Positions 1 through 64,000 of a stretch of DNA of 64,000 nucleotides are shown here, one piece after another; the first letter of the stretch is position 1, and every line of letters begins with the position of its first letter. A program made the translations under genes and the position numbers. The DNA comes from an uncultured Planctomycetaceae bacterium. Its GTDB lineage: Bacteria > Planctomycetota > Planctomycetia > Planctomycetales > Planctomycetaceae. The stretch spans positions 416,001-480,000 of the forward strand of contig CAWFGE010000008.1 in NCBI GenBank assembly GCA_963815195.1, in the 5' to 3' direction. Below the pieces are notes generated by a model that saw nothing but the letters and a program-made list of their open reading frames with translations, did not search any database and was not told the DNA's origin.

Positions 1-451
1 GCTCGTAGCGTTGGGACCACACCACTTTCGGAACCAGGTTGTGGACGCGGACGACAAGTACGTCCTCGTAGTGGGAGCGGTTGAAAATGGCGACTTGCCC
101 TCTGGCCGGCGCGGCCGGGTGAATCCGCCACAAAAAGTCGTGCGCCGCCTCCTCGGCGGATGGCTGCTTGAAACCCTCGACACGACAGCCCTGGGGATTC
201 ATCGCCCCCAGGATGTGGTTGATCGTTCCGTCCTTTCCCCCCGTGTCCATGCCTTGCAACACGATGAGCAAGGAAGATCGGCCCTCCGCATAAAGCAACT
301 CCTGCAGTTCGCGGAGCTTCGTGCGGTCTTCCTCAAGCTCCGCGGCAGCTTCCTCGTGGCTTTCGTGATGCTTATCCTTGTACGCCGGGTCGATGTTCTG
401 CAGCTTGACTGTACTGCCTGGTGCCACTCGAAATCGATCGACATATTTCAT
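1..451 (-). CDS. ppk2: Polyphosphate kinase 2 family protein, 5' part (runs off the window edge)
   Basis: Not in the ORF track. Manual translation from ATG 451 (RBS CAGGAG): MKYVDRFRVAPGSTVKL...LLIVLQGMDTGGKDGTINHILGAMNPQG...HDFLWRIH...IFNRSHYEDVLVVRV, which has the PPK2 Walker A and NRSHYE motifs. Confidence 0.92.
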   Translation of the reverse strand, partial: MKYVDRFRVAPGSTVKLQNIDPAYKDKHHESHEEAAAELEEDRTKLRELQELLYAEGRSSLLIVLQGMDTGGKDGTINHILGAMNPQGCRVEGFKQPSAEEAAHDFLWRIHPAAPARGQVAIFNRSHYEDVLVVRVHNLVPKVVWSQRYE

Positions 452-494
452 CTTGATTCTCCTGTCGCGTTCTTTCCGCGCGATCCACATTGGT

Positions 495-3167
495 TCATTT
501 GGGAGTCTTGTCTTTTTTGCGAATCTCTCGCTCCGCCTCTTCCCAGTCCTGGACTCCTCGACGGCGGTCCTCGTAGAGTTCATAAGCTCGTTTCGCGATC
601 TCCGGCGTCAAATCGGTCGGCGTTTCGCCTTTGACTTCAGGCTTTGGTCCGCTATTGGCGGGATCCAGCATTCGATACGCAATCAGTTTCACTCGGTCAC
701 TTAACAGAAACCACAGCAGAGCATAGCCCCACACGAATCCGGCCCAGCCCCAACCGAGTGGGGGCATGAATAGCCCGTAAACCGCAATCAGCGTCGCCAA
801 GATTTGCGTACCGAGTACCGCCATCCATAGAATCCGCGCGGGGCGTATGGACCAGAACGGGCCGCGCGTGCGGGTCATGAAAATGGTCAGATGCCCCGCT
901 ACGGACAGCATCAAATACATCATCGGCTGGAGATGTGGACGGTCGAGGTGAAACATCCGGTTGCCCAGGTAAAACAGGCCAAAAGCGGCGATGGGTCCGA
1001 CGATGCCCAGCACCGTGGCGATGCCCAGCACGAGCTGCATGTTCCAGGCCTCGGGCTTATCGTCGTAATGCACGTTGTCATAGGCTATGGAGAGGATCGC
1101 GCCGTCATTGAGCAACGCCAGCATCACAATCATCAGCGCAGTCAGAGGGTAAAAGTCAAAAATTACAATCGCCGCCGTCATAAACAACAGCACGCGCAGC
1201 GTCTCGGCGATGCGGTAGATCGCATAGCTGTTCATCCGCTGGAAGATTTTCCGGCTCTCTTTAATGGCGTCGATGATCACCGACAAGCCGGGCGCCACCA
1301 GCACGATGGACGCCGCCGCGCGGGCCGCGTCCGTCGCGCCGGAAACGGCGATGCCGCAATCGGCTTTCTTGAGCGCAGGGGCGTCATTCACGCCGTCGCC
1401 CGTCATGCCAACGATGTGCCCGCGTTTTTGCAGGACATCGACAATGTGGTACTTGTGTTCGGGAAACACCTGGGCGAAGCCATCGGCCTTGTCGATCGAC
1501 TCCGCCACCTCCGAGGTCTCTTGCTTTTTCGAATCGCCCAGGCTGGCCGCGTCGAGGATATTGGCACCCATGTCCAGCTTTTTGGCGGTCTCCTTGGCGA
1601 TGGCGAGTGCATCGCCCGTCACCATTTTGACCTTCACGCCCATCTTGCGAGCCTCCGCGACGGTTGCCTTGGCATCGTCCCGTGGCGGATCGAACAGTGG
1701 CAACACACCTAGGAATTGCCATGGCCCGTCTCCCTCGGCGCGCGCCACGCCCAATGAGCGAAAGCCACGCGCTGCGAAGTCGTTGACCGCCTTGTCGACG
1801 GCGGGTTTCACGTCTCCGGCATTGGCTGACAATGCCAAAATCACCTGGGGCGCCCCCTTTGTGACCTTGAACTCCTTTCCGTCCGCGCCCTTGACGGTGG
1901 CCTCAGTGCGTTTATGAACCGGGTCGAACGGCAGGAAATGAACCGCCTGATAGCTCTTCAAGGCCTGGTCATCCTTCACGCCAACAAGGACAGCGAGATC
2001 AATGGTGTCGTTGTCCTCGGCGCGTGAAGCCAGCGCACCAGCCAGGATGACCTGGTCGGCAGGGACGCCGTTGATTGTGAACGGGTCGCCGAGCGTCAGC
2101 TTGTTTTGCGTCAGGGTGCCGGTCTTGTCCGCGCACAGCACATCCACGCCCGCCAACTCCTCGATGGCCTCCAGCCTGCTCACAATCGCTTGCTTCCTGG
2201 AAAGCAGTCTCGCTCCGACCGCCATCGTTACCGACAACACCGTGGGCATCGCCACCGGAATGGCCGCGACCGTGAGAATGAGGGCGAACAAGAGGACCGG
2301 GTCCTTCGGAGGTTTCGCGTAGAGCATCGGTTCGCCGCGGAAGAACCCGACCGTTATAATCACGGCCACCAGAGCCACCGCGAGGATAATCAGATACTTG
2401 CCGATCTTCAGCACGGCCTGTTGAAAATGGCTGTCGGTGTGCGCTTCCTGGACGAGTTGCGCCGTCTTCCCAAAGTAGGTGTTGGCTCCCGTCGCATAGA
2501 CCAGTGCGCCGATTTCACCCCGACGTATGATGGAACCAGAAAACACCGGCTGGCCGGATTTCCGCGTGGCGGGCAACGACTCTCCCGTGAGCGCGGACTG
2601 ATCCACTGACACCTCGTCGCCGTCCAGCAAGCGCGCATCCGCCGGGACAATGTCGCCCAGGCGCAGGCGGATGACGTCGCCCGGTACCAACTCACGGGCT
2701 AGGGGATTGATCCATTTACCGTCCCGTTTCACTCGGGCGGTGATCGCCAGCCTGGCCTTCAGGGCGTCGATGGCGTTGCCGGCCTGGTGTTCTTCCCAAA
2801 ATCCGACCACGGCATTGCAAAGCAGCAGAAAGAGGATGATGCCAAAATCCTCCCAGTGGCCGACGACGGCCGACAGAATCACCGCCACCTCGATCATCCA
2901 CGGGATGGGGCCCCAGAAATAGGTGAGGAATTTCAGAAGCGGATTGGCCGACTTTTCTTCGATCTCGTTTGGCCCATATTGGGTCAGCCGCTTCTGCGCC
3001 TCGGCTTGACTCAGCCCGTCCGGCGACGATCCCAGTTTTTTCTCCACCTCCGCCATGGGCAGCGATTTCAGGTCGTCCTTCGGATCTGGCTTGGCATCAG
3101 GTTTCGCGTCGGCTTTGGCATCAGGCTTCGATTCTGGAGCCTCGTGCTGGTCAGTCTCTGTTTTCAT
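495..3167 (-). CDS. P-type H+-exporting ATPase (type IIIA, PMA-like) with a short DUF2934-like C-terminal tail
   Basis: Motifs TGES, IPVAMPTVLSVTMAVGA, DKTGTLT, KGAPQ, MVTGD, GDGVNDAPALKKA and ALLNDGAILSIAYD (P3A signature). Start chosen at MKTETD (3167) behind AAGGAAG. Confidence 0.93.
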   Translation of the reverse strand: MKTETDQHEAPESKPDAKADAKPDAKPDPKDDLKSLPMAEVEKKLGSSPDGLSQAEAQKRLTQYGPNEIEEKSANPLLKFLTYFWGPIPWMIEVAVILSAVVGHWEDFGIILFLLLCNAVVGFWEEHQAGNAIDALKARLAITARVKRDGKWINPLARELVPGDVIRLRLGDIVPADARLLDGDEVSVDQSALTGESLPATRKSGQPVFSGSIIRRGEIGALVYATGANTYFGKTAQLVQEAHTDSHFQQAVLKIGKYLIILAVALVAVIITVGFFRGEPMLYAKPPKDPVLLFALILTVAAIPVAMPTVLSVTMAVGARLLSRKQAIVSRLEAIEELAGVDVLCADKTGTLTQNKLTLGDPFTINGVPADQVILAGALASRAEDNDTIDLAVLVGVKDDQALKSYQAVHFLPFDPVHKRTEATVKGADGKEFKVTKGAPQVILALSANAGDVKPAVDKAVNDFAARGFRSLGVARAEGDGPWQFLGVLPLFDPPRDDAKATVAEARKMGVKVKMVTGDALAIAKETAKKLDMGANILDAASLGDSKKQETSEVAESIDKADGFAQVFPEHKYHIVDVLQKRGHIVGMTGDGVNDAPALKKADCGIAVSGATDAARAAASIVLVAPGLSVIIDAIKESRKIFQRMNSYAIYRIAETLRVLLFMTAAIVIFDFYPLTALMIVMLALLNDGAILSIAYDNVHYDDKPEAWNMQLVLGIATVLGIVGPIAAFGLFYLGNRMFHLDRPHLQPMMYLMLSVAGHLTIFMTRTRGPFWSIRPARILWMAVLGTQILATLIAVYGLFMPPLGWGWAGFVWGYALLWFLLSDRVKLIAYRMLDPANSGPKPEVKGETPTDLTPEIAKRAYELYEDRRRGVQDWEEAEREIRKKDKTPK

Positions 3168-3270
3168 GCGTTGGCTTCCTTTCACGATTTTGAGTTCTCG
3201 AAACCCGGCGAGTTACCCCTTTGTTTCCAGCGGGGTGCCAGCGCCTCGGTTGAGTGCCGGTTGAAATACT

Positions 3271-3852
3271 TCATTGGGGGGCCGAGTTCCACAGCGCGAT
3301 CGCGGGTTGGTCGGTGCAATCATGCTCATAACAGAGAATGCTGAGCGAAGCCGTGTTGAGCAGAAAGTGCTCCGCCTGCGCGACGGACAGCCCAATCCAC
3401 CGGGCGGCCAGAACGCGGCCCAAATGGCCGTGGGAAAAGAGTGCGATATTTCCATCCCAGGCGCGGACTCGGGTAATGAGGCGGTCAGCGCGGATCGAAA
3501 TCTCGGCTGGTGTTTCCCCGCGGGGAGAGCCGTCACGAAAGAGATTCCAGCCAGGCCGCGACGCGAGTATGTCCGCTGGCGTGCGTCCTTCGTCCTCGCC
3601 ATTGTCCCACTCCGCAAGGTCCGGTTCGATTTCGGCTGTCGGAATCAGCCCGGCCAGCGCACAGGTTTGTTGAGCGCGCTTGAGCGGGCTGCTCAGCACA
3701 CGAGCAAACGGAATGTTCCGAATTCGCTGTCCAAGTTCCCGCGCCTCATCCTCGCCGTGTGCGGTTAGAGGAATGTCCGTGCGACCGGTGTATTGGCCAG
3801 AGAGCGACCACTCGGTTTCGCCGTGTCGAACAAGGTAAAGACGCAGTGGCAT
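3271..3852 (-). CDS. Histidine phosphatase (phosphoglycerate mutase-like) family protein
   Basis: LYLVRHGETEWS...TDIPLT, SSPLKRAQQT and FSHGH motifs; start at MPLRLY. Confidence 0.9.
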   Translation of the reverse strand: MPLRLYLVRHGETEWSLSGQYTGRTDIPLTAHGEDEARELGQRIRNIPFARVLSSPLKRAQQTCALAGLIPTAEIEPDLAEWDNGEDEGRTPADILASRPGWNLFRDGSPRGETPAEISIRADRLITRVRAWDGNIALFSHGHLGRVLAARWIGLSVAQAEHFLLNTASLSILCYEHDCTDQPAIALWNSAPQ

Positions 3853-3854
3853 AA

Positions 3855-4881
3855 TTAGGCCCCTTTCACTTCCATCGCGGGATTGTATTCGCCACGGCGC
3901 GCCTCCCGATTGCATTGGGCGCGGTGCAACAGGGCCTGCTGAGCCGCTCTCACGTTGGCCTCCTGGCCTTGCCAGATCTCCAAAGCCGGTTGCTGGATGG
4001 CTCGGGCAAACGAAAATGCCAACGCCCATGGCGCTCGCGAATGGAATTGAACATTCATGGCATTCAGACGGGCCGAGGCCAGTTCAGCGGATTGGCCGCC
4101 CGAAAGGAATGCAATCCCCGGCACGGCACCAGGGACGGCGCAAGAGACAACTCACCGTGGCGTCGGCGACCTCGTCCACGCTTGCCTGCTCGGGACAGGC
4201 CAATCCCGGGAGCACCATGTTGGGCTTCAGAAGCATCCCCTCCAGCGCCACTCGTTGCATAAAAAGCTGGCCGAACACCGTGTGTAAGACGAGTTCCGTC
4301 ACCTCTCGGCATCGCTGCAGAGTATGCTCGCCGTCCATGAGTACCTCCGGCTCGACAATGGGCACCAGTCCACATTCCTGGCTCAATGCCGCGTAGCGCG
4401 CCAGCGCGTGGGCATTGGCCTCGATGCATCCTCGGCTGGGAAGGCGATCGCCAATGGCAATCACCGCGCGCCACTTGGCAAAACGAGCGCCCATTTGGGA
4501 GTATCTAGTCAAGCGCTCGCGCAAGCCGTCCAGACCTTCTGTGACTTTCTCTCCCGAATGACCTGCCATGTCCTTAGCGCCAAGGTCCACTTTCATGCCG
4601 GGAATAATTCCCGCGTCGGTGAGGACTTTCACAAACGAAACGCCGCTTTTCGTCTGCTGACGGATCGTCTCATCGTAGAGGATCGCGCCGCTGATCGAAT
4701 CGCCGAGGCCGGGCGTGGTCACGATCAACTCCCGATAGGCGCGCCGGGCCTCCTGGGTTTGGGGAATCCCTAACCTGGCAAATCGTTTGTTGCAGGTGGG
4801 GTTGCTTTCATCCATTGCCAGCAGACCCTTGTCGCCAGCGACCAATTCCTTCGCGGTGTCTATCAGTTGTCGTGCGTTCAT
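3855..4881 (-). CDS. Fructose-bisphosphate aldolase class I, frameshifted near 4135
   Basis: KGLLAMDES, FAKWRAVI, VPIVEPEVLMDG and LLKPNMV in 4084..4881; GIAFLSGGQS and FSFARAIQ in 3855..4124. The frames join if 2 nt are restored in TTGCGCCGTCCC. Confidence 0.9.
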
Positions 4882-5249
4882 TGATCGCCACTTCTAAGCC
4901 ATTGCAACGCCTCTTCGTACGCGGATTCCGAAAAGTGCTTGACATCCGGATGCACAAGCTGACCCACGATCTTCGGCAACTCCGCCAGCAAACCATTGTC
5001 GCTGACCACCGCCAGTTTTTTGATTTTTTGGTGATAGCTCTCGATAAGCTGCAAGTGAGCAATCGCGGCTTCGAGGTTCAACCAGCCTGGAAAGGCCTTG
5101 GCGAAGATCATCACCCCGGCCAGGATGCCATGCTCCGCAAGATAGGGATCAATCTCATTAGCCACAGCCTCAAAGTCCGCTGCATCGAGTGGAGATGAGG
5201 GTTCGAGAATGAGTATCCCGTCGGGCAAAAGCAGTTTGTGTTTGAGCAT
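4878..5249 (-). CDS. SpoIIAA-like (STAS/SEC14) protein
   Basis: C-terminal 123 aa of track ORF 4878..5996: MLKHKLL...LDAADFEAV...FPGW...IKKLAVVSD...VKHFSESAYEEALQWL. The stop overlaps the aldolase start (ATGA). Confidence 0.8.
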   Translation of the reverse strand: MLKHKLLLPDGILILEPSSPLDAADFEAVANEIDPYLAEHGILAGVMIFAKAFPGWLNLEAAIAHLQLIESYHQKIKKLAVVSDNGLLAELPKIVGQLVHPDVKHFSESAYEEALQWLRSGDQ

Positions 5250-5293
5250 AGAGTTGTTCCTTGTCGTGGCACGGCGGTCTCCACCGTGGTTTG

Positions 5294-7732
5294 TCAAATG
5301 GGTTTCTCGGTGGAGATCACCGAGTTTGCTTTTAGTGAAGATTGACTCCATTTCCAGTTCCGGATTTCCGGCATGTCCTCGCCATACTTGTCGATGTACT
5401 GCTTGTGCTCGATCAGCTTGTCCTTGAGTTGCTGCTTCAGGTAAACGCCTTTGTCGCCGGTCTGCGGCAGGCGGTCGATGGTATCCATCACCAGATGAAA
5501 TCGATCCAGATCGTTCAGCACGGTCATATCGAAGGGCGTGGTAATGGTCCCCTCTTCCTTGTAGCCGCGGACGTGGATGTTGTCGTGGTTGGTGCGGCGG
5601 TAGGTCAGCCGATGGATCAACCACGGGTAGGCATGGAAGGCGAAAATGACCGGCTTGTCCTTGGTGAAGAGCTCGTCGAATTCGATGTCGCTCAAACCGT
5701 GCGGATGCTCGCTCTGCGGCTGCAGCTTCATGAGGTCGACAACGTTGACGACCCGGATTCTCAGGTCGGGCAAATGTTCTCGCATGATGGAGACGGCGGC
5801 GAGTGTTTCCAGCGTAGGCACGTCGCCACAACAGGCCATGACCACGTCGGGCGCCGCACCCTGGTCGTTGCTCGCCCATTGCCAGATGCCGATCCCTTCG
5901 GAGCAGTGCTTGACCGCGGCCTCCATCGTCAGCCACTGAGGCGCCGGGTGTTTGCCTGCGATCACGACGTTCACGTAATGGCGACTGCGGAGGCAATGGT
6001 CCATCACCGACAGCAGGCAGTTGGCATCCGGTGGCAGGTAGACCCGCACGACCTCAGCCTTCTTGTTCACCACGTGGTCGATGAAACCGGGGTCCTGGTG
6101 CGTAAAGCCGTTGTGATCCTGCCGCCAGACATGCGAGGCCAACAGGTAATTCAACGACGAGATCTTCCGTCGCCACGGCAGACCCGCCGTGACCTTCAAC
6201 CACTTGGCGTGCTGGTTGAACATCGAATCGATGATGTGGATGAACGCCTCGTAGCAGTTGAAAACGCCATGCCGTCCGGTCAGCAGGTAGCCTTCGAGCC
6301 AGCCTTCACATTGGTGTTCGCTGAGCATTTCCATCACGCGCCCGTCGGGCGCCAGGAATTCGTCGTTCGGAAGGGTCGCGGCGTCCCACTGGCGCTGCGT
6401 CACTTCAAACAGGGATTCCAAGCCGTTGGAAAGCGTCTCGTCCGGGCCAAAGACGCGGAAGTTCCGCCGCTCGCCGTTCAACTTCTCCACATCGCGCAGG
6501 AAACGTCCGAGCGCATGGGTATCGCCGATGCCGCGAACCCCGGGCGAAGTCACGTCGATCGCATATTCGCGGAAATCCGGCATCCGCAGGTCGCGGAGCA
6601 GCATGCCGCCGTTGGCGTGCGGATTGGCACCCATGCGTCGATCCCCCTGCGGCGCGAGTTCGGCCAGTTCCGGTTTCAGCCGACCTCTCTCGTCGAACAA
6701 CTCCTCCGGCCGATAACTTCGCAGCCAGTCTTCCAGCATTTGAAGATGTTTTGGATGAGTGGCCGGGTCGGAGATCGGCACCTGATGCGCCCGAAAGGTA
6801 CCCTCAATCTGCAGACCGTCGACAACTTTCGGCCCCGTCCAACCCTTGGGAGATTTGAGAACGATCATCGGCCAGCGCGGACGCGTAAGATTGCCGTGGA
6901 CGCGAGCGTCGTGCTGGATCTGCTTGATCTGCTCCACTGCCGTGTCGAGCGTCGTGGCCATCGCCTCATGCATCAGCGCGGGATCGTGACCCTCGACGAA
7001 GTAGGGCGTCCATCCATAGCCGCGGAGCAACTGCTCCAATTCCTCTTGCTCGATGCGGGCCAAGACGGTCGGGTTGGAGATCTTGTATCCGTTGAGGTGC
7101 AGGATCGGCAGCACCGCGCCGTCGGTGGCCGGATCGAGAAACTTGTTGGAATGCCAGGCCGTGGCCAACGGCCCGGTTTCGGCCTCGCCGTCGCCGACGA
7201 CGCAGGCCACGATGAGATCGGGATTGTCGAACACGGCTCCGAACGAATGACTGAGCGAATAGCCCAACTCGCCTCCCTCGTGAATCGAGCCCGGACACTC
7301 CGGAGAGGCGTGGCTGGGAATGCCGCCGGGAAACGAAAACTGCTTGAAGAGCTTTTGCAGTCCGGCTTCGTCCTGGCTGATGTCGGGATAGATCTCGCTG
7401 TAGGTGCCTTCGAGGTATGTGTTGCCCACGACAGCCGGGCCGCCATGCCCAGGGCCGGACACATAGATCATGTCGAGTTCATATTTCTTGATGACGCGGT
7501 TCAAGTGCACGTAAATGAAGTTCTGCCCCGGCGTCGTCCCCCAGTGTCCCAGCAGCATGTGCTTTACATCCGCAAGCGCCAGGGACCGCCTCAGCAGCGG
7601 ATTGTCGAAGAGATAAATCTGGCCGACGGACAGATAATTCGCGGTGCGCCAGTAGGCATCCATCTTGTCCAGAAGTTCCGGGGATAGATGTTCTGTCTTC
7701 TTGGTTTCCGCGGTCGTGGTTTCTATCGGCAT
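5294..7732 (-). CDS. xfp: Xylulose-5-P/fructose-6-P phosphoketolase
   Basis: [50 protein letters not shown] and [22 protein letters not shown] before MPIETT. Confidence 0.96.
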
Positions 7733-7749
7733 GATTCTCTCCTTTTTGT

Positions 7750-8940
7750 TTAGTTGAGGCCGAGGACGCGACACACGTTCTTGGCGATCATGAGTTGTTC
7801 GTCCGTGTGTATAACGCGGACCGCAACTCGGCTCGCTTCCGCGGAGATCACGGCTTCATTCGCGGTATTTTGCTTTTCATCGATTGCGATTCCAAGGAAC
7901 CCCAGTTCATTGCAAATGCGGTGCCGGATTGGCGGAGCGTTTTCACCAATGCCACCGGCGAACACCAGTGTGTCCAATCCGCCGAGCACCGCCGCAAAGG
8001 CACCGATCCATTTCTTGACCTGGTAGCAGAACAGCGCGACGGCTTCAGCCGCTCGCACGTCCTGCGACTCGCGGTCGAGCAACTCGCGCATGTCGGCACT
8101 GGTCTCCGAAACGCCCAGCAGACCCGACTGGGAATTCGCCATCTCGTTGAATTGCGTCGCAGTCATTTGTTCGGTACGCGCCAGATACCCAATCAATCCG
8201 GGGTCAAGATCGCCGGATCGGGTGCTCATGGGCACACCCGCGGTCGGCGTGAAGCCCATGCTGGTGTCAATGCTCTTGCCGTTGCAGACGGCGGCCAGGC
8301 TCGCGCCGTTCCCGAGATGCGCAAGGATCACGCGGCCACCTGTTGGGGCCGGGTCGCCGAGCCGTGCGAGTTCTTCCATCAGATAGGCATAGGACAATCC
8401 GTGGAAACCATAACGCTCGACGCCCTGAGTCGCGTAACGACGGGGAATCGGCAGCAGCTTGGCAACCCGCGGCATGGTGCGGTGAAACGCCGTGTCAAAG
8501 CAGGCCACTTGAGGCAGTTTGGCATGGCGCTGCAGAAACGCTTCGATCAGTTCGATCTCGCCGGGCAGATGTTCTGGATCATACGGGCCGATGCGATGGA
8601 GTTCGGTTAACAATTCCGCTGTGACCAACTCGGGTTGAGTGTGTTTCATTCCATGGACCACGCGGTGTCCTACGGCTTCAACGGAAATCAACTCGCCCTG
8701 CTCATCGAGCCAATCCATCAGAAAGTGCACGGCCGATTTGTGAGTCGAATCGGTGAGGCGGATACTCTCCGGCGGATCCCTGGTTGGTTCGTTGAACGTC
8801 AGATTCGTCCCGCTCAGCCCGATACGATCAATCATTCCGGACAGACGGCGCTCCAGCGGTTTGCCCGATTCGAATAGCGCGAACTTGATGCTCGACGAGC
8901 CGCCGTTGATCGTCAAGACGCGCGGCTTAGCTCGTTTCAT
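7750..8940 (-). CDS. ackA: Acetate kinase
   Basis: [46 protein letters not shown] and GGIGEN. Confidence 0.95.
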
Positions 8941-9042
8941 GGATGACTCCCCCGACAACCGTCGAATGCCCTGCGACGAATATCATGCTGCAGCGAGCAG
9001 CCAGGTGATAGGTCGTTGCGCCAGATGCCACTGGTGTGTTCA

Positions 9043-11601
9043 TCATCTTTGCCATCGGATTCGAGTGAATTCCAACGGAACCGCTACTCCGGAGCGTTGA
9101 GGTACCAATCGCACCGTGTAGTCGCTAACGGGTCGTGTCGTGGGGACTGTCGCGTGATACACGCGGCGGCCATCGTCAGATGGTGGTTCCCCACACGTCA
9201 TTGCCTCTCGTATTGGAGCGTCGCCGTTGACTCCGTCCGCATAGAGCTGCACCCGGAATTCGTTCGGGTCGAAATCATTCAGCACGATGTCAACTTCGAA
9301 CTTATGGTGGTCTGAGTTGGTTTCAACCCGCGACTCTCCGATCTGGAACGAGTTCCACTTCCGATCCACCGCATGCTGCCAATCAACCATTTGCCTGCCC
9401 ACCGCACCCTGATCGGCCGCGCGCTCGCGGTAGGCGGCGGCCGCCGGCAGGTAGTGATCTTCGGTGTATTCGCAAACCGCCCGGCTGGCGGAGAAACGCG
9501 GCGTCAACCGCGCCATGCTTTCGCGCATTCGCTTGACCCAGGCGGTGGGAATGCCCTGGTCGTCACGAGTGTAGAACTCCGGGATCACTTCCCGTTCGAG
9601 CAGTTCGTAGAGTGCCTCGGCTTCGGCTGCATCCCAGGCCGGGTCGTCGCCATGTTCCTGGCCATCCCCCAACGCCCAGCCCACTTGAGGCGCGTATGCT
9701 TCCGCCCACCAGCCATCCAATTCCGAGAGATTGATGCCGCCATTGACGAGAACCTTCATGCCACTGGTGCCACTCGCCTCCCACGGTCGCCGTGGCGTGT
9801 TGATCCAGACATCGACCCCTTGCACGAGATGCTCCGTTAACAGCATGTCGTAGTCGCAGAGGAAAATGATGTGCGGTCTGGTTTCTGGTTGACGAATGAA
9901 TTGGATCCATTCACGAATCAAAGCCTGCCCGGCCTGGTCCTGTGGATGCGCCTTGCCGGCGATGATCAGTTGCACCGGGCGCTCGGAATTCGCCAACAGG
10001 CGCAGCAAACGCGCCCGGTCGTGCAGCAGCAGATTCGGCCGCTTGTACGTCGCGAACCGGCGTGCAAATCCCAATGTCAACGCTTTCGGATCAAAGAGAT
10101 GTTTCGCCCCGTCCACCGCCTCGGGCGGTGCGCCGGACGCGGCGAGTTGCCGGGACAACCGCTCGCGCGCATATTCGACCAGCGACTTGCTGGCGGCAAC
10201 GCGAAATTGCCACAGCCTGGCATCGGAGACGCCGCGCATGTCCTGCTCCAGGGTATCCGTCGTCCCCAGCCAACGGTCCTTCCCACAGGCTTCGGTCCAC
10301 AGATCATCGGCCGGCGCCGAATCCCAGGTCGGCATGTGGACTCCATTCGTCACGTATCCGACCGGCACTTCGTTCTCCGGCCAGTGCGGAAATAGTGGCT
10401 CAAACAGACGCCGGCTGACTTTCCCATGCAAGCGGCTGACGCCATTCACCGCTCCGCTGCCGCGGATGGCCAGATAGGCCATATTAAAAGTCTCCGACGA
10501 ATCGTTGGCGTTCTGGCGGCCCAGCGCCAGCAAATCGTGGACGGAAATGCCAAGCTCTTCCTGGGCGTACCGCCCCAGGTATTGCTCAATGAGAGCCGGA
10601 GCGAAGCCGTCAAAGCCGGCGGCCACCGCCGTGTGGGTCGTAAAAAGGTTCCCCGCTCGCGTAACGGCCAAAGCAACTTCAAAGGGCTGCCCGGTCTCCT
10701 GCATGAAACTGCGGGCGCGTTCCAGCACGGCAAAGGCGGCATGCCCTTCATTCAAATGACAGACCTCCGGCTGGATGCCCAGCGCACGAAGAAGTCGCCA
10801 GCCGCCGATCCCGAGCAGCAACTCCTGCTTCAGTCGCAGCTCCGGCCCACCGCCGTACAGCTCGCTTGTAATCCCACGATGCGCGGGGAAGTTTGCGGCG
10901 TCGTTGCTGTCCAACAGGTACAGCTTGACTCGGCCGACCTGAACCTGCCAGGCGCGCAGCCAAACTGCATAGCCGGGCAACTGAATCTCCAGCCGCAGCC
11001 ACTCGCCGTTCGCTTCGCGCACGGGAGCGATCGGCAACTGTCCGGGATCGTTGTACGGGTAGAGGGCCTGTTGCGCTCCGTCCTGATCGATGACCTGACG
11101 AAAATAACCTTGCTGGTAAAGAAGGCCCACGCCGACGACCGGTACACCCAGGTCGCTGGCGGCTTTCATTTGATCGCCGGCCACGTTGCCCAGCCCGCCA
11201 GAGTAGATCGGCAACGCTTCGCTCAACATGAACTCCATGCTGAAGTAAGCCACACAACTCAGCGCAGAGCCTGGATAAGTTTGCTGAAACCACGCGGGCG
11301 CCTCGACGGCCTGCCGCCTGGTCCGCAACAAGCCGTCCACCTGTTTGCGAAATGCAGGATCGGCCATCACGCGATTGATCTGGTCGCGCGAGACTGTCTG
11401 CAGGATAACCCAGGGGTTGTGTGTGATCTCCCACAATTCCGGATCAAGCTGCCGCCAGACTTCGTCGGTCGCATGATTCCACGACCAACGCAGATCCAGG
11501 GCCAACTCAGACAGGGAATCGAATCCTTCGATTTCCGTGGGGAGAAGATTGTAGATCGGGTGACTCACACGGGTTTTATCGCTCGCCGTTTTCGAATCCA
11601 T
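9043..11601 (-). CDS. glgP: Alpha-glucan (glycogen/starch) phosphorylase
   Basis: AYFSMEF, YSGGLGNVAGD, HLNEGH, FARRFATYKR and EASGTSGMK (PLP lysine). Confidence 0.95.
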   Translation of the reverse strand: MDSKTASDKTRVSHPIYNLLPTEIEGFDSLSELALDLRWSWNHATDEVWRQLDPELWEITHNPWVILQTVSRDQINRVMADPAFRKQVDGLLRTRRQAVEAPAWFQQTYPGSALSCVAYFSMEFMLSEALPIYSGGLGNVAGDQMKAASDLGVPVVGVGLLYQQGYFRQVIDQDGAQQALYPYNDPGQLPIAPVREANGEWLRLEIQLPGYAVWLRAWQVQVGRVKLYLLDSNDAANFPAHRGITSELYGGGPELRLKQELLLGIGGWRLLRALGIQPEVCHLNEGHAAFAVLERARSFMQETGQPFEVALAVTRAGNLFTTHTAVAAGFDGFAPALIEQYLGRYAQEELGISVHDLLALGRQNANDSSETFNMAYLAIRGSGAVNGVSRLHGKVSRRLFEPLFPHWPENEVPVGYVTNGVHMPTWDSAPADDLWTEACGKDRWLGTTDTLEQDMRGVSDARLWQFRVAASKSLVEYARERLSRQLAASGAPPEAVDGAKHLFDPKALTLGFARRFATYKRPNLLLHDRARLLRLLANSERPVQLIIAGKAHPQDQAGQALIREWIQFIRQPETRPHIIFLCDYDMLLTEHLVQGVDVWINTPRRPWEASGTSGMKVLVNGGINLSELDGWWAEAYAPQVGWALGDGQEHGDDPAWDAAEAEALYELLEREVIPEFYTRDDQGIPTAWVKRMRESMARLTPRFSASRAVCEYTEDHYLPAAAAYRERAADQGAVGRQMVDWQHAVDRKWNSFQIGESRVETNSDHHKFEVDIVLNDFDPNEFRVQLYADGVNGDAPIREAMTCGEPPSDDGRRVYHATVPTTRPVSDYTVRLVPQRSGVAVPLEFTRIRWQR

Positions 11602-13340
11602 CAGTTGGGGTTCCCTTCGTTACGCCACGCTTCCTTTGCTTCGCTTACTGTCTGCTGATGTGGTAACGAAGACGCGTGAGCTTTGCCCCGCTTCGGCTCC
11701 ACCGCCAAAGCAGCGTCGACAATCGTCTGCGCTTCTTCCAGGATGCGGTCCAGGTGATCCACTCCCTTGAAGCTCTCCACATAAATCTTGTAGATATTCT
11801 CGGTCCCTGACGGGCGCGCCGCGAACCAACCACTTTCGGTAATGACCTTCATCCCACCGATGGAAGCGCCGTTGCCCGGTGCGTGAGTGAAGACATTCAC
11901 GATCTTTTCGCCCGCCAGTTCGGTGAGTTTGATTTTCTCGGGCGAGAGTGTCGCCAACAGAGCCTTTTGCTCCGGGGTGGCCGGCGCCTCGACACGGTCG
12001 TAAACAGGCTCACCGAACTCGCGCGTAAGTTCCTGGTAAAGCTCGCCAGGATCGCGACCCATTCGGGCCGTGATCTCGGCCGCAAGTAAAGCCGGAATGA
12101 TTCCATCTTTGTCCGTCGTCCAGATAGTGCCGTCCAGTCGGAGGAAAGACGCTCCCGCGCTCTCTTCTCCGCCAAAGCCCAATGAACCGTCGAGCAATCC
12201 ATCCACAAACCACTTGAAGCCGACCGGTACCTCATAAAGCTTCCGCCCGAGCTTCGCAGCGACGCGATCAATCATCTGACTGCTCACCACTGTCTTGCCG
12301 ATCACCGCATCCTTGTTCCAATTCGGCCGGTGTTGGAAGAGATAGAAAATGGCGACTGAAAGGTAGTGATTGGGCGGCAGCAAGCCCGCGCTGCGGGTCA
12401 CGATTCCGTGCCGGTCATGGTCGGTATCGCAGGCGAAGGCGACGTCGAATTGGTCTTTCAGCCCGATCAACCGCGTCATCGCATAGGGCGAAGAGGGGTC
12501 CATGCGGATCTGGCCGTCCCAATCGACGGTCATGAAACGGAAGGTCGGATCGACTTCCTTGTTGACGATCGTCAGGTTCAGTCCGAATCGCTCGGCAATC
12601 GGTTCCCAGTAGTGGACCCCCGCGCCTCCGAGCGGATCGACTCCCAAGCTGATCTTCGCGCCGCGAAGGAAGTCCATATCGAGCACGTTGGCGAGATCGG
12701 CAATGTACGCATTGAGATAGTCGTGCCGGTGGGTGGTCGAGGCCCGCAGTGCTTTCTCATACGGAACTCTGCTAACGCCCCGCAAGCCGCTCTCCAGAAA
12801 TTCGTTCGCCCTCGACTCGATCCAGTTCGTGACGGCTTGTTCCGCTGGCCCGCCATGTGGCGGGTTGTACTTGAGACCGCCGTCATGGGGCGGGTTGTGT
12901 GAAGGCGTGATCACGATCCCGTCAGCGAGACCTGTTTTCCGCCTGCGGTTGTACGTCAGAATCGCGTGGGAAACGGCCGGGGTCGGGGTGTACTCATCCC
13001 CTTCTGCGAGCATGACTTCCACGCCGTTGCCGGCCAGCACCTCCAGCGTGGTGGCTGCGGCCGACACGGAGAGAGCATGCGTATCCATTCCGAGGAACAG
13101 TGGGCCGTCGATCTTTTGCTCTGCCCGATACAGGCAAACAGCCTGACTGATGGCGAGGATATGCTGCTCGTTAAAGGCCCTATCGAACGCGGAACCGCGA
13201 TGCCCCGAGGTGCCGAACGCGACCCGCTGTTCTGGCACCGAAGGATCTGGCGTCTCGACATAATAAGCCGTTACAAGTTTCGGCACATTCACCAGCATGG
13301 CAGGTTCAGCTGGTTTTCCCGCAGACGGGCTCACTTTCAT
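11601..13340 (-). CDS. pgm: Phosphoglucomutase (alpha-D-glucose-1,6-bisphosphate dependent)
   Basis: FGTSGHRG, TPSHNPP, DTDHDRHG, GEESAG and RPSGTE; TGATG overlap with glgP. Confidence 0.95.
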   Translation of the reverse strand: MKVSPSAGKPAEPAMLVNVPKLVTAYYVETPDPSVPEQRVAFGTSGHRGSAFDRAFNEQHILAISQAVCLYRAEQKIDGPLFLGMDTHALSVSAAATTLEVLAGNGVEVMLAEGDEYTPTPAVSHAILTYNRRRKTGLADGIVITPSHNPPHDGGLKYNPPHGGPAEQAVTNWIESRANEFLESGLRGVSRVPYEKALRASTTHRHDYLNAYIADLANVLDMDFLRGAKISLGVDPLGGAGVHYWEPIAERFGLNLTIVNKEVDPTFRFMTVDWDGQIRMDPSSPYAMTRLIGLKDQFDVAFACDTDHDRHGIVTRSAGLLPPNHYLSVAIFYLFQHRPNWNKDAVIGKTVVSSQMIDRVAAKLGRKLYEVPVGFKWFVDGLLDGSLGFGGEESAGASFLRLDGTIWTTDKDGIIPALLAAEITARMGRDPGELYQELTREFGEPVYDRVEAPATPEQKALLATLSPEKIKLTELAGEKIVNVFTHAPGNGASIGGMKVITESGWFAARPSGTENIYKIYVESFKGVDHLDRILEEAQTIVDAALAVEPKRGKAHASSLPHQQTVSEAKEAWRNEGNPN

Positions 13341-13841
13341 GGCAATTCCCCGACCTCCCGCGGTGACGAATCCACACAGTTTCTATCAGCTTCCCGACTC
13401 TCCAGCGCCCGCACCTTAGCCAGCCGGCGATTGTGGCGCTCGGCGCCGCTGAAAGTCGCGGCGAGAAACGTCTCGATCAGTTCGCAGGCAAGCGCAGACC
13501 CAATCACTTTTCCGCCCAGACAAATCACATTCATGTCGTCATCCTCAACGCCCTGATGCGCCGAGAAAACATCATGGATGAGCCCGGCACGCACGCCAGG
13601 AACTTTGTTCGCGGCAACGGACGCTCCCACGCCGCTGCCGCAGATCGCCACTCCGCGTTCCACCTCTCCCGCAGCGACGGCTCTGGCCAGGGGAATGATG
13701 AAGTCGGGATAGTCATCTCCGGGGGTCAGTTGGTGTGCGCCGAAGTCGACGACCTCGTACCCCGAGCCACGTAGCGACGCGGCCACCTCGCCTTTCAAAG
13801 TCAAACCCTCCGTGGTCCGCGGCGATTCCCACGCGCATCAT
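13337..13841 (-). CDS. rpiB: Ribose-5-phosphate isomerase B, with a +1 indel near 13800
   Basis: N-terminus [12 protein letters not shown] lies in a different frame from LKGEV...DDYPDF...[19 protein letters not shown]...[12 protein letters not shown] overlap with the tkt stop. Confidence 0.9.
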
Positions 13842-15883
13842 GTTTTCTCCTGATGTTGGCGAAGCAAGTCGCGGGCTTGCCGGCAGACATTCTCTACGGT
13901 AAATCCATAGTGCTGCATCACGACCGCCCCGGGAGCAGACGCCCCGAAGGTGTCCACCCCGATCACGGTGATCTGGCGTCCGATATAGGAGTTCCAGCCG
14001 AGGGACGCGCCCGCCTCAATTGCCAACAGAGGAATTCCCGGCGGCAAGATCGTGTCACGATACTCGTCGGACTGCTTCGAGAAGACGTTTGTACTTGGCA
14101 GACTGACGACCCGGCAATGAAGGTCTTCCTTCGCCAGTTGCTCACGGGCCTCCAGCGCCAGATGGACTTCCGAGCCGGTCGCAATCAGAATGATGTCGGG
14201 AGCCGCACCCGGCGGAGAGTCCGCGAGGACATAGCCACCCAGCGGTACTCCCGCGGGGATGCCCGGATAGCGGGCCAGATCGAGCACCGGGAGCCCCTGG
14301 CGCGTCAACACGAGGGCCACGGGACCCTCCCTCCGCTCAATGGCCATCCGCCAGGCGGCAACCGTCTCGTTGGCATCTGCTGGCCGGATGACAATCATGC
14401 CGGGGATCGACCGCAATCCCAGGAGTTGTTCGACCGGCTGATGTGTCGGACCATCCTCTCCCATGGCGATGCTGTCATGGGTGAAGAGATAGATCACCGG
14501 CAGGCCGTTCATCGCCGCCAGACGCATCGGAGGACGCATATAGTCGCTGAAGACCAGGAAGGTCGCTCCAAAGGGAATGACACCGCGGTGCAATGCCATG
14601 CCATTCAGGATAGCGCCCATGGCATGCTCCCGGATGCCGAAGTGCATATTGCGTCCCGCCCGGTTGTTCGGCTCGAAGTTCCCGGCCCCGTCCATGTTCG
14701 TGTGGGTGCTGGGAGCAAGATCGGCGGAGCCTCCCATCATTTCGGGCAGCCGAGAGTTCAAAACGGCGATTGTCTTTCCCGACGCAATCCGGGTGGCCAT
14801 CGGGCCGTCGTCTGCGTTGAACGTCGGGAGAATGGCGTCCCAACCTTGCGGAAGCTGGCGCTGCATAACCCGTTGAAACTCTGCGGCGAGTTCAGGGTGT
14901 TCGTTCGCATAAGCCTCAAAACGCTGCGCCCATTCCGCCTGCTGGGCACTTCCTCGCGCGTTCGCTTCCCGGAAATGCTCCAGGGCCTCCGCAGGAATAT
15001 AGAAAGGAGGTTCCACCGGCCAGCCCATCCGCTCTTTGGTTAAACGGACCTCCTCCAAACCGAGTGGCTCCCCGTGGGCCGCCGCAGTGTCCTGTTTGTG
15101 GGGACTGCCGAAGCCGATATGGGTCCGAACTTGAATCAAGGAAGGCTGGCCCGTTTCTTTCCGGGCAGCCTGCAGCGCGAGGGTAACCGCGTCGATGTCG
15201 TTGCCATTTTCGATTCGCTGGACGTGCCAACCGAAAGCGGCGAAACGGGCCATGCGGTCTTCGGTAAAGGCCAGTTCCGTGCTGCCTTCGATCGTGATGT
15301 GGTTGTCGGCATAGAGGACGATGAGCTTGCCCAGGCGCAGGTGGCCGGCCACTGATCCGGCCTCCGAAGAGATCCCTTCCTCCAAGTCGCCATCGCTGGC
15401 CAAAACGTAGGTGTAGTGGTCGACGATTTGGTGACCGGGACGATTGAACCGCGCGGCAAGTGCCACCTCCGTGATGGCCATGCCCACGGCGTTGGCGAAG
15501 CCTTGCCCCAAGGGACCTGTGGTGGCTTCGACGCCGGGAGTCTTGCCATATTCCGGATGGCCTGGGGTACGGCTGCCCCACTGGCGAAACTTCGTGAGTT
15601 CCTCCAGCGGCAAGTCGAAGCCTGTGACATGCAGCAGCGCGTACAACAGCGCACTTCCATGTCCGGCCGAAAGCACGAAGCGGTCCCGGTCGGGCCAGAG
15701 CGGATCACGCGGGTTGAACTTGAGCACGCGATCCCAGAGCGCATAGGCCATAGCCGCCGAACCCAAGGGAAGCCCGGGGTGCCCGGAGTTGGCCTTCTGC
15801 ACCATGTCCACCGCCAGGAAGCGGAGCGTGTTGATACAAACCTCATCCAGTACGGGCGAAGAAAGATCGGTCGACGGCTTCAT
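13838..15883 (-). CDS. tkt: Transketolase (single chain)
   Basis: [46 protein letters not shown] and [16 protein letters not shown]. Confidence 0.96.
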
Positions 15884-15897
15884 GCTGGCGATCCTTG

Positions 15898-16431
15898 TTA
15901 TACGCTCGCTTTGGCGGCCTCGGCATGGACCGTCATTGTTTGCGATTGAGTCTGATGCAGGAGATCCTTGGCACGTTGGACTTCCTCGGCCGTTCCGTGG
16001 ACGACCAGGAGAAGTTTGTCGTTCTTAATCTCGGTCTCGTATCGCAAGACGCTATCCTTCGGGATGCCGATGCTGTACAGCGCGGCGCCCAGCGCGGTGA
16101 ATCCACCCGTCACGACGGCGCCTTCGAGCGCGCCAACGATCGACATGGCGAGCGGCCCCGCCACGAGTAACGGACCAATCCCCGGCACCCAGAAGAATGC
16201 CGAACCAAACAGCAGCCCCCAGAAGCCGCCCCAGAACGCGCCCAACTTCCCCCAGTACTTCATGCGGTCGCCTGCGTTGTAGTACCCGACGACGTGTTCG
16301 TCCGTGTGGTAATCCTTGCCGACGATCGACAGCGTCTTCATATCGAAGCCGCTCTTCTGGAGTTCACGGATGGCTTCTTCCGCTTTCTCGTGAGAATGAA
16401 AGATAGCGACAGCAGCTTGTGTGTTGGACAT
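15898..16431 (-). CDS. General stress protein (YflT/DUF1269-like, Gly-rich membrane hairpin)
   Basis: [49 protein letters not shown] and [10 protein letters not shown]. Confidence 0.75.
15960..16046 (+). repeat. 87-bp direct repeat, copy 1 (3' part of the stress-protein gene)
   Basis: Matches 20651-20737 with one mismatch. Confidence 0.95.
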
Positions 16432-16795
16432 GGATTGATTCCCAATGCTCTAAACTAAAGGACCGCGTTAAAAGTCTCCGATCGACCATCGATCGGACTT
16501 TAGATAGTTGTGTATGACATCCGTCAAGTAACGACGCGTGAGGATGACAGGTTGGAAGCTAAATGCGGCGTATGTATTTGAAGTCACTGATGATGGGACT
16601 CCGCTTCCCAAAGTAAAAAGGCGCCACGGTCCGCAACCCGAGAATTCCGCTCGCATCGTTACTCGCTCATCACGACATTCGGAACCTCCATACCAAGCGA
16701 CGGCAACAACCGTCTTTTGTGGGTTGTAGGAAACCTCGATCTCTTTGCCAACGATTGCCCGGCCCAAGACCGGTGCCCGCTTCTTGTAGCAGAGG

Positions 16796-17663
16796 TCACG
16801 CGGCGGGTTGGCACATCTGGTCAACGGATGTTGCGGGGACGCCGAGTTCGGTGGCGACCGCGTCGACCGCTTGCCGGGCGACGTTGAGGTCGACCCGACC
16901 GTCGGAGCTGTAATAGGGGCCGATGTAACGTTCGTAGAATTGCTGAACTTCATCACGAGTCAACCGGTTGAGGAACAAGGCGATATAGTCGATGGCCAAC
17001 TGGGGTCGTTCGGCGATTGTGAGAAGGGCGCGCTGGTTGGCGCCGCACTAGGGCCTTTAGCGCCGGCGTGTCGAGCGGGATCCGAGCGGGGTCCACGACG
17101 ATTCCCACGGTGGGGATCTGGAAATGGTCGCCGACCCACGACAGGACCGAAAAGCCCTCCTCGCGGGCAACCTGTTCAGGTGAAAGGGTGCTGCCCACGT
17201 AGGCCGCATCCATCGAACCGTCGCGAAGGCGCCGCAGATCCATCTGGTAGTCACCCGGGAATCGCGGCACGCATTGCAAGTCGTGATCGGGGTCGAGACC
17301 GTGCTTACGCAGCACGATCCGCGCAAAACAGCCGGGTGCGGTGCGGGGTGGGTGGACCGCGAGTCGGCGTCCCCTCAGATCCTCCATGGACTTCACCTCG
17401 CCACGCCCGATGAACCAGAACAGCGGATGATGAGTGTTGACGGCCAGCGCAGTCCATTGGATGCCATCGGTCAGCCGCGACAACAAGGTCCGGCCCAAAC
17501 CGATGGTTGCGCCGCCGCCCAGGCGCTCGATGTCCCACTTGATTCCGTCGCGGACGGCGACGTGGATACCTTCCTCCTCGAAATATCCCTCCTGATCGGC
17601 CACATACGCGATCAGTTCTTCGTGGATACCACGCCCTACGTAGGCCAGATCGATTGTGTTCAT
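16796..17663 (-). CDS. ABC transporter substrate-binding protein (NMT1/SsuA-like), frameshifted near 17040
   Basis: YVADQEGYFEEEG and VKSMEDLRGRRLAV in 16953..17663; C-terminal part in 16796..16999. No permease or ATPase gene is adjacent. Confidence 0.7.
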
Positions 17664-17950
17664 GGGGATCGCCCTTCTCCTTATCTCGGAATGTGCGCTC
17701 GCGCACGTCGTGTTCAGTCCATTGCCAGGCCGCCGTTGACCGGAAGGTAATGGCCAGTGGTGAAACCAGAATCCTCACTTGCCAAGAACGCCACCGTCTT
17801 GGCGACATCGTCGGGACGGACCAGCCGTCGCATCGGCGCGGCCGCGGCTAACTCGCGCAACCGCTCGGCCGTGAATTGCTCGGTAACCCTGGTTCCCTCC
17901 ACCGTGGCCGGTGCGACGAGGTTGGCGGTAACCCCGTGCGGTGCCAGCTC

Positions 17951-19420
17951 CCACCCCTTTCAACATGTTAGATTTTTGCTATAAGTCGCTTCTACAGGGA
18001 TTGTTGTATCAAACCTTATGGAGGCGGCAAGGATGTGGCCCGACGCTGTGCTTGATCGTTTTGTGGAACAATGTCCAGCAGCAGTGATGGTTCGAGCGAC
18101 GCTCGAGAATCTTGTGTCGCCGGATCGCCTGGATGAGATTTTCGCCGACGCTTCGCAGAGACAATACGAGAAAGAATTGCTGTTTTCGCAAGTGGTGGCC
18201 CTGATGATGGGCGTGGCGACGCGGACGCACAAGTCGGTCCATGCCGGGTACTTGGCGGCCAAGGAGCAACTGGCGGTTTCGCCGGCCGCACTTTATGGCA
18301 AGTTGAACCGTCTGGAACCCGGCCTTTCGGCGACGATGATCCGGGAAACGAGCCAGGACGCGGCTCAAGTCATCGATTCCATGCCGGGAGCGTGCCGCGA
18401 ACTTTTGCCGGGCTATCACGTGCAGTATTTGGATGGGAATCATTTGGCGGCGACTGAGCATCGGCTGGCGGAATTGCGCGTCACGCGGGAAGGCCCTTTG
18501 CCCGGCCAGACCCTGGCGCTTCTGGATGCGCAGCGGGATCTGATTTCGGAACTGCTTCCGTGTGAAGACGGCCATGCCCAGGAACGTTCGCTTCTGCCGG
18601 AGCTTCTGGAATGGATCCGGGCCGAGACAGTGACAATCGCCGACCGGAACTTCTGCACGACCAAGTTTCTGTTTGGAATTGTCAAGCAGTCGGCCTACTT
18701 TGTCATTCGCCAACACGCTTCGACACTCACCTGGAAACTCGTCGGTCGCCGGAAACGCATCGGACGCATCGAAACGGGTGTTGTTTTCGAGCAGTCGGCC
18801 GAGCTGTCCCAGGGTGAAGAGACGTTGCGAGTCCGGCGGATCACCATCCAATTGGATACGCCCACAGAGAATGGTGACACTGAGATTCACATCCTGACCA
18901 ACTTGCCTGTCAAAGTCGCCAATGCGCGAAAAGTGGCTTTTCTGTATCGCAAGCGCTGGACGATTGAAGAAGCCTTCCAAACTCTGACCGAGGTGTTGCG
19001 CTGCGAAGTGGAGACGCTGGGCTACCCCAAGGCGGCGCTGTTCGCCTTCGCCACGGCGGTTTTGGCTTATAACACCTATGCCGTGGTGAAAGCGGCGCTG
19101 CGATCGGTTCACGGTGAAGAAACGATCGATGAAGAGCTGTCGGACTACCACCTGACGCAGGACGTGACTGCCACGACGGTGGGCATGAACATTGCCGTGG
19201 ACGCCGAAGCCTGGCAACACTATCAAATCATGTCTGCTGGAAAACTTGCGAGCGAGTTGGTGCGACTTGCTACACGCATCGACTTGACGCGTTACCCCAA
19301 AAAGAAACGCGGGCCGAAAAAACCACAGCCTCGAAAAAAGAGCGGCAAACGGAATCACCATATCTCCACCGCGCGAACTCTGGCCAAATCCAGGGGTAAG
19401 TGACATGTTGAAAGGGGTGG
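17951..19420 (+). mobile_element. IS4-family insertion sequence
   Basis: Perfect 18-bp terminal inverted repeats CCACCCCTTTCAACATGT. Target duplication GTGCCAGCTC (17941-17950 / 19421-19430), or 12 bp if each end is read 1 nt further in. Confidence 0.93.
18018..19403 (+). CDS. IS4-family DDE transposase
   Basis: LDGNHL, IADRNF and LYRKRWTIEEAFQTL (YREK-type) motifs; the stop overlaps the right IR. Confidence 0.92.
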   Translation: MEAARMWPDAVLDRFVEQCPAAVMVRATLENLVSPDRLDEIFADASQRQYEKELLFSQVVALMMGVATRTHKSVHAGYLAAKEQLAVSPAALYGKLNRLEPGLSATMIRETSQDAAQVIDSMPGACRELLPGYHVQYLDGNHLAATEHRLAELRVTREGPLPGQTLALLDAQRDLISELLPCEDGHAQERSLLPELLEWIRAETVTIADRNFCTTKFLFGIVKQSAYFVIRQHASTLTWKLVGRRKRIGRIETGVVFEQSAELSQGEETLRVRRITIQLDTPTENGDTEIHILTNLPVKVANARKVAFLYRKRWTIEEAFQTLTEVLRCEVETLGYPKAALFAFATAVLAYNTYAVVKAALRSVHGEETIDEELSDYHLTQDVTATTVGMNIAVDAEAWQHYQIMSAGKLASELVRLATRIDLTRYPKKKRGPKKPQPRKKSGKRNHHISTARTLAKSRGK

Positions 19421-20353
19421 GTGCCAGCTCCATAGCGACGTACCGTACGAACTGGTCCAGGGCGGCCTTCGCGGTGCCCAGCGTGATCATCCCCTCACGC
19501 GCATGACGCGATAGCCCGGTACTCAGATAGATCAGCCGACCGTATCCGCGCGAAACCATTCCCGGTACAACGGTCTTCGTTATCAGGAACGCGGCACGCA
19601 GCTCGCTGTCCAGCTTGCCGCCGAGCTGCTCCCAGCTCAATTCGGCAAACGAGGTGACGGCAAACGGAATCAACGCGCTGTGCACGAGCACATCGCTCCC
19701 CCCCACCGCTGATCGATTTCATCGACCATGGCGGTGACGTCGTTGGGCACGGTGACATCGGCTTTAATCGCCACGGCTTCGCCGCCGGCCGCGGCGATGG
19801 TCGCCACCACCTCCTCGGCCTCTGATGCACTGGCGCGGTAGTTGACGACCACCCGATACCCGTGTTCGGCCAGTACCAATGCGGTCGCCGCACCGATTCC
19901 TCGGCTGGCTCCCGTGATCAAGGCGACTCGTACCATCGTCTTTACCTCCTCTTTAGGCTGGCTCCGTTCTCTTGAGGCCCCTCAAGGGCCGTTTTTGCAA
20001 ATGGCGTTTCGCGTAAGCCGCTCACGCCACCCAATTCTCGGACGCCGATCGCTTCGATGACTATTGGATCCCGCTCGGATTCAAGCGAGCGGGATGCGAC
20101 TTCCAGTTATGCGACGTCAGGACCATGAAAGTCTTTGTCGTACTTTCTCCCGTGCTTGAGCGAGTCATGGCTTTCTCCTTCTGAGCTGGGTTAAGAATTC
20201 GAATTTCCACTGGCTTAACGAAATGGGCGAAACGCCGCCCGGAGTTCTTCGTTGGAGCGCTGTGCCTGCTCCCACGCCGCGAAGTGATCCGATTCAATCG
20301 GATGACTCACCACGCTGTTCATGTTACGAGCTGCAAGAAAAAGAAACTATTGG

Positions 20354-20650
20354 GGCTCTTCCGGAAAATAGGGGGGGGCAGATCAGTATTCGATCATTGG
20401 TTCACTATCGGCAGCGTTTGTGTTTGGCAGATTTCGACCTCAGCTCAGGCTCAACAAACGGGGGCCGCCCCGTCCGTCCCGCCGTCGCCTCGACCTTCAG
20501 GGCTGGGGCGAAAGGCCGAGGCGACGGCGAGACGAACGGGGCTAACGACTCGATTTGACGCAAGTGAATGGGGTTTTTCATCTTGTCAGCGTTCCATCTC
20601 CAAAATAGCTCGGACCTAAGCTCTACCCCCCTATTTGTGCCGGATGAGCC
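20354..20650. mobile_element. Miniature/internally deleted IS-like element (297 bp)
   Basis: Imperfect terminal IRs: GGCTCTTCCGGAAAATAGGGGGG at the left end; the reverse complement of the right end is GGCTCATCCGGCACAAATAGGGGGG. No transposase. The right end abuts the 87-bp repeat copy. Confidence 0.55.
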
Positions 20651-20737
20651 GGAGATCCTTGGCACGTTGGGCTTCCTCGGCCGTTCCGTGGACGACCAGG
20701 AGAAGTTTGTCGTTCTTAATCTCGGTCTCGTATCGCA
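20651..20737 (+). repeat. 87-bp direct repeat, copy 2 (orphan fragment of the stress-protein gene)
   Basis: Matches 15960-16046 with one mismatch; encodes [29 protein letters not shown] on the minus strand. Confidence 0.95.
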
Positions 20738-20778
20738 GAGTCCTCAATTCGTGTTGAATTCCGTACGGGTTGAATCCT

Positions 20779-21744
20779 TCAGGCCGGGGCAGCCCTTGCG
20801 GGCAAAGATTTCTCAGACGCCTTGTCCACGGTGTCGTGGCTGGAAGCCGAGTCGAATTGCATGCGGCGCTGCGGATCGGGTTCCGACCGACCGTTGCCCT
20901 GGTGACGACTGTGAGACACCGCGTGGACCGCATCCATGACATCGATCGGAATAGCCAACACCACCGTATTCGAAGAGGTGGGGCCTAACCCGTCGATGGT
21001 CTGCAGAGTTCGCAACTGCATCGCACCGGGACTGGCCGCCATCGTTTTGGCTGCCGCCGCCAGGTTGGTGGATGCCTCGCGATCTCCTTCAGCTTTGGTG
21101 ATCGTCGCGCGTTTCTCACGTTCGGCTGACGCCTGGCGCGACATCATCTTCTTGAGTTCCTCGGGCATATTGATGTCCTGGATCCGGATTCCGGTGACCT
21201 CCAAGCCCCATCCCTCAATGTCTTTCTCCACGTTGTCCGCGATCGCCTTGCCAATCGCTTCTCGCTCGACCAGCAGTTGGTCCAAGGACATTTGACCGAT
21301 GACGTCCCGCAAAGAGGTTTGCGCGTATTGCGAAAGGGCATAGGTGTAGCTTTGCACCTTGATAATCGCATCTGCCACATTGTCGACCTTGAAAAAGAAA
21401 ACCCCGTTGATCGTCACCGGGACGTTATCTTTCGTGATGACCTGCTGGGCGGGGATGTCCGTGGCGCGAATCCGGATATCAACCATGCGGACTTGATCGA
21501 CGAGCGGAATGATCAGGAACAGTCCCGGGCCACGGATGCTGTGGTATTTGCCCAACCGGAACACCACCCCTTGTTCCCACTGCGCGGCCAACTTGATGCT
21601 GGACGCGGCGACGATTGTCCCCACCAACCAAATCGCGGCAAACACCATTGCCCAAAGTGGACTGGTCAGTTCGATCAATAGACCCGCCGCGGCGCCAATG
21701 AGCATCAAGACCACGAACACGAGGCCCGAAATGTAGTTGATCAT
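20779..21744 (-). CDS. SPFH/band-7 (stomatin/slipin) membrane protein
   Basis: Two N-terminal TM segments, VVFRLGK...GPGLFLIIP, QQVITKDNV, AQTSLRDVIG and AMQLRTLQT; RBS GGAGG. Confidence 0.92.
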   Translation of the reverse strand: MINYISGLVFVVLMLIGAAAGLLIELTSPLWAMVFAAIWLVGTIVAASSIKLAAQWEQGVVFRLGKYHSIRGPGLFLIIPLVDQVRMVDIRIRATDIPAQQVITKDNVPVTINGVFFFKVDNVADAIIKVQSYTYALSQYAQTSLRDVIGQMSLDQLLVEREAIGKAIADNVEKDIEGWGLEVTGIRIQDINMPEELKKMMSRQASAEREKRATITKAEGDREASTNLAAAAKTMAASPGAMQLRTLQTIDGLGPTSSNTVVLAIPIDVMDAVHAVSHSRHQGNGRSEPDPQRRMQFDSASSHDTVDKASEKSLPARAAPA

Positions 21745-21786
21745 GCAAACCTCCAAGTGGGTGCCGTTGATCCCGGCACGCGCACG

Positions 21787-21841
21787 AAAAAAGCCGACGT
21801 GGTGGAAGATCCAAGAGATGGACTTTCCACCACGTCGGCTT
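21787..21841 (-). terminator. Intrinsic terminator inside the 5' leader of the SPFH gene
   Basis: Perfect 17-bp stem AAGCCGACGTGGTGGAA / TTCCACCACGTCGGCTT followed on the minus strand by U6, about 43 nt upstream of the ATG at 21744. Confidence 0.85.
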
Positions 21842-22090
21842 ACTCAATAACGCGCCTCCCGCAAAAGCGCGAGCTGCGATTTATCACGTCATCCGAAAAG
21901 GTTGCGGGGCTACGTCACATTGAACGGCGCTCGCGACAGCAGTTATCATAGGGGCGACATTCCGAATGGACAAGGGGGCGCACGTCTTTCTTTCGACTCT
22001 TCAACTCGCCAAAATGGATGCAGCTCGTTTTCTGGGACCTGGCGGTTTCAGGATCCGCTCGTAGCAAAGACGTCTCAATGGGAACGGATT

Positions 22091-22477
22091 ATGGCCATGA
22101 AAACCCGCGGGGAACTTGAAGCGGCCATCAGCGACGGAGTCAGTCGTTTCGAGCAGGATTACTTCGGCCGGGGGCCGCAGCACATTCATGCCCACCTGAT
22201 CGGCGATCTTCTCGTCATCCGTTTGCAGGGCGTGCTGACGTCTGCGGAACAGCACCTCGTCAAGACGCTCCCGGTGGAAAAAGGGCGGAATCTGTTGAAA
22301 GAAGTTCGGACTCAGTTGATTGAAACAGCCCGGCCCGCTCTGGAATCGTTGGTTCAAGACGTCACCGGCGTCAAACCCCGGAGCTTGCACCACGACATCA
22401 GCACCGTCACCGGCGAAGAGATCCTGGTTTTTGCGCTGGAGGAGGCACCTCGTTGTCGCGAAGCGAAGAAAAAGTAG
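22091..22477 (+). CDS. DUF2294 (MpsC-family) protein
   Basis: MKTRGELEAAIS...YFGRGP...LLVIRLQGVLTSAEQHL...SLHHDISTVTGEEILVF matches the DUF2294 pattern. Confidence 0.85.
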   Translation: MAMKTRGELEAAISDGVSRFEQDYFGRGPQHIHAHLIGDLLVIRLQGVLTSAEQHLVKTLPVEKGRNLLKEVRTQLIETARPALESLVQDVTGVKPRSLHHDISTVTGEEILVFALEEAPRCREAKKK

Positions 22478-22654
22478 CCCTCGTCGTCGATGGCACCGTC
22501 GCGGCAACCGTAGGTTGAACGTCTGGAGGGGCTGCCCATGGCGCTTTCCCGCGGTGGAACGGCCATCCGTGCCCAGCGCGATTATCCCCCGGGGCATTGC
22601 ATCTGATCCGTTCGATGATGATCTCGCCGCGAATCCCGTTCCTTGAGACCTCAA

Positions 22655-22987
22655 TGTCTCGCCCTCATAAATTGCGGGTCTGTCTCGCCTTCATAACCTC
22701 CGGGTCGCCAGTTTCGCACTTTTTCCTGGGTAATGAGCGTAGAGACATGGAGACAAAAAGCCATAACCCCAGGGTCGGCTCTCGGCGAAAGCGTCGAGAG
22801 CTTTCGGGCGATCCCATTCGACGCCGAATCGTGTGTCTCCATTCGCAAACACGTGAGACAAGCCACGGCTGGCCCACGGTGTAAGTTGTTGCCGCAACTT
22901 GGGATAAGTTGGCCGATTTTGCAATTGTCTCGGCCCGCGCAAGAGAAAACCCCTGGGTCGCGGGGTTGCGATCCAGGGGTTCAGTGG
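22655..22987. repeat. Putative island end / att-like region, homologous to 37293-37603
   Basis: Shares CCAGGGGTTCAGTGG (22973-22987), AACTTGGGATAAGTT (22896-22910), TGTCTC...GCAAACACG.GAGACAA and TGTCTCnnnnTCATA motifs with the tRNA-adjacent region. Confidence 0.75.
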
Positions 22988-23135
22988 AGCGGTCCAGACG
23001 CTCTTCAAAACTTTTGCAGAGACATTTTCGATGTCGGGTTCTCTATAGCGAAGCGAATTTCGCAGTTTGGTTCGGATAGCGGGCCGGACCCTCTTCCAAA
23101 CTGGTTCGCCATAGCAAATCGGATCCATCGAGATT

Positions 23136-23894
23136 CTAGGTCAGTCGGGCAGATTCGGGAACGCGCGATTTTTGCTTTTGCCAGAAGCGGCGAAGGCCGA
23201 AGGTAAGTAACGCCAGGCTGCCGAAAGCCATGAGAGCCAGACCGGAGGGTTCGGGCACGGCGGACGCAAAGGTGATCGTGCCCGACGAACTCGTGTAGTC
23301 CAAAGTGCTTGAGGAACTATCTGGGTGAAAAACCGTGTTCGGCCCGGCAATGAGGCTAATTGTAAATGAGTCTCCCATATTAGGAGCTAAGGTTCCGCTA
23401 CCGGAGACCAAGTCGAGTTCCGCCAAGAGCCGCGGCGTCGCCCCCAAAGACACGTTGTTGGCCGTCGAGACGTCGCTTCCGATAAATGTATCATTCGGGC
23501 TCGTGGTCGTACTCACGCTTCCGACTGGGGTGGGAGCAATAATGATGGGAGGAAACCCTGGAAATGGCGGTGGCAAAACCTGACCGTCGCGCTTCAAGCT
23601 GCCAGTGCTGAAAACATAACCGGCATTCGACAATTGAGAATCGCTTTGCGGATCGAGGAATTGAAGTTCGGTCGCCGTTGCGCCGACGGGATCGATGCGG
23701 AATTCAAAATTGAACCGGTTGAGCGTGTCTGCACCGTCGCTGGAAATCCAGACGTCAACGGTTCCTGCACTGCCGGGTGAGAATTGGGTACTCTCGATGG
23801 AGATCGTCAGCATGCCCGACCAGACGATCCCAGGCGCTAGAGCGATTAAGAACGCACTAGTGAATACAGTCGAATTCCAAGCCGTCTTGTTCAT
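23136..23894 (-). CDS. PEP-CTERM sorting-domain surface protein
   Basis: N-terminal signal peptide; C-terminal VPEPS, TM helix and basic tail (RRFWQKQK). Confidence 0.88.
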   Translation of the reverse strand: MNKTAWNSTVFTSAFLIALAPGIVWSGMLTISIESTQFSPGSAGTVDVWISSDGADTLNRFNFEFRIDPVGATATELQFLDPQSDSQLSNAGYVFSTGSLKRDGQVLPPPFPGFPPIIIAPTPVGSVSTTTSPNDTFIGSDVSTANNVSLGATPRLLAELDLVSGSGTLAPNMGDSFTISLIAGPNTVFHPDSSSSTLDYTSSSGTITFASAVPEPSGLALMAFGSLALLTFGLRRFWQKQKSRVPESARLT

Positions 23895-24040
23895 GTGAGG
23901 TTTTCTCTCTGTATCTCAGGCCAATCTTGGACTGTTACTATTTTGTCAGATGGAAGGGGCTAAACGCAATTGCCAAGTCGACAGAATGCACCACCTTTTG
24001 TCTTTCGCGCAACGGCGTGAACGGGCAATCACGTTCACTT

Positions 24041-24866
24041 TCAATCATCCAAGTGCAAACTCCCGTCTAGGATTTTTCCTAGCTCATAATAAGATGCATA
24101 GAGGTCGTCGACGTTGACGACTCCGTCTCCGTTGACATCAACATCGAGATTGCTCCCCGTTTGCCCGATGGCGTCGTTGATCGCATAGAGGTCGGTGCTG
24201 TCGACGACGCGATCCCCATTCGTGTCCCCGTAGAGCCGGTAGAAATTCTCGGTGGTTTCCAGGCCATTGGAGAGATTGTTATCCAAATCGAAGTTCAAGC
24301 CGTAGTAGCCGTCGCCGACGTTCGAGTTGGGATCTCCGCCGATGCCGCCGGCACCGAAATCAATTTGAATCGTCTGGCCGACGAGAGTGATCATCCCGGC
24401 GGTGAGTGTCACGTCTGTCTGACTAGCGGCCGATCCAGTCAAATCCCTTCGCGTCAAGTGGATTCGATCATTTGATGGATCTTCATCCTTCAAACTGTCA
24501 ATCAGCGCCTCTAATGCGGCCCCATCTTCGTTGAAGGTGATGTCCAGATAACGAATGTACGAGCGCTGGGACGCCCCTTTCTGCACGTCGAAGTTCGTAA
24601 TGGCGAGAGCCGGCGGGGAAGCAAACGTCTGGGTCACAATCACGTCTTGGTTGAGATCGGACGGGGCGGCCTCGATATTGCCGTTGCCGTCTGTGCCGAC
24701 GGTATAAAAACGATACGTGTGCGGGGAATCATCCGCAATGGCCTGGTAGGTCATGGTACCGGACTTGTTTGTGCCGCCGGCGTTGACTGTGGCAATGTTC
24801 TGCGGGGCTCCGCCATCAACTTGAACGAATATGTCGATCGTTGATAGTCCGCTGCCACCAACATCG
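24041..24866 (-). pseudogene. 3' remnant of a large surface protein with a C-terminal dockerin type I domain
   Basis: FYRLYGDTNGDRVVDSTD...DVNGDGVVNVDD dockerin repeats. The frame stays open upstream of Met 24754 (DVGGSGLSTIDIFVQVDGG) until it meets the helicase gene near 24866; no start codon or signal peptide. Confidence 0.75.
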
Positions 24867-26970
24867 CATACTTGTCCGTTTGAAGGCGATTCCAGAAGTC
24901 GCTCGATTCTGTCTTGAACTTGTCGCGGAGTTTCCCAACGAGGAGATCCAGCCCTTTCGCTTCATCGACGACAAACCGGCTGACTCCCACGCTTTTCACG
25001 GGAGCTTGGACCTCCGGGAGCACGACGATCGGGAACTCTAGTCCCTTGGCCGCATGCACCGTCATCAATCGCACGTAAGACGGTCGGAGATCCTGGCTTG
25101 GGAGTTCACCCTCCGGCTTGTCGGCATTGGCTAGAATGCTGTGCCGGAGATGAGTGGCGAAGGCTCCCACGGTCAATGCCTGCTCAGATTGCCCCAGGTT
25201 GCGGGCAATCTCGCGAAGCCGCTCCAAGGTCTGCTCCCCTTCAATGTCGTCGTGCTTCTGATGCCACGCTCGAAGTTCGAGCAGTTCATCCATGCGGCCC
25301 AAAAGTTGCGGAACCGTGTCGGTACGGATGCCACTTCGAAGCTCGCGAATATGGTGGGCGACCTCGGGAAAATCGGACTCGAAACGGTCTGTTAATTCAT
25401 GCCCTTGCTTGCGGCCGTACCAGAGAATGCTCGCGGAAACGTCGCGCAATTCGATGTGACGCAGGTAAGGGGTTTCCAGCGCCAAGGCGAGTGGGATATC
25501 GCTTGGATAGTCAAGAATCCAGCGCAGCAACCGATAGACGGCGACCACTTCCCGGCGGCGATAAAACCGTTCCCCTGAGTCGCGGCGGACGTCGATTCCC
25601 TCGGCACCAAGCTTGGCACGAAGCCCGATCAAATACTGTTCCAGCGGCTCATTCTTGCGGAACAGCAATGCAATGTCGCCGGGCTTGACGTCGCGCGACG
25701 CCGTGCCGGTGTCGATCCGGTTTTTGAGCAGGCGGCGGATGACATAGGCGGTTTGGTCAATTCCCGCCGCACGATCGCCCCTGTCACCGGCATCAAAAAA
25801 TGTCAGGGGCGGTATCTTGCTCGTGGACTGAATCGTGCCTTCATGAGGCTTGAGTGGCTGGCCAAGTTCGGGATAGCGTGCGGCCATCGAGCGGAACAGT
25901 GCGTTGTAGGCGTTCAGGAGTTGCTCGGTCGGGCGGCGCGAGATGCTCAAACGCAACAAGTCAGTTCCCTTCTCTTTCGCAATGTCCGGAAGCGAAAGCC
26001 CCGCTCCGCGAAAACCATAGATCGACTGCTTGGCGTCGCCCACAACCATCACCCGATCGAGGTAGGGCTGAAGTTGATCGACGATCCGCTTCTGCAACGC
26101 ATCCGTGTCTTGCGACTCATCAATGAACAGGTAACGGTAGCGCCGGCCCAGGTTGCGGGCCACGGCAGGGCCGTCGTTGCTCTCCAACACCTCGGCCGCG
26201 AACAGCACCAAATCCGTGGCATCGACGCGGTTCGCTTCGATCTTCTTCTGATGATACCGCTTATGCAGTTCGGCCACCGCATTGGCCAAGGCCGCGCGAT
26301 AAGGCTTCCCCACGTCCTCTGGTTGATTGTTCGTTGCCTGGGCAACACGCGCTGGATCGAGACCGCGGTTGCGCAGGGCGGCGTAGATGCTGTTGATGAG
26401 TCGTTCGAGATCGTAAAGCTTCCAATTCGGAGTGCATGTCGAGATCACAGGGCCTGGGTTGGCGGCGGTGAGGAGTTCGGTTAGGACTTCCTCCATCGCC
26501 TCATACTGCATTCCGGGGCTGTAGTCGATGTTCGCAAGGCGTGCAATCTGGGCCCCATAGCCAAACGTCTGGAGGATTTCGCGACAGAATCCATGAATGG
26601 TGCCGACATATGCGCCGGCCAGACGTTCGCGGCAAGTTTGCCAGCGGCGCTGTTCGGGCCGGGAGGAACCGGCAGCCATTTCCAGGTCTTCTAGCGTGGT
26701 TTCCAGGCGTCGGCGGAGTTCGTCGGCGGCTTTGTTCGTGAAGGTGATCAAAACGAACTGGTCCAGTGAAGCCTCCAGTCGCTGCAAAAGCAGTTCAAAA
26801 GCCGCGGCGACCGTGGTGCGGGTTTTTCCCGCGCCAGCCCCCGCATCAACAACCGTAAAAGGGTTCGCGATGACGGAATCGACGACCGCCGCCTGCTCCT
26901 CGCTCACCGTCAATCCGCCGCGCATGAGCGGAGCCAGCGCTTCCACTTGGACATCCTGAATTTGATTCAT
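24751..26970 (-). pseudogene. UvrD/AddA-like SF1A helicase, 3' truncated
   Basis: AGAGAGKT, ITFTNKAADEL, VGTIHGFC, IDESQDT, VGDAKQSIYGFRGA and MTVHAAKGLEF are present. Motif VI (YVAxTRA) is absent and the last ~38 codons are out-of-frame dockerin-gene DNA. Start MNQIQD behind GGGGAG. Confidence 0.85.
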
Positions 26971-29900
26971 AATTGTTCTCCCCACTAATCCGGCACGCCC
27001 AAACACGTAGTGCGCAAAGGACAAAGTTCGCAATGGTCGCCGGGGTTTTTCGGAAAGCGGCCATCGTGCATGGCGCGAACATGTTTCGCCAGATCTAGTT
27101 GGTATTCGGCGTATGTATCCGGGTACGAGTCTTTGCCTAACGCCGCCCGGATGCACTTTCTCCACCACTCGACGGCTGGCTTTGTCGCGGTGAATACAGC
27201 GACGCCGTCGATTTCGATTTCTGAATCCGGTCCACCGCTGTCTCGATACGCGGGCATCAGCCAATGCTGGTGTGTCAAGGCGTTGTGGAGCGAGTAGGCA
27301 AATTTCCCGATTCGCAGAACGTGGACAAGTCCAGTTTCCACCGTCACGGTCTTACTGTCGATCTGCAGAACGAAGTGCAAAGTCTCCGGAGTATGCTCGA
27401 TGGCTACTCCATATTGGAAATTCGTCGGCTTTTGACCCAGCCAGTTGACGAGGCCGTCCACACTGGTCTTCAATTGTTGCCGAATGATCTTCCAGTCCAT
27501 CACCTTCATGGCGGGAAATAACGCTTCGATCTCGGGTCGAGTCTGCCTCAGCGCCTCGTAAAGGGCCTGGCGGAGTTGCTCCGCGTCGGAAAACGGCATC
27601 TTCCCGACGAGTTTCTCAAACGCGCTTTCCAGCCAAACTCCCTGCGCAAAGAATTTCAACTGGAAGGCATCCCGAAACCGCCGCGCATCCTGGTCGAACC
27701 GCTCGAATCTCGCCCGGAACGGACACAGGCGGAACAACGCCACATCGTGCAGCATATACGTGTTCGACAGACCCGGAAGAGCCAACGGTGGCAAGAGTTT
27801 GCCCGCCTCACTGGGTGGTTCTACGACATCCCCTGCCACGGGTTGTTGTCCCAAGAGTTTAGCCGCCACTACGAGATAAGGCGATGGCCCATAAGTCCGG
27901 TCTTCTCCCCGCTGCGCGTAGGACAGATGGAGTCGGTCCTTTGCTGCGCGGACAACTGTCAGGAAGAAATAGCGTTCTTTTTCCCCTTCCTCATCGGCTT
28001 TGAGTTCGAAGAACGGCCAAGTCATCGCCACCGGGCGCGGCACACGAAGGGAATCCAGACCTAAGTAGAATACAACCTGCCGCGGCGAACCGTCGAGACC
28101 TTCGGGAGTGGTGACCCAGACCTGTCCAGACACGACTTCCTCATCGTCCGGTTTGGCCTGTTGGTACTCGCGGGCCACCCCGCTCAGCGCCTCCCCGAAC
28201 TCCTCATCGTTCACGGGGATGGCGCTTGTGCTCATCACTTGTTCGAGGGCGGCCACGATCTGTTCGACCAGGTCGCGTTCATCTTTGCGCAGGTCATGCC
28301 GGTTCAAAATCGTCAATTCGTCACGGAGTTTGCGAATGTGCTCCGCGAAAGTGCGCTTCTGCCCATCGAACAATCGATCGCAAAGGTCTTTGATTTGCTT
28401 TAAGGCCCTCCGCCATAGGCCAAGTTCGCGTTCTCCCGCTTGCCCGCTGGGAAGACGCTGAGCATAGGGTTCGCTTGGCCTCGCCGGTTGCGCGAGCGCT
28501 TTGTTCCAATCTTCGAGCGTTCGGCAACGTTCGAATAGTTGAGCATGCGCTGCGTTGAAAGCATCGACGGTCCCTTGCACGTCCGCCCCCAACCAACCGG
28601 AAAGGAGCATCGTTTCAAACTGGTCCGGCCGAATCTCCAACCGCTGATCGTTGTGAATTTCATAGAGCGTGAGTGCGAAGCGCCCGAGGGGCGTCAGCAG
28701 AAGAACGCGCGGCTCGACGCGGAGGCGATGTTGCAGACCAAGCCGGCGCGCCTCTTCCTGCAGAATGGTGAGGTATTCGCTCCCGTTCCGCGACACAATC
28801 GCAATCTGCTCCGGTTTCAATTGTTCCTCGTCCAAGTAGTGTTTCACGCGCTTCAGACACTGCGCCACCTCCCGGTTGCGATGGTGATAGAACTCGAGCG
28901 TTACGCTCTCATCAGAATCATCCGTCGCGGTGGGTGGTGTTTCCGCGAAGAGACCTGTCTGGAGTCGCCATAGCAAAGTGCCTCCATTTTTCAGGTCCGC
29001 GGGAAGTTCCTCTTGCATCACGCTTGGCTGATAGGGAGCGTAGGTCCGGTCCATCACGGCGAACGCCTCGGGCTGATTCGGATCCTGCGGATGCAGAAAT
29101 ACCACGCGCGCTCCACCGCTTAAGCATGATTGCACGAAGTAACGCTGGAGCGGCGTCAGGTAAGTAAAGCCTTCCATGACCACCAAGGGAGGCGGTTTGA
29201 ATCGCTCGCGCAGGAAATTGCGGGCGGCATCTTCAAAGGTCGGAAGCCCTGAAGACTTCACGTGGGCCCGATACTCGGTTTGAAGCTGCACAAGGATATC
29301 GCCTAGCGAAGGGTTAGTGAGTTGCTCGCGGAGTTCTGGGGTAAGCCCTTCCGTCAGGTCCTCACCGCGCTGCTCAAGTTCGCTGAGGGCATCGAGCCAG
29401 GGAGTCGCGTCATGCCTCACGATCTTCGCCACGCGCTCGTCCTGTATTGCGTCTTGGATGCCGCGAAGCAGGCAGACGCGCTGGTCGAAGCGGGTTAGGA
29501 TCTTCTGCGGATGCATTAGCAATCGTAGAACCCGGTCGAACCGCAAAGCCCTCTCGGGCTTATCATCGCTAGCAGACTGATTCGGCGATTTCTTCTCTGT
29601 GTTCGGCCCGTGCTGGATACTTGGAGTCAAATCGAATCGATTTGCTTCCATCGCCGCCGTAGGTGTGATGTATAAGTACGGATCGGTCTCCGGATTCAGA
29701 CCCAATGCATTACTAACTTCCTGATTGGAAGGTGGAGAACCCCGATAGGTCAGGCGGGTCACGGGCATGGCTTTTGGAGGTGCGGACTTGGCCGCGGTTG
29801 GGGAGAGTTGTTCTGAGGGTGATTCGTCGAACCCACGCACGCGCAGTTCGAAACGGCACTCCTTGCCCCCAGGATCCATCAGCATCCACGCGCCCGCTGG

Positions 29901-29987
29901 CCGTGCGCCGAATACGTACTCGCGCAGGAGTTCCATGTTATCCGATACCGCCTCGTCGCGCGGAGGGATTTCAAATAATCGTCGGCT

Positions 29988-31555
29988 GAGTGTCTGGCCG
30001 TTTTCTATGGCGCGAACTGGGTAGAGTGTGTAAAGTAGGCAATCCTGTCGTCCGCGATGTGCGGGGGCGAGTTGATTTCACTTCCAGAGGAGGGATTGCG
30101 ATGCAGGAACCCCGAGTTGCCAAAGAGGTTTATATTGAGTCAATGCGGTCGGAGCTTGAGGGCTTGTTGGGCGAAGTGATGGAGGCCGTGAATGCGGCGC
30201 CGGGCGGTCGCGTGATTGCCGACAGTGAGGAGCAAGTGCGGCAGTTGATGCACGAGTTTCGCCGCCGGGCTTACGAGCGGGCCGTGCAGATGCGAGCGGA
30301 CTCAGCCGAGTCCGCTTTTCCCCCCTCCGGAGAACGAAGCGACGGGAACACCCATGCGCAACAAAGGTCGCCAGAAGCACACCGTGATGACGGTCAACGG
30401 GCGGGTTAAGCTTCGCCGGATTCGCTGGCAACCAGCCGGCGGCGGCAGCGTGACGCCGCTGGATGAGTGGTTGGACGAAGCCTGCCAGCAGTTCACGCAA
30501 GGCGTCGTCGAATTGGCCTGCCGATTGAACCGTTGCGAAAGCAGTTTTCTGGAACTGTCCGTGACCCTGAAGCGTGCGGCGGGGCTTTCGATCGGCAAGG
30601 AAACGCTCCGGCAATTGATCGAAGCCGAAGGCCAAACGGTCTTGGAACAAACGCGTCGCAACGAACTGAGGCCCGACTGGGAGGCGTCGGATTGCCAAAC
30701 CCCTGAGGGCGAAACTCGCGTGTATTTCGGTTGTGACGGCGTGAAGGTTCCCGTGATCACGGAGACGGAAAAGAAGCAGCGGCGGGCTCAGGTCGTCGAG
30801 AAACGGAAAGAACGCAAATCCGAGGGCCGCTCTCTCAATCCGTTGGAACGATTGAAGCCGGGCGCCGACGGCCCGTACAAGGAATTTCGTCTGGTGCAGT
30901 TTTATTCGGAAGACCAGGAAAACCGCTGGATCAGCGTCAGCCGGGGCGACCATGAAGTGGTCGGGCGGGTGATGCGCCGGGACGCCTCGCGGATTCAGTT
31001 GGATCAGGCGGACGCTTCGATCGGGATTTATGACGGGGCCGTGTGGATCGATCGCCAAGCGGAGAAACAAGGCCTGCGGTTGACCGCCCGCGGACTCGAC
31101 TTCTGGCATCTTCGGGATTACGCGCAAAAGACGCGGCGGTCGCTTTACGGAGACGACGAAGCCGGCAAAAGCTGGCTGGACGAATTGATGCACACCTTCA
31201 AGCATGAAGGTTACGAAACAGCGTGGGATCAGCTCACGACCCAGCGGGCCCAACTGGAAAACGAAACGAAAAAGCAAGCCCTGGATGGACTCTTGCACTA
31301 CATGGCCGAACGCAGCCATCTGATTAAATACCCCGAGTTCCGCGCCAACGGGTGGCAAATCGGCAGCGGTCCAACCGAAGCCCAATGCCGCACGACCACC
31401 AGCCGCATCAAAGGCAAAGGCCGCCGCTGGGATCCCGACAACGCCCTGGCCGTAATGGCCTTGGAAGCCCTCCACCAAAGCCACGCCTGGGACTCTCACT
31501 GGAACCTCAATTGACCAACCAACTTAACCCCGCCAGAATTTCCGGCCACACACTC
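29988..31555 (+). mobile_element. ISKra4-like (mutator-type) insertion sequence
   Basis: Imperfect IRs GAGTGTCTGGCCG / GAGTGTGTGGCCG. Flanking duplication GGCT, or up to TCGGCTGA depending on where the ends are placed. Confidence 0.82.
30101..31514 (+). CDS. ISKra4-like transposase (two ORFs joined at a TTTTCCCCCC slippery site near 30316)
   Basis: ORFs 30101..30409 and 30354..31514 with motifs GCDGVKVP, YDGAVWI, LDFWHLRDY and IGSGPTEAQC. Confidence 0.82.
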
Positions 31556-34500
31556 GGCTGATGAGTAGCACCAACTTGCCGCGGGCGCGGCTCACCAGCA
31601 CATTCAACCGATACGGGCTGAATAGGAAGTCCGCTTCGAGTTGGGCGAACTCCGGGTCGGAAACCACATAGCCGGCGAGAATTGCATCGCGCTCCCGACC
31701 CTGCATGCGCTCCACCGTTTCCACGACGGCATTAGGCCCGAAGGGGCCGGTCACCAGTTGATCTCGCAGCGCCGCGTTCTGGGTACGGTGCGGCGTGATC
31801 ACCGCCAGCCCACGGTTCCAGAGATCAACCAGGTCCCAATCGATTTGCCCTTTGGGCGGACGAATTCGCGGAGCCAAAAGTTCAACCAGGCGCTTGAGGA
31901 CTTCGCGTTCCAACGGATTGTCGGTCCCGGAGGCTGGTCCATCGTACAACAAGACGCAAACTGGGTTCTCGGGGTCGAGCACCTGGCGCTGCCACGGTTC
32001 CAGTTCGAGTTGCCAGCCCTCCCGGAGAGAGAGTCGGCGTTGCGGAACAACCGAATGATAGTTGCCATCATAGAATAGTTCGCCGACGGGTGCGGCCAAG
32101 GGACCATTGAGTCGGTACGTTTCGTTCAGCGGGAACTCGGAAGTGCCCGCGGACTTGAGAAAGGCATACAACGAACCGCCCAGCGCATGGCCGCTTGCGG
32201 TCGTGGCGGCTGTGGTTGGCGTGACGGGCGGAAGTTGCCGATCGTCCCCCGCCACAATCACGCGGCCTCCTTCGGCAAGACCGGCCAGGGCCATGAGTCC
32301 CTGACTGACGACCATCTGCGAAGCTTCATCGATGAGCACCAGATCGAAAACGTGCGCCGTGGGACCATTGCCTTGAGGACCCCTCCCTCAAGGATTTTGA
32401 ATAACGACCAGACCGTCGAGCCGACGACAACCGCTTTGCGCTCTAACCAGCGGCCGACGGCGGGAAGATCGGCTTTGGCGAGAGAAACCGACGCAATCCC
32501 GGACGCAAGTCCCTGGTCCGGGCGGTTTCCCAGGAACGCGAGCGACGTGCCCGGCAGGTGTTCGGCCGTGATGCGGGCGATCCCGTCGAGCAGGTTGCCA
32601 ATGGCTTCGCGTGTGAAACCGGTTACGAGTATGCGGCATGGTCTGCCGGCACGGTGGGCAGCCCAGAGGAATCCTGCCGCCATCCATGACAATAGAAACG
32701 TCTTGCCGGTCCCAGGCGGCCCCAACACAAGCGACGTCCGCAGTCCTGCCGATTCTTTCCATGCCCGGAGTTGTGCGGGGCACAAAGTTCGCCCCGGCGG
32801 TTGCAACCGAGGCAGCGCAAACTCCTCCAGCCCTGCCCGCCACAGTTCGCTGGCTTCGCTGGGCAGTGTCGCTGAGAACTGCTCCGGGTCGTCCAGAAAA
32901 CTCAGAATGTCGTTGCGAACCGTCACGTGCCGGGGCCTCCTTGCTCGAGATGCTGCAAGAAATTCAGTACACGCGGACCATTGACGTCGAAGAATGCTCG
33001 ATCGAGATAAAAACCATCGGCCCCGGTCCGGGGAACCTCGATCAATTTGTGCAGGACGCCTGCTCTCCAAACATCGCGACGGACATCAACCTTCACCGCC
33101 ATGTCCCCATTTGTCGAGCCTTCGTCAATGCGGAAGATGGACACGGCAATATCCGGCCACCGCGCGGTGTCAAGCAGCATGTCAGGATCGCCGTCAGTCA
33201 GGACAACGCCAAACGTCGCGGGGCCGAGGTCCGTCCTCCGGCAATCCGCGGGAACGAGGAAGTGAAGCCGCACTGCAGCCCAACCGGCACCTGCAGGGGA
33301 ACTCTCGGTGCGAATAAATCGCATCGGGCCGATGCAGGCGGACCGCTCTTTGCGCTGATCCGCCGGTTCCGCCAGGGCGGTCAATGCAGCCAATTCAGCG
33401 ATACGGGTATTCAACAGTTCCTGGGCTTCCAAAAGTTGAAGGTTGGCCGCGTCGAGCGGATGGAATTTCATCTGCCAGCGGAACGGAGCCTTCTTCAGCC
33501 GCAGAAATGCCGGGGAAGCTTTCGCGTTATCCGCCAGGATCCAGCGTGCCAAATCCGCCAAGGTTCGCAGGCGCTCGCGCACATCATGTTCAACCAGCGC
33601 AGGGTCCGTGTCGCCTAATTTCAAGCCGCGACAGGCCTCGATGCTCAACCGGGAAGAAAAGGGCGCTCCAAGGACTCGGCAGGATGGTAGGGGTGCGCCA
33701 AGGGAGGATCGGCACTGGCCAACGCCTGGCTGACGCGGGCCAGGTCGAGGCTGACGCGCCGGCAAAGCGTACAGCGCATCGAACACACTTCGCAGACCCG
33801 TCGCCGGCAAGTGCCGGGGACCGCCGTACTCTGGTTCGCCTTGCAGCGGTTCGGGGGGGAACATCCGCACCATGTGCAGCAGTCCGCCACGGATCTCGGC
33901 ATCGCCCAAATGTCTCCCTAAGGCATTTGCCAGATCCGCTGCCTCTGAGGGTTCGTAAACCAAGATGTGAGCAATCCAAGGTTTCCCGGTGGCTTGGCGA
34001 TTGTGCGCGTCGACCTCGTCCAGACAATGACAAACGTCGGACAGCACTCGCCAGATTGCCTGGCGTTCCGCGTCCGCACCCGACTCCGCGATCACGGCGG
34101 TGGTAAATATTCCGTCTCGGTCGGGCAATTCGCACAAGCAGCCCAACGCAGCAAGTCTGTTTTCGACAGGATCATGGTCAACAAGGAGAGAGACGGTCGC
34201 ATCGATTTTCGGCGGCAAGAGGTAAGTCGACCGTTCCGGTTCCCGCGCGACGCTCCCTGTGAGCAGAGCCTTCGCCCGCTTCACGAATCTGCTGCCGCGC
34301 GTATTCAATCCCCAACCCGCTCCCGGCTTCGTCATGATCTCAGGGTTATCCGTCAGTTCGCCGAGCGTCCCGATGCCCACTTCCGCGAGCGCCTGCTTTG
34401 AGTATTGCGACATGCCGGGAATCGCAGAAATATCCCAATCTCTGCGAGGCACATGGTCGGCGATCTTCTTGACACAATGCGACAGATAGTTGCATTGCTC

Positions 34501-34854
34501 GCATTTAAAGTAGATGTGGAACCGAGATGCATCTCCATCGGGGCCAACCTGAGCCACGGCAATCCGGCCCAAATGTGACCGGAAGAAGTCAATCACCTGT
34601 CGGCGATACGCCATCAACCGGAACTCGGTCACATTCCAGAGTTGGGCTTCTTCCTCTCCGAAATGCCAGATTTCGCCGACGTCCTCGACCATTGCGCTGA
34701 CTCCCAACTCACGCAGCATCTCGGCGAGCAGGATCGCATAGAACGCGACTTGGACCTTATGAAACAGGGCCGGTTGTTGCACGGCTTTCACATCGATGAC
34801 CCGAAAGCGAACGCTACCCTCGTATTGTTCAGCCCGAACTAGGTCGGGCAGCGC

Positions 34855-36228
34855 TGTGGTGGACCCCGAAAACTGGACAGCCCAATAAGGTAGAATTTGC
34901 GATGTTCATTTGTCGCATTGGGAGGTTCCGATTATGACCAGGAAGCGTCGAGTTTTGGGGTCCGCGTTCAAAGCCAAGGTGGCGTTGGCGGCGGTCAAAG
35001 GGGATAGGACGACGGCTCAGTTGGCGTCGGAATTTGGCGTCCACACGAGCCAAGTCACGGCTTGGAAAAAGCAGTTGTTGTCGGGAGCCACTGAGTTGTT
35101 CACGGATGGCCGACGTAAGCGATCCGACGATCAATCGGCCAATGAGCAAGAACTCTATGAACAAATCGGCCGGCTGAAAATGGAAGTCGAGTGGCTCAAA
35201 AAAAAGTCGCTGACGCTGGATTAAGCCACGAGGTTTTGCGGGCATGGATCGAACCGAAGCATTCCACGTTGAGCGTGTCGCGTCAGTGCGATCTGTTGGG
35301 ATTGGCGCGGAGCAGTTGGTACTACGAACCTGGCGGCGAGACCGCGGAAAATTTGGAACTGATGCGGCGAATCGACGAGGAATACACGCGGCATCCGTTT
35401 TATGGTTCTCGCAAGATGGCCGAGTTGTTCGGCGTGAATCGCAAGCGAGTGCAGCGGCTGATGCGGCAGATGGGAATCGAAGCGGTTGGACCGAAACGCC
35501 GCACGACCAAACCGGGGCGCGGACACAAGATTTACCCTTATTTACTGCGGAATGTGGAGGTTCTCCGGCCCAACCAGGTGTGGTCGAGCGACATCACTTA
35601 CATCCCGCTTCGCCACGGGTTTTTGTATCTCGTGGCAGTGATGGACTGGTTCAGTCGCTACGTGTTGAGTTGGCGATTGTCGAACACGTTGGAGGGGAGT
35701 TTTTGCTTGGAGGCGTTGGACGAAGCCTTGTCGATCTCGCGGCCGGAGGTCTTCAACAGCGACCAGGGCAGCCAATTCACGGCGATCAAGTTCACCGAGC
35801 GATTGGAACGATTGAATGTCGCGATCAGTATGGATGGAAAAGGACGGTGCTTGGACAACGTATTCATCGAGCGGCTGTGGCGGAGCGTGAAATACGAAGA
35901 GGTTTACTTGAAGGATTACACGGATGGTTGGGAGGCCGAGAGAAGCCTGCAGAGTTACTTTGAGTTCTATTGTGAGGAACGGATTCATCAGTCGCTGGGT
36001 TATCAAACGCCGGCGATGATCTACGAAGGAAAAGATTGAAGCCTGCACAAAGTGATGGACGAAAAATGAAAACAAGTTTCGCGCAAAACCGGGAGGGAAC
36101 TGGTGAGGTCTCGTCCCGGGCCCCTTGTCATCGGCGGCAGACGACGAGGCCTATGAGGGGCCTCGTCTGCCGCTGACTCACACCACTAAACAACCCCGTT
36201 TGCTGTCCAAAGAATGGGGTCCACCTCA
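34855..36228 (+). mobile_element. IS3-family insertion sequence
   Basis: TG...CA ends with 26-bp imperfect IRs TGTGGTGGACCCCGAAAACTGGACAG / TGAGGTGGACCCCATTCTTTGGACAG. No exact target duplication (flanks CGC / CAC). Confidence 0.92.
34934..36039 (+). CDS. IS3 transposase OrfA/OrfB with a programmed -1 frameshift site
   Basis: OrfA HTH (34934..35224); A8G slippery site 35198-35206; OrfB rve core WSSDITYI, NSDQGSQF and DNVFIERLWRSVKYE. Confidence 0.93.
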
Positions 36229-36690
36229 CACCATCGCAAACTCCACGCCGGACGGTCCTCCCAGCGATTGAAGGAAGCGGGCAGAATCCCTCAAGTGCAA
36301 CTGGAGTTGTGAGGCGTACGTTTCCGCTGTTTCGTGCGCAAGAACGCAGCGGTAGTTTCGGGCGAGAGAACCTTCTCGGGCGACGTCGCGGCCAAAACAG
36401 ACTCGGTGGAAGCCAAGGCGTCAACGACCTGCTTCTCGAAATCGTCCCCTGCCTTGGCCCACTTGTCGCACATCGCATGCTCTTTGCCAGTGACGATGCC
36501 TTTGCGATCTTGCGACGTCATCAGGTTGTAGCGAGCCTGCCGATCGCAGCGGTATTGGAAGAAATATTTGACGGTGGTTGCTGATAGGCGCAGCACAATT
36601 ATGACCCCTGCGAACGCCCGAAATCGAGCGTTGAAATACCCAAAGCAGTCTGATGAGGTCTGCTATGCTAGCCGAAAGCGATAGACGTGA

Positions 36691-36915
36691 CTAGGAATCC
36701 AGTTGCGGGCAAATTCCGGATTCTCGGGTCACTCTTTGGCAATTTGATTCTGTTGGCGCGCGATATGGAGATTCGTCCGCAAATGTCGTAGACGATGTTT
36801 TCAGCAATTCTGGCCGCCTGAATACACCTCCACGGAGCAGATATGTGCTTTGCAAGAACGGACCCAAATGCCAGAGTTGCATATCCTAAGTAAAGGGTTG
36901 GCGAAGCCGTGTCAT
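36691..36915 (-). pseudogene. Possible decayed N-terminus of a tyrosine integrase
   Basis: RBS CAGGAG followed by MTRLRQPFT*DMQLWHLGPFLQSTYL...FRRPELL, resembling the MTxLRxRMxEDMQLRxLSxxTQxxY start of integrase SAM-like domains; in-frame stop at codon 10. Confidence 0.4.
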
Positions 36916-37292
36916 GGGTTCTCCTGTGAAAGAGAGCAGAAACCCTGAAGTCGCCGAAAACTCCGCCCGCCCAACCCAGACCGATTTGTAAATGGTTCGC
37001 ACTCATTCCTTTAGGACAAAAAGCTCGAATCACACACGCGACAAATTCCAGAATTGTCTCTGCCTCATATCTTTCGCATTTATCCGTCATGCCGTGCGCG
37101 AGTTGGGCGACGAAAGTTCTGCGGAGTGGGGGTTCGCATGACGGAAAGATGAAGGTTGAGTTAAGCGGTGGGTCATGCCTGCACTGGTGTGGCGGGAATT
37201 CGTGTGACAATCGCTGAGCGGAACGCAAAGGAAACATTTGGCGAAGAGCAGACCGCCCAAATTAAATTGGCCAATTCCGGACATACCCGCCA

Positions 37293-37600
37293 TGTCTCGC
37301 GCTCATAAAACGCGGCCCAGAAAGTTCGAATCTTTTCCCCTCAGCGAACAAATTCTCGAAACTTTTGTCTCTCCCCCATAACAGGAGGGTCAGTTCTCTC
37401 CCAAAATCGAGAGACTTTCCAAACAGACTTCGACCCCGCGCGAACCGCGTGTCTCTATTTGCAAACACGAGAGACAATCCGCCACGGGCGTACACCGCAA
37501 GTTCTTACGCGAACTTGGGATAAGTTCGGCAATTTGCGATTGTCTCTGCCCCAAAAAGAAATAACCCCTGGGTCACGAATTTCGTAAACCAGGGGTTCAG

Positions 37601-37603
<3 letters not shown>
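37293..37603. repeat. Putative island end adjoining the tRNA 3' end, homologous to 22655-22987
   Basis: CCAGGGGTTCAGTGG (37589-37603), AACTTGGGATAAGTT (37512-37526), TGTCTC motifs, and hairpin AACCCCTGG...CCAGGGGTT. Confidence 0.75.
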
Positions 37604-37674
<71 letters not shown>

Positions 37675-38211
37675 GCATAGGGGAGGGATTTTTCCCTCCG
37701 CGTAGGGGAATGTTATCGGCGATCGGGTTTGATGACAACCATCAAAAGTGAGATTTTTCCGCTCACGCGATGCTTCCGCAAAGGAAGTTGCGGACAGGCA
37801 AATTGGTACGTGCCGATTGTGCCTCGCTTTCAACAATGAGTCGCGGACTATTCGCGAAGCTCGTCGAGTTCGCCGAGAAATCCCCGTTGGTGGCTCGCTT
37901 TCAAGAATGAGTCGCGGACTGAGGGAGTTTTGCGGGACACGGGAATTTGATAATTTCTCAAGCTGAAAGCGCCAAATACTTTGAACCGCGGATTGCGCGG
38001 AGTTTCGCGGAAAGGAAAATGGAGCGACGCCTCAACGGGCCACGCTTTTGTCGACAAGCGGCGGTAAAATTCGCTCGTTTTACCAGCAGCTCTCCGCGTT
38101 ATCCGGCGTCCGAGTCATTGTCGGCTTACTGTTTGACTTGAGATTCGATGTTGCAATCGTTGATGCCGGGGTTTGTTGTTTGGGTCAGCGGTGCTCGGCC
38201 GGTCGACGGCT

Positions 38212-39255
38212 TCAGGCACAGACGGGGTTGGGCTCGTCGATTTGGGGCGGGCGGCCGGGGAGGTCTTGGGCGTACCATTCGTTGAGGATGGTCCCCCAAT
38301 CTTCGGGAGTTTGGACTTTGATGAAGGCATCGCGGAGCGAGACGGGCTCTGGGTGGAGTTGGCCGTATCGGATGCCGAATTTCCGCATGTGCCGGGGTCC
38401 GCGGACGGGGCCGTAGTGTTCGAGGGCCAATCGAAAATGCTCGGCGAGGACTTCGCGCTGGTCGTGGAGGCTGGGATAGACGATGGGCAAACCGTCGGCG
38501 AGGGCTTGGGCCTGGCGGAAGACCCAGGGGTTGCCGATGGCACCGCGGGCGACGGTCACGCCGTCGACGCCGGTGTATTTCATCATCTCCACGCAGGCGG
38601 TCGCATCGAACAGATCGCCGCTGCCCAGGACCGTATGCGAACCGGCCCGCGATTTGATCTCGCGGAGCGTCTCCCAATTGCTGGGGCCGTCGTAGCGCTG
38701 GGTCACGGTGCGGCCGTGGACGGTCATCGCCGCGACGCCCAAGGACCACGCGGCATCGAAGATCTCGAAGAAGTGGTCGCGGCTTTCCGGCGTGTCGTCA
38801 ATGCCTCGCCGCATCTTGACGGTGACGGGAATTTCCGGCGGGACGTGCTCGCGAACGCGGGCGATGATTTCGATGGCGGTGTCCGGCTGGCCGAGATGAA
38901 ACCCGCCCCGGCAGCGGCCCAGGACTTTTTTCACGGGGCAGCCGAAGTTGATGTCGATGACATCGAAGCCGGCTTCGACGAGTTTGACGGCCGCCGGCCC
39001 GAACAGCTCGGGGTCGGCCCCCATCAACTGGCCGCCGACGGGATGTTCCTCATCGCCGACGCGGATCAAGTGCCGATTCTTGCGGCTCTTTTTGACTTCC
39101 ACGAGGAACTTGTCGAGCAGCACCTCGCAGAGCGTGTACGGGGCGCCGAGCCGGCGGGCGATGACCCGCATCGGCCAATCGCTATAACCGCTGAGGGCCG
39201 CCTGCACAAACGGCGACTCCAACCGGATCGGGCCGATCTGTAGCTGTGATGGCAT
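38212..39255 (-). CDS. tRNA-dihydrouridine synthase (DusB-like)
   Basis: IDINFGCPVKKV, VTVKMRRG, TVHGRT and VARGAIGNPW. Confidence 0.92.
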   Translation of the reverse strand: MPSQLQIGPIRLESPFVQAALSGYSDWPMRVIARRLGAPYTLCEVLLDKFLVEVKKSRKNRHLIRVGDEEHPVGGQLMGADPELFGPAAVKLVEAGFDVIDINFGCPVKKVLGRCRGGFHLGQPDTAIEIIARVREHVPPEIPVTVKMRRGIDDTPESRDHFFEIFDAAWSLGVAAMTVHGRTVTQRYDGPSNWETLREIKSRAGSHTVLGSGDLFDATACVEMMKYTGVDGVTVARGAIGNPWVFRQAQALADGLPIVYPSLHDQREVLAEHFRLALEHYGPVRGPRHMRKFGIRYGQLHPEPVSLRDAFIKVQTPEDWGTILNEWYAQDLPGRPPQIDEPNPVCA

Positions 39256-39540
39256 AGAGCTTTTGTCGATAAGGACTGATGGCGAAGCGGCGTGGATGAT
39301 TGACCGCCCCACGCCGTGGTGGGGGAATCTCCGGATTGTCCTGCGCCGAAGCGTCCGCCTACAGTGGAAAGTTGGGGAAGGTTTTCTTCAGTTTATGTTT
39401 GGGGGCCAAGGATTCGCAAGAAGAGCCGGTTCGGGGGACGGATCGCCGTCGCTGGTCAGCCTCGGTTTGATATACTTAAGGGAAGCGAACCGAGTATCAG
39501 GGGGACCGATTAAGAACCAGTGCGAATGACACCATTCGGT

Positions 39541-39578
39541 CCCCTTACCCTGACCCTCTCCCCTAAGGGGAAAGGGGA
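39541..39578 (+). repeat. REP-like palindrome (CCCCTnACCCTnACCCTCTCCCC...GGGGAnAGGGG type)
   Basis: A related copy lies in inverse orientation at 42236-42273. Confidence 0.75.
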
Positions 39579-39611
39579 CCCGATGGTGTTGCAAGAGGAA
39601 TCCGCATCGGA

Positions 39612-40778
39612 ATGGCGAGTTGGAAAAAGAATCTTTCCCGCAGATTTCGCGGCTCGATTTACCGGCTGGAGCGCGGAATCGACCGCTGGAAGCACGGCAT
39701 CAAACATCGGCTGGGCTGGGTCGAGCCGGTGTGCATCCTGCCTTACCGCGGTTTCGGAACGCCCGAGTCGTTGTCGCTCCGCGGCCGGGTGCTCGAGGAC
39801 AAAGGGATCGGCAGCCCCAAGGTCAACGACTCCTGGTGGACCAACCTGTGCAACATGTATCGCCGGTTCGACAGCGATGAGATTCCCGGCGCCCGCATTC
39901 GCGCGACGTATCACGAGCAGACGCAAGAAACGGAGACGGACGAAGAGGGATATTTTGAGGTGCATTTCGAGCCTCTGGTTCCGCCCCACCCGGCAACGCT
40001 TTGGCACGATGTGCGTGTGGAACTCTTGGACGAAATCGTGCCCGGCCAGACCGGGGTGACGGCGACGGGGCAGGTGCTCGTGCCTCCGATCGATGCCCGG
40101 TTCGGCGTGATCAGCGACATGGACGACACGGTGCTCGAAACGCATGCCACGAGCTTTTGGCGAATGGCGAAGCTGACGTTCCTCCGCAACGCGCGGACGC
40201 GGATGCCTTTCCAAGGCGTGGGCGAGTTTTACCGGGCTCTGCAGCGCGGGCCGTCGGGCCGAAATCACAATCCGATCTTTTACGTCTCCAGCAGCGCCTG
40301 GAACATCTACGATCTGCTCGTGGATTTCTTGGAGATCAACGAAATCCCGGCCGGCCCTTTGCTGCTCAGGGATTTGCGCCTCGGCAAAAATTCTGAAAGC
40401 AATTTTTCGCACGAGCATAAGCTCGATAAAATCGAACGCATCTTAGAAACCTATCCCGATTTGCCTTTCGTGTTGATCGGAGATTCGGGGCAGGACGACC
40501 CGAAGATCTATCGGCAGGCCGTTTTGGATTTTCCCGGACGGATTGCCGCCATCTACATCCGCGACATCGTGCCCGCGCATCAAACGCAGGTGGAAGACAT
40601 CGCCAGGGAAGTCGAAGAGCACGGCGTGGATATGCTCCTGGTTCAAAACACCGCGGTGGCGGCGGTGCACGCGGCGGAGAAAGGCTTGATCGTTCCCGCC
40701 GTCGTTCCCAACATCCGCCGCGAAACCGAGATCGACCACGACGACAAGCCCTCCACCGGCCGGTTGGCTCCCGTGTGA
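39612..40778 (+). CDS. App1-family phosphatidate phosphatase (DUF2183)
   Basis: GVISDMDDTV, FYVSSSAWN, GPLLLRD, FVLIGDSGQDDP and AIYIRD. Confidence 0.88.
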   Translation: MASWKKNLSRRFRGSIYRLERGIDRWKHGIKHRLGWVEPVCILPYRGFGTPESLSLRGRVLEDKGIGSPKVNDSWWTNLCNMYRRFDSDEIPGARIRATYHEQTQETETDEEGYFEVHFEPLVPPHPATLWHDVRVELLDEIVPGQTGVTATGQVLVPPIDARFGVISDMDDTVLETHATSFWRMAKLTFLRNARTRMPFQGVGEFYRALQRGPSGRNHNPIFYVSSSAWNIYDLLVDFLEINEIPAGPLLLRDLRLGKNSESNFSHEHKLDKIERILETYPDLPFVLIGDSGQDDPKIYRQAVLDFPGRIAAIYIRDIVPAHQTQVEDIAREVEEHGVDMLLVQNTAVAAVHAAEKGLIVPAVVPNIRRETEIDHDDKPSTGRLAPV

Positions 40779-40868
40779 GGCTTACCGTTCGTAGTCACTT
40801 GGCTTTTAACATCAGTCGAGAATGACAGCCTTCATTTTTGATGACGCGTGATATTGTTGCCCTGTCTT

Positions 40869-41094
40869 AGCCGCGTAGCGGCGGTAGCACTTAGCTGCAG
40901 GCGTCAGCCTGCAGATCCGAAATCCAAAAAGTCCCATGAGCCGCGAAGCGGCGACAGCAATTTTCGAAGAAGAAGAACAAACCCCCGCGTTATGATCGAT
41001 TGACTGCTGGCGCCGCTACGCGGCTTTCGATCTTTTTGATAACTTTCTCTGCGGGCTGACGCCCGCAGCTATATGCTGGCGCCGCTTCGCGGCT
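40869..41094. repeat. Composite REP/MITE-like palindromic element
   Basis: Four AGCCGCG(T/A)AGCGGCG half-sites in nested inverted arrangement plus two CTGCnGGCnTnAnnCCnGCAG hairpins. Confidence 0.75.
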
Positions 41095-41193
41095 ATTCCA
41101 TCACAGCGCGACTGTTTGATTTCCATGGGTCGGAGCCCAAAATCGTTTTCACCTGCCGCTCATCATTACAAATTGAAATTGATATCGACTTCA

Positions 41194-42219
41194 ATGACTC
41201 GCAAATTCCCTGTCAAAGTGATTGCGTCGCACAACGGCCTGGCCGCGACGCGGACGGCGTTTGAACTATTGCAGGCCGGGCGGGACACGCTCGATGCCGC
41301 GGTCGCCGGTGTCGTGTTGGTCGAGGATGATCCCGACGACACCTCCGTGGGCTACGGCGGCTTGCCCAACGAAGACGGCATCGTCGAGTTGGACGCCGCG
41401 GTGATGCACGGGCCGACGCATCGGGCCGGTTCGGTGGCGGCTCTGCAGAACATTCGGCATCCGTCCCGCGTGGCCCAGTTGGTGATGACGCGCTCGGACC
41501 ATGTGTGCCTCGTCGGGGATGGGGCCCTCAAGTTCGCCCGGGCCCACGGCTTCGCGGAGGAAAACCTGCTCACGGAGAAAGCCCGAAAGATTTGGCTGTA
41601 TTGGAAGGAGACGCTTTCGAGCCGGGACGATTGGCTCCCGCCGCCCGTGGAGGACATCGACGAGGATGTGGCGAAGTTTTTCAAGCTGGACACAAAACCG
41701 ATGACGCCGGAAGAAAAAGCCTTCGAGGAGACGAAGTTGCCTGGCCAAGAATTCCAGCGGCCCACGGGGACGGTGCATGTGTCGGCGATGAATGCCGGGG
41801 GCGACATTTCGTGCGTGACGAGCACCAGCGGCCTGGCGTTCAAACGGCCGGGGCGGGTCGGCGACAGCCCGATTCTGGGAGCGGGACTCTATGTGGATAA
41901 CGAAGTCGGATCCTGCGGCAGCACGGGGCGGGGCGAAGCGAACTTGCTGGAGGTCAGCAGCTTCGCCGCGGTGGAACTGATGCGCAGCGGCCGATCGCCC
42001 GCCGATGCCGGCCTGGAAGTTTTAAAGCGGATCGCGAAGCACACCGAACCCCGCCTGCGGAACGAGGCCGGCCAGCCGGACTTCGGGTTGAAGCTTTATC
42101 TCTTGGCCAAAGACGGCCGGCATGCGGGGGTGTCCCTTTGGGGACCTGCCGATTTCGCCGTCACCGACGAAGCCGGCACCCGCTTGGAATCCTGCCAGTG
42201 TCTCTTTGAACGCGAATGA
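41194..42219 (+). CDS. N(4)-(beta-N-acetylglucosaminyl)-L-asparaginase / isoaspartyl peptidase (Ntn hydrolase)
   Basis: SVGYGGLPN, ELDAAVM, GTVH (Thr nucleophile), STSGLAFKRPGRVGDSP and STGRGE. Confidence 0.9.
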   Translation: MTRKFPVKVIASHNGLAATRTAFELLQAGRDTLDAAVAGVVLVEDDPDDTSVGYGGLPNEDGIVELDAAVMHGPTHRAGSVAALQNIRHPSRVAQLVMTRSDHVCLVGDGALKFARAHGFAEENLLTEKARKIWLYWKETLSSRDDWLPPPVEDIDEDVAKFFKLDTKPMTPEEKAFEETKLPGQEFQRPTGTVHVSAMNAGGDISCVTSTSGLAFKRPGRVGDSPILGAGLYVDNEVGSCGSTGRGEANLLEVSSFAAVELMRSGRSPADAGLEVLKRIAKHTEPRLRNEAGQPDFGLKLYLLAKDGRHAGVSLWGPADFAVTDEAGTRLESCQCLFERE

Positions 42220-42305
42220 TTCTCATCTGGATTTGTCCCCTCTCCCCTTGGGGGAGAGGGTTAGGGTGAGGGGCCGGACGCAGAAACGCTTACGAACGCC
42301 CCTAC

Positions 42306-42522
42306 GATCCCGCGTCACGCTTTGCGGACGGGTGGCTGGGGCGCGAAAGAAAGTCCCGAAGACAACCGGGTTTTGAAGTCTGGGGCCGTGTGACAGTTTT
42401 CTAGCTCGTCCATCGCCCCAGTACTCGCAACGAAAGCCTGGCTCAGAAGGAAATTTGCGCCCCAGCCACCCCAACGGTTTGAGTTACACGCTCCGTTTGG
42501 ATCCCGCGTCACGCTTTGCGGA
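42306..42522. repeat. 23-bp direct repeats flanking a REP-like inverted-repeat element
   Basis: GATCCCGCGTCACGCTTTGCGGA at 42306-42328 and 42500-42522, with GGGTGGCTGGGGCGC ... GCGCCCCAGCCACCC between them. Confidence 0.85.
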
Positions 42523-43828
42523 TTTTTTCGCGGCCGTCTTGGACGTTTTTGGTTGCGTTTCTGGTGTCCACCACCAGCCGGGCGTGCTTGACGATCGTGT
42601 CGTAATCGTAGGCGGTGTGGTCCGTGGCGATCAACACGCAATCCTGCTCGGCGAGGAACTCCGGCGTGAGTTCCCGGCTGGACAGGTCCGGGACGACGTG
42701 ATGCCTCATCTTGGGCAGCTTAGGGATGTGCGGGTCGTTATAGCTGATGTTGGCACCGCGCTCCTGCAATAGTTCCATGAGCACGAACGACGGGCTTTCG
42801 CGGGGATCGTCCACATCCTTTTTGTAAGCCATGCCCAGAATGCAGATCTTGCTGCCTTTGATCGGCTTGCCTTCATCGTTCAGAAACTCGGCGACGCGGC
42901 GGATGACGTACTCGGGCATGCGGGAATTGACTTCCCCCGCCAGTTCGATAAACCGCGTCGCGAGGCCTTGCTTTCGCGCGAGCCAGGTGAGGTAAAACGG
43001 ATCGATCGGAATGCAGTGCCCGCCCAGGCCCGGCCCCGGATAAAACGCCTGGAACCCGAACGGCTTCGTCTTGGCGGCGTCGATCACTTCCCACACATCG
43101 AGGCCCATGCGGTCGAAGAGCAGTTTGAGTTCGTTGACCAAGGCGATGTTCACGGCACGGTAGGTGTTTTCGAGAATCTTGCAGGCCTCGGCCACTTCGG
43201 GGCTGGAAACGGGGATGACCTGCACGATGGCGTGCCGATAGAGAGCCGCCGCGAGTTCGCCGCTTTCCGGGTCGATCCCGCCGACGACTTTGGGGATCCC
43301 GGAGGCGGTGAAGTCGGGGTTGCCGGGGTCTTCGCGTTCGGGGCTGTAGGCCAGGTAAAAATCCTGGCCGACTTTGAGGCCGCTCGTTTCGAGAATCGGC
43401 AGCACCACGTCGCGCGTGGTGGAGGGATAGGTCGTGCTTTCCAGGATCACGAGTTGCCCGGGCCGGAGCGTTTTCGCGATCGCCCGCGCTGTCCCTTCGA
43501 CGTATTGCAAATCCGGGTCCCGGCTGTCGGTCAGCGGCGTGGGCACGCACACCAAGAGCACGTCCGCCTCGCCCAAGCGGGACATGTCGGCCGTGGGTTC
43601 CAACTCCTTTTTCTCGATCCAATTGGCGACGGTGGCGGAATGGATGTGCTTGATGTAGCTGCGGCCGGCGGCGAGGGCGTCGACCTTCGCCTGGTCCACA
43701 TCAAATCCCATGCAGCGAAACCCGGCCTGCGTGAAAGCGTGAATCAAAGGCAATCCCACATAGCCCAGCCCGATCACTCCGACCACGGCGGTCTTGTCCG
43801 CAATGGCTTTCGCCAGATCCTGCCCCAT
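42509..43828 (-). CDS. Nucleotide-sugar dehydrogenase (UDP-GlcNAc/ManNAc 6-dehydrogenase type)
   Basis: GLGYVGLP, CVPTP, ESTTYP, SPEREDPG, KILENTYRAVNIALVNE, GGHCIPIDP and AYKKDVDDPRESP; start MGQDL. Confidence 0.93.
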   Translation of the reverse strand: MGQDLAKAIADKTAVVGVIGLGYVGLPLIHAFTQAGFRCMGFDVDQAKVDALAAGRSYIKHIHSATVANWIEKKELEPTADMSRLGEADVLLVCVPTPLTDSRDPDLQYVEGTARAIAKTLRPGQLVILESTTYPSTTRDVVLPILETSGLKVGQDFYLAYSPEREDPGNPDFTASGIPKVVGGIDPESGELAAALYRHAIVQVIPVSSPEVAEACKILENTYRAVNIALVNELKLLFDRMGLDVWEVIDAAKTKPFGFQAFYPGPGLGGHCIPIDPFYLTWLARKQGLATRFIELAGEVNSRMPEYVIRRVAEFLNDEGKPIKGSKICILGMAYKKDVDDPRESPSFVLMELLQERGANISYNDPHIPKLPKMRHHVVPDLSSRELTPEFLAEQDCVLIATDHTAYDYDTIVKHARLVVDTRNATKNVQDGREKIRKA

Positions 43829-43984
43829 GATGTATTTCCTGAAACTGTGCGTTACGTGAAAACCACCATTTTTAACGCAAAGGCGCAACGAACGCAAAGA
43901 TTGGCAAAGGGAGAGAGGAATATCTTGGGACTCTGCTCTAATTGTTTTCGCCCCAGCCCCCGCAACGGAGGAACCTCTTACCTC

Positions 43985-44195
43985 TTTACGCCGAAGGCGT
44001 TCGATAACAAAGCCCAGGGTCAGCGGCGCAGCCGCGCCGCCCTGGGTTGTCGTTTGAGAAACTCTGATTCTTACGCCGAAGGCGTTAGACAAAATGGTTG
44101 TGTAACGCCTTCGGCGTATTGCCTTGACGGAATACCTCCGACCCAGCGTGCGCTTCGCGACTCTGGGCTTTGGGATTTAACCGCTTCGCGGTAAA
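43985..44195. repeat. REP-like composite palindrome (TACGCCGAAGGCGT / CCCAGGG type)
   Basis: TACGCCGAAGGCGTT occurs twice with its inverse AACGCCTTCGGCGTA; AAAGCCCAG...CTGGGCTTT outer arms. Confidence 0.72.
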
Positions 44196-44198
44196 AGC

Positions 44199-47100
44199 TC
44201 ACCGAAACAGCATCCCCGCGTAGCCCACGACGCGGGATTTTTCGCCCGAGACATCGGCGGACGTGGCGTAGGCCACGCGGCGGCTTTGGGTGAGTTTCCC
44301 CAAATGCGCGAGCGTTTTCAAGACAATCACCGCCGGCCGCATCCCGCACATGCTGATGTGGTTTTCGGTGCAGGTTTGATAGAGGGCATCGGGATCGAGT
44401 TTGTCCAACTCGGCGAGCGCCAATCCGTCCAACCGGCGGTTCTCGGCATCGGGGGCGAAGTGGTTCATGTCGCTGGAGATGATGAAGAGCGGCGGTTCGT
44501 CCGTCTCGGCGATGACTTCCGCGAGTTTCTCCGCGAATGTGTTTAATTGATCCAACCGCCCGCCGCCGATGGTGATCCCGACGATTTTCGTCTTGGGAGC
44601 CAGGCGGTGAATCAGCGGCAGTTCCACTTCGATTCCATGCTCGGCCTGATGGGCGGCGGCATCGAGCTTGAGGCCTGGAATCCTTTCGGCCAGACGCTTG
44701 GCAAGCCCCTGATCGGATTCCAACTCGCCGGTGGGCAGCGACCACTTGGCGTAGGGAGCCACCGCCCAGTCCACGCCGTGGGGCGTGTGTTTGGGGCCGA
44801 TGAGAATGACCGTTTTGGGAAACTCGATTTGCGCGAGCACGTCGCCCGCGATTTTTCCCGAATAGACCCAGCCCGCGTGGGGAACCATCGCGGCGGACCA
44901 CCCGGATCGTTCCGCGTTCGCGGGAAGCAGCTCGTCGAGCATTTGGTTCACATCGTCAGCCGAGGCCGGATAGAACGTGCCGGCGACGGCGGGCAGGCGA
45001 ATGTCGGGGCCGGTCACCGAGCGCGGACGGTCCACGACCTGCCCGCGCGGATGGGAGGACATGACGCGCAAGCTCATCACGAGCGTCAGGTCCGGCTCGT
45101 CGATTTCGGCAAGCTCCATCGCTTCTTTGAAGAGGATCTCGGCGTTTTTTTCATCATCGAAGACCCAGGCCCGGCGGTTGCCTTCCGCCACGAGAATCGC
45201 GCGGTCGCCATCAATGATGCCCGCCAGATTGGGGTCGCCCGCGGTGCCGTGCATGTTGGGATCGGTGAGCACCGTCATCGAGACTTTCACTTCGTTCGGC
45301 GGGATGCGGTGATTCGCGAGCGCCCGGGCCAGTTCCTCGCAGAGCGAAAACATCGTGGACTGGAGCGGCATCGTCTGCCGCAGGTTCAGCCGCGTGCTCA
45401 CGAGTTCCTGACCCGATCCGGGAAGGCTGACCCGCAGGCTGACGGCGTTGACGTTGCCGTCGGAGACCGAAGGACAATAGTAACGCGGCGTGGCACCTTG
45501 CATCAACGTTCGCAGCGTCTCGCCGCCGAACTGGGCATAGGCGGCCACGTCCCGCGGCGAGAACAACGGCGGAGCCAGCGGCCAGTTGGCGGTTTCTTCC
45601 TCGCTGAGCACTTGGCCCGCGTGCTCGCTGCCTTCGAAGCGGAACACCTGCGTCTCCTCATCCCGCCAGGCGGTCGCGGGCAGGCCGGCTTTGAGGCAGG
45701 TGCGGTTGAGAAACTCTTCCGCATCCCAGCCATGCTCGATCGCCACGCCCGGCAGCAACAAACCTCGCACAGAGCTGCGGACGACTTGCAAGCCATGCCG
45801 GCCGATGGTGACTGCGCCGATGCGGTCTTCGCCCTGTTCCGCGATTTCTTCGGGCGGCCCCAACAGCCAAACGTCCAAATCGAGATAAGGCAATTCGTTG
45901 CCGGAGATCCGCGGAAAGCGGGGATCGTCCGTGGCCGTGCGAACCGCCGCGAGCGTGAGGGACTGAAACAGCGGCATCACCACGCCGAGGTTCCCACAGC
46001 ACGACCGCAAATGCCCGCCGCGCTTGGCCGTGACGAAAACGCCCGACACCGGATGCTGGGCCAATTCGAGATGTTCCTCGCCGAACAACTCGGCCGGCGA
46101 GAATTGCAGGGAGCGTTCCAGGCTGGCCGCTTTGAGAACCCGCCCCGCCGCCTTGACGACCCGCGCGGATTGCTCGGCGGTCAAATTCGGCAAAGCCAAA
46201 GTGGAAGTCGTCATACCAGCACCTCCTTTTGTTTTGGTTTCAGCGTCTTTCGTCGATCGTTCTTGAACGGCCGATGCGGGCGAAGTCTCCCGGGGAGCCC
46301 GAGCGAACTGCCGCATGTCCACGGGCTGCCGCTGCCGGCCCCAGTCGCCGGGCTCCTCATCGAAATGCCCCGCGACGCGGGCCCCGCAAAACCGGCAGTG
46401 CGAGCCGTCGAGGTTGTATTCGCCGAGCTCGTACCAGTTGCGCTCGATGACAACTTTGTGACAATTCGGACAATACGTGCTCTGCCGCAAGGCGTCGTTC
46501 ACGTTCCCGGTATAAACATATTTGAGCCCCGTGGCCAGGGCGATTTCGCGGGCGGCGATTAGAGTCTCCGGCGGCGTGGGGCCTCGGTCCCGCATGCGGA
46601 AATCGGGATGAAACGCCGTGAAGTGCACCGGCACCTCGTCGCCTACGTTCTCCAGAATCCAATCGCACATCCGCTGGAACTCGTCCGCGTTGTCATTGGC
46701 CTGCGGGATGATCAGGTTCGTAATCTCAAACCACACGTCCGTTTCACGCTTGAGCCAGCGCAGCGTGTCGAGCACGGGCTGAATATGCGACAGCGTGAGC
46801 TTGTAATAGAATTCCTCCTCGAACGCTTTGAGATCCACGTTCGCGGCGTCCATTTCCGCGTAGAAATCCTCGCGGGCGGTTTCGGTGATGTAGCCCGCGG
46901 TCACGGCGACGGCTTTGACTCCCTCGGCCCGGCAAGCGCGGGCGGTCTCGATCGCATACTCGGCCCAAATCACCGGGTCGTTATAAGTAAAGGCCACGCT
47001 TTTGCAGCCGAGGGCTTTTGCGGCGCGGGCGATGTCCTCCGGGCCGGCCCGTTCGCTGAGGCGTGCGATCTCGCGGGATTTGGAGATGTCCCAGTTCTGG

Positions 47101-47435
47101 CAGAACTTGCAGCCCAAATTGCAGCCCGCCGTGCCGAAGGACAGCACACTCGTGCCGGGATAAAAATGGTTGAGCGGCTTCTTTTCGATGGGGTCGATGC
47201 AGAACCCGGTGCTGCGGCCGTAGGTGGTGAGCATCATCTGGCCGCCGATGTTCTGCCGGACAAAGCAGAACCCGCGGTCGCCGGGCTTGAGCACGCATTC
47301 GCGCGGGCAGAGGTCGCAGACGATTTTGCCGTCTTCCGCATGCCACCACTTGCCGGGGTACAAAAACGGCCGTTCGGCCGGGTCAATTTCCGAATTCGCC
47401 AAAATGGTCAGTTGTCGTTCTTCTGTTGTGGACAT
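44199..47435 (-). CDS. amrS: AmmeMemoRadiSam fusion: radical SAM (AmrS) + AMMECR1 (AmrA) + second AMMECR1-like region + MEMO (AmrB)
   Basis: CDLCPREC, DPIEKKPL and GCNLGCKFCQNW; GVFVT...LRSCCG...DDPRF...GRHGL...GLLLPGVA; RLPAVAGTFYP, VPHAGWVYSG, EHGIEVELP, SSDMNH, SMCG and VVGYAG. Confidence 0.93.
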   Translation of the reverse strand: MSTTEERQLTILANSEIDPAERPFLYPGKWWHAEDGKIVCDLCPRECVLKPGDRGFCFVRQNIGGQMMLTTYGRSTGFCIDPIEKKPLNHFYPGTSVLSFGTAGCNLGCKFCQNWDISKSREIARLSERAGPEDIARAAKALGCKSVAFTYNDPVIWAEYAIETARACRAEGVKAVAVTAGYITETAREDFYAEMDAANVDLKAFEEEFYYKLTLSHIQPVLDTLRWLKRETDVWFEITNLIIPQANDNADEFQRMCDWILENVGDEVPVHFTAFHPDFRMRDRGPTPPETLIAAREIALATGLKYVYTGNVNDALRQSTYCPNCHKVVIERNWYELGEYNLDGSHCRFCGARVAGHFDEEPGDWGRQRQPVDMRQFARAPRETSPASAVQERSTKDAETKTKGGAGMTTSTLALPNLTAEQSARVVKAAGRVLKAASLERSLQFSPAELFGEEHLELAQHPVSGVFVTAKRGGHLRSCCGNLGVVMPLFQSLTLAAVRTATDDPRFPRISGNELPYLDLDVWLLGPPEEIAEQGEDRIGAVTIGRHGLQVVRSSVRGLLLPGVAIEHGWDAEEFLNRTCLKAGLPATAWRDEETQVFRFEGSEHAGQVLSEEETANWPLAPPLFSPRDVAAYAQFGGETLRTLMQGATPRYYCPSVSDGNVNAVSLRVSLPGSGQELVSTRLNLRQTMPLQSTMFSLCEELARALANHRIPPNEVKVSMTVLTDPNMHGTAGDPNLAGIIDGDRAILVAEGNRRAWVFDDEKNAEILFKEAMELAEIDEPDLTLVMSLRVMSSHPRGQVVDRPRSVTGPDIRLPAVAGTFYPASADDVNQMLDELLPANAERSGWSAAMVPHAGWVYSGKIAGDVLAQIEFPKTVILIGPKHTPHGVDWAVAPYAKWSLPTGELESDQGLAKRLAERIPGLKLDAAAHQAEHGIEVELPLIHRLAPKTKIVGITIGGGRLDQLNTFAEKLAEVIAETDEPPLFIISSDMNHFAPDAENRRLDGLALAELDKLDPDALYQTCTENHISMCGMRPAVIVLKTLAHLGKLTQSRRVAYATSADVSGEKSRVVGYAGMLFR

Positions 47436-47649
47436 GTTGGGGAGGAGTGAATTGGGGGAAGGGGAAGGAATGCCGAGAGGCGAGGCGTCCGCGCGGTCCC
47501 GGCTTTGAAGAGAACCGCTTATGAAATGAGACAACATTCTCAGGAGAGAACCTGAAAACTGGGAGCGGAAGAATTCGAAGAGCGGACCAGAGGAAATGAC
47601 AGCTGGCCAAATGTTTCATTTATCGATTCAACGCGGTCTCGGGGAGCGG

Positions 47650-49056
47650 TCAACGTTCCGACGCGGGAATATGGATCGCGGCGAAACTGCACAAGCCGAA
47701 GCCGATCGGCTTCATGTGGCTGGGGCGGATTTCGTCCGCCGCGTGCCCGTTGAAGTTGACATACAGCGTCCCCCCGTCGGGGCTCAGCTTCACACCATAA
47801 CTCCCGCCGGGAACGTACCGGAAATGAGTCTCAAACGCCGGGGCGAGAAACGCGAGCACCTTGCGGGTGCCGGCGGCGATGTCGTACTGAACCACCGGTG
47901 TCCCGTATTTGAACGCCTGCCCGTGCGAGCCGGGCAGGTAATACAGGAACCGCTCATCGGGCGAGAGCACGGTGACGGTCGTGTATTGCCCGGTGCCCCA
48001 GGTCGGGCCGAGCCGTTCCAGTTTTCCATTCGCGGGGTCGAAGCGAAACAACTCATTGGTTTTGTGGGTCGTCCCGAAAATCACGCCGGCTTTGGTCGGC
48101 CGCGCGGAAGCCCGCATGCCGGGCGAATCGGGAAACGTGGCGCCGGTTTTCTGAACGCGGCCCGTCGCGGGATCGAGCTTCATCAATTTTCCCTCGGCTC
48201 CGTTGAAGTAGATCGCTCCGCCTGAGCCCAGCGCGAAACTGCGGTTGAACCCCACCTCGCCGTCTTGGCCCTGATAGATCGTCTTGCCGGTTTTCAGATT
48301 CAGTCCGAACAACGCGTCGCCGGTCCCGGCTTCCAGATTGCACCACCAGATGTTTCGCTTCGCATCGAACCGCGACGTGGCGGAACATCGCTTGGGCGGC
48401 AGGCTGGCGAACACCCGCGTCTTGCCCGAGTCGGGATCGAACTCGTAAAGCTGCCCGCCGGTCAGGTGCTCGTTCCAGTGGTATTGCTCCTGGCCCGCCC
48501 GGTTGCCTGCATTGAGCGTGCAGGAAAAATAGATCTTTCCTTGGGGCCCTTCGTCGATCTTCGCGTGCACCTTGGACCAGGCCGGCTGCCCTTCGCGGTG
48601 GGGGACGACCTGGTTCATGTCGACGATTTGCGAAAGCGTTTTCGTTTGGGGATCCCAGCGGTAGAGAAAGCAGCGGGCGTCGCCCTCGGCATCGTGGCCG
48701 TGATCGCCGATGCCCACATACACCCGCCCGTCCTTCGCCACACAGATGTCGCCCCACGAGGACCACAACCGCCGCTGGTCCGCCCCCTTTCCCAGGTGTT
48801 GATGGTACGCCAAATCCACCGTGGGGGCCTCTTTCGCCATCACGAACGCGGCAGCGCCTTTTTCATTCCGAGTCGCTGCGACAGCTTGCGGGACTTTTAA
48901 AAACTCATCCGTTTGTAGCGAAGCCGTTCCGTTGCGGCTGCCGGGAAGCGCGGGCGGCCAGCCGTCGCCTTCATCCGCCTGGAGATGCGGGACGATCGCG
49001 GCCAGAGTGAAACATGCCGCGACAACAATTCGAGATTGCATCGATCGAGAAATCAT
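47650..49056 (-). CDS. Secreted beta-propeller-like hypothetical protein
   Basis: Signal peptide (RIVVAACFTLAAIVPHLQA); repeated DGRVYVG / LYRWDP / LYEFDP / LSPDG blade motifs. Start uncertain. Confidence 0.7.
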   Translation of the reverse strand: MISRSMQSRIVVAACFTLAAIVPHLQADEGDGWPPALPGSRNGTASLQTDEFLKVPQAVAATRNEKGAAAFVMAKEAPTVDLAYHQHLGKGADQRRLWSSWGDICVAKDGRVYVGIGDHGHDAEGDARCFLYRWDPQTKTLSQIVDMNQVVPHREGQPAWSKVHAKIDEGPQGKIYFSCTLNAGNRAGQEQYHWNEHLTGGQLYEFDPDSGKTRVFASLPPKRCSATSRFDAKRNIWWCNLEAGTGDALFGLNLKTGKTIYQGQDGEVGFNRSFALGSGGAIYFNGAEGKLMKLDPATGRVQKTGATFPDSPGMRASARPTKAGVIFGTTHKTNELFRFDPANGKLERLGPTWGTGQYTTVTVLSPDERFLYYLPGSHGQAFKYGTPVVQYDIAAGTRKVLAFLAPAFETHFRYVPGGSYGVKLSPDGGTLYVNFNGHAADEIRPSHMKPIGFGLCSFAAIHIPASER

Positions 49057-49188
49057 CCGAATATGTCCTTCCACGATTTCCAATGACCGCGGGTGTGGTT
49101 CGTTCCTGAATTGGACCGTTCCCATCACAATAACCGGGAACCGGCCGCACCGCCACGCCGCGTCCAGTTTCTGAAACCTGTTTGAAAA

Positions 49189-49383
49189 CCTGAGCGGTAG
49201 GCGCTAGCCTCCGGTTTCGATGAAAGGATACTCACAGAATCAAGACCGGAGGCTAGCGCCTTGCCGCTCATGTTTGCAGAGACCGGAGGCTACGCCTTGC
49301 CGCTCATGTTTGCAGAGGCCGGAGGCTAGCGCCTTGCCGCTCATGTTTGCAGAGACCGGAGGCTAGCGCCTTGCCGCTCAGGT
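49189..49383. repeat. REP-like inverted repeat whose right arm is expanded into about 3.8 tandem 37-bp units
   Basis: Unit AGACCGGAGGCTAGCGCCTTGCCGCTCATGTTTGCAG from 49243; inverse arm TGAGCGGTAGGCGCTAGCCTCCGGT at about 49191-49215. Confidence 0.9.
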
Positions 49384-49438
49384 TTTTAGAGGAATCTGTT
49401 TTGAAACACCTTGTGAGGCTTCCGCCGAGGAGCATTTG

Positions 49439-50710
49439 ATGAAAGCGATCGTCACCGTCGGCTTGGGGTTTGGCGACGAAGGCAAAGGGGCCACGGTGGA
49501 TTTTCTCACCCGGCGGTATCGGGCCGAGGTCGTGGTGCGGTATTGCGGTGGCTCGCAGGCGGGGCACAACGTCGAACTGCCCGACGGAAGCCGGCACACA
49601 TTTTCCCAGTTCGGAGCGGGCACCCTGGCCGGGGCGAAAACCTATCTGGGGCCGCGGATGATCATCAGTCCCGCCACGCTGCCCCCCGAAGCCGAGCATC
49701 TGAAGCGCCTGGGCGTCGAGAACCCCTATGCCCTTCTGACCGTGCATCCCGATTGCCTCGTTTCGACGTTTTACCACATCACGATGAACCGGCTCCGCGA
49801 GCTGTCGCGGGGCGAAGATCGGCACGGTTCATGCGGTTTGGGCATCGGCGAAACCAGGCATTATTGGCTCCGCTACGGACAAGACGCGGTGTTCGCCAAC
49901 GACCTTCGCGACCCGCGCACGCTCCGGGCGAAGCTCGCCCTGTTGCGGGACCGCGTCCTGCTCGAGATGCAGGAACTTCCGACGCTCGATGAAGAATCGA
50001 GCCGGGCAATTCATGAAACCCGGCCGGCCGAGGAAGCCGGCTCGCTGCAATCGGCGTTTCAAGGAGCGACTCTGTCCCCCCGTCTTCCCGAGGCTCAGAC
50101 GCTCGTTTTTGAAGGTGCGCAAGGCGTGCTCTTGGATGAATGGAAGGGCTTTCCTCCCTACACCACCTGGAGCACTGTCACCACGCATCACGCCTGGGAA
50201 TTGATTGCAGAGCACCAAATCGAGGAGGTGACGGTGCTAGGCCTCACGCGGGCCTATGCAACCCGCCACGGTTCGGGGCCGTTTCCGACGTTCGATCCAG
50301 AACTCACCGCGCGGACGTTGGATCCCGGAAACCCCGAAAACCCCTGGCAAGGCCGGCTCCGCTGCGGGGCGCTTGATCTGGTGTTGCTCAACTATGCCAT
50401 CTCCGCCTGCCCGATCGACGGGTTGGTTGTCAACAACCTCGATCAAGTTCCCAAAGCGATCCCCGTGTGCCGGCGGTATGCGCGAGCAAGTTCCTTCCCC
50501 GTCCCCAAGAGTCTCAAAGAACAATCCGAACTTACAGAACGACTTCTGTCCGCGCAGCCGGAGATCGAGCCTCGGTCCCCTTCCGAGTTGCTCGAAGATC
50601 TGAAACAGTTTGCCCCCGTCGTTCTCACGGCCGATGGGCCAACGCACCAACACCGGGAGATCCGCACGGATCAGACGATCCTCCCCGCGGACCCTCAGCC
50701 GTTGTGTTAG
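49439..50710 (+). CDS. Divergent adenylosuccinate synthetase-like protein (PurA family paralog)
   Basis: GLGFGDEGKG, GGSQAGHNV, HGSCGLGIGET, VFEGAQGVLLD and RAYATRHGSGPFPT. Confidence 0.85.
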   Translation: MKAIVTVGLGFGDEGKGATVDFLTRRYRAEVVVRYCGGSQAGHNVELPDGSRHTFSQFGAGTLAGAKTYLGPRMIISPATLPPEAEHLKRLGVENPYALLTVHPDCLVSTFYHITMNRLRELSRGEDRHGSCGLGIGETRHYWLRYGQDAVFANDLRDPRTLRAKLALLRDRVLLEMQELPTLDEESSRAIHETRPAEEAGSLQSAFQGATLSPRLPEAQTLVFEGAQGVLLDEWKGFPPYTTWSTVTTHHAWELIAEHQIEEVTVLGLTRAYATRHGSGPFPTFDPELTARTLDPGNPENPWQGRLRCGALDLVLLNYAISACPIDGLVVNNLDQVPKAIPVCRRYARASSFPVPKSLKEQSELTERLLSAQPEIEPRSPSELLEDLKQFAPVVLTADGPTHQHREIRTDQTILPADPQPLC

Positions 50711-51630
50711 AAGTCCGCGATCTTTCCGAGTTCGCTCAAGACTCGACGGGCGGCGGGGCTGATGAGCCGGCCGTCCAGGCAGCACTCGGCGCGGACTTCG
50801 TTCGCGGTGACCCAGCGGTTCGCCGCCGCATTGCTGACTCGCTGCTCGGCGTTGGGGTTCAGCGAGACCTCGAATGCAGTCATTTGATACCGGGTGTCCT
50901 GCCAGGCGCTCGCGGACCAGGCTGCAAAATCCAACAATCGATCGCCGCCGACGGCATAGTCGCTCGGAGCGAGATCGAGCTCTTCAGAGATCTCCCGCTG
51001 AAGGCAGTCCAGGGCAGGCTCCCCGGTTTTCGCGTGCCCGCCCACCAAAAAATATCGGCCCCAGCGTTCGTTGTATTGAACGAGCCATTGCGGGGAATTT
51101 TTGACCCGGCGTTCCATGATGGCGATTCTCGATTCGGAACTCCGCAACCCGCCCCGGACCGGCGGTGGGAACGAGCCGCCATGATCTTGGGACGCCTCGA
51201 TCAATCGGGCGACGACCCGGCGAGCGGTCGGCGAAATCGGCCGCCGGCCGGGATCGAGCACCTCGTCCCGAGCCAGCCATTCCGCGATCAGTCCCGGCGG
51301 GACCACGCCTTCCTCGACGGGAAAACCGAAGACCTCGAGATGGTAATGCTGCACCCGGCCGGAGCGGTCGCTTTGCTGCAATTCGGGCATGTCGCATAAC
51401 AGCCCCGCTTCTCTTTGCGTCGTCTTGCCGAGGACTTCGGCCACGTTGCGCAAAGCAGCATCCGAACCGGCCTCCCGGCGTTCGGCCCCGGCGTCGAGCC
51501 CCGCCGATTTTGTGCGAATTTTTGTCATCGGCAGCGTAAACGCTCCCCACGAGGGATTGTGAACCAAGAGCAACTGTTCGCCGTGATACACAACGGTCAC
51601 AGCCACATCGACGCGCGGGATCTCTGGCAT
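50707..51630 (-). CDS. Tandem NUDIX-domain protein
   Basis: Domain 2 has a near-canonical Nudix box GGHAKTGEPALDCLQREISEELDL; the domain 1 box is degenerate (AALRNVAEVLG). Both domains end in ISP(T/A)ARRV. Confidence 0.78.
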   Translation of the reverse strand: MPEIPRVDVAVTVVYHGEQLLLVHNPSWGAFTLPMTKIRTKSAGLDAGAERREAGSDAALRNVAEVLGKTTQREAGLLCDMPELQQSDRSGRVQHYHLEVFGFPVEEGVVPPGLIAEWLARDEVLDPGRRPISPTARRVVARLIEASQDHGGSFPPPVRGGLRSSESRIAIMERRVKNSPQWLVQYNERWGRYFLVGGHAKTGEPALDCLQREISEELDLAPSDYAVGGDRLLDFAAWSASAWQDTRYQMTAFEVSLNPNAEQRVSNAAANRWVTANEVRAECCLDGRLISPAARRVLSELGKIADF

Positions 51631-51731
51631 GGCAAGGCTTCCTGAATGATCAACAGGTCTTGGAAAAGTGCTTGTGAGTATAACAATTCCCCCATCAACT
51701 TGGTCCGCAAAAATGGGCGGGACGGGAGGTG

Positions 51732-52718
51732 TCACGATTCTTGAAAAGTGTTCCGCAGTAACTGGAGGGCGTTGTTGAGCGACTCATCCCTCGAGTTCTT
51801 CCGCCAAATCAGGCGTTCGCTGATGGCAAATGCCTTTCCCAGCCGGCGGATCACAAAGGTTTTCCGGTCCGCCGAAGTGAGCAGCGCCTCGGGCAAAATC
51901 GCCACGCCCACCTGCAGGCGGGCATATTCGCGGGCCGCGTCCCAGCCGCCGCCTTCCACGGCAAAATACAACTCCGCCGAGGGACGGCACGCGGCTTCCA
52001 ATTGTTGCCGGATCCCGGAATCGCGGTCCAAGCCGATCAATTCCCATTGCGGCAGGTAGCTCTTCAATTCCCGCGCCTCCAGCGGCCGGTTCGGGGCATA
52101 GGTTTTCAGGTCAAGGCCGGCGGGCGTCTTTTGATGGGCAATCGCGGCCAGATCGTACTGGCGCAATTCCTCGACCGACAGGACCGAAGCGGGATGCTCG
52201 GCGTCTTTCAAGACGTTTCGGATCTGTTGGGGAGTATGGGTCACAACCGCCAGATCGAACGTCCCGTCGGCCGTTTTGAGGATTCGTCTCTTTCCCCGGT
52301 CGATCCGAATCTCCAGTTCCACGTCGGGATAATCGCGTTGAAACTGGACGACAAACTTCGGCAGGCCCTGGCTCGCCGTAAACGTCCCGCACCCCAAATG
52401 CAACACCTTCGACGTGGGGGCTTCGGCGGCGATGTATTCCAAGATGCGGTCGTATTGTCCGATCAGTTGCCGCATGGCCGGCAGGACCGCTTTGGCATCA
52501 TCCGTCAAAGCCAGCGTTTTTCCCGAGCCATGCAATAATTTTTTGCCGCAGACGCGTTCGGTTTTGAAGATTTTCAACCGGCGGGTGACTACGGGCTGGT
52601 GATCCCCCAATTCCCGGGCCGCGGCGCTCACGCCTCCGCAATCATGAAAGGCGAGCAGGTTGCGGATCGCTTCGAGCGAGGGGCCGCGACGTTTGGCGGG
52701 GCTTCGATTGGCCGTCAT
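51732..52718 (-). CDS. LysR-family transcriptional regulator
   Basis: HTH GGVSAAARELGDHQPVVTRRLK; FQRDYPDVELEI, GTFDLAV and VGVAILPE in the substrate-binding domain. Confidence 0.88.
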   Translation of the reverse strand: MTANRSPAKRRGPSLEAIRNLLAFHDCGGVSAAARELGDHQPVVTRRLKIFKTERVCGKKLLHGSGKTLALTDDAKAVLPAMRQLIGQYDRILEYIAAEAPTSKVLHLGCGTFTASQGLPKFVVQFQRDYPDVELEIRIDRGKRRILKTADGTFDLAVVTHTPQQIRNVLKDAEHPASVLSVEELRQYDLAAIAHQKTPAGLDLKTYAPNRPLEARELKSYLPQWELIGLDRDSGIRQQLEAACRPSAELYFAVEGGGWDAAREYARLQVGVAILPEALLTSADRKTFVIRRLGKAFAISERLIWRKNSRDESLNNALQLLRNTFQES

Positions 52719-52773
52719 TCCGCGTTCCTTGTTTAAACCCACGAGACAGCCCGGCAACGGCTGTGTCATTTCA

Positions 52774-52822
52774 ATATACGAAAAAGTATATCAAAACCAT
52801 TGTCTATTGCAATAAAGTATAT
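52774..52822. promoter_or_regulatory. AT-rich divergent promoter region with a putative LysR operator
   Basis: ATATAC-GAAAAA-GTATAT dyad (52774-52791) and a second AAAGTATAT. Spacing is 1 nt short of the canonical T-N11-A box. Confidence 0.4.
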
Positions 52823-53123
52823 TTCGTATTTATGCTTTTGAAAAAAGATCCCTCTCCAAAGGCCCAGCCGAAATGGAAGTGACCACGTCTCAAAGGCCCG
52901 GCAAATACCAACAGGAGAAGCGCCCATGAGAAGCCCACCGAAGAAAACTCCCGCGCTGTTTCGCGGCGGCGAGGTGCCCGCTCGCCCGGAGCGCGCTTGG
53001 AAAACTTCGGGAGAAAGGGCGGATTTCCAATGAATCCGGGACTGAAACGCTGTATTGTCGTTAGAAGACCCCCAGCAAACGGCCGCCCTGCTCCGACGGT
53101 TTATTAGGCTGTGTCCGGTAATC

Positions 53124-53199
53124 TCTCCCTGGCCCGAAGCGCAAGCGAGGGAAGCCACGTTCCGGGAAAAATCCTCGCTCGCGCTTCGGGCCAGGGAGA
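53124..53199. repeat. REP-like hairpin (CCCGAAGCGCAAGCGAGG type)
   Basis: 27-bp arms TCTCCCTGGCCCGAAGCGCAAGCGAGG / CCTCGCTCGCGCTTCGGGCCAGGGAGA. Confidence 0.8.
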
Positions 53200-53297
53200 A
53201 TCATCCCAAAATCCGATTCACCGCATCCAGACGAACCCTTTTAACGAAAAGTGGCACAGACATTTTTTGCCGACTTCGAGTTGAAATCGAGTTTTCA

Positions 53298-53612
53298 ATG
53301 AATCCACAAGACTACCGGCCGAAGCCGATCGATACCTCGCACGTCGAGTTGTCCGAGACGATTGCCGCCTTGACGGAGCGACTGGCGGAAAATGCCCATG
53401 ACATCTGGGCCGCGGCCCGCATGGCGGACGGTTGGACGTACGGGACCGAGCGCAAGGACAAGGAGAAGAAACATCCGTGTCTCATCCCGTACGCCGACCT
53501 GCCGGAGAGCGAGAAGCAATACGACCGCAACGCCGCCTTGGAAACGCTCAAAGCGATTATCTCGCTGGGGTATCGCATCGAGCCTGGCGAATGTAACACG
53601 ATGAATCAATGA
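53298..53612 (+). CDS. Stand-alone RyR (ryanodine receptor repeat) domain protein
   Basis: YRPKPIDTSHVEL...ERLAENAHDIWAAARMADGWTYG...KKHPCLIPYADLPESEKQYDR...LGYRI is a complete RyR repeat. Confidence 0.92.
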   Translation: MNPQDYRPKPIDTSHVELSETIAALTERLAENAHDIWAAARMADGWTYGTERKDKEKKHPCLIPYADLPESEKQYDRNAALETLKAIISLGYRIEPGECNTMNQ

Positions 53613-55191
53613 ATGACGTCTTGCAAACTCAGGATCGAAATATGTCCGATGGCACAACTCCGCAACGTAAATTCGTGGTTTTTGTCAGTTCCGTGACAAC
53701 GGAATTCAGCAATCTCCGCGAAAAACTGTGGGAATCCATTTACAAGGCGGGGCACATCCCCGTGGTGCTCGAAAAATATTCGGCCGCGCTCGCCGACGTG
53801 CGAGAGTTCATTGCAAACGAAGTCGCCGATTCCGACATCTTTGTGTTTATTTTGGGGCGCGAATACGGACGCGGTTTTCAACCCGATCAGGCCTCGTTCA
53901 TCGATGCCGAGTTGCAACAAGCCGTTCGTTTGCAGATTCCGATCATTTTTTTGAAGGCGGATTACACAACTGCGCACGAAACGCCTTTGTCGCCCGAGCA
54001 ACAAAAAATCGAAGAACTCTATCATTCCCTGTTGGAGAAGGCGCAAAAGCATGCAACCCGAATCATTACGTTTTCGCCGGCAAAAGAGATCAACGCGGAA
54101 TTTGGCGATTTAAGGCAGAACTTTACGAACGCGCTTCACGACCTCGCAGGTTCGCTCCGGACCGGGGGGTGGGTTCCGGCTTCCTGGTTTGAACGAATGA
54201 GCGAACAGATCAGCCTCGGCTCAACCGTCAGCCAAAATCCGTTCTTCGAGCGTTTCGTGAGAAGGCTCGACTCGTTTCAGATTTTGTCTCGCCGCACAGT
54301 GACCTTCGGTGATCAAAAGGAAATGATTGCGAACTTCTTTTGGGACACGATGTTGCCGCGGCTGCCTGTATCCGGCGTGAGGCGGTTGTTTTTCGAGTCG
54401 GGTTCGACGATCGCTTATTTGTCGTATGAATTCGTCCAGCGTACGAAAAAGCCGTGGGTCCGGCATGGATCGACGAAACGGAGCTGGTCGTCAATACGAA
54501 TAACATCCTGACGTACCTGGATTTTGTGCTAGCCGACCCGTATGCCGATCCGATTGATTGCCGTTTGTGGCCTCCGGCACCCGCCGATACCTATTACGGC
54601 GCAACATTTGGGCGGTTGACCTCACTCATTGAGTTATGGCCCCCGGCGGAGCCGCGGGAATTGGCGAAGGATGCGGCCAAAGCGTTAAACGACATGGCCG
54701 ACGCCTTGGAATTTGGAGACGACACGTTGATCCTGATGACCGCATCGGGTTTGGACAACTCGACCGCGGGATTCCAAGGGCCGCATGTGGGAAGTTATTA
54801 CAATATGCTCATTAAGAAGTTCCTGTTGTCCAAAGACGTGCCGACAGCTCTTGTTTTGGAGGACGCCAAAGTCTTTAAGAGCTTCCATAAAGGAAAGTGT
54901 TTTGGCGTATGCGACGGTGGCGGACCCGATAACTGGGAAAGCATCTGCAAAACAAAGCCATTGGCGATCGTAACGTGCGCGTCGAAAGAGAATGCCGAGC
55001 AGCGCCAAGCGGACCTGCGGGACCTCACCTTTGAATTTCAGCATATCGAACCGTTGCCATCCATGCCGGATGATGTGGACGCTTCCGGGGATTTTTTTTG
55101 CATTCTGGCCGCGAATCAGCAGTTTGCGGAACGGTTCGAACTTGACGGAAAGATTAACACCGCGCCTCAAACAAACGCACGAAGAACGTGA
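53609..55191 (+). CDS. DUF4062 (TIR-like) domain fused to a DeoR C-terminal-like sugar-phosphate sensor domain; frameshifted near 54463
   Basis: VFVSSVTTEFSNLRE...EVADSDIFVFILGREYG...AELQQAVRLQIPII; then QKEMIA...LFFESGSTIAYL...LVVNTNNIL...ILMTASGLD...IKKFLL...LVLEDAKV. One G restored after CGG joins the two ORFs. ATGA overlap with the RyR gene. Confidence 0.72.
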
Positions 55192-55206
55192 AAGGGACGC
55201 ATCGAG

Positions 55207-56706
55207 ATGGTGACGTGGACTCTCAAGGCCCGCCGGCGATTGCGGAGCTTGATGGCGCGCCGGCTGTGCCCGCCTCGCGTGATCGGCGACTTAGAGGCCG
55301 AGGCGGCGGATCCCGATCCCGTTGTTCCAGAACGTGCCGCCCTGGCGGCTTTGATGAACGAGCGGCTGATGGAACTGGCACAGATCCTCGAAGAGGTCTT
55401 CGGGGAAGAGGCGCACGTCGTTGTGCAGGACGTGCTCTTGGGATACCGGCGGCACGAGGACCGCTACATTTTGCTCGTCGAGGTGTCGGGGGGAGATCGG
55501 CCGGGAGGGCACGTCGTCAAGATCGGCGCCTATCACGAACTCTTCCCGGAACTGGCCGCTTGGGAGTCGTGCAAGCCCGACGGCCTCGTCCACGATCTGG
55601 TGTTGTTGCCGCTCGAGTGCGGCTATGAGGCCGAGGGAGACGATCCAAATCGCCGAATGGCCCTCTTGTATGGAGCGGCTCATCAATTGATCGGCGTGGA
55701 GTCCATCACGACCTTCGAGGAAGCGGCCCTCACTTCGGTGCTCCACGGCTGGCCGATGTTGGAGTCGATCGGCGTCGTGTTGTGGGAATTGTACGAGCGG
55801 CTGGGGCATTTGCTGTATTACGTCCAATTCGAATACGACCCCGCCAAGGAATACGCGCGGGATCGCCGGAACCGCTATGTCCTTGAGATCGGGCACTTGG
55901 AAGAGAATCTTCGGCTGTGGCACACGGATCCGTTTCGCAACATTCAGCGGATCGTCAACGCGGCCCTCCAGAACCGAATGGGCGGCGGGCAGTTTATCAA
56001 CCCGGTGGATTATTTGGAGAAGACCGTTTTGCAGATCGTCAACTGGTTGAAGGAGGACGGCAAAGTTCACAGAAATGCCAGAGACAACGGACCCCGCCCC
56101 GAAGACCTTGTTCCCGGCATGATGCGCGGCTGCGCGCACGGCGACCTGCACGGGCGGAACATCCTCGTGGGACAGGTTCGCGGACGCGTGCTGTGGCCCA
56201 CGGTTTTCGATTACGAAGACATGGGACCGTGCAACTGGATCGGCTGGGATTTCGTCAAGATGGAAACCGAATTGAAAATCCGGGCCTATCCCAGTCTGTT
56301 CCTGGGGCCATTGTCGCTTCCCGAGAAAGACGGCCCCGAGGACGAGAGCGAAATTCACCCGCACTATGTCGAATCGATCGCGAACTTTGAACAGGAATTG
56401 GCGTCGGAAACCGAACGCTGCCATCAAAACAACCGCTGGCCGCGAGTCGCGGAAGCCGATTCCGCCGAGGCGAGGTTAAAGGCTGTGCTCTTGGAAATTC
56501 GGCACCGAGCCGCGATTCATCTCGGGGACAACTTCGGCCGCCCGAAACGCTGGTTGGAAGAGTATTACTTTTTGTTGGGCTGTTACGGGGTGTCCGTGGC
56601 CCGGTTCGGCAATTTGATCGACAAGCAAACCGCCGCGGCGATGATTTCCGCAGGCGTGGCGTTTGCCCGCCTCAACTGGCCGCGCACCTATTCGGGCGGC
56701 CGCTGA
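55207..56706 (+). CDS. Phosphotransferase/protein-kinase-like protein (APH-type fold)
   Basis: HVVKIG (beta-3 Lys), AHGDLHGRNILV catalytic loop, VFDYED and DFVKMETELK. Confidence 0.8.
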   Translation: MVTWTLKARRRLRSLMARRLCPPRVIGDLEAEAADPDPVVPERAALAALMNERLMELAQILEEVFGEEAHVVVQDVLLGYRRHEDRYILLVEVSGGDRPGGHVVKIGAYHELFPELAAWESCKPDGLVHDLVLLPLECGYEAEGDDPNRRMALLYGAAHQLIGVESITTFEEAALTSVLHGWPMLESIGVVLWELYERLGHLLYYVQFEYDPAKEYARDRRNRYVLEIGHLEENLRLWHTDPFRNIQRIVNAALQNRMGGGQFINPVDYLEKTVLQIVNWLKEDGKVHRNARDNGPRPEDLVPGMMRGCAHGDLHGRNILVGQVRGRVLWPTVFDYEDMGPCNWIGWDFVKMETELKIRAYPSLFLGPLSLPEKDGPEDESEIHPHYVESIANFEQELASETERCHQNNRWPRVAEADSAEARLKAVLLEIRHRAAIHLGDNFGRPKRWLEEYYFLLGCYGVSVARFGNLIDKQTAAAMISAGVAFARLNWPRTYSGGR

Positions 56707-57556
56707 TGGAATACGTTTTCAACGTGATCCCTTTCCCAAGTTTGATTTTGGAGAATCGATTGATGCCTGCGACCGCCGGCGAAGTGCTGGAGCATCTCTA
56801 TCCCGGATTTCAGTGGCCTTTGGAAATCGCCATCGGATGGTTGAGAGATGGCGATCCGCAAAAGTTGAAGGAAGCCATCGCGCTTTTGCGCGGCCTGAGG
56901 AAGAATTATCCCGATGCGCCGCAGGTCGGCCAGTGGCTGGTCCTGGCGCTGATTGAAAACCGCCAGCCCAAGGAGGCCGAAACGGTCCTCGATGAAACGG
57001 AGCGATTGTTTCGGTACCGCGATGAGGAACTCTTGTGCCGCTGGGGCCGGCTGTTTCGCGAGCAGGGGGATCAAAATCTCGCGGATGTGGCTGAGGATGA
57101 GACCAACCGCGAAACCGCGATCCTCCTTTACCGGAAGGCGCGGGACAAATACGAAGAGGCTGCGACAGTCCGGAAAGGGCATTACCCGCTGATCAACGTG
57201 GCCGAGTTGTCCCTCACCCTGGCCGGGCTCGTCGATGCCTCGCATCGCGAGGAAGAACTCGCCCGCGCGGAGACCGTCGCCCGCGCCTGCTCGAAACGCG
57301 GGACAAGTGGCCCGTGGACCTGCCCGACGACGAAGTCTGGCATTTGGCCACAGCGGCCCAATGCGAAATGATCCTCAAGGATTGGGAACGCGCCGCGGGG
57401 TTCTATCAACACGCCGCGCGCCACGTTCACTGCCGCGAACGAGACCGCAAGTCGATCCGCCAGGGATGCCGCCGCACGAAAGAAGCCTTCGGGCGGTTCG
57501 ATGTGACGGATTTCGGGCCGTTAAACGATGAGACGGCGGTGTTCGATTCCAATTGA
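56706..57556 (+). CDS. TPR protein resembling TPR-sensor / MAP3K TRAF-binding (DUF4071-type) helical domains; frameshifted near 57288
   Basis: EELLCRWGRLFRE...KARDKYEEA...HYPLINVAELSL...EVWHLATAAQCEMILKDWERAAGFYQHA. One C restored in GCCTG joins the two ORFs. TGATG overlap with the kinase gene. Confidence 0.68.
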
Positions 57557-57619
57557 CCGTCAAGCAGCCGAACGAAACAGCCGCTTGATGGGATTCGGAT
57601 TTCGCGTGGCCGATTAAGA

Positions 57620-57922
57620 TCAAGCGACCGAGCGGTTGTCTTCGGGAAGCAAGCGGTGCCGGAGTCGGATTTTCGCGTAGCGCTCCCCCTGGGCATCGTA
57701 GAAATAAACCATGTTGTGGTCGGATGCCCAAATCGCCCCCAGTCGGACGCTCCGCGGTCCTTTGAGGGAAAATTGAATCCCACAATCCCGCCCCCGCCGA
57801 AACAAGGGCATCTCCGTCATCGCAAACTGATCGGGCAGCAGGTTTTCCTTCTCGCAGAGCGTTTGATGAATGTACGACCGCAGTTGGTCCAAGTTCCGAA
57901 TCTCGTCCAGCGATTCATTCAT
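57620..57922 (-). CDS. Small hypothetical protein
   Basis: Natural-looking 100-aa globular sequence (CGIQFSLKGPRSVRLGAIW...YFYDAQGERY); no function recognised. Confidence 0.65.
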   Translation of the reverse strand: MNESLDEIRNLDQLRSYIHQTLCEKENLLPDQFAMTEMPLFRRGRDCGIQFSLKGPRSVRLGAIWASDHNMVYFYDAQGERYAKIRLRHRLLPEDNRSVA

Positions 57923-58140
57923 TGAGGGCCTCAACCTGTTCAATCACACAGAGGATTCACAGTCTGCCGACTTGGGACTCAACCTACCATCGGCGTGGGA
58001 GCACGCTCAATTTGGGGCAAAAACCCATCGGCGTCGCGAATCCTCCCAGCGGGCAAATCGGAGTAACCCGCACAAGCGGGAAAGTCGCCCTTCGCTCCGC
58101 GAAGGTAGCGCGAAATGGAGGAGATCATCAGTCGAACCGC

Positions 58141-59247
58141 TCAATCGTTCTTGAGAGGCGATTCGTCGAAGTGGATCGTCGTCTCTTCCGAGAGGCCGCT
58201 GCGGTCGCTGGGGGAAACGAATTCCTGAACTTTGCCGTGGAAGCCGTCTTCGATCTCCACGGTCTCCTCGTCGGAATCAAACGCCGACGTGTTTTCGTCG
58301 AGCTTCAAATACACAATCCCCGTGTCGACGCGCTCGAATCCTGCGGACTGCAAAACGGCGAGCGCTCCCGGGTTCGTTTCCGAGGCGTGCGCTTCCACCC
58401 GCGTGACCATTTCCTCCCGCATTCGCCGGCAGACTTCCAACAAGAGTGCCTGCCCGTAACCCCGGCGGCGCTGGTCTTCCTCCACCTTCAAATCGGTGAG
58501 GCCGATGGCTCGTTCCTGCCATTTCTCCAGATACAAATCGAGCCCGAGCACCGTGACTTCGGCCACGGCGTCGCCCCGGTCCTTGGGGACCAGCTGAAAC
58601 CGCACGGAATCCAGCCGCCCGAACCGCGTGATCCACCACCAGGACATTTCGTCCCGCTGGTGGGCGATGGCGAGTTGCATCTTGCGGCGGATGCCCACCA
58701 GCCGCATGTTGACGGGATCGTTTTGCTGCGAGATGTCCTTTTGAAAGACGGCATGCCGTTCGAACGGTTCGTAGCCGATGGTGCGGAAGAATTTGTCCGC
58801 ATCGGGATCGGACAGCAGGAACCCCGAGGGCTGGCTGCCGCCGTAGATTCCAAAATAGAATGGATCGAGAGGCTCGGCGGGGCCGGCGAAGATGTTCGTC
58901 GCCCCGCGGTCTTTCATGTATTCCTCGGCCCGGTCCACCAGTTCCGTGCCGATGCCTTGCCGGCGGTATTGGGGATGCACGAGGACCATGCAAATCACGC
59001 CGGATTCGAGCATCAGCCCGGTTTCGGTGTCGTTGGTTCCAAACCCCGCATGCACGAGGCCCACGACTTTGTCGTCGTCACAGGCGAGGATCAATCCCTT
59101 GAAATCGAAATAGGGCTGGGCGTAGTTCAGCGTCTCAAACGCGTCGCACCTTAAGCCGCCGGCGGCTCCGCGACCGAGTTGGCAGTCCCTCCACAGCCGG
59201 GTGATGTGAGGGGGGTCGGTATTGTGAAAGTGCCGATATTGGATCAC
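58141..59247 (-). CDS. Tandem GNAT acetyltransferase
   Basis: Two acetyl-CoA motifs: VHPQYRRQGIGTEL and VEEDQRRRGYGQAL. Confidence 0.88.
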   Translation of the reverse strand: MIQYRHFHNTDPPHITRLWRDCQLGRGAAGGLRCDAFETLNYAQPYFDFKGLILACDDDKVVGLVHAGFGTNDTETGLMLESGVICMVLVHPQYRRQGIGTELVDRAEEYMKDRGATNIFAGPAEPLDPFYFGIYGGSQPSGFLLSDPDADKFFRTIGYEPFERHAVFQKDISQQNDPVNMRLVGIRRKMQLAIAHQRDEMSWWWITRFGRLDSVRFQLVPKDRGDAVAEVTVLGLDLYLEKWQERAIGLTDLKVEEDQRRRGYGQALLLEVCRRMREEMVTRVEAHASETNPGALAVLQSAGFERVDTGIVYLKLDENTSAFDSDEETVEIEDGFHGKVQEFVSPSDRSGLSEETTIHFDESPLKND

Positions 59248-59486
59248 AAATCCGCTTCAGCCTGGGAACAAGGGATGAGAGTGGAGATTCGTTTGATGCG
59301 TGCGCCGACCTGAATCCATGAACCTCTCTGCCACGATACTGAATTTTTTTCGGGGGAGCTAGTGTTGTTTGCCGTTTTGGGGAAAACCCGCGGAGGAATT
59401 CCTGCGCAAACGGAATCGGCAAGATGGGGCGGTTGTTCCGCTCGTACTCCATCAGCGGGCTTACGCCGGCTGCTCGCCGGGACCCT

Positions 59487-60443
59487 TTACGGCAGCAAGG
59501 TTTTGGTGGCTTCGGCGACGGCTTCCGGGGTGAGGCCGTAGGTTTCGAGCAGACCGTCGGGATCCCCGCTCTCGGCGTAGCGGTCGCCCACGTTGACGAA
59601 CGCCATCGGCACCGGTCCCGTCTTGGCGGCGGACATCGCGACTGCCGCCCCCAAACCGCCCGCCGCCAGGTGCTCTTCCGCGACGACGATCCGCCCCGTT
59701 TCGCGGGCCGCCTTGGCGATCGCCTGGTCATCCAGGGGCTTGATGGTGTGCATGTCGATCACGCGGACCGAAACGCCTTGATCGGAGAGAAGTTTCGCCG
59801 CGTCGAGGGCCATCGAAACCATAATCCCGTTGGCGATGATCGTCACATCATCGCCTTCGCGAACGGTGTTGGCTTTGCCGATCTCGAAATTGCAGCCGTC
59901 GGGATAAATCACGGGCACCTTAGGCCGGCCCAGCCGGAGATAGCAGGGGCCTTCGTGGGCGAGCATGGCTTCGGTGGCTTTGCGGGTGGACTCGGCGTCG
60001 GCGGGGACCATTACGACCACGCCGGGCAGCGCACAGGCAAGGGCCACGTCTTCGATGCCCATCTGCGACGGCCCGTCTTCGCCGATGGAAATCCCCGCGT
60101 GCGAGCCGACGAGTTTGACGTTGAGGCCCGGAAACGCCACCGACATGCGAATCTGGTCAAAGGCGTTGCACATCAAAAAGCAGGCAAAGCTCGCGACCAC
60201 GGGGATCTTCCCCGAAGCGGCCAAACCGCCGGCCACGCTGACCATGTTGCTCTCCGCAATGCCCACATTGAACGCCCGGTCGGGATGGGCCAGCGCGAAC
60301 GGTTCGGTGCGGGTGGAGTTCCCCACGTCGCCGTCCACCGTCACCACATTGGGAAACTTGTCGCCCAACGCTTTGAGGGCATCTCCAAACGCATCGCGCG
60401 TGGCCTGCCCCATTTTCAATCCGCTCAATTCTCCGATGGCCAT
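59487..60443 (-). CDS. Transketolase C-terminal subunit
   Basis: ATRDAFG, NVGIAESNMV, GEDGPSQM, IDMHTIKPLD and EEHLAAGGLG. Confidence 0.92.
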   Translation of the reverse strand: MAIGELSGLKMGQATRDAFGDALKALGDKFPNVVTVDGDVGNSTRTEPFALAHPDRAFNVGIAESNMVSVAGGLAASGKIPVVASFACFLMCNAFDQIRMSVAFPGLNVKLVGSHAGISIGEDGPSQMGIEDVALACALPGVVVMVPADAESTRKATEAMLAHEGPCYLRLGRPKVPVIYPDGCNFEIGKANTVREGDDVTIIANGIMVSMALDAAKLLSDQGVSVRVIDMHTIKPLDDQAIAKAARETGRIVVAEEHLAAGGLGAAVAMSAAKTGPVPMAFVNVGDRYAESGDPDGLLETYGLTPEAVAEATKTLLP

Positions 60444-60547
60444 GATTCTGCTCTGTTTTATGGAAGGTGTGATGGTTTGAAATTGTCCCGTAGCGGCGGC
60501 TTTGAGCCGCCGAACGGTGGCAGGTTCGCGCCGCTACGATTTGTCCG

Positions 60548-61393
60548 CTACGAAGACAGCAACTGCAATGCTTTCTCCGCCATTTCGGGGGACAGGGGTT
60601 TGCCGTGGAAGTTAACGTCGCCGGCCGCTTCCAAAATGGGCAAAATGCCGAAGCCTTTTTTGGTTTGGGAAACGATGCACTTCGGGCGGTCTTTGACGCC
60701 CGCGGCGGTTTTGAGGGACTTCATCGCGGTTTCCATGTCGTTGCCGTTGACCGTTTGCGTATGCCAGCCGAAGGCTTCCAGCTTCGAGGCAAACGGCGTC
60801 AAATCCAGCACGTCCTTCGTGGCCCCGGTTTGCTGGTAGCCGTTCTGATCGATAATCGCGGTCAGATTGCCGAGTCGATATTTGTGGGCGGACGCGATGG
60901 CTTCCCAGACCTGGCCTTCGCCCATTTCGCCGTCGCCGATCATCACGTAAATCTGGGAATCCCGTTTGTCCAACCGGGCCGCAAGAGCCTGGCCTAAGCC
61001 GAGCGAAAGCCCTTGTCCCAACGATCCCGTGGAGGCTTCGATCCCCGGCAGCCGCTTCATGTTCGGATGCCCTTCCAAGGGGCTGCCCAGCTTGCGGAGC
61101 GTCATCAATTCTTCGGCGGAAAAATATCCGCGCTCGGCCATCGCGGCGTACAGCACAGGCACGGCGTGGCCTTTGCTGAGGATGAACCGGTCCCGCGCCG
61201 GGTCGGTCGGATTCTGGGGATCCAGCCGCAGAAAACCCCCGAAAAACAGCGAAGTGACCATTTCCGTGGCCGACAGGCTGCTGCTGGGGTGCCCGCTGCC
61301 GGCTTCGGTCGTCATGCGGATGATGTGCTTCCGGAGGGTGCGGGCTTTTTCCTTGAGTTCATCAATCGATAAGGTCGTCGCGGAAACTGACAC
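60548..61393 (-). CDS. Transketolase N-terminal subunit
   Basis: GSGHPSSSLS, DRFILSKGHA, STGSLGQGLS and GDGEMGEGQVWEA; GTG start inferred. Confidence 0.92.
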   Translation of the reverse strand: MSVSATTLSIDELKEKARTLRKHIIRMTTEAGSGHPSSSLSATEMVTSLFFGGFLRLDPQNPTDPARDRFILSKGHAVPVLYAAMAERGYFSAEELMTLRKLGSPLEGHPNMKRLPGIEASTGSLGQGLSLGLGQALAARLDKRDSQIYVMIGDGEMGEGQVWEAIASAHKYRLGNLTAIIDQNGYQQTGATKDVLDLTPFASKLEAFGWHTQTVNGNDMETAMKSLKTAAGVKDRPKCIVSQTKKGFGILPILEAAGDVNFHGKPLSPEMAEKALQLLSS

Positions 61394-61581
61394 GTCAAAG
61401 TCCTCTGAGGGGCTGCTACGAAAAATCTTTGCCAATCGGTGAACATGCTAACGATCTGGATTCCCGGTCGCAAGGAGCAGGCGTTTGGTTTATGATCCCA
61501 AATAGCGATCTGTGCGTTTCCTTCTTCGGGAGCTTCGCTCTTGACACTCCGCTTCCCCGTTGGCCGGTTTGAGGAGCCGCA

Positions 61582-61995
61582 ATGAACGACCAGCAGTTTA
61601 CACCCGCCCAGTTGTTGGGCTACGTCGACGAACTTTTGCCGGTGGAAATGATGACCGCCATCGAAACGGCGCTGCGGGAATCCGAAGCCCTCCGCCGGCA
61701 CGTGGGGCAGCTCATTCGCCGGCGAGACGCCGGGGAACATTCGGTGGGGCAAATCTGGCAGCGGCTCCGATTGAGCTGCCCAGACCGCGCGGAGTTGGGC
61801 AGTTACCTCTTGGGATCGTTGCCCGATGAGGAACTGGACTATATCGATTTCCACCTGCAAACCGCGGGCTGCCGATTTTGTGCCGCCAACCTGGAAGACT
61901 TGCGGGAATCCTCGCAATCGCCCGCCGGCTCAAAGCAACGGCGAAAGCGATTCTTCCAATCCTCCGCCGGCTATTTGCCCCGCGGCGAGGATTGA
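61582..61995 (+). CDS. Hypothetical protein with anti-sigma-like zinc-finger (HxxxxxCxxC) region
   Basis: [15 protein letters not shown]...[22 protein letters not shown]. Confidence 0.65.
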
Positions 61996-62089
61996 ATCCT
62001 TTCCCCTGCGATCCTGTCGATTCGGAACGTTTCCCTATTTCGAAGATAAGATTCATCCCCCGCGATCCTCGTTGATCTCAAAATATCTG

Positions 62090-62691
62090 ATGACTTCTAA
62101 AATGAAACGGCTCGGGCGGGTTTGTGTGTTTTGCGGGTCCAAAGCCGGGGAGGACCCGGCGTTTCGCGATGCGGCCCTTGAGTTGGGGCGGCGGCTTGTG
62201 GCTTCCGGGCTTGAATTGGTCTTTGGCGGCGGGAGCGTGGGGTTGATGGGCACGGTAGCCGATGCCGTCTTGGACGCGGGCGGGCATGTCATCGGCGTGA
62301 TCCCCGAAATGCTGGCCACCGTGGAGCTCCTGCATCCCCGCGTGCCGGACATGCGGCAGGTCGACAGCATGCACACCCGCAAAGCGACGATGGCCGAACT
62401 CTCCGACGCCTTCATCGCGCTCCCCGGCGGCTTCGGCACGCTGGAAGAGCTGTTCGAGATCATCACCTGGCGCAGCTCGGCATCCATCACAAACCCATCG
62501 GTCTGTTGAACACGGCGGGCTATTACGATCCCCTCGTCCAAATGGTGGAGCACATGATCTCTGCCGGCTTCATCAAGCCCCATAACCGCGACCTGTTCCT
62601 CGTGGAAAGCGAGCCGCAACCGCTCCTCGACCACCTTGCCAAACATGTCATGCCCCAAACGCCGCGGACGCTCCGCCCCGAAGAGACGTAG
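62090..62691 (+). CDS. LOG-family nucleotide phosphoribohydrolase, frameshifted near 62470
   Basis: [25 protein letters not shown] and [12 protein letters not shown]; one G restored gives [15 protein letters not shown]. Confidence 0.9.
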
Positions 62692-62919
62692 AATGGGCAG
62701 CGGTTGCTCTCGGGTGGCACGCCCTGAGTGCAGCGAAGGGCGTGGCGATCGGCACCGCGTGCTCTTGGTTCGTCAGATCCCCCGAAAACCGCAATGGTTG
62801 CAGCGCGGCGGGGGCGGGATTATCCTTGTCCCCGGATCCCTTCTTTTAAGCATCCCTTGCGAGCGCAGCCGCTCCTTTTCGACGTTCCGCCAAGTTTTTG
62901 ACTTTGACTGGAGAGCATC

Positions 62920-64000
62920 ATGGACACCACGAACGGCCCCTTGAATCGTAAACTTCGCATGGCTTTGGTCGGCGGCGGCCAGGGGGCGTTTATCGGACGC
63001 GTGCATGCGACCGCGGCGATTCTGGATAACCGCGCGGAACTCGTCGCCGGGCGCTCTCGTCCGATCCCGAAAAGGCCAAAGCCTCGGCCCCCGCTTACGA
63101 CATCAAACCCGGCCGGGCGTATGGCTCCTATCAGGAACTGATCGAAAAGGAATCGGCACTGCCGGAAGACGAGCGGATCGATTTCATCAGCGTCGCCACG
63201 CCGAACCACACGCATTTCCCGATCGCCAAAGCCGCGCTCGAAGCGGGCTTCAATGTGATCTGCGACAAGCCGATGACCTTCGATCTCGCCCAGGCGGAAG
63301 AACTGCAACGCCTCGTGGAGAAGTCAGGCGCGGTGTTCGCCCTCACGCACAATTACACCGGCTACCCGCTCGTGCGGGCGGCCCGGCAGATGATCCTAGA
63401 CGGCGAACTCGGCGAAATCCAGGCGATCCGCTCGAACTACATCCAAGGCTGGCTGCGGGCCAGATTGGAGCAGGACGACCAGAAACAAGCCGCCTGGCGA
63501 ACCGATCCCGCCAAGTCCGGGGCCGCCGGGGCCTTCGGCGACATCGGCACGCACGCTTACAACCTGTCCCGCTATATCACCGGTTTGATCCCGGCCGAGA
63601 TTTCCTGCAATCTGAAAATCTTCGCCCCGGGGCGGAAGCTCGACGACTACGGCCACGCCGTGATCCGCTTTGAGAACGGCGCCCTGGGCACCGTCACGGC
63701 CAGCCAGATTTCGCACGGGCGGGAGAACGACCTGTTCATCGAGATCGACGGCACCGAAGGGGCGATTTCCTGGCGGCAGGAAGAACCCAACAGCATGCTC
63801 CTCCGCAAGAACGGGAAGCCGCATCAACTCTACTCTCGCGATCCGAACGCCCCGTACCTCAACGAGTCCGGCTCCGCCGCCTGCCGCCTGCCCGCCGGCC
63901 ACCCGGAAGCCTTTTTTGAAGCCTTCGCCAACGTGTACCGCTCGGCATACGATGCCATCGTCAAGCGAACGAGTGGCGAATCGTTTGAAACAAAGGACAC
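62920..64000 (+). CDS. Gfo/Idh/MocA oxidoreductase, frameshifted near 63050, runs off the window edge
   Basis: LRMALVGGGQGAFIGRVH; then IDFISVATPNHTH, ICDKP and GDIGTHAY in the shifted frame. Confidence 0.9.

Follow-up and report, generated by a model that had tools for sequence, protein, structure and literature searches.

The question raised by this locus was whether four coupled genes and the LysR and tandem NUDIX genes that diverge from them form one nucleotide-signalling system, and which of the parts lying together here belong to it. In the window, i.e. the whole stretch of 64,000 nucleotides that was analysed, the following features were located.

Gene layout and integrity of the locus

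49439..50710, plus strand: PurA-like gene (Pfam Adenylsucc_synt 7.6e-57); neighbour, outside the system
50707..51159, boundaries approximate, minus strand: NUDIX-B, second tandem domain (Pfam NUDIX 1.6e-11)
51160..51630, boundaries approximate, minus strand: NUDIX-A, first tandem domain; probable start ATG 51630
51732..52769, minus strand: LysR gene (Pfam HTH_1 and LysR_substrate, 5.1e-18); part of the core
52770..52860: divergent promoter stretch, 26% GC
53298-53612, plus strand: RyR gene, head of the operon (Pfam RyR 5.5e-37)
53609-55191, plus strand: DUF4062-DeoRC gene (Pfam DUF4062 5.1e-16)
55207-56706, plus strand: kinase gene, APH/choline-kinase fold, TCAD9-like
56706-57556, plus strand: TPR-S gene (Pfam TPR-S 7.4e-12)

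The preliminary description of this DNA had proposed four coupled plus-strand genes, and all three junctions agreed with it: an ATGA overlap between the RyR and DUF4062-DeoRC genes (53609-53612), a 15-nt gap before the kinase gene (55192-55206) and a TGATG overlap between the kinase and TPR-S genes (56704-56708). The LysR gene and the tandem NUDIX gene diverge from this operon across the AT-rich stretch, also as proposed, and the PurA-like gene is convergent with the NUDIX gene, their stops overlapping. The RyR, DUF4062, TPR-S, NUDIX, LysR and PurA-like domain calls were backed by Pfam, and the DeoRC call by a structure model. The PADLOC search suggested earlier returned three weak matches, including one of the DUF4062-DeoRC payload to ThsB at E 0.004, and neither PADLOC nor NCBIfam nor PHROGs supplied a system name for the locus.

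The TPR-S and DUF4062-DeoRC genes each carry a one-base frameshift. The shift in the TPR-S gene looks like an assembly error, as an extra G is present behind position 57286 in independent contigs (runs X1 and X2, from different studies). The break in the DUF4062-DeoRC gene, near 54467, is not covered by the contigs compared; it also looks like an assembly error, and the 23 homologues are intact single proteins of 456-665 aa, with DUF4062 in 22 of them. Similar shifts were detected in 6/76 conserved genes tested in the same assembly, canonical purA included. Programmed frameshifting and gene decay were rejected because indels are common in this assembly and the TPR-S shift is missing from the independent contigs.

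The PurA-like gene, whose membership had been left uncertain, lies outside the system and has strayed here from an NrtR-vWA operon. It occurs in 1/159 related loci, and close homologues were found in 4/200 other genomes, none of them kinase-positive. In two of our loci, L190 and L193, a homologue stands beside kinase-like and vWA-like genes, in L190 with an NrtR-like gene too, and a matching NrtR-vWA operon without the PurA-like gene is present at C12:914222-916937. In PurZ, a Ser replaces the Asp of the PurA motif GDEGKG. The identity of the gene as PurZ was rejected, since GDEGKG is kept and the NF038379 score was 38.7 bits against a cut-off of 300.

A conserved core and an exchangeable slot

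The core genes do co-occur in other genomes, and their clustering is far above chance. The conserved core consists of an APH-type kinase, TPR-S, a stand-alone RyR, one intact and one box-less NUDIX domain and a divergent LysR. Among 47 related loci with full flanks, scanned with local HMMs and additionally showing independent Pfam matches, TPR-S was found in 46, NUDIX in 34, RyR in 28 (missing from 19) and LysR in 23 (missing from 24), with all four in 15. Of the 36 loci with a LysR as well as a kinase gene, 30 have the LysR gene divergent and less than 700 nt from the gene at the start of the system. Kinase-positive genomes numbered 11/201 of the class, in a patchy distribution, and all 11 had a RyR match, compared with 20/190 of the others; related genomes are not independent in this comparison. 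Viral contigs yielded no member of the kinase family.

NUDIX-B, RyR, kinase, TPR-S, TIR and cyclase are found fused to one another in numerous different orders. Across 131 loci, there were 65 ORFs made up of kinase and TPR-S alone. Direct fusion of NUDIX-B was seen with the kinase in 13 ORFs and with a TIR or DUF4062 domain in 7, and some loci additionally carry TPR-S-cyclase or TrkA-RyR proteins.

The DUF4062-DeoRC gene had been taken as an integral part, which did not hold: it was absent from all 159 related loci, from 400 other genomes of the phylum and from viral contigs and plasmids, and it occupies an exchangeable slot. Its GC content is 0.52-0.53, against 0.59-0.64 in the measured neighbours. 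In 31/47 full-flank loci, the slot is filled by a TIR or DUF4062 domain, mostly in NLR-like proteins, which also contain most TIR_2 domains of the relatives; in the remaining 16 loci none was found within the approximately 20 kb examined. These domains lie inside the operon. Background TIR_2 and DUF4062 amounted to 23 matches in 5 genomes (approximately 38.6 Mb), or about 0.01 per 20 kb, so the enrichment near the core is about fifty-fold. A Glu column is kept in 61/64 TIR and 24/30 DUF4062 payload domains. Other contents of the slot include PFK (7/47) and, in some loci, PGK or chaperones. STAND ATPases with sensor repeats are common in the relatives; Pfam detected none in the window locus.

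Predicted functions of the parts

The DUF4062 domain of the present payload is a predicted TIR-like (NIR) NADase. It scored 59.1 bits with PF13271 (cut-off 24.7), and TIR_2 matched the payload only at E 0.01. The homologue profile matched KpSwz (10wc) at E 8.6e-31, the match ending at profile position 211 of 497. The catalytic-type Glu is E101, whose column is invariant in 22 homologues and aligns with an Ala of chain 10wc_A; this Ala is presumably the E97A site of KpSwz. The auxiliary C-terminal domain of KpSwz, a Swarozyc feature, is absent, with a DeoR-like domain in its place. Pfam gave no match on this part; the model of an intact homologue had the E. coli DeoR C-domain as its top match (Z 15.7, rmsd 2.5, 179 aligned). 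DeoR-type domains bind pentose phosphates, and fold and motif suggest a pentose phosphate as the ligand here as well.

The kinase was modelled with pLDDT 91, and its closest folds were PsiK, a putative APH, maltokinase and methylthioribose kinase (Z 14-15). Its membership in the APH/choline-kinase-like kinases is indicated by the fold, the Lys, the HxDxxxxN motif and the metal-binding Asp, all of which were found; the active site is intact (K105, HGDLHGRN 311-318, D335), and the catalytic loop is kept in its homologues (43/43 and 42/43). A match to TCAD9 (1.6e-9) was under the family cut-off. The listed structural matches, all small-molecule or peptide-modifying kinases, included no Hanks-type kinase. 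The kinase had been proposed to relay a signal; a relay by protein phosphorylation is unlikely because the fold is that of small-molecule APH/choline kinases. More likely, it is an output gated by TPR-S, a domain that in relatives also sits on cyclases. Among sequence relatives in the PDB, the kinase-TPR-S profile retrieved nothing except a designed TPR.

The RyR protein is of the stand-alone Repeat12 type, and we predict that it is a cADPR/ADPR sponge or glycosidase. Its H34/W37/R52/H59/D76 are spaced exactly as H129/W132/K147/H154/D171 of RyR Tad, and H34/W37/H59/D76 exactly as H75/W78/H100/D117 of RyDEP, in a comparison of spacing and not an alignment. The H-W-H-D set is present in 39/49 stand-alone RyR copies. 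RyR-domain proteins of phages either cleave 2'/3'-cADPR or act as sponges for it (PMC13232231; 10.64898/2026.06.04.730250), and most tested phage homologues with similar residues bound cADPR but did not cleave it (PMC13232231). The animal Repeat12 binds ATP/ADP through the same Trp. The residues thus do not fix the ligand, as the phage homologues mostly only bind and the animal repeat takes ATP/ADP. Rather than a sensor, as first suggested, the RyR protein is more probably a binder or eraser of the signal, with the cADPR-contacting residues of the phage proteins kept.

Both NUDIX domains reported earlier are present, but the Nudix box only in the second. It is found in 48/58 B-type domains (at residue 233 in the present protein), and NUDIX-B is a predicted active pyrophosphatase. 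A canonical box occurs in 0/49 A-type domains; NUDIX-A, with its conserved motifs N..W..FtLPmtK and S.R...Y, is likely ligand-binding. The promoter stretch contains two palindromes, one at 52775-52790 and the other, ATTG-N7-CAAT of the LysR type T-N11-A, at 52799-52813. Enumeration of spaced palindromes gave mostly GC-rich chance words, and ATT-N9-AAT alone was taken further: this post hoc pattern was present upstream of LysR in 11/35 loci, against 1.6 in block shuffles, a number that 0/500 shuffles reached.

The proposed circuit and its alternatives

The locus represents a cassette conserved in planctomycetes, and we put at about even the chance that this cassette serves antiviral signalling by ADP-ribose and includes its own predicted eraser. 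The payload would sense infection, in relatives by means of STAND-TPR/WD40 domains and in the present locus by means of DeoRC, which would bind a pentose phosphate, e.g. deoxyribose-5-phosphate released by nucleic-acid breakdown. The TIR or DUF4062 domain would then convert NAD+ to ADPR or a cyclic isomer, and TPR-S would bind this NAD+-derived product and switch on the kinase, which may phosphorylate a small metabolite and arrest growth; the substrate is the weakest step. In some loci, TPR-S-cyclase or TrkA-RyR proteins could be further outputs. RyR would sequester or open the cyclic signal and NUDIX-B would split ADPR into AMP and ribose-5-phosphate, and this removal may set a threshold and permit reset, while LysR would govern transcription at the T-N11-A box. 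In phage defence, DUF4062 proteins act as NADases (10.64898/2026.05.01.722283; 10.64898/2026.09.04.749371). Those of the former study make linear ADPR and act via NAD+ depletion (10.64898/2026.05.01.722283), so the present payload would leave RyR without a cyclic substrate; this could come from the six TIR_2 matches elsewhere in the same genome. Of the circuit first outlined for this DNA, the NAD/ADP-ribose conflict locus with LysR control and NUDIX reset stands as the best reading, and the roles of payload, kinase, RyR and PurA were revised.

Alternatively, the core may be a safety or salvage module, in which ADPR from the host's own NADases is made harmless or recycled by RyR, NUDIX and the kinase, and these NADases would kill by NAD+ depletion alone. 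The signal-removing homologies of RyR and NUDIX-B, the ribose- and sugar-derivative kinases among the nearest folds and the ability of DUF4062 and NLR-like payloads to defend alone would all fit. We nevertheless consider it improbable, at roughly one chance in every few, given that TPR-S accompanies the kinase so regularly and is found on cyclases, the layout of a ligand-gated enzyme, and that no NAD-rebuilding enzyme recurred among the 166 neighbour proteins scanned by Pfam (of 227 selected). Phosphoribosyl-AMP/ADP-like messengers are known in plant immunity, and on this model the NUDIX pair and the kinase might convert a TIR product into a phosphorylated second messenger, read by DeoRC, TrkA-RyR or cyclase proteins. 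The fusions of NUDIX-B to the kinase and to TIR/DUF4062 domains, and the DeoR fold with its pentose-phosphate-binding relatives, speak for such a conversion; its product is hypothetical and DeoRC occurs in no other locus, and we regard it as quite improbable.

A LysR-run operon of metabolism or general stress, handling sugar phosphates or nucleotides, near which TIR-like genes merely gather, would account for the metabolic flavour of LysR, DeoRC, a small-molecule kinase and the PFK genes. It is a still poorer candidate in view of the TIR/DUF4062 domains being fused to NUDIX-B and placed inside the operon, their enrichment and the patchy distribution. Least credible of all is the original version, in which the kinase phosphorylates proteins as a relay and DUF4062-DeoRC, perhaps with the PurA-like gene, is integral. 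Some APH-fold matches do act on peptides (LxmK, TvaE), TPR-S proteins among the neighbours matched MAP3K_TRAF_bd in the Pfam scan, and the combination of TIR-like domain, TPR-S and kinase resembles ASK1; against this stand the lack of Hanks-type kinases among the structural matches and the near absence of both genes from related loci.

Relation to known systems and meaning

Burroughs et al. (2015) reportedly described a nucleotide-centric network of TPR-S, SLOG, cyclase, SLATT, RyR and TrkA, and, as in that network, TPR-S, RyR, TPR-S-cyclase and TrkA-RyR proteins recur in the cassette loci. The kinase-NUDIX-LysR core is not known to be part of it; an earlier mention there would be the chief threat to the novelty of the cassette. 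As suggested at the outset, no named system with this composition was found in the literature searched; preprint supplements may list the cassette.

In the Thoeris survey (10.64898/2025.12.03.692087), the type VIII effector ThsI is a CMP-hydrolase with a TPR presumed to sense cADPR, and the present locus would likewise pair a TIR-like signal maker with an enzyme bearing a presumed cADPR-type sensor. Here, however, the putative effector is an APH-type kinase, with RyR, two NUDIX domains and LysR added, and the payloads are mostly STAND/NLR-like, a class which that survey set aside. The main text of the survey, apart from the lists of 29 effectors in Fig. 1C and Table S1, contains neither 'kinase' nor 'Nudix'. 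Pfam, PADLOC and NCBIfam revealed none of the known Ths effectors (SIR2-SLOG, Macro-TM, caspase, SLATT, CMP-hydrolase-TPR) in the window. The payload shares its NADase domain and catalytic Glu with the DUF4062/NIR defences (Swarozyc, Avs2-NIR, Vulcan, Vesta, Evangelion), but it ends in a DeoR-type domain instead of auxiliary, HEAT or STAND domains and lies within a cassette of five parts; the NIR paper (10.64898/2026.09.04.749371) nowhere contains 'DeoR'. With TCAD9 kinases, assigned to vWA-MoxR-VMAP ternary systems (PMC7159879, PMC8195603, PMC10910872), the cassette shares an APH-like kinase family as putative conflict effector; Pfam found no MoxR, vWA or VMAP in the window genes or the 166 neighbours. 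Like the phage RyDEP glycosidase and RyR Tad sponge, the present RyR belongs to PF02026 and has ligand or catalytic residues at identical spacing, but its gene is a host gene and lies next to TIR/NIR genes of that host.

We tentatively suggest, as a view somewhat more doubtful than not, that the cassette is a host plug-in chassis for ADP-ribose immunity under transcriptional control, in which whichever TIR/DUF4062 sensor occupies the slot would be connected to a small-molecule kinase gated by TPR-S and to a dedicated off-switch of RyR, as glycosidase or sponge, and NUDIX, making signalling tunable or reversible; here, an NADase would fire on sugar-phosphate debris of nucleic acids. This would give bacterial RyR a native role and a possible place as the source of phage RyDEP and of the ryanodine-receptor repeats. 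The fusion of a predicted NADase to DeoRC was not found in the papers examined, and the cassette offers a candidate class of kinase effectors and a way to the TPR-S ligand. According to its authors, phage RyDEP was the first protein known to hydrolyse 2'/3'-cADPR (PMC13232231); for the damping of such signals in bacteria, a host RyR next to TIR-like genes of the same host is an immediate candidate. It may also point to a candidate for the natural ligand of RyR repeats, a matter relevant to the long-standing question of cADPR and the ryanodine receptor.

Gene content, promoter region and frame breaks

The locus is carried by a genome of 8.9 Mb in 25 contigs (G000; the window corresponds to G000:C8:416001-480000). 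On re-examining the window we recovered all seven genes of the preliminary description, and found the gene junctions and the AT-rich promoter between the divergent genes as described there:

49439-50710, plus strand: PurA-like gene
to 50707, minus strand: tandem NUDIX (first domain NUDIX-A, second NUDIX-B)
51732-52769, minus strand: LysR
53298-53612, plus strand: RyR
53609-55191, plus strand: DUF4062-DeoRC
55207-56706, plus strand: kinase
56706-57556, plus strand: TPR-S

The RyR, DUF4062, TPR-S, NUDIX, LysR and adenylosuccinate synthetase assignments made there were each matched by Pfam, and the DeoRC assignment was borne out by the match of the C-terminal domain to E. coli DeoR (Z 15.7, rmsd 2.5, 179 aligned). 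The kinase gave a sub-threshold match to Pfam TCAD9, which in the literature searched was solely a ternary-system or kinase-family label. Its model was confident (pLDDT 91), its catalytic motifs were intact, and its best structural matches (Z 13-15) were PsiK, a putative APH, maltokinase, methylthioribose kinase and choline kinase.

A one-base shift breaks two of the genes, DUF4062-DeoRC and TPR-S. An extra G behind 57286 reconnects the two frames of TPR-S; it is present in contigs of two runs from different coded studies, of which one may be the source sample, and this break was treated as an assembly error. The listed contigs do not span the break in DUF4062-DeoRC; since its homologues are single proteins across this position and similar frame shifts turned up in 6 of the 76 conserved genes that were tested from the assembly, we infer an assembly error here too. 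The canonical purA (G000 C2:31546-32821) was also frameshifted.

The operon head diverges from LysR in 30 of 36 loci. A palindrome of the T-N11-A type, a pattern chosen post hoc, lies upstream of LysR in 11 of 35 loci against 1.6 expected, and in the window at 52799. Between promoter and RyR we noticed a 27-bp inverted repeat (53124-53199, 96% complementary), which may represent either a repeat or an attenuator; its arm had four genome matches at up to 3 mismatches, two of them at this site itself.

Conservation of the core and the bystander gene

The cassette is real and conserved, and its parts are shuffled and fused across loci. With the kinase as bait, 80 of 84 genome matches were obtained, and the best 80 among 112 metagenome matches yielded a further 79 loci; their titles were mostly Planctomycetota, with Lentisphaerae, Kiritimatiellae, Victivallales, Hydrogenedentota and one Alcaligenaceae bin. 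In tblastn of the window proteins against the resulting 159 loci, many of which are short, matches were found for the kinase (158), TPR-S (111), RyR (80), NUDIX (77), LysR (50), PurA (1) and DUF4062-DeoRC (0).

Adding four genome regions and removing, by eye, 30 near-duplicates and 2 weak matches left 131 loci; a full-flank set comprised 47 loci with at least 6 kb on either side. Local HMMs, trained on the same loci that they scored, with related loci being non-independent, detected TPR-S in 46 of the 47, NUDIX in 34, RyR in 28 and LysR in 23, as well as TIR or DUF4062 in 31, cyclase in 9 and TrkA in 8. No locus was without any of the first four parts, and 15 had them all. Kinase-TPR-S fusion ORFs numbered 65, and NUDIX-kinase, RyR-kinase-TPR-S, kinase-TPR-S-RyR, NUDIX-TIR and RyR-TPR-S-cyclase fusions were also observed. 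The kinase was present in 11 of 201 class genomes, all 11 of which had an RyR match, compared with 20 of the remaining 190; in a phylum sample the kinase part of the profile was matched in 5 of 401 genomes.

The PurA-like gene, whose membership had been left uncertain, is a bystander beside a REP-like repeat: of 200 other genomes, 4 had close homologues, and these 4 were kinase-negative. The repeat is a cluster of ~37-nt direct and inverted copies just upstream of the gene (49183-49402), and a 16-mer from it has 62 copies in the genome. In two of these 4 genomes, at L190 and L193, the PurA-like gene lies 3' of a kinase-like and a presumably vWA-like gene, in one of them with an NrtR-like regulator ahead; a matching operon in G000 (C12:914222-916937) is without it. 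The protein keeps GDEGKG and has PWQGRLR in place of TVTGRPR of canonical PurA, which suggests a different amino-acid substrate. Further upstream, a 1112-aa ORF (44199-47537) is by eye what we take to be a radical-SAM AmmeMemoRadiSam fusion with AMMECR1-like and Memo-like domains.

Payload slot and predicted nucleotide-binding domains

Besides the core (kinase, TPR-S, RyR, two NUDIX domains and LysR) the loci have a variable position, the payload slot, usually filled by a TIR or DUF4062 protein. A Pfam scan of 166 of 227 selected neighbour proteins confirmed the payload types independently of the local HMMs: TIR_2 or DUF4062 fused to NACHT, nSTAND1, AAA_16 or NB-ARC with TPR/WD40 repeats, and TIR-trypsin, TPR-S-cyclase, TrkA-RyR, NUDIX-RelA, SLOG and Macro. 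As background, five genomes (~38.6 Mb) held 23 TIR_2 or DUF4062 matches.

L106, whose kinase is 70% identical, is the closest relative fetched; there RyR adjoins the kinase, with a TPR-repeat protein encoded upstream, whereas in the window DUF4062-DeoRC stands between RyR and kinase. This gene has a GC content of 0.52-0.53 against 0.59-0.64 for its neighbours, was absent from the 400 other phylum genomes searched, and reads as a putative recent insertion into the payload slot. In the DeoRC domain, ESGST is kept in 21 and TNN in all of 22 homologues, and the conserved Glu of DUF4062, through which this family hydrolyses NAD+ to ADPR in phage defence according to two 2026 preprints (10.64898/2026.05.01.722283; 10.64898/2026.09.04.749371), is present as E101. 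One homologue (P0123, 665 aa) carries an XRE-type HTH domain, and in L085 an HTH is fused to kinase-TPR-S. Seven of the 47 loci (L026, L029, L041, L070, L074, L099, L102) have phosphofructokinase (PFK) copies, some of which lie immediately between LysR and NUDIX-A; L095 has a PGK.

Phage proteins of the RyR family cleave or sequester 2'/3'-cADPR, as described in PMC13232231 and 10.64898/2026.06.04.730250, and the residues named there occur, identically spaced, in the window RyR and in 39 of the 49 copies that stand alone. Animal Repeat12 binds ATP/ADP at the same Trp (PMC12627627), so the RyR ligand is not fixed by sequence. The Nudix box was found in 48 of 58 B domains and in none of the 49 A domains. 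Local HMMs also detected a third NUDIX-like family, a divergent one, in 8 of 47 full-flank loci; in several it lies 3' of TPR-S (e.g. L102:12225-13163), and Atlas NUDIX matches it at 0.91.

Elsewhere in G000 are an orphan NUDIX-B with altered box (C22:306842-307297), an orphan TPR-S-cyclase (C23:313153-315255) and an orphan DUF4062 protein related to NLR-like payloads (C24:113085-115253), which might act in trans.

A possible signalling circuit

In agreement with the preliminary description, which knew no named system of such composition, the cassette is undescribed in the full-text literature searched. The searched passages of two Kaur papers mention APH-like effectors and not RyR, TPR-S or LysR; PMC9503650 and 10.1101/2023.05.26.542521 provide background only. 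According to 10.64898/2025.12.03.692087, a TPR domain on the effector of Thoeris VIII presumably senses cADPR, and we infer that it belongs to the TPR-S family of the window protein.

Homology and context point, with about an even chance of being right, to a circuit in which the payload would make an ADP-ribose-type signal upon infection, the kinase would be an output gated by TPR-S, the signal would be taken away by RyR and NUDIX-B and bound by NUDIX-A, and LysR would set the expression level. This circuit is weakened by the one third of full-flank loci in which a TIR-like gene was not found nearby, and by the linear ADPR that the described DUF4062 enzymes yield (10.64898/2026.05.01.722283). 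The main alternative, in which the core serves self-sufficient NADases as a safety or salvage module, seems to us less likely. The cassette is likely a form of TIR-type NAD signalling immunity, unusual in its built-in predicted eraser and its putative kinase output.
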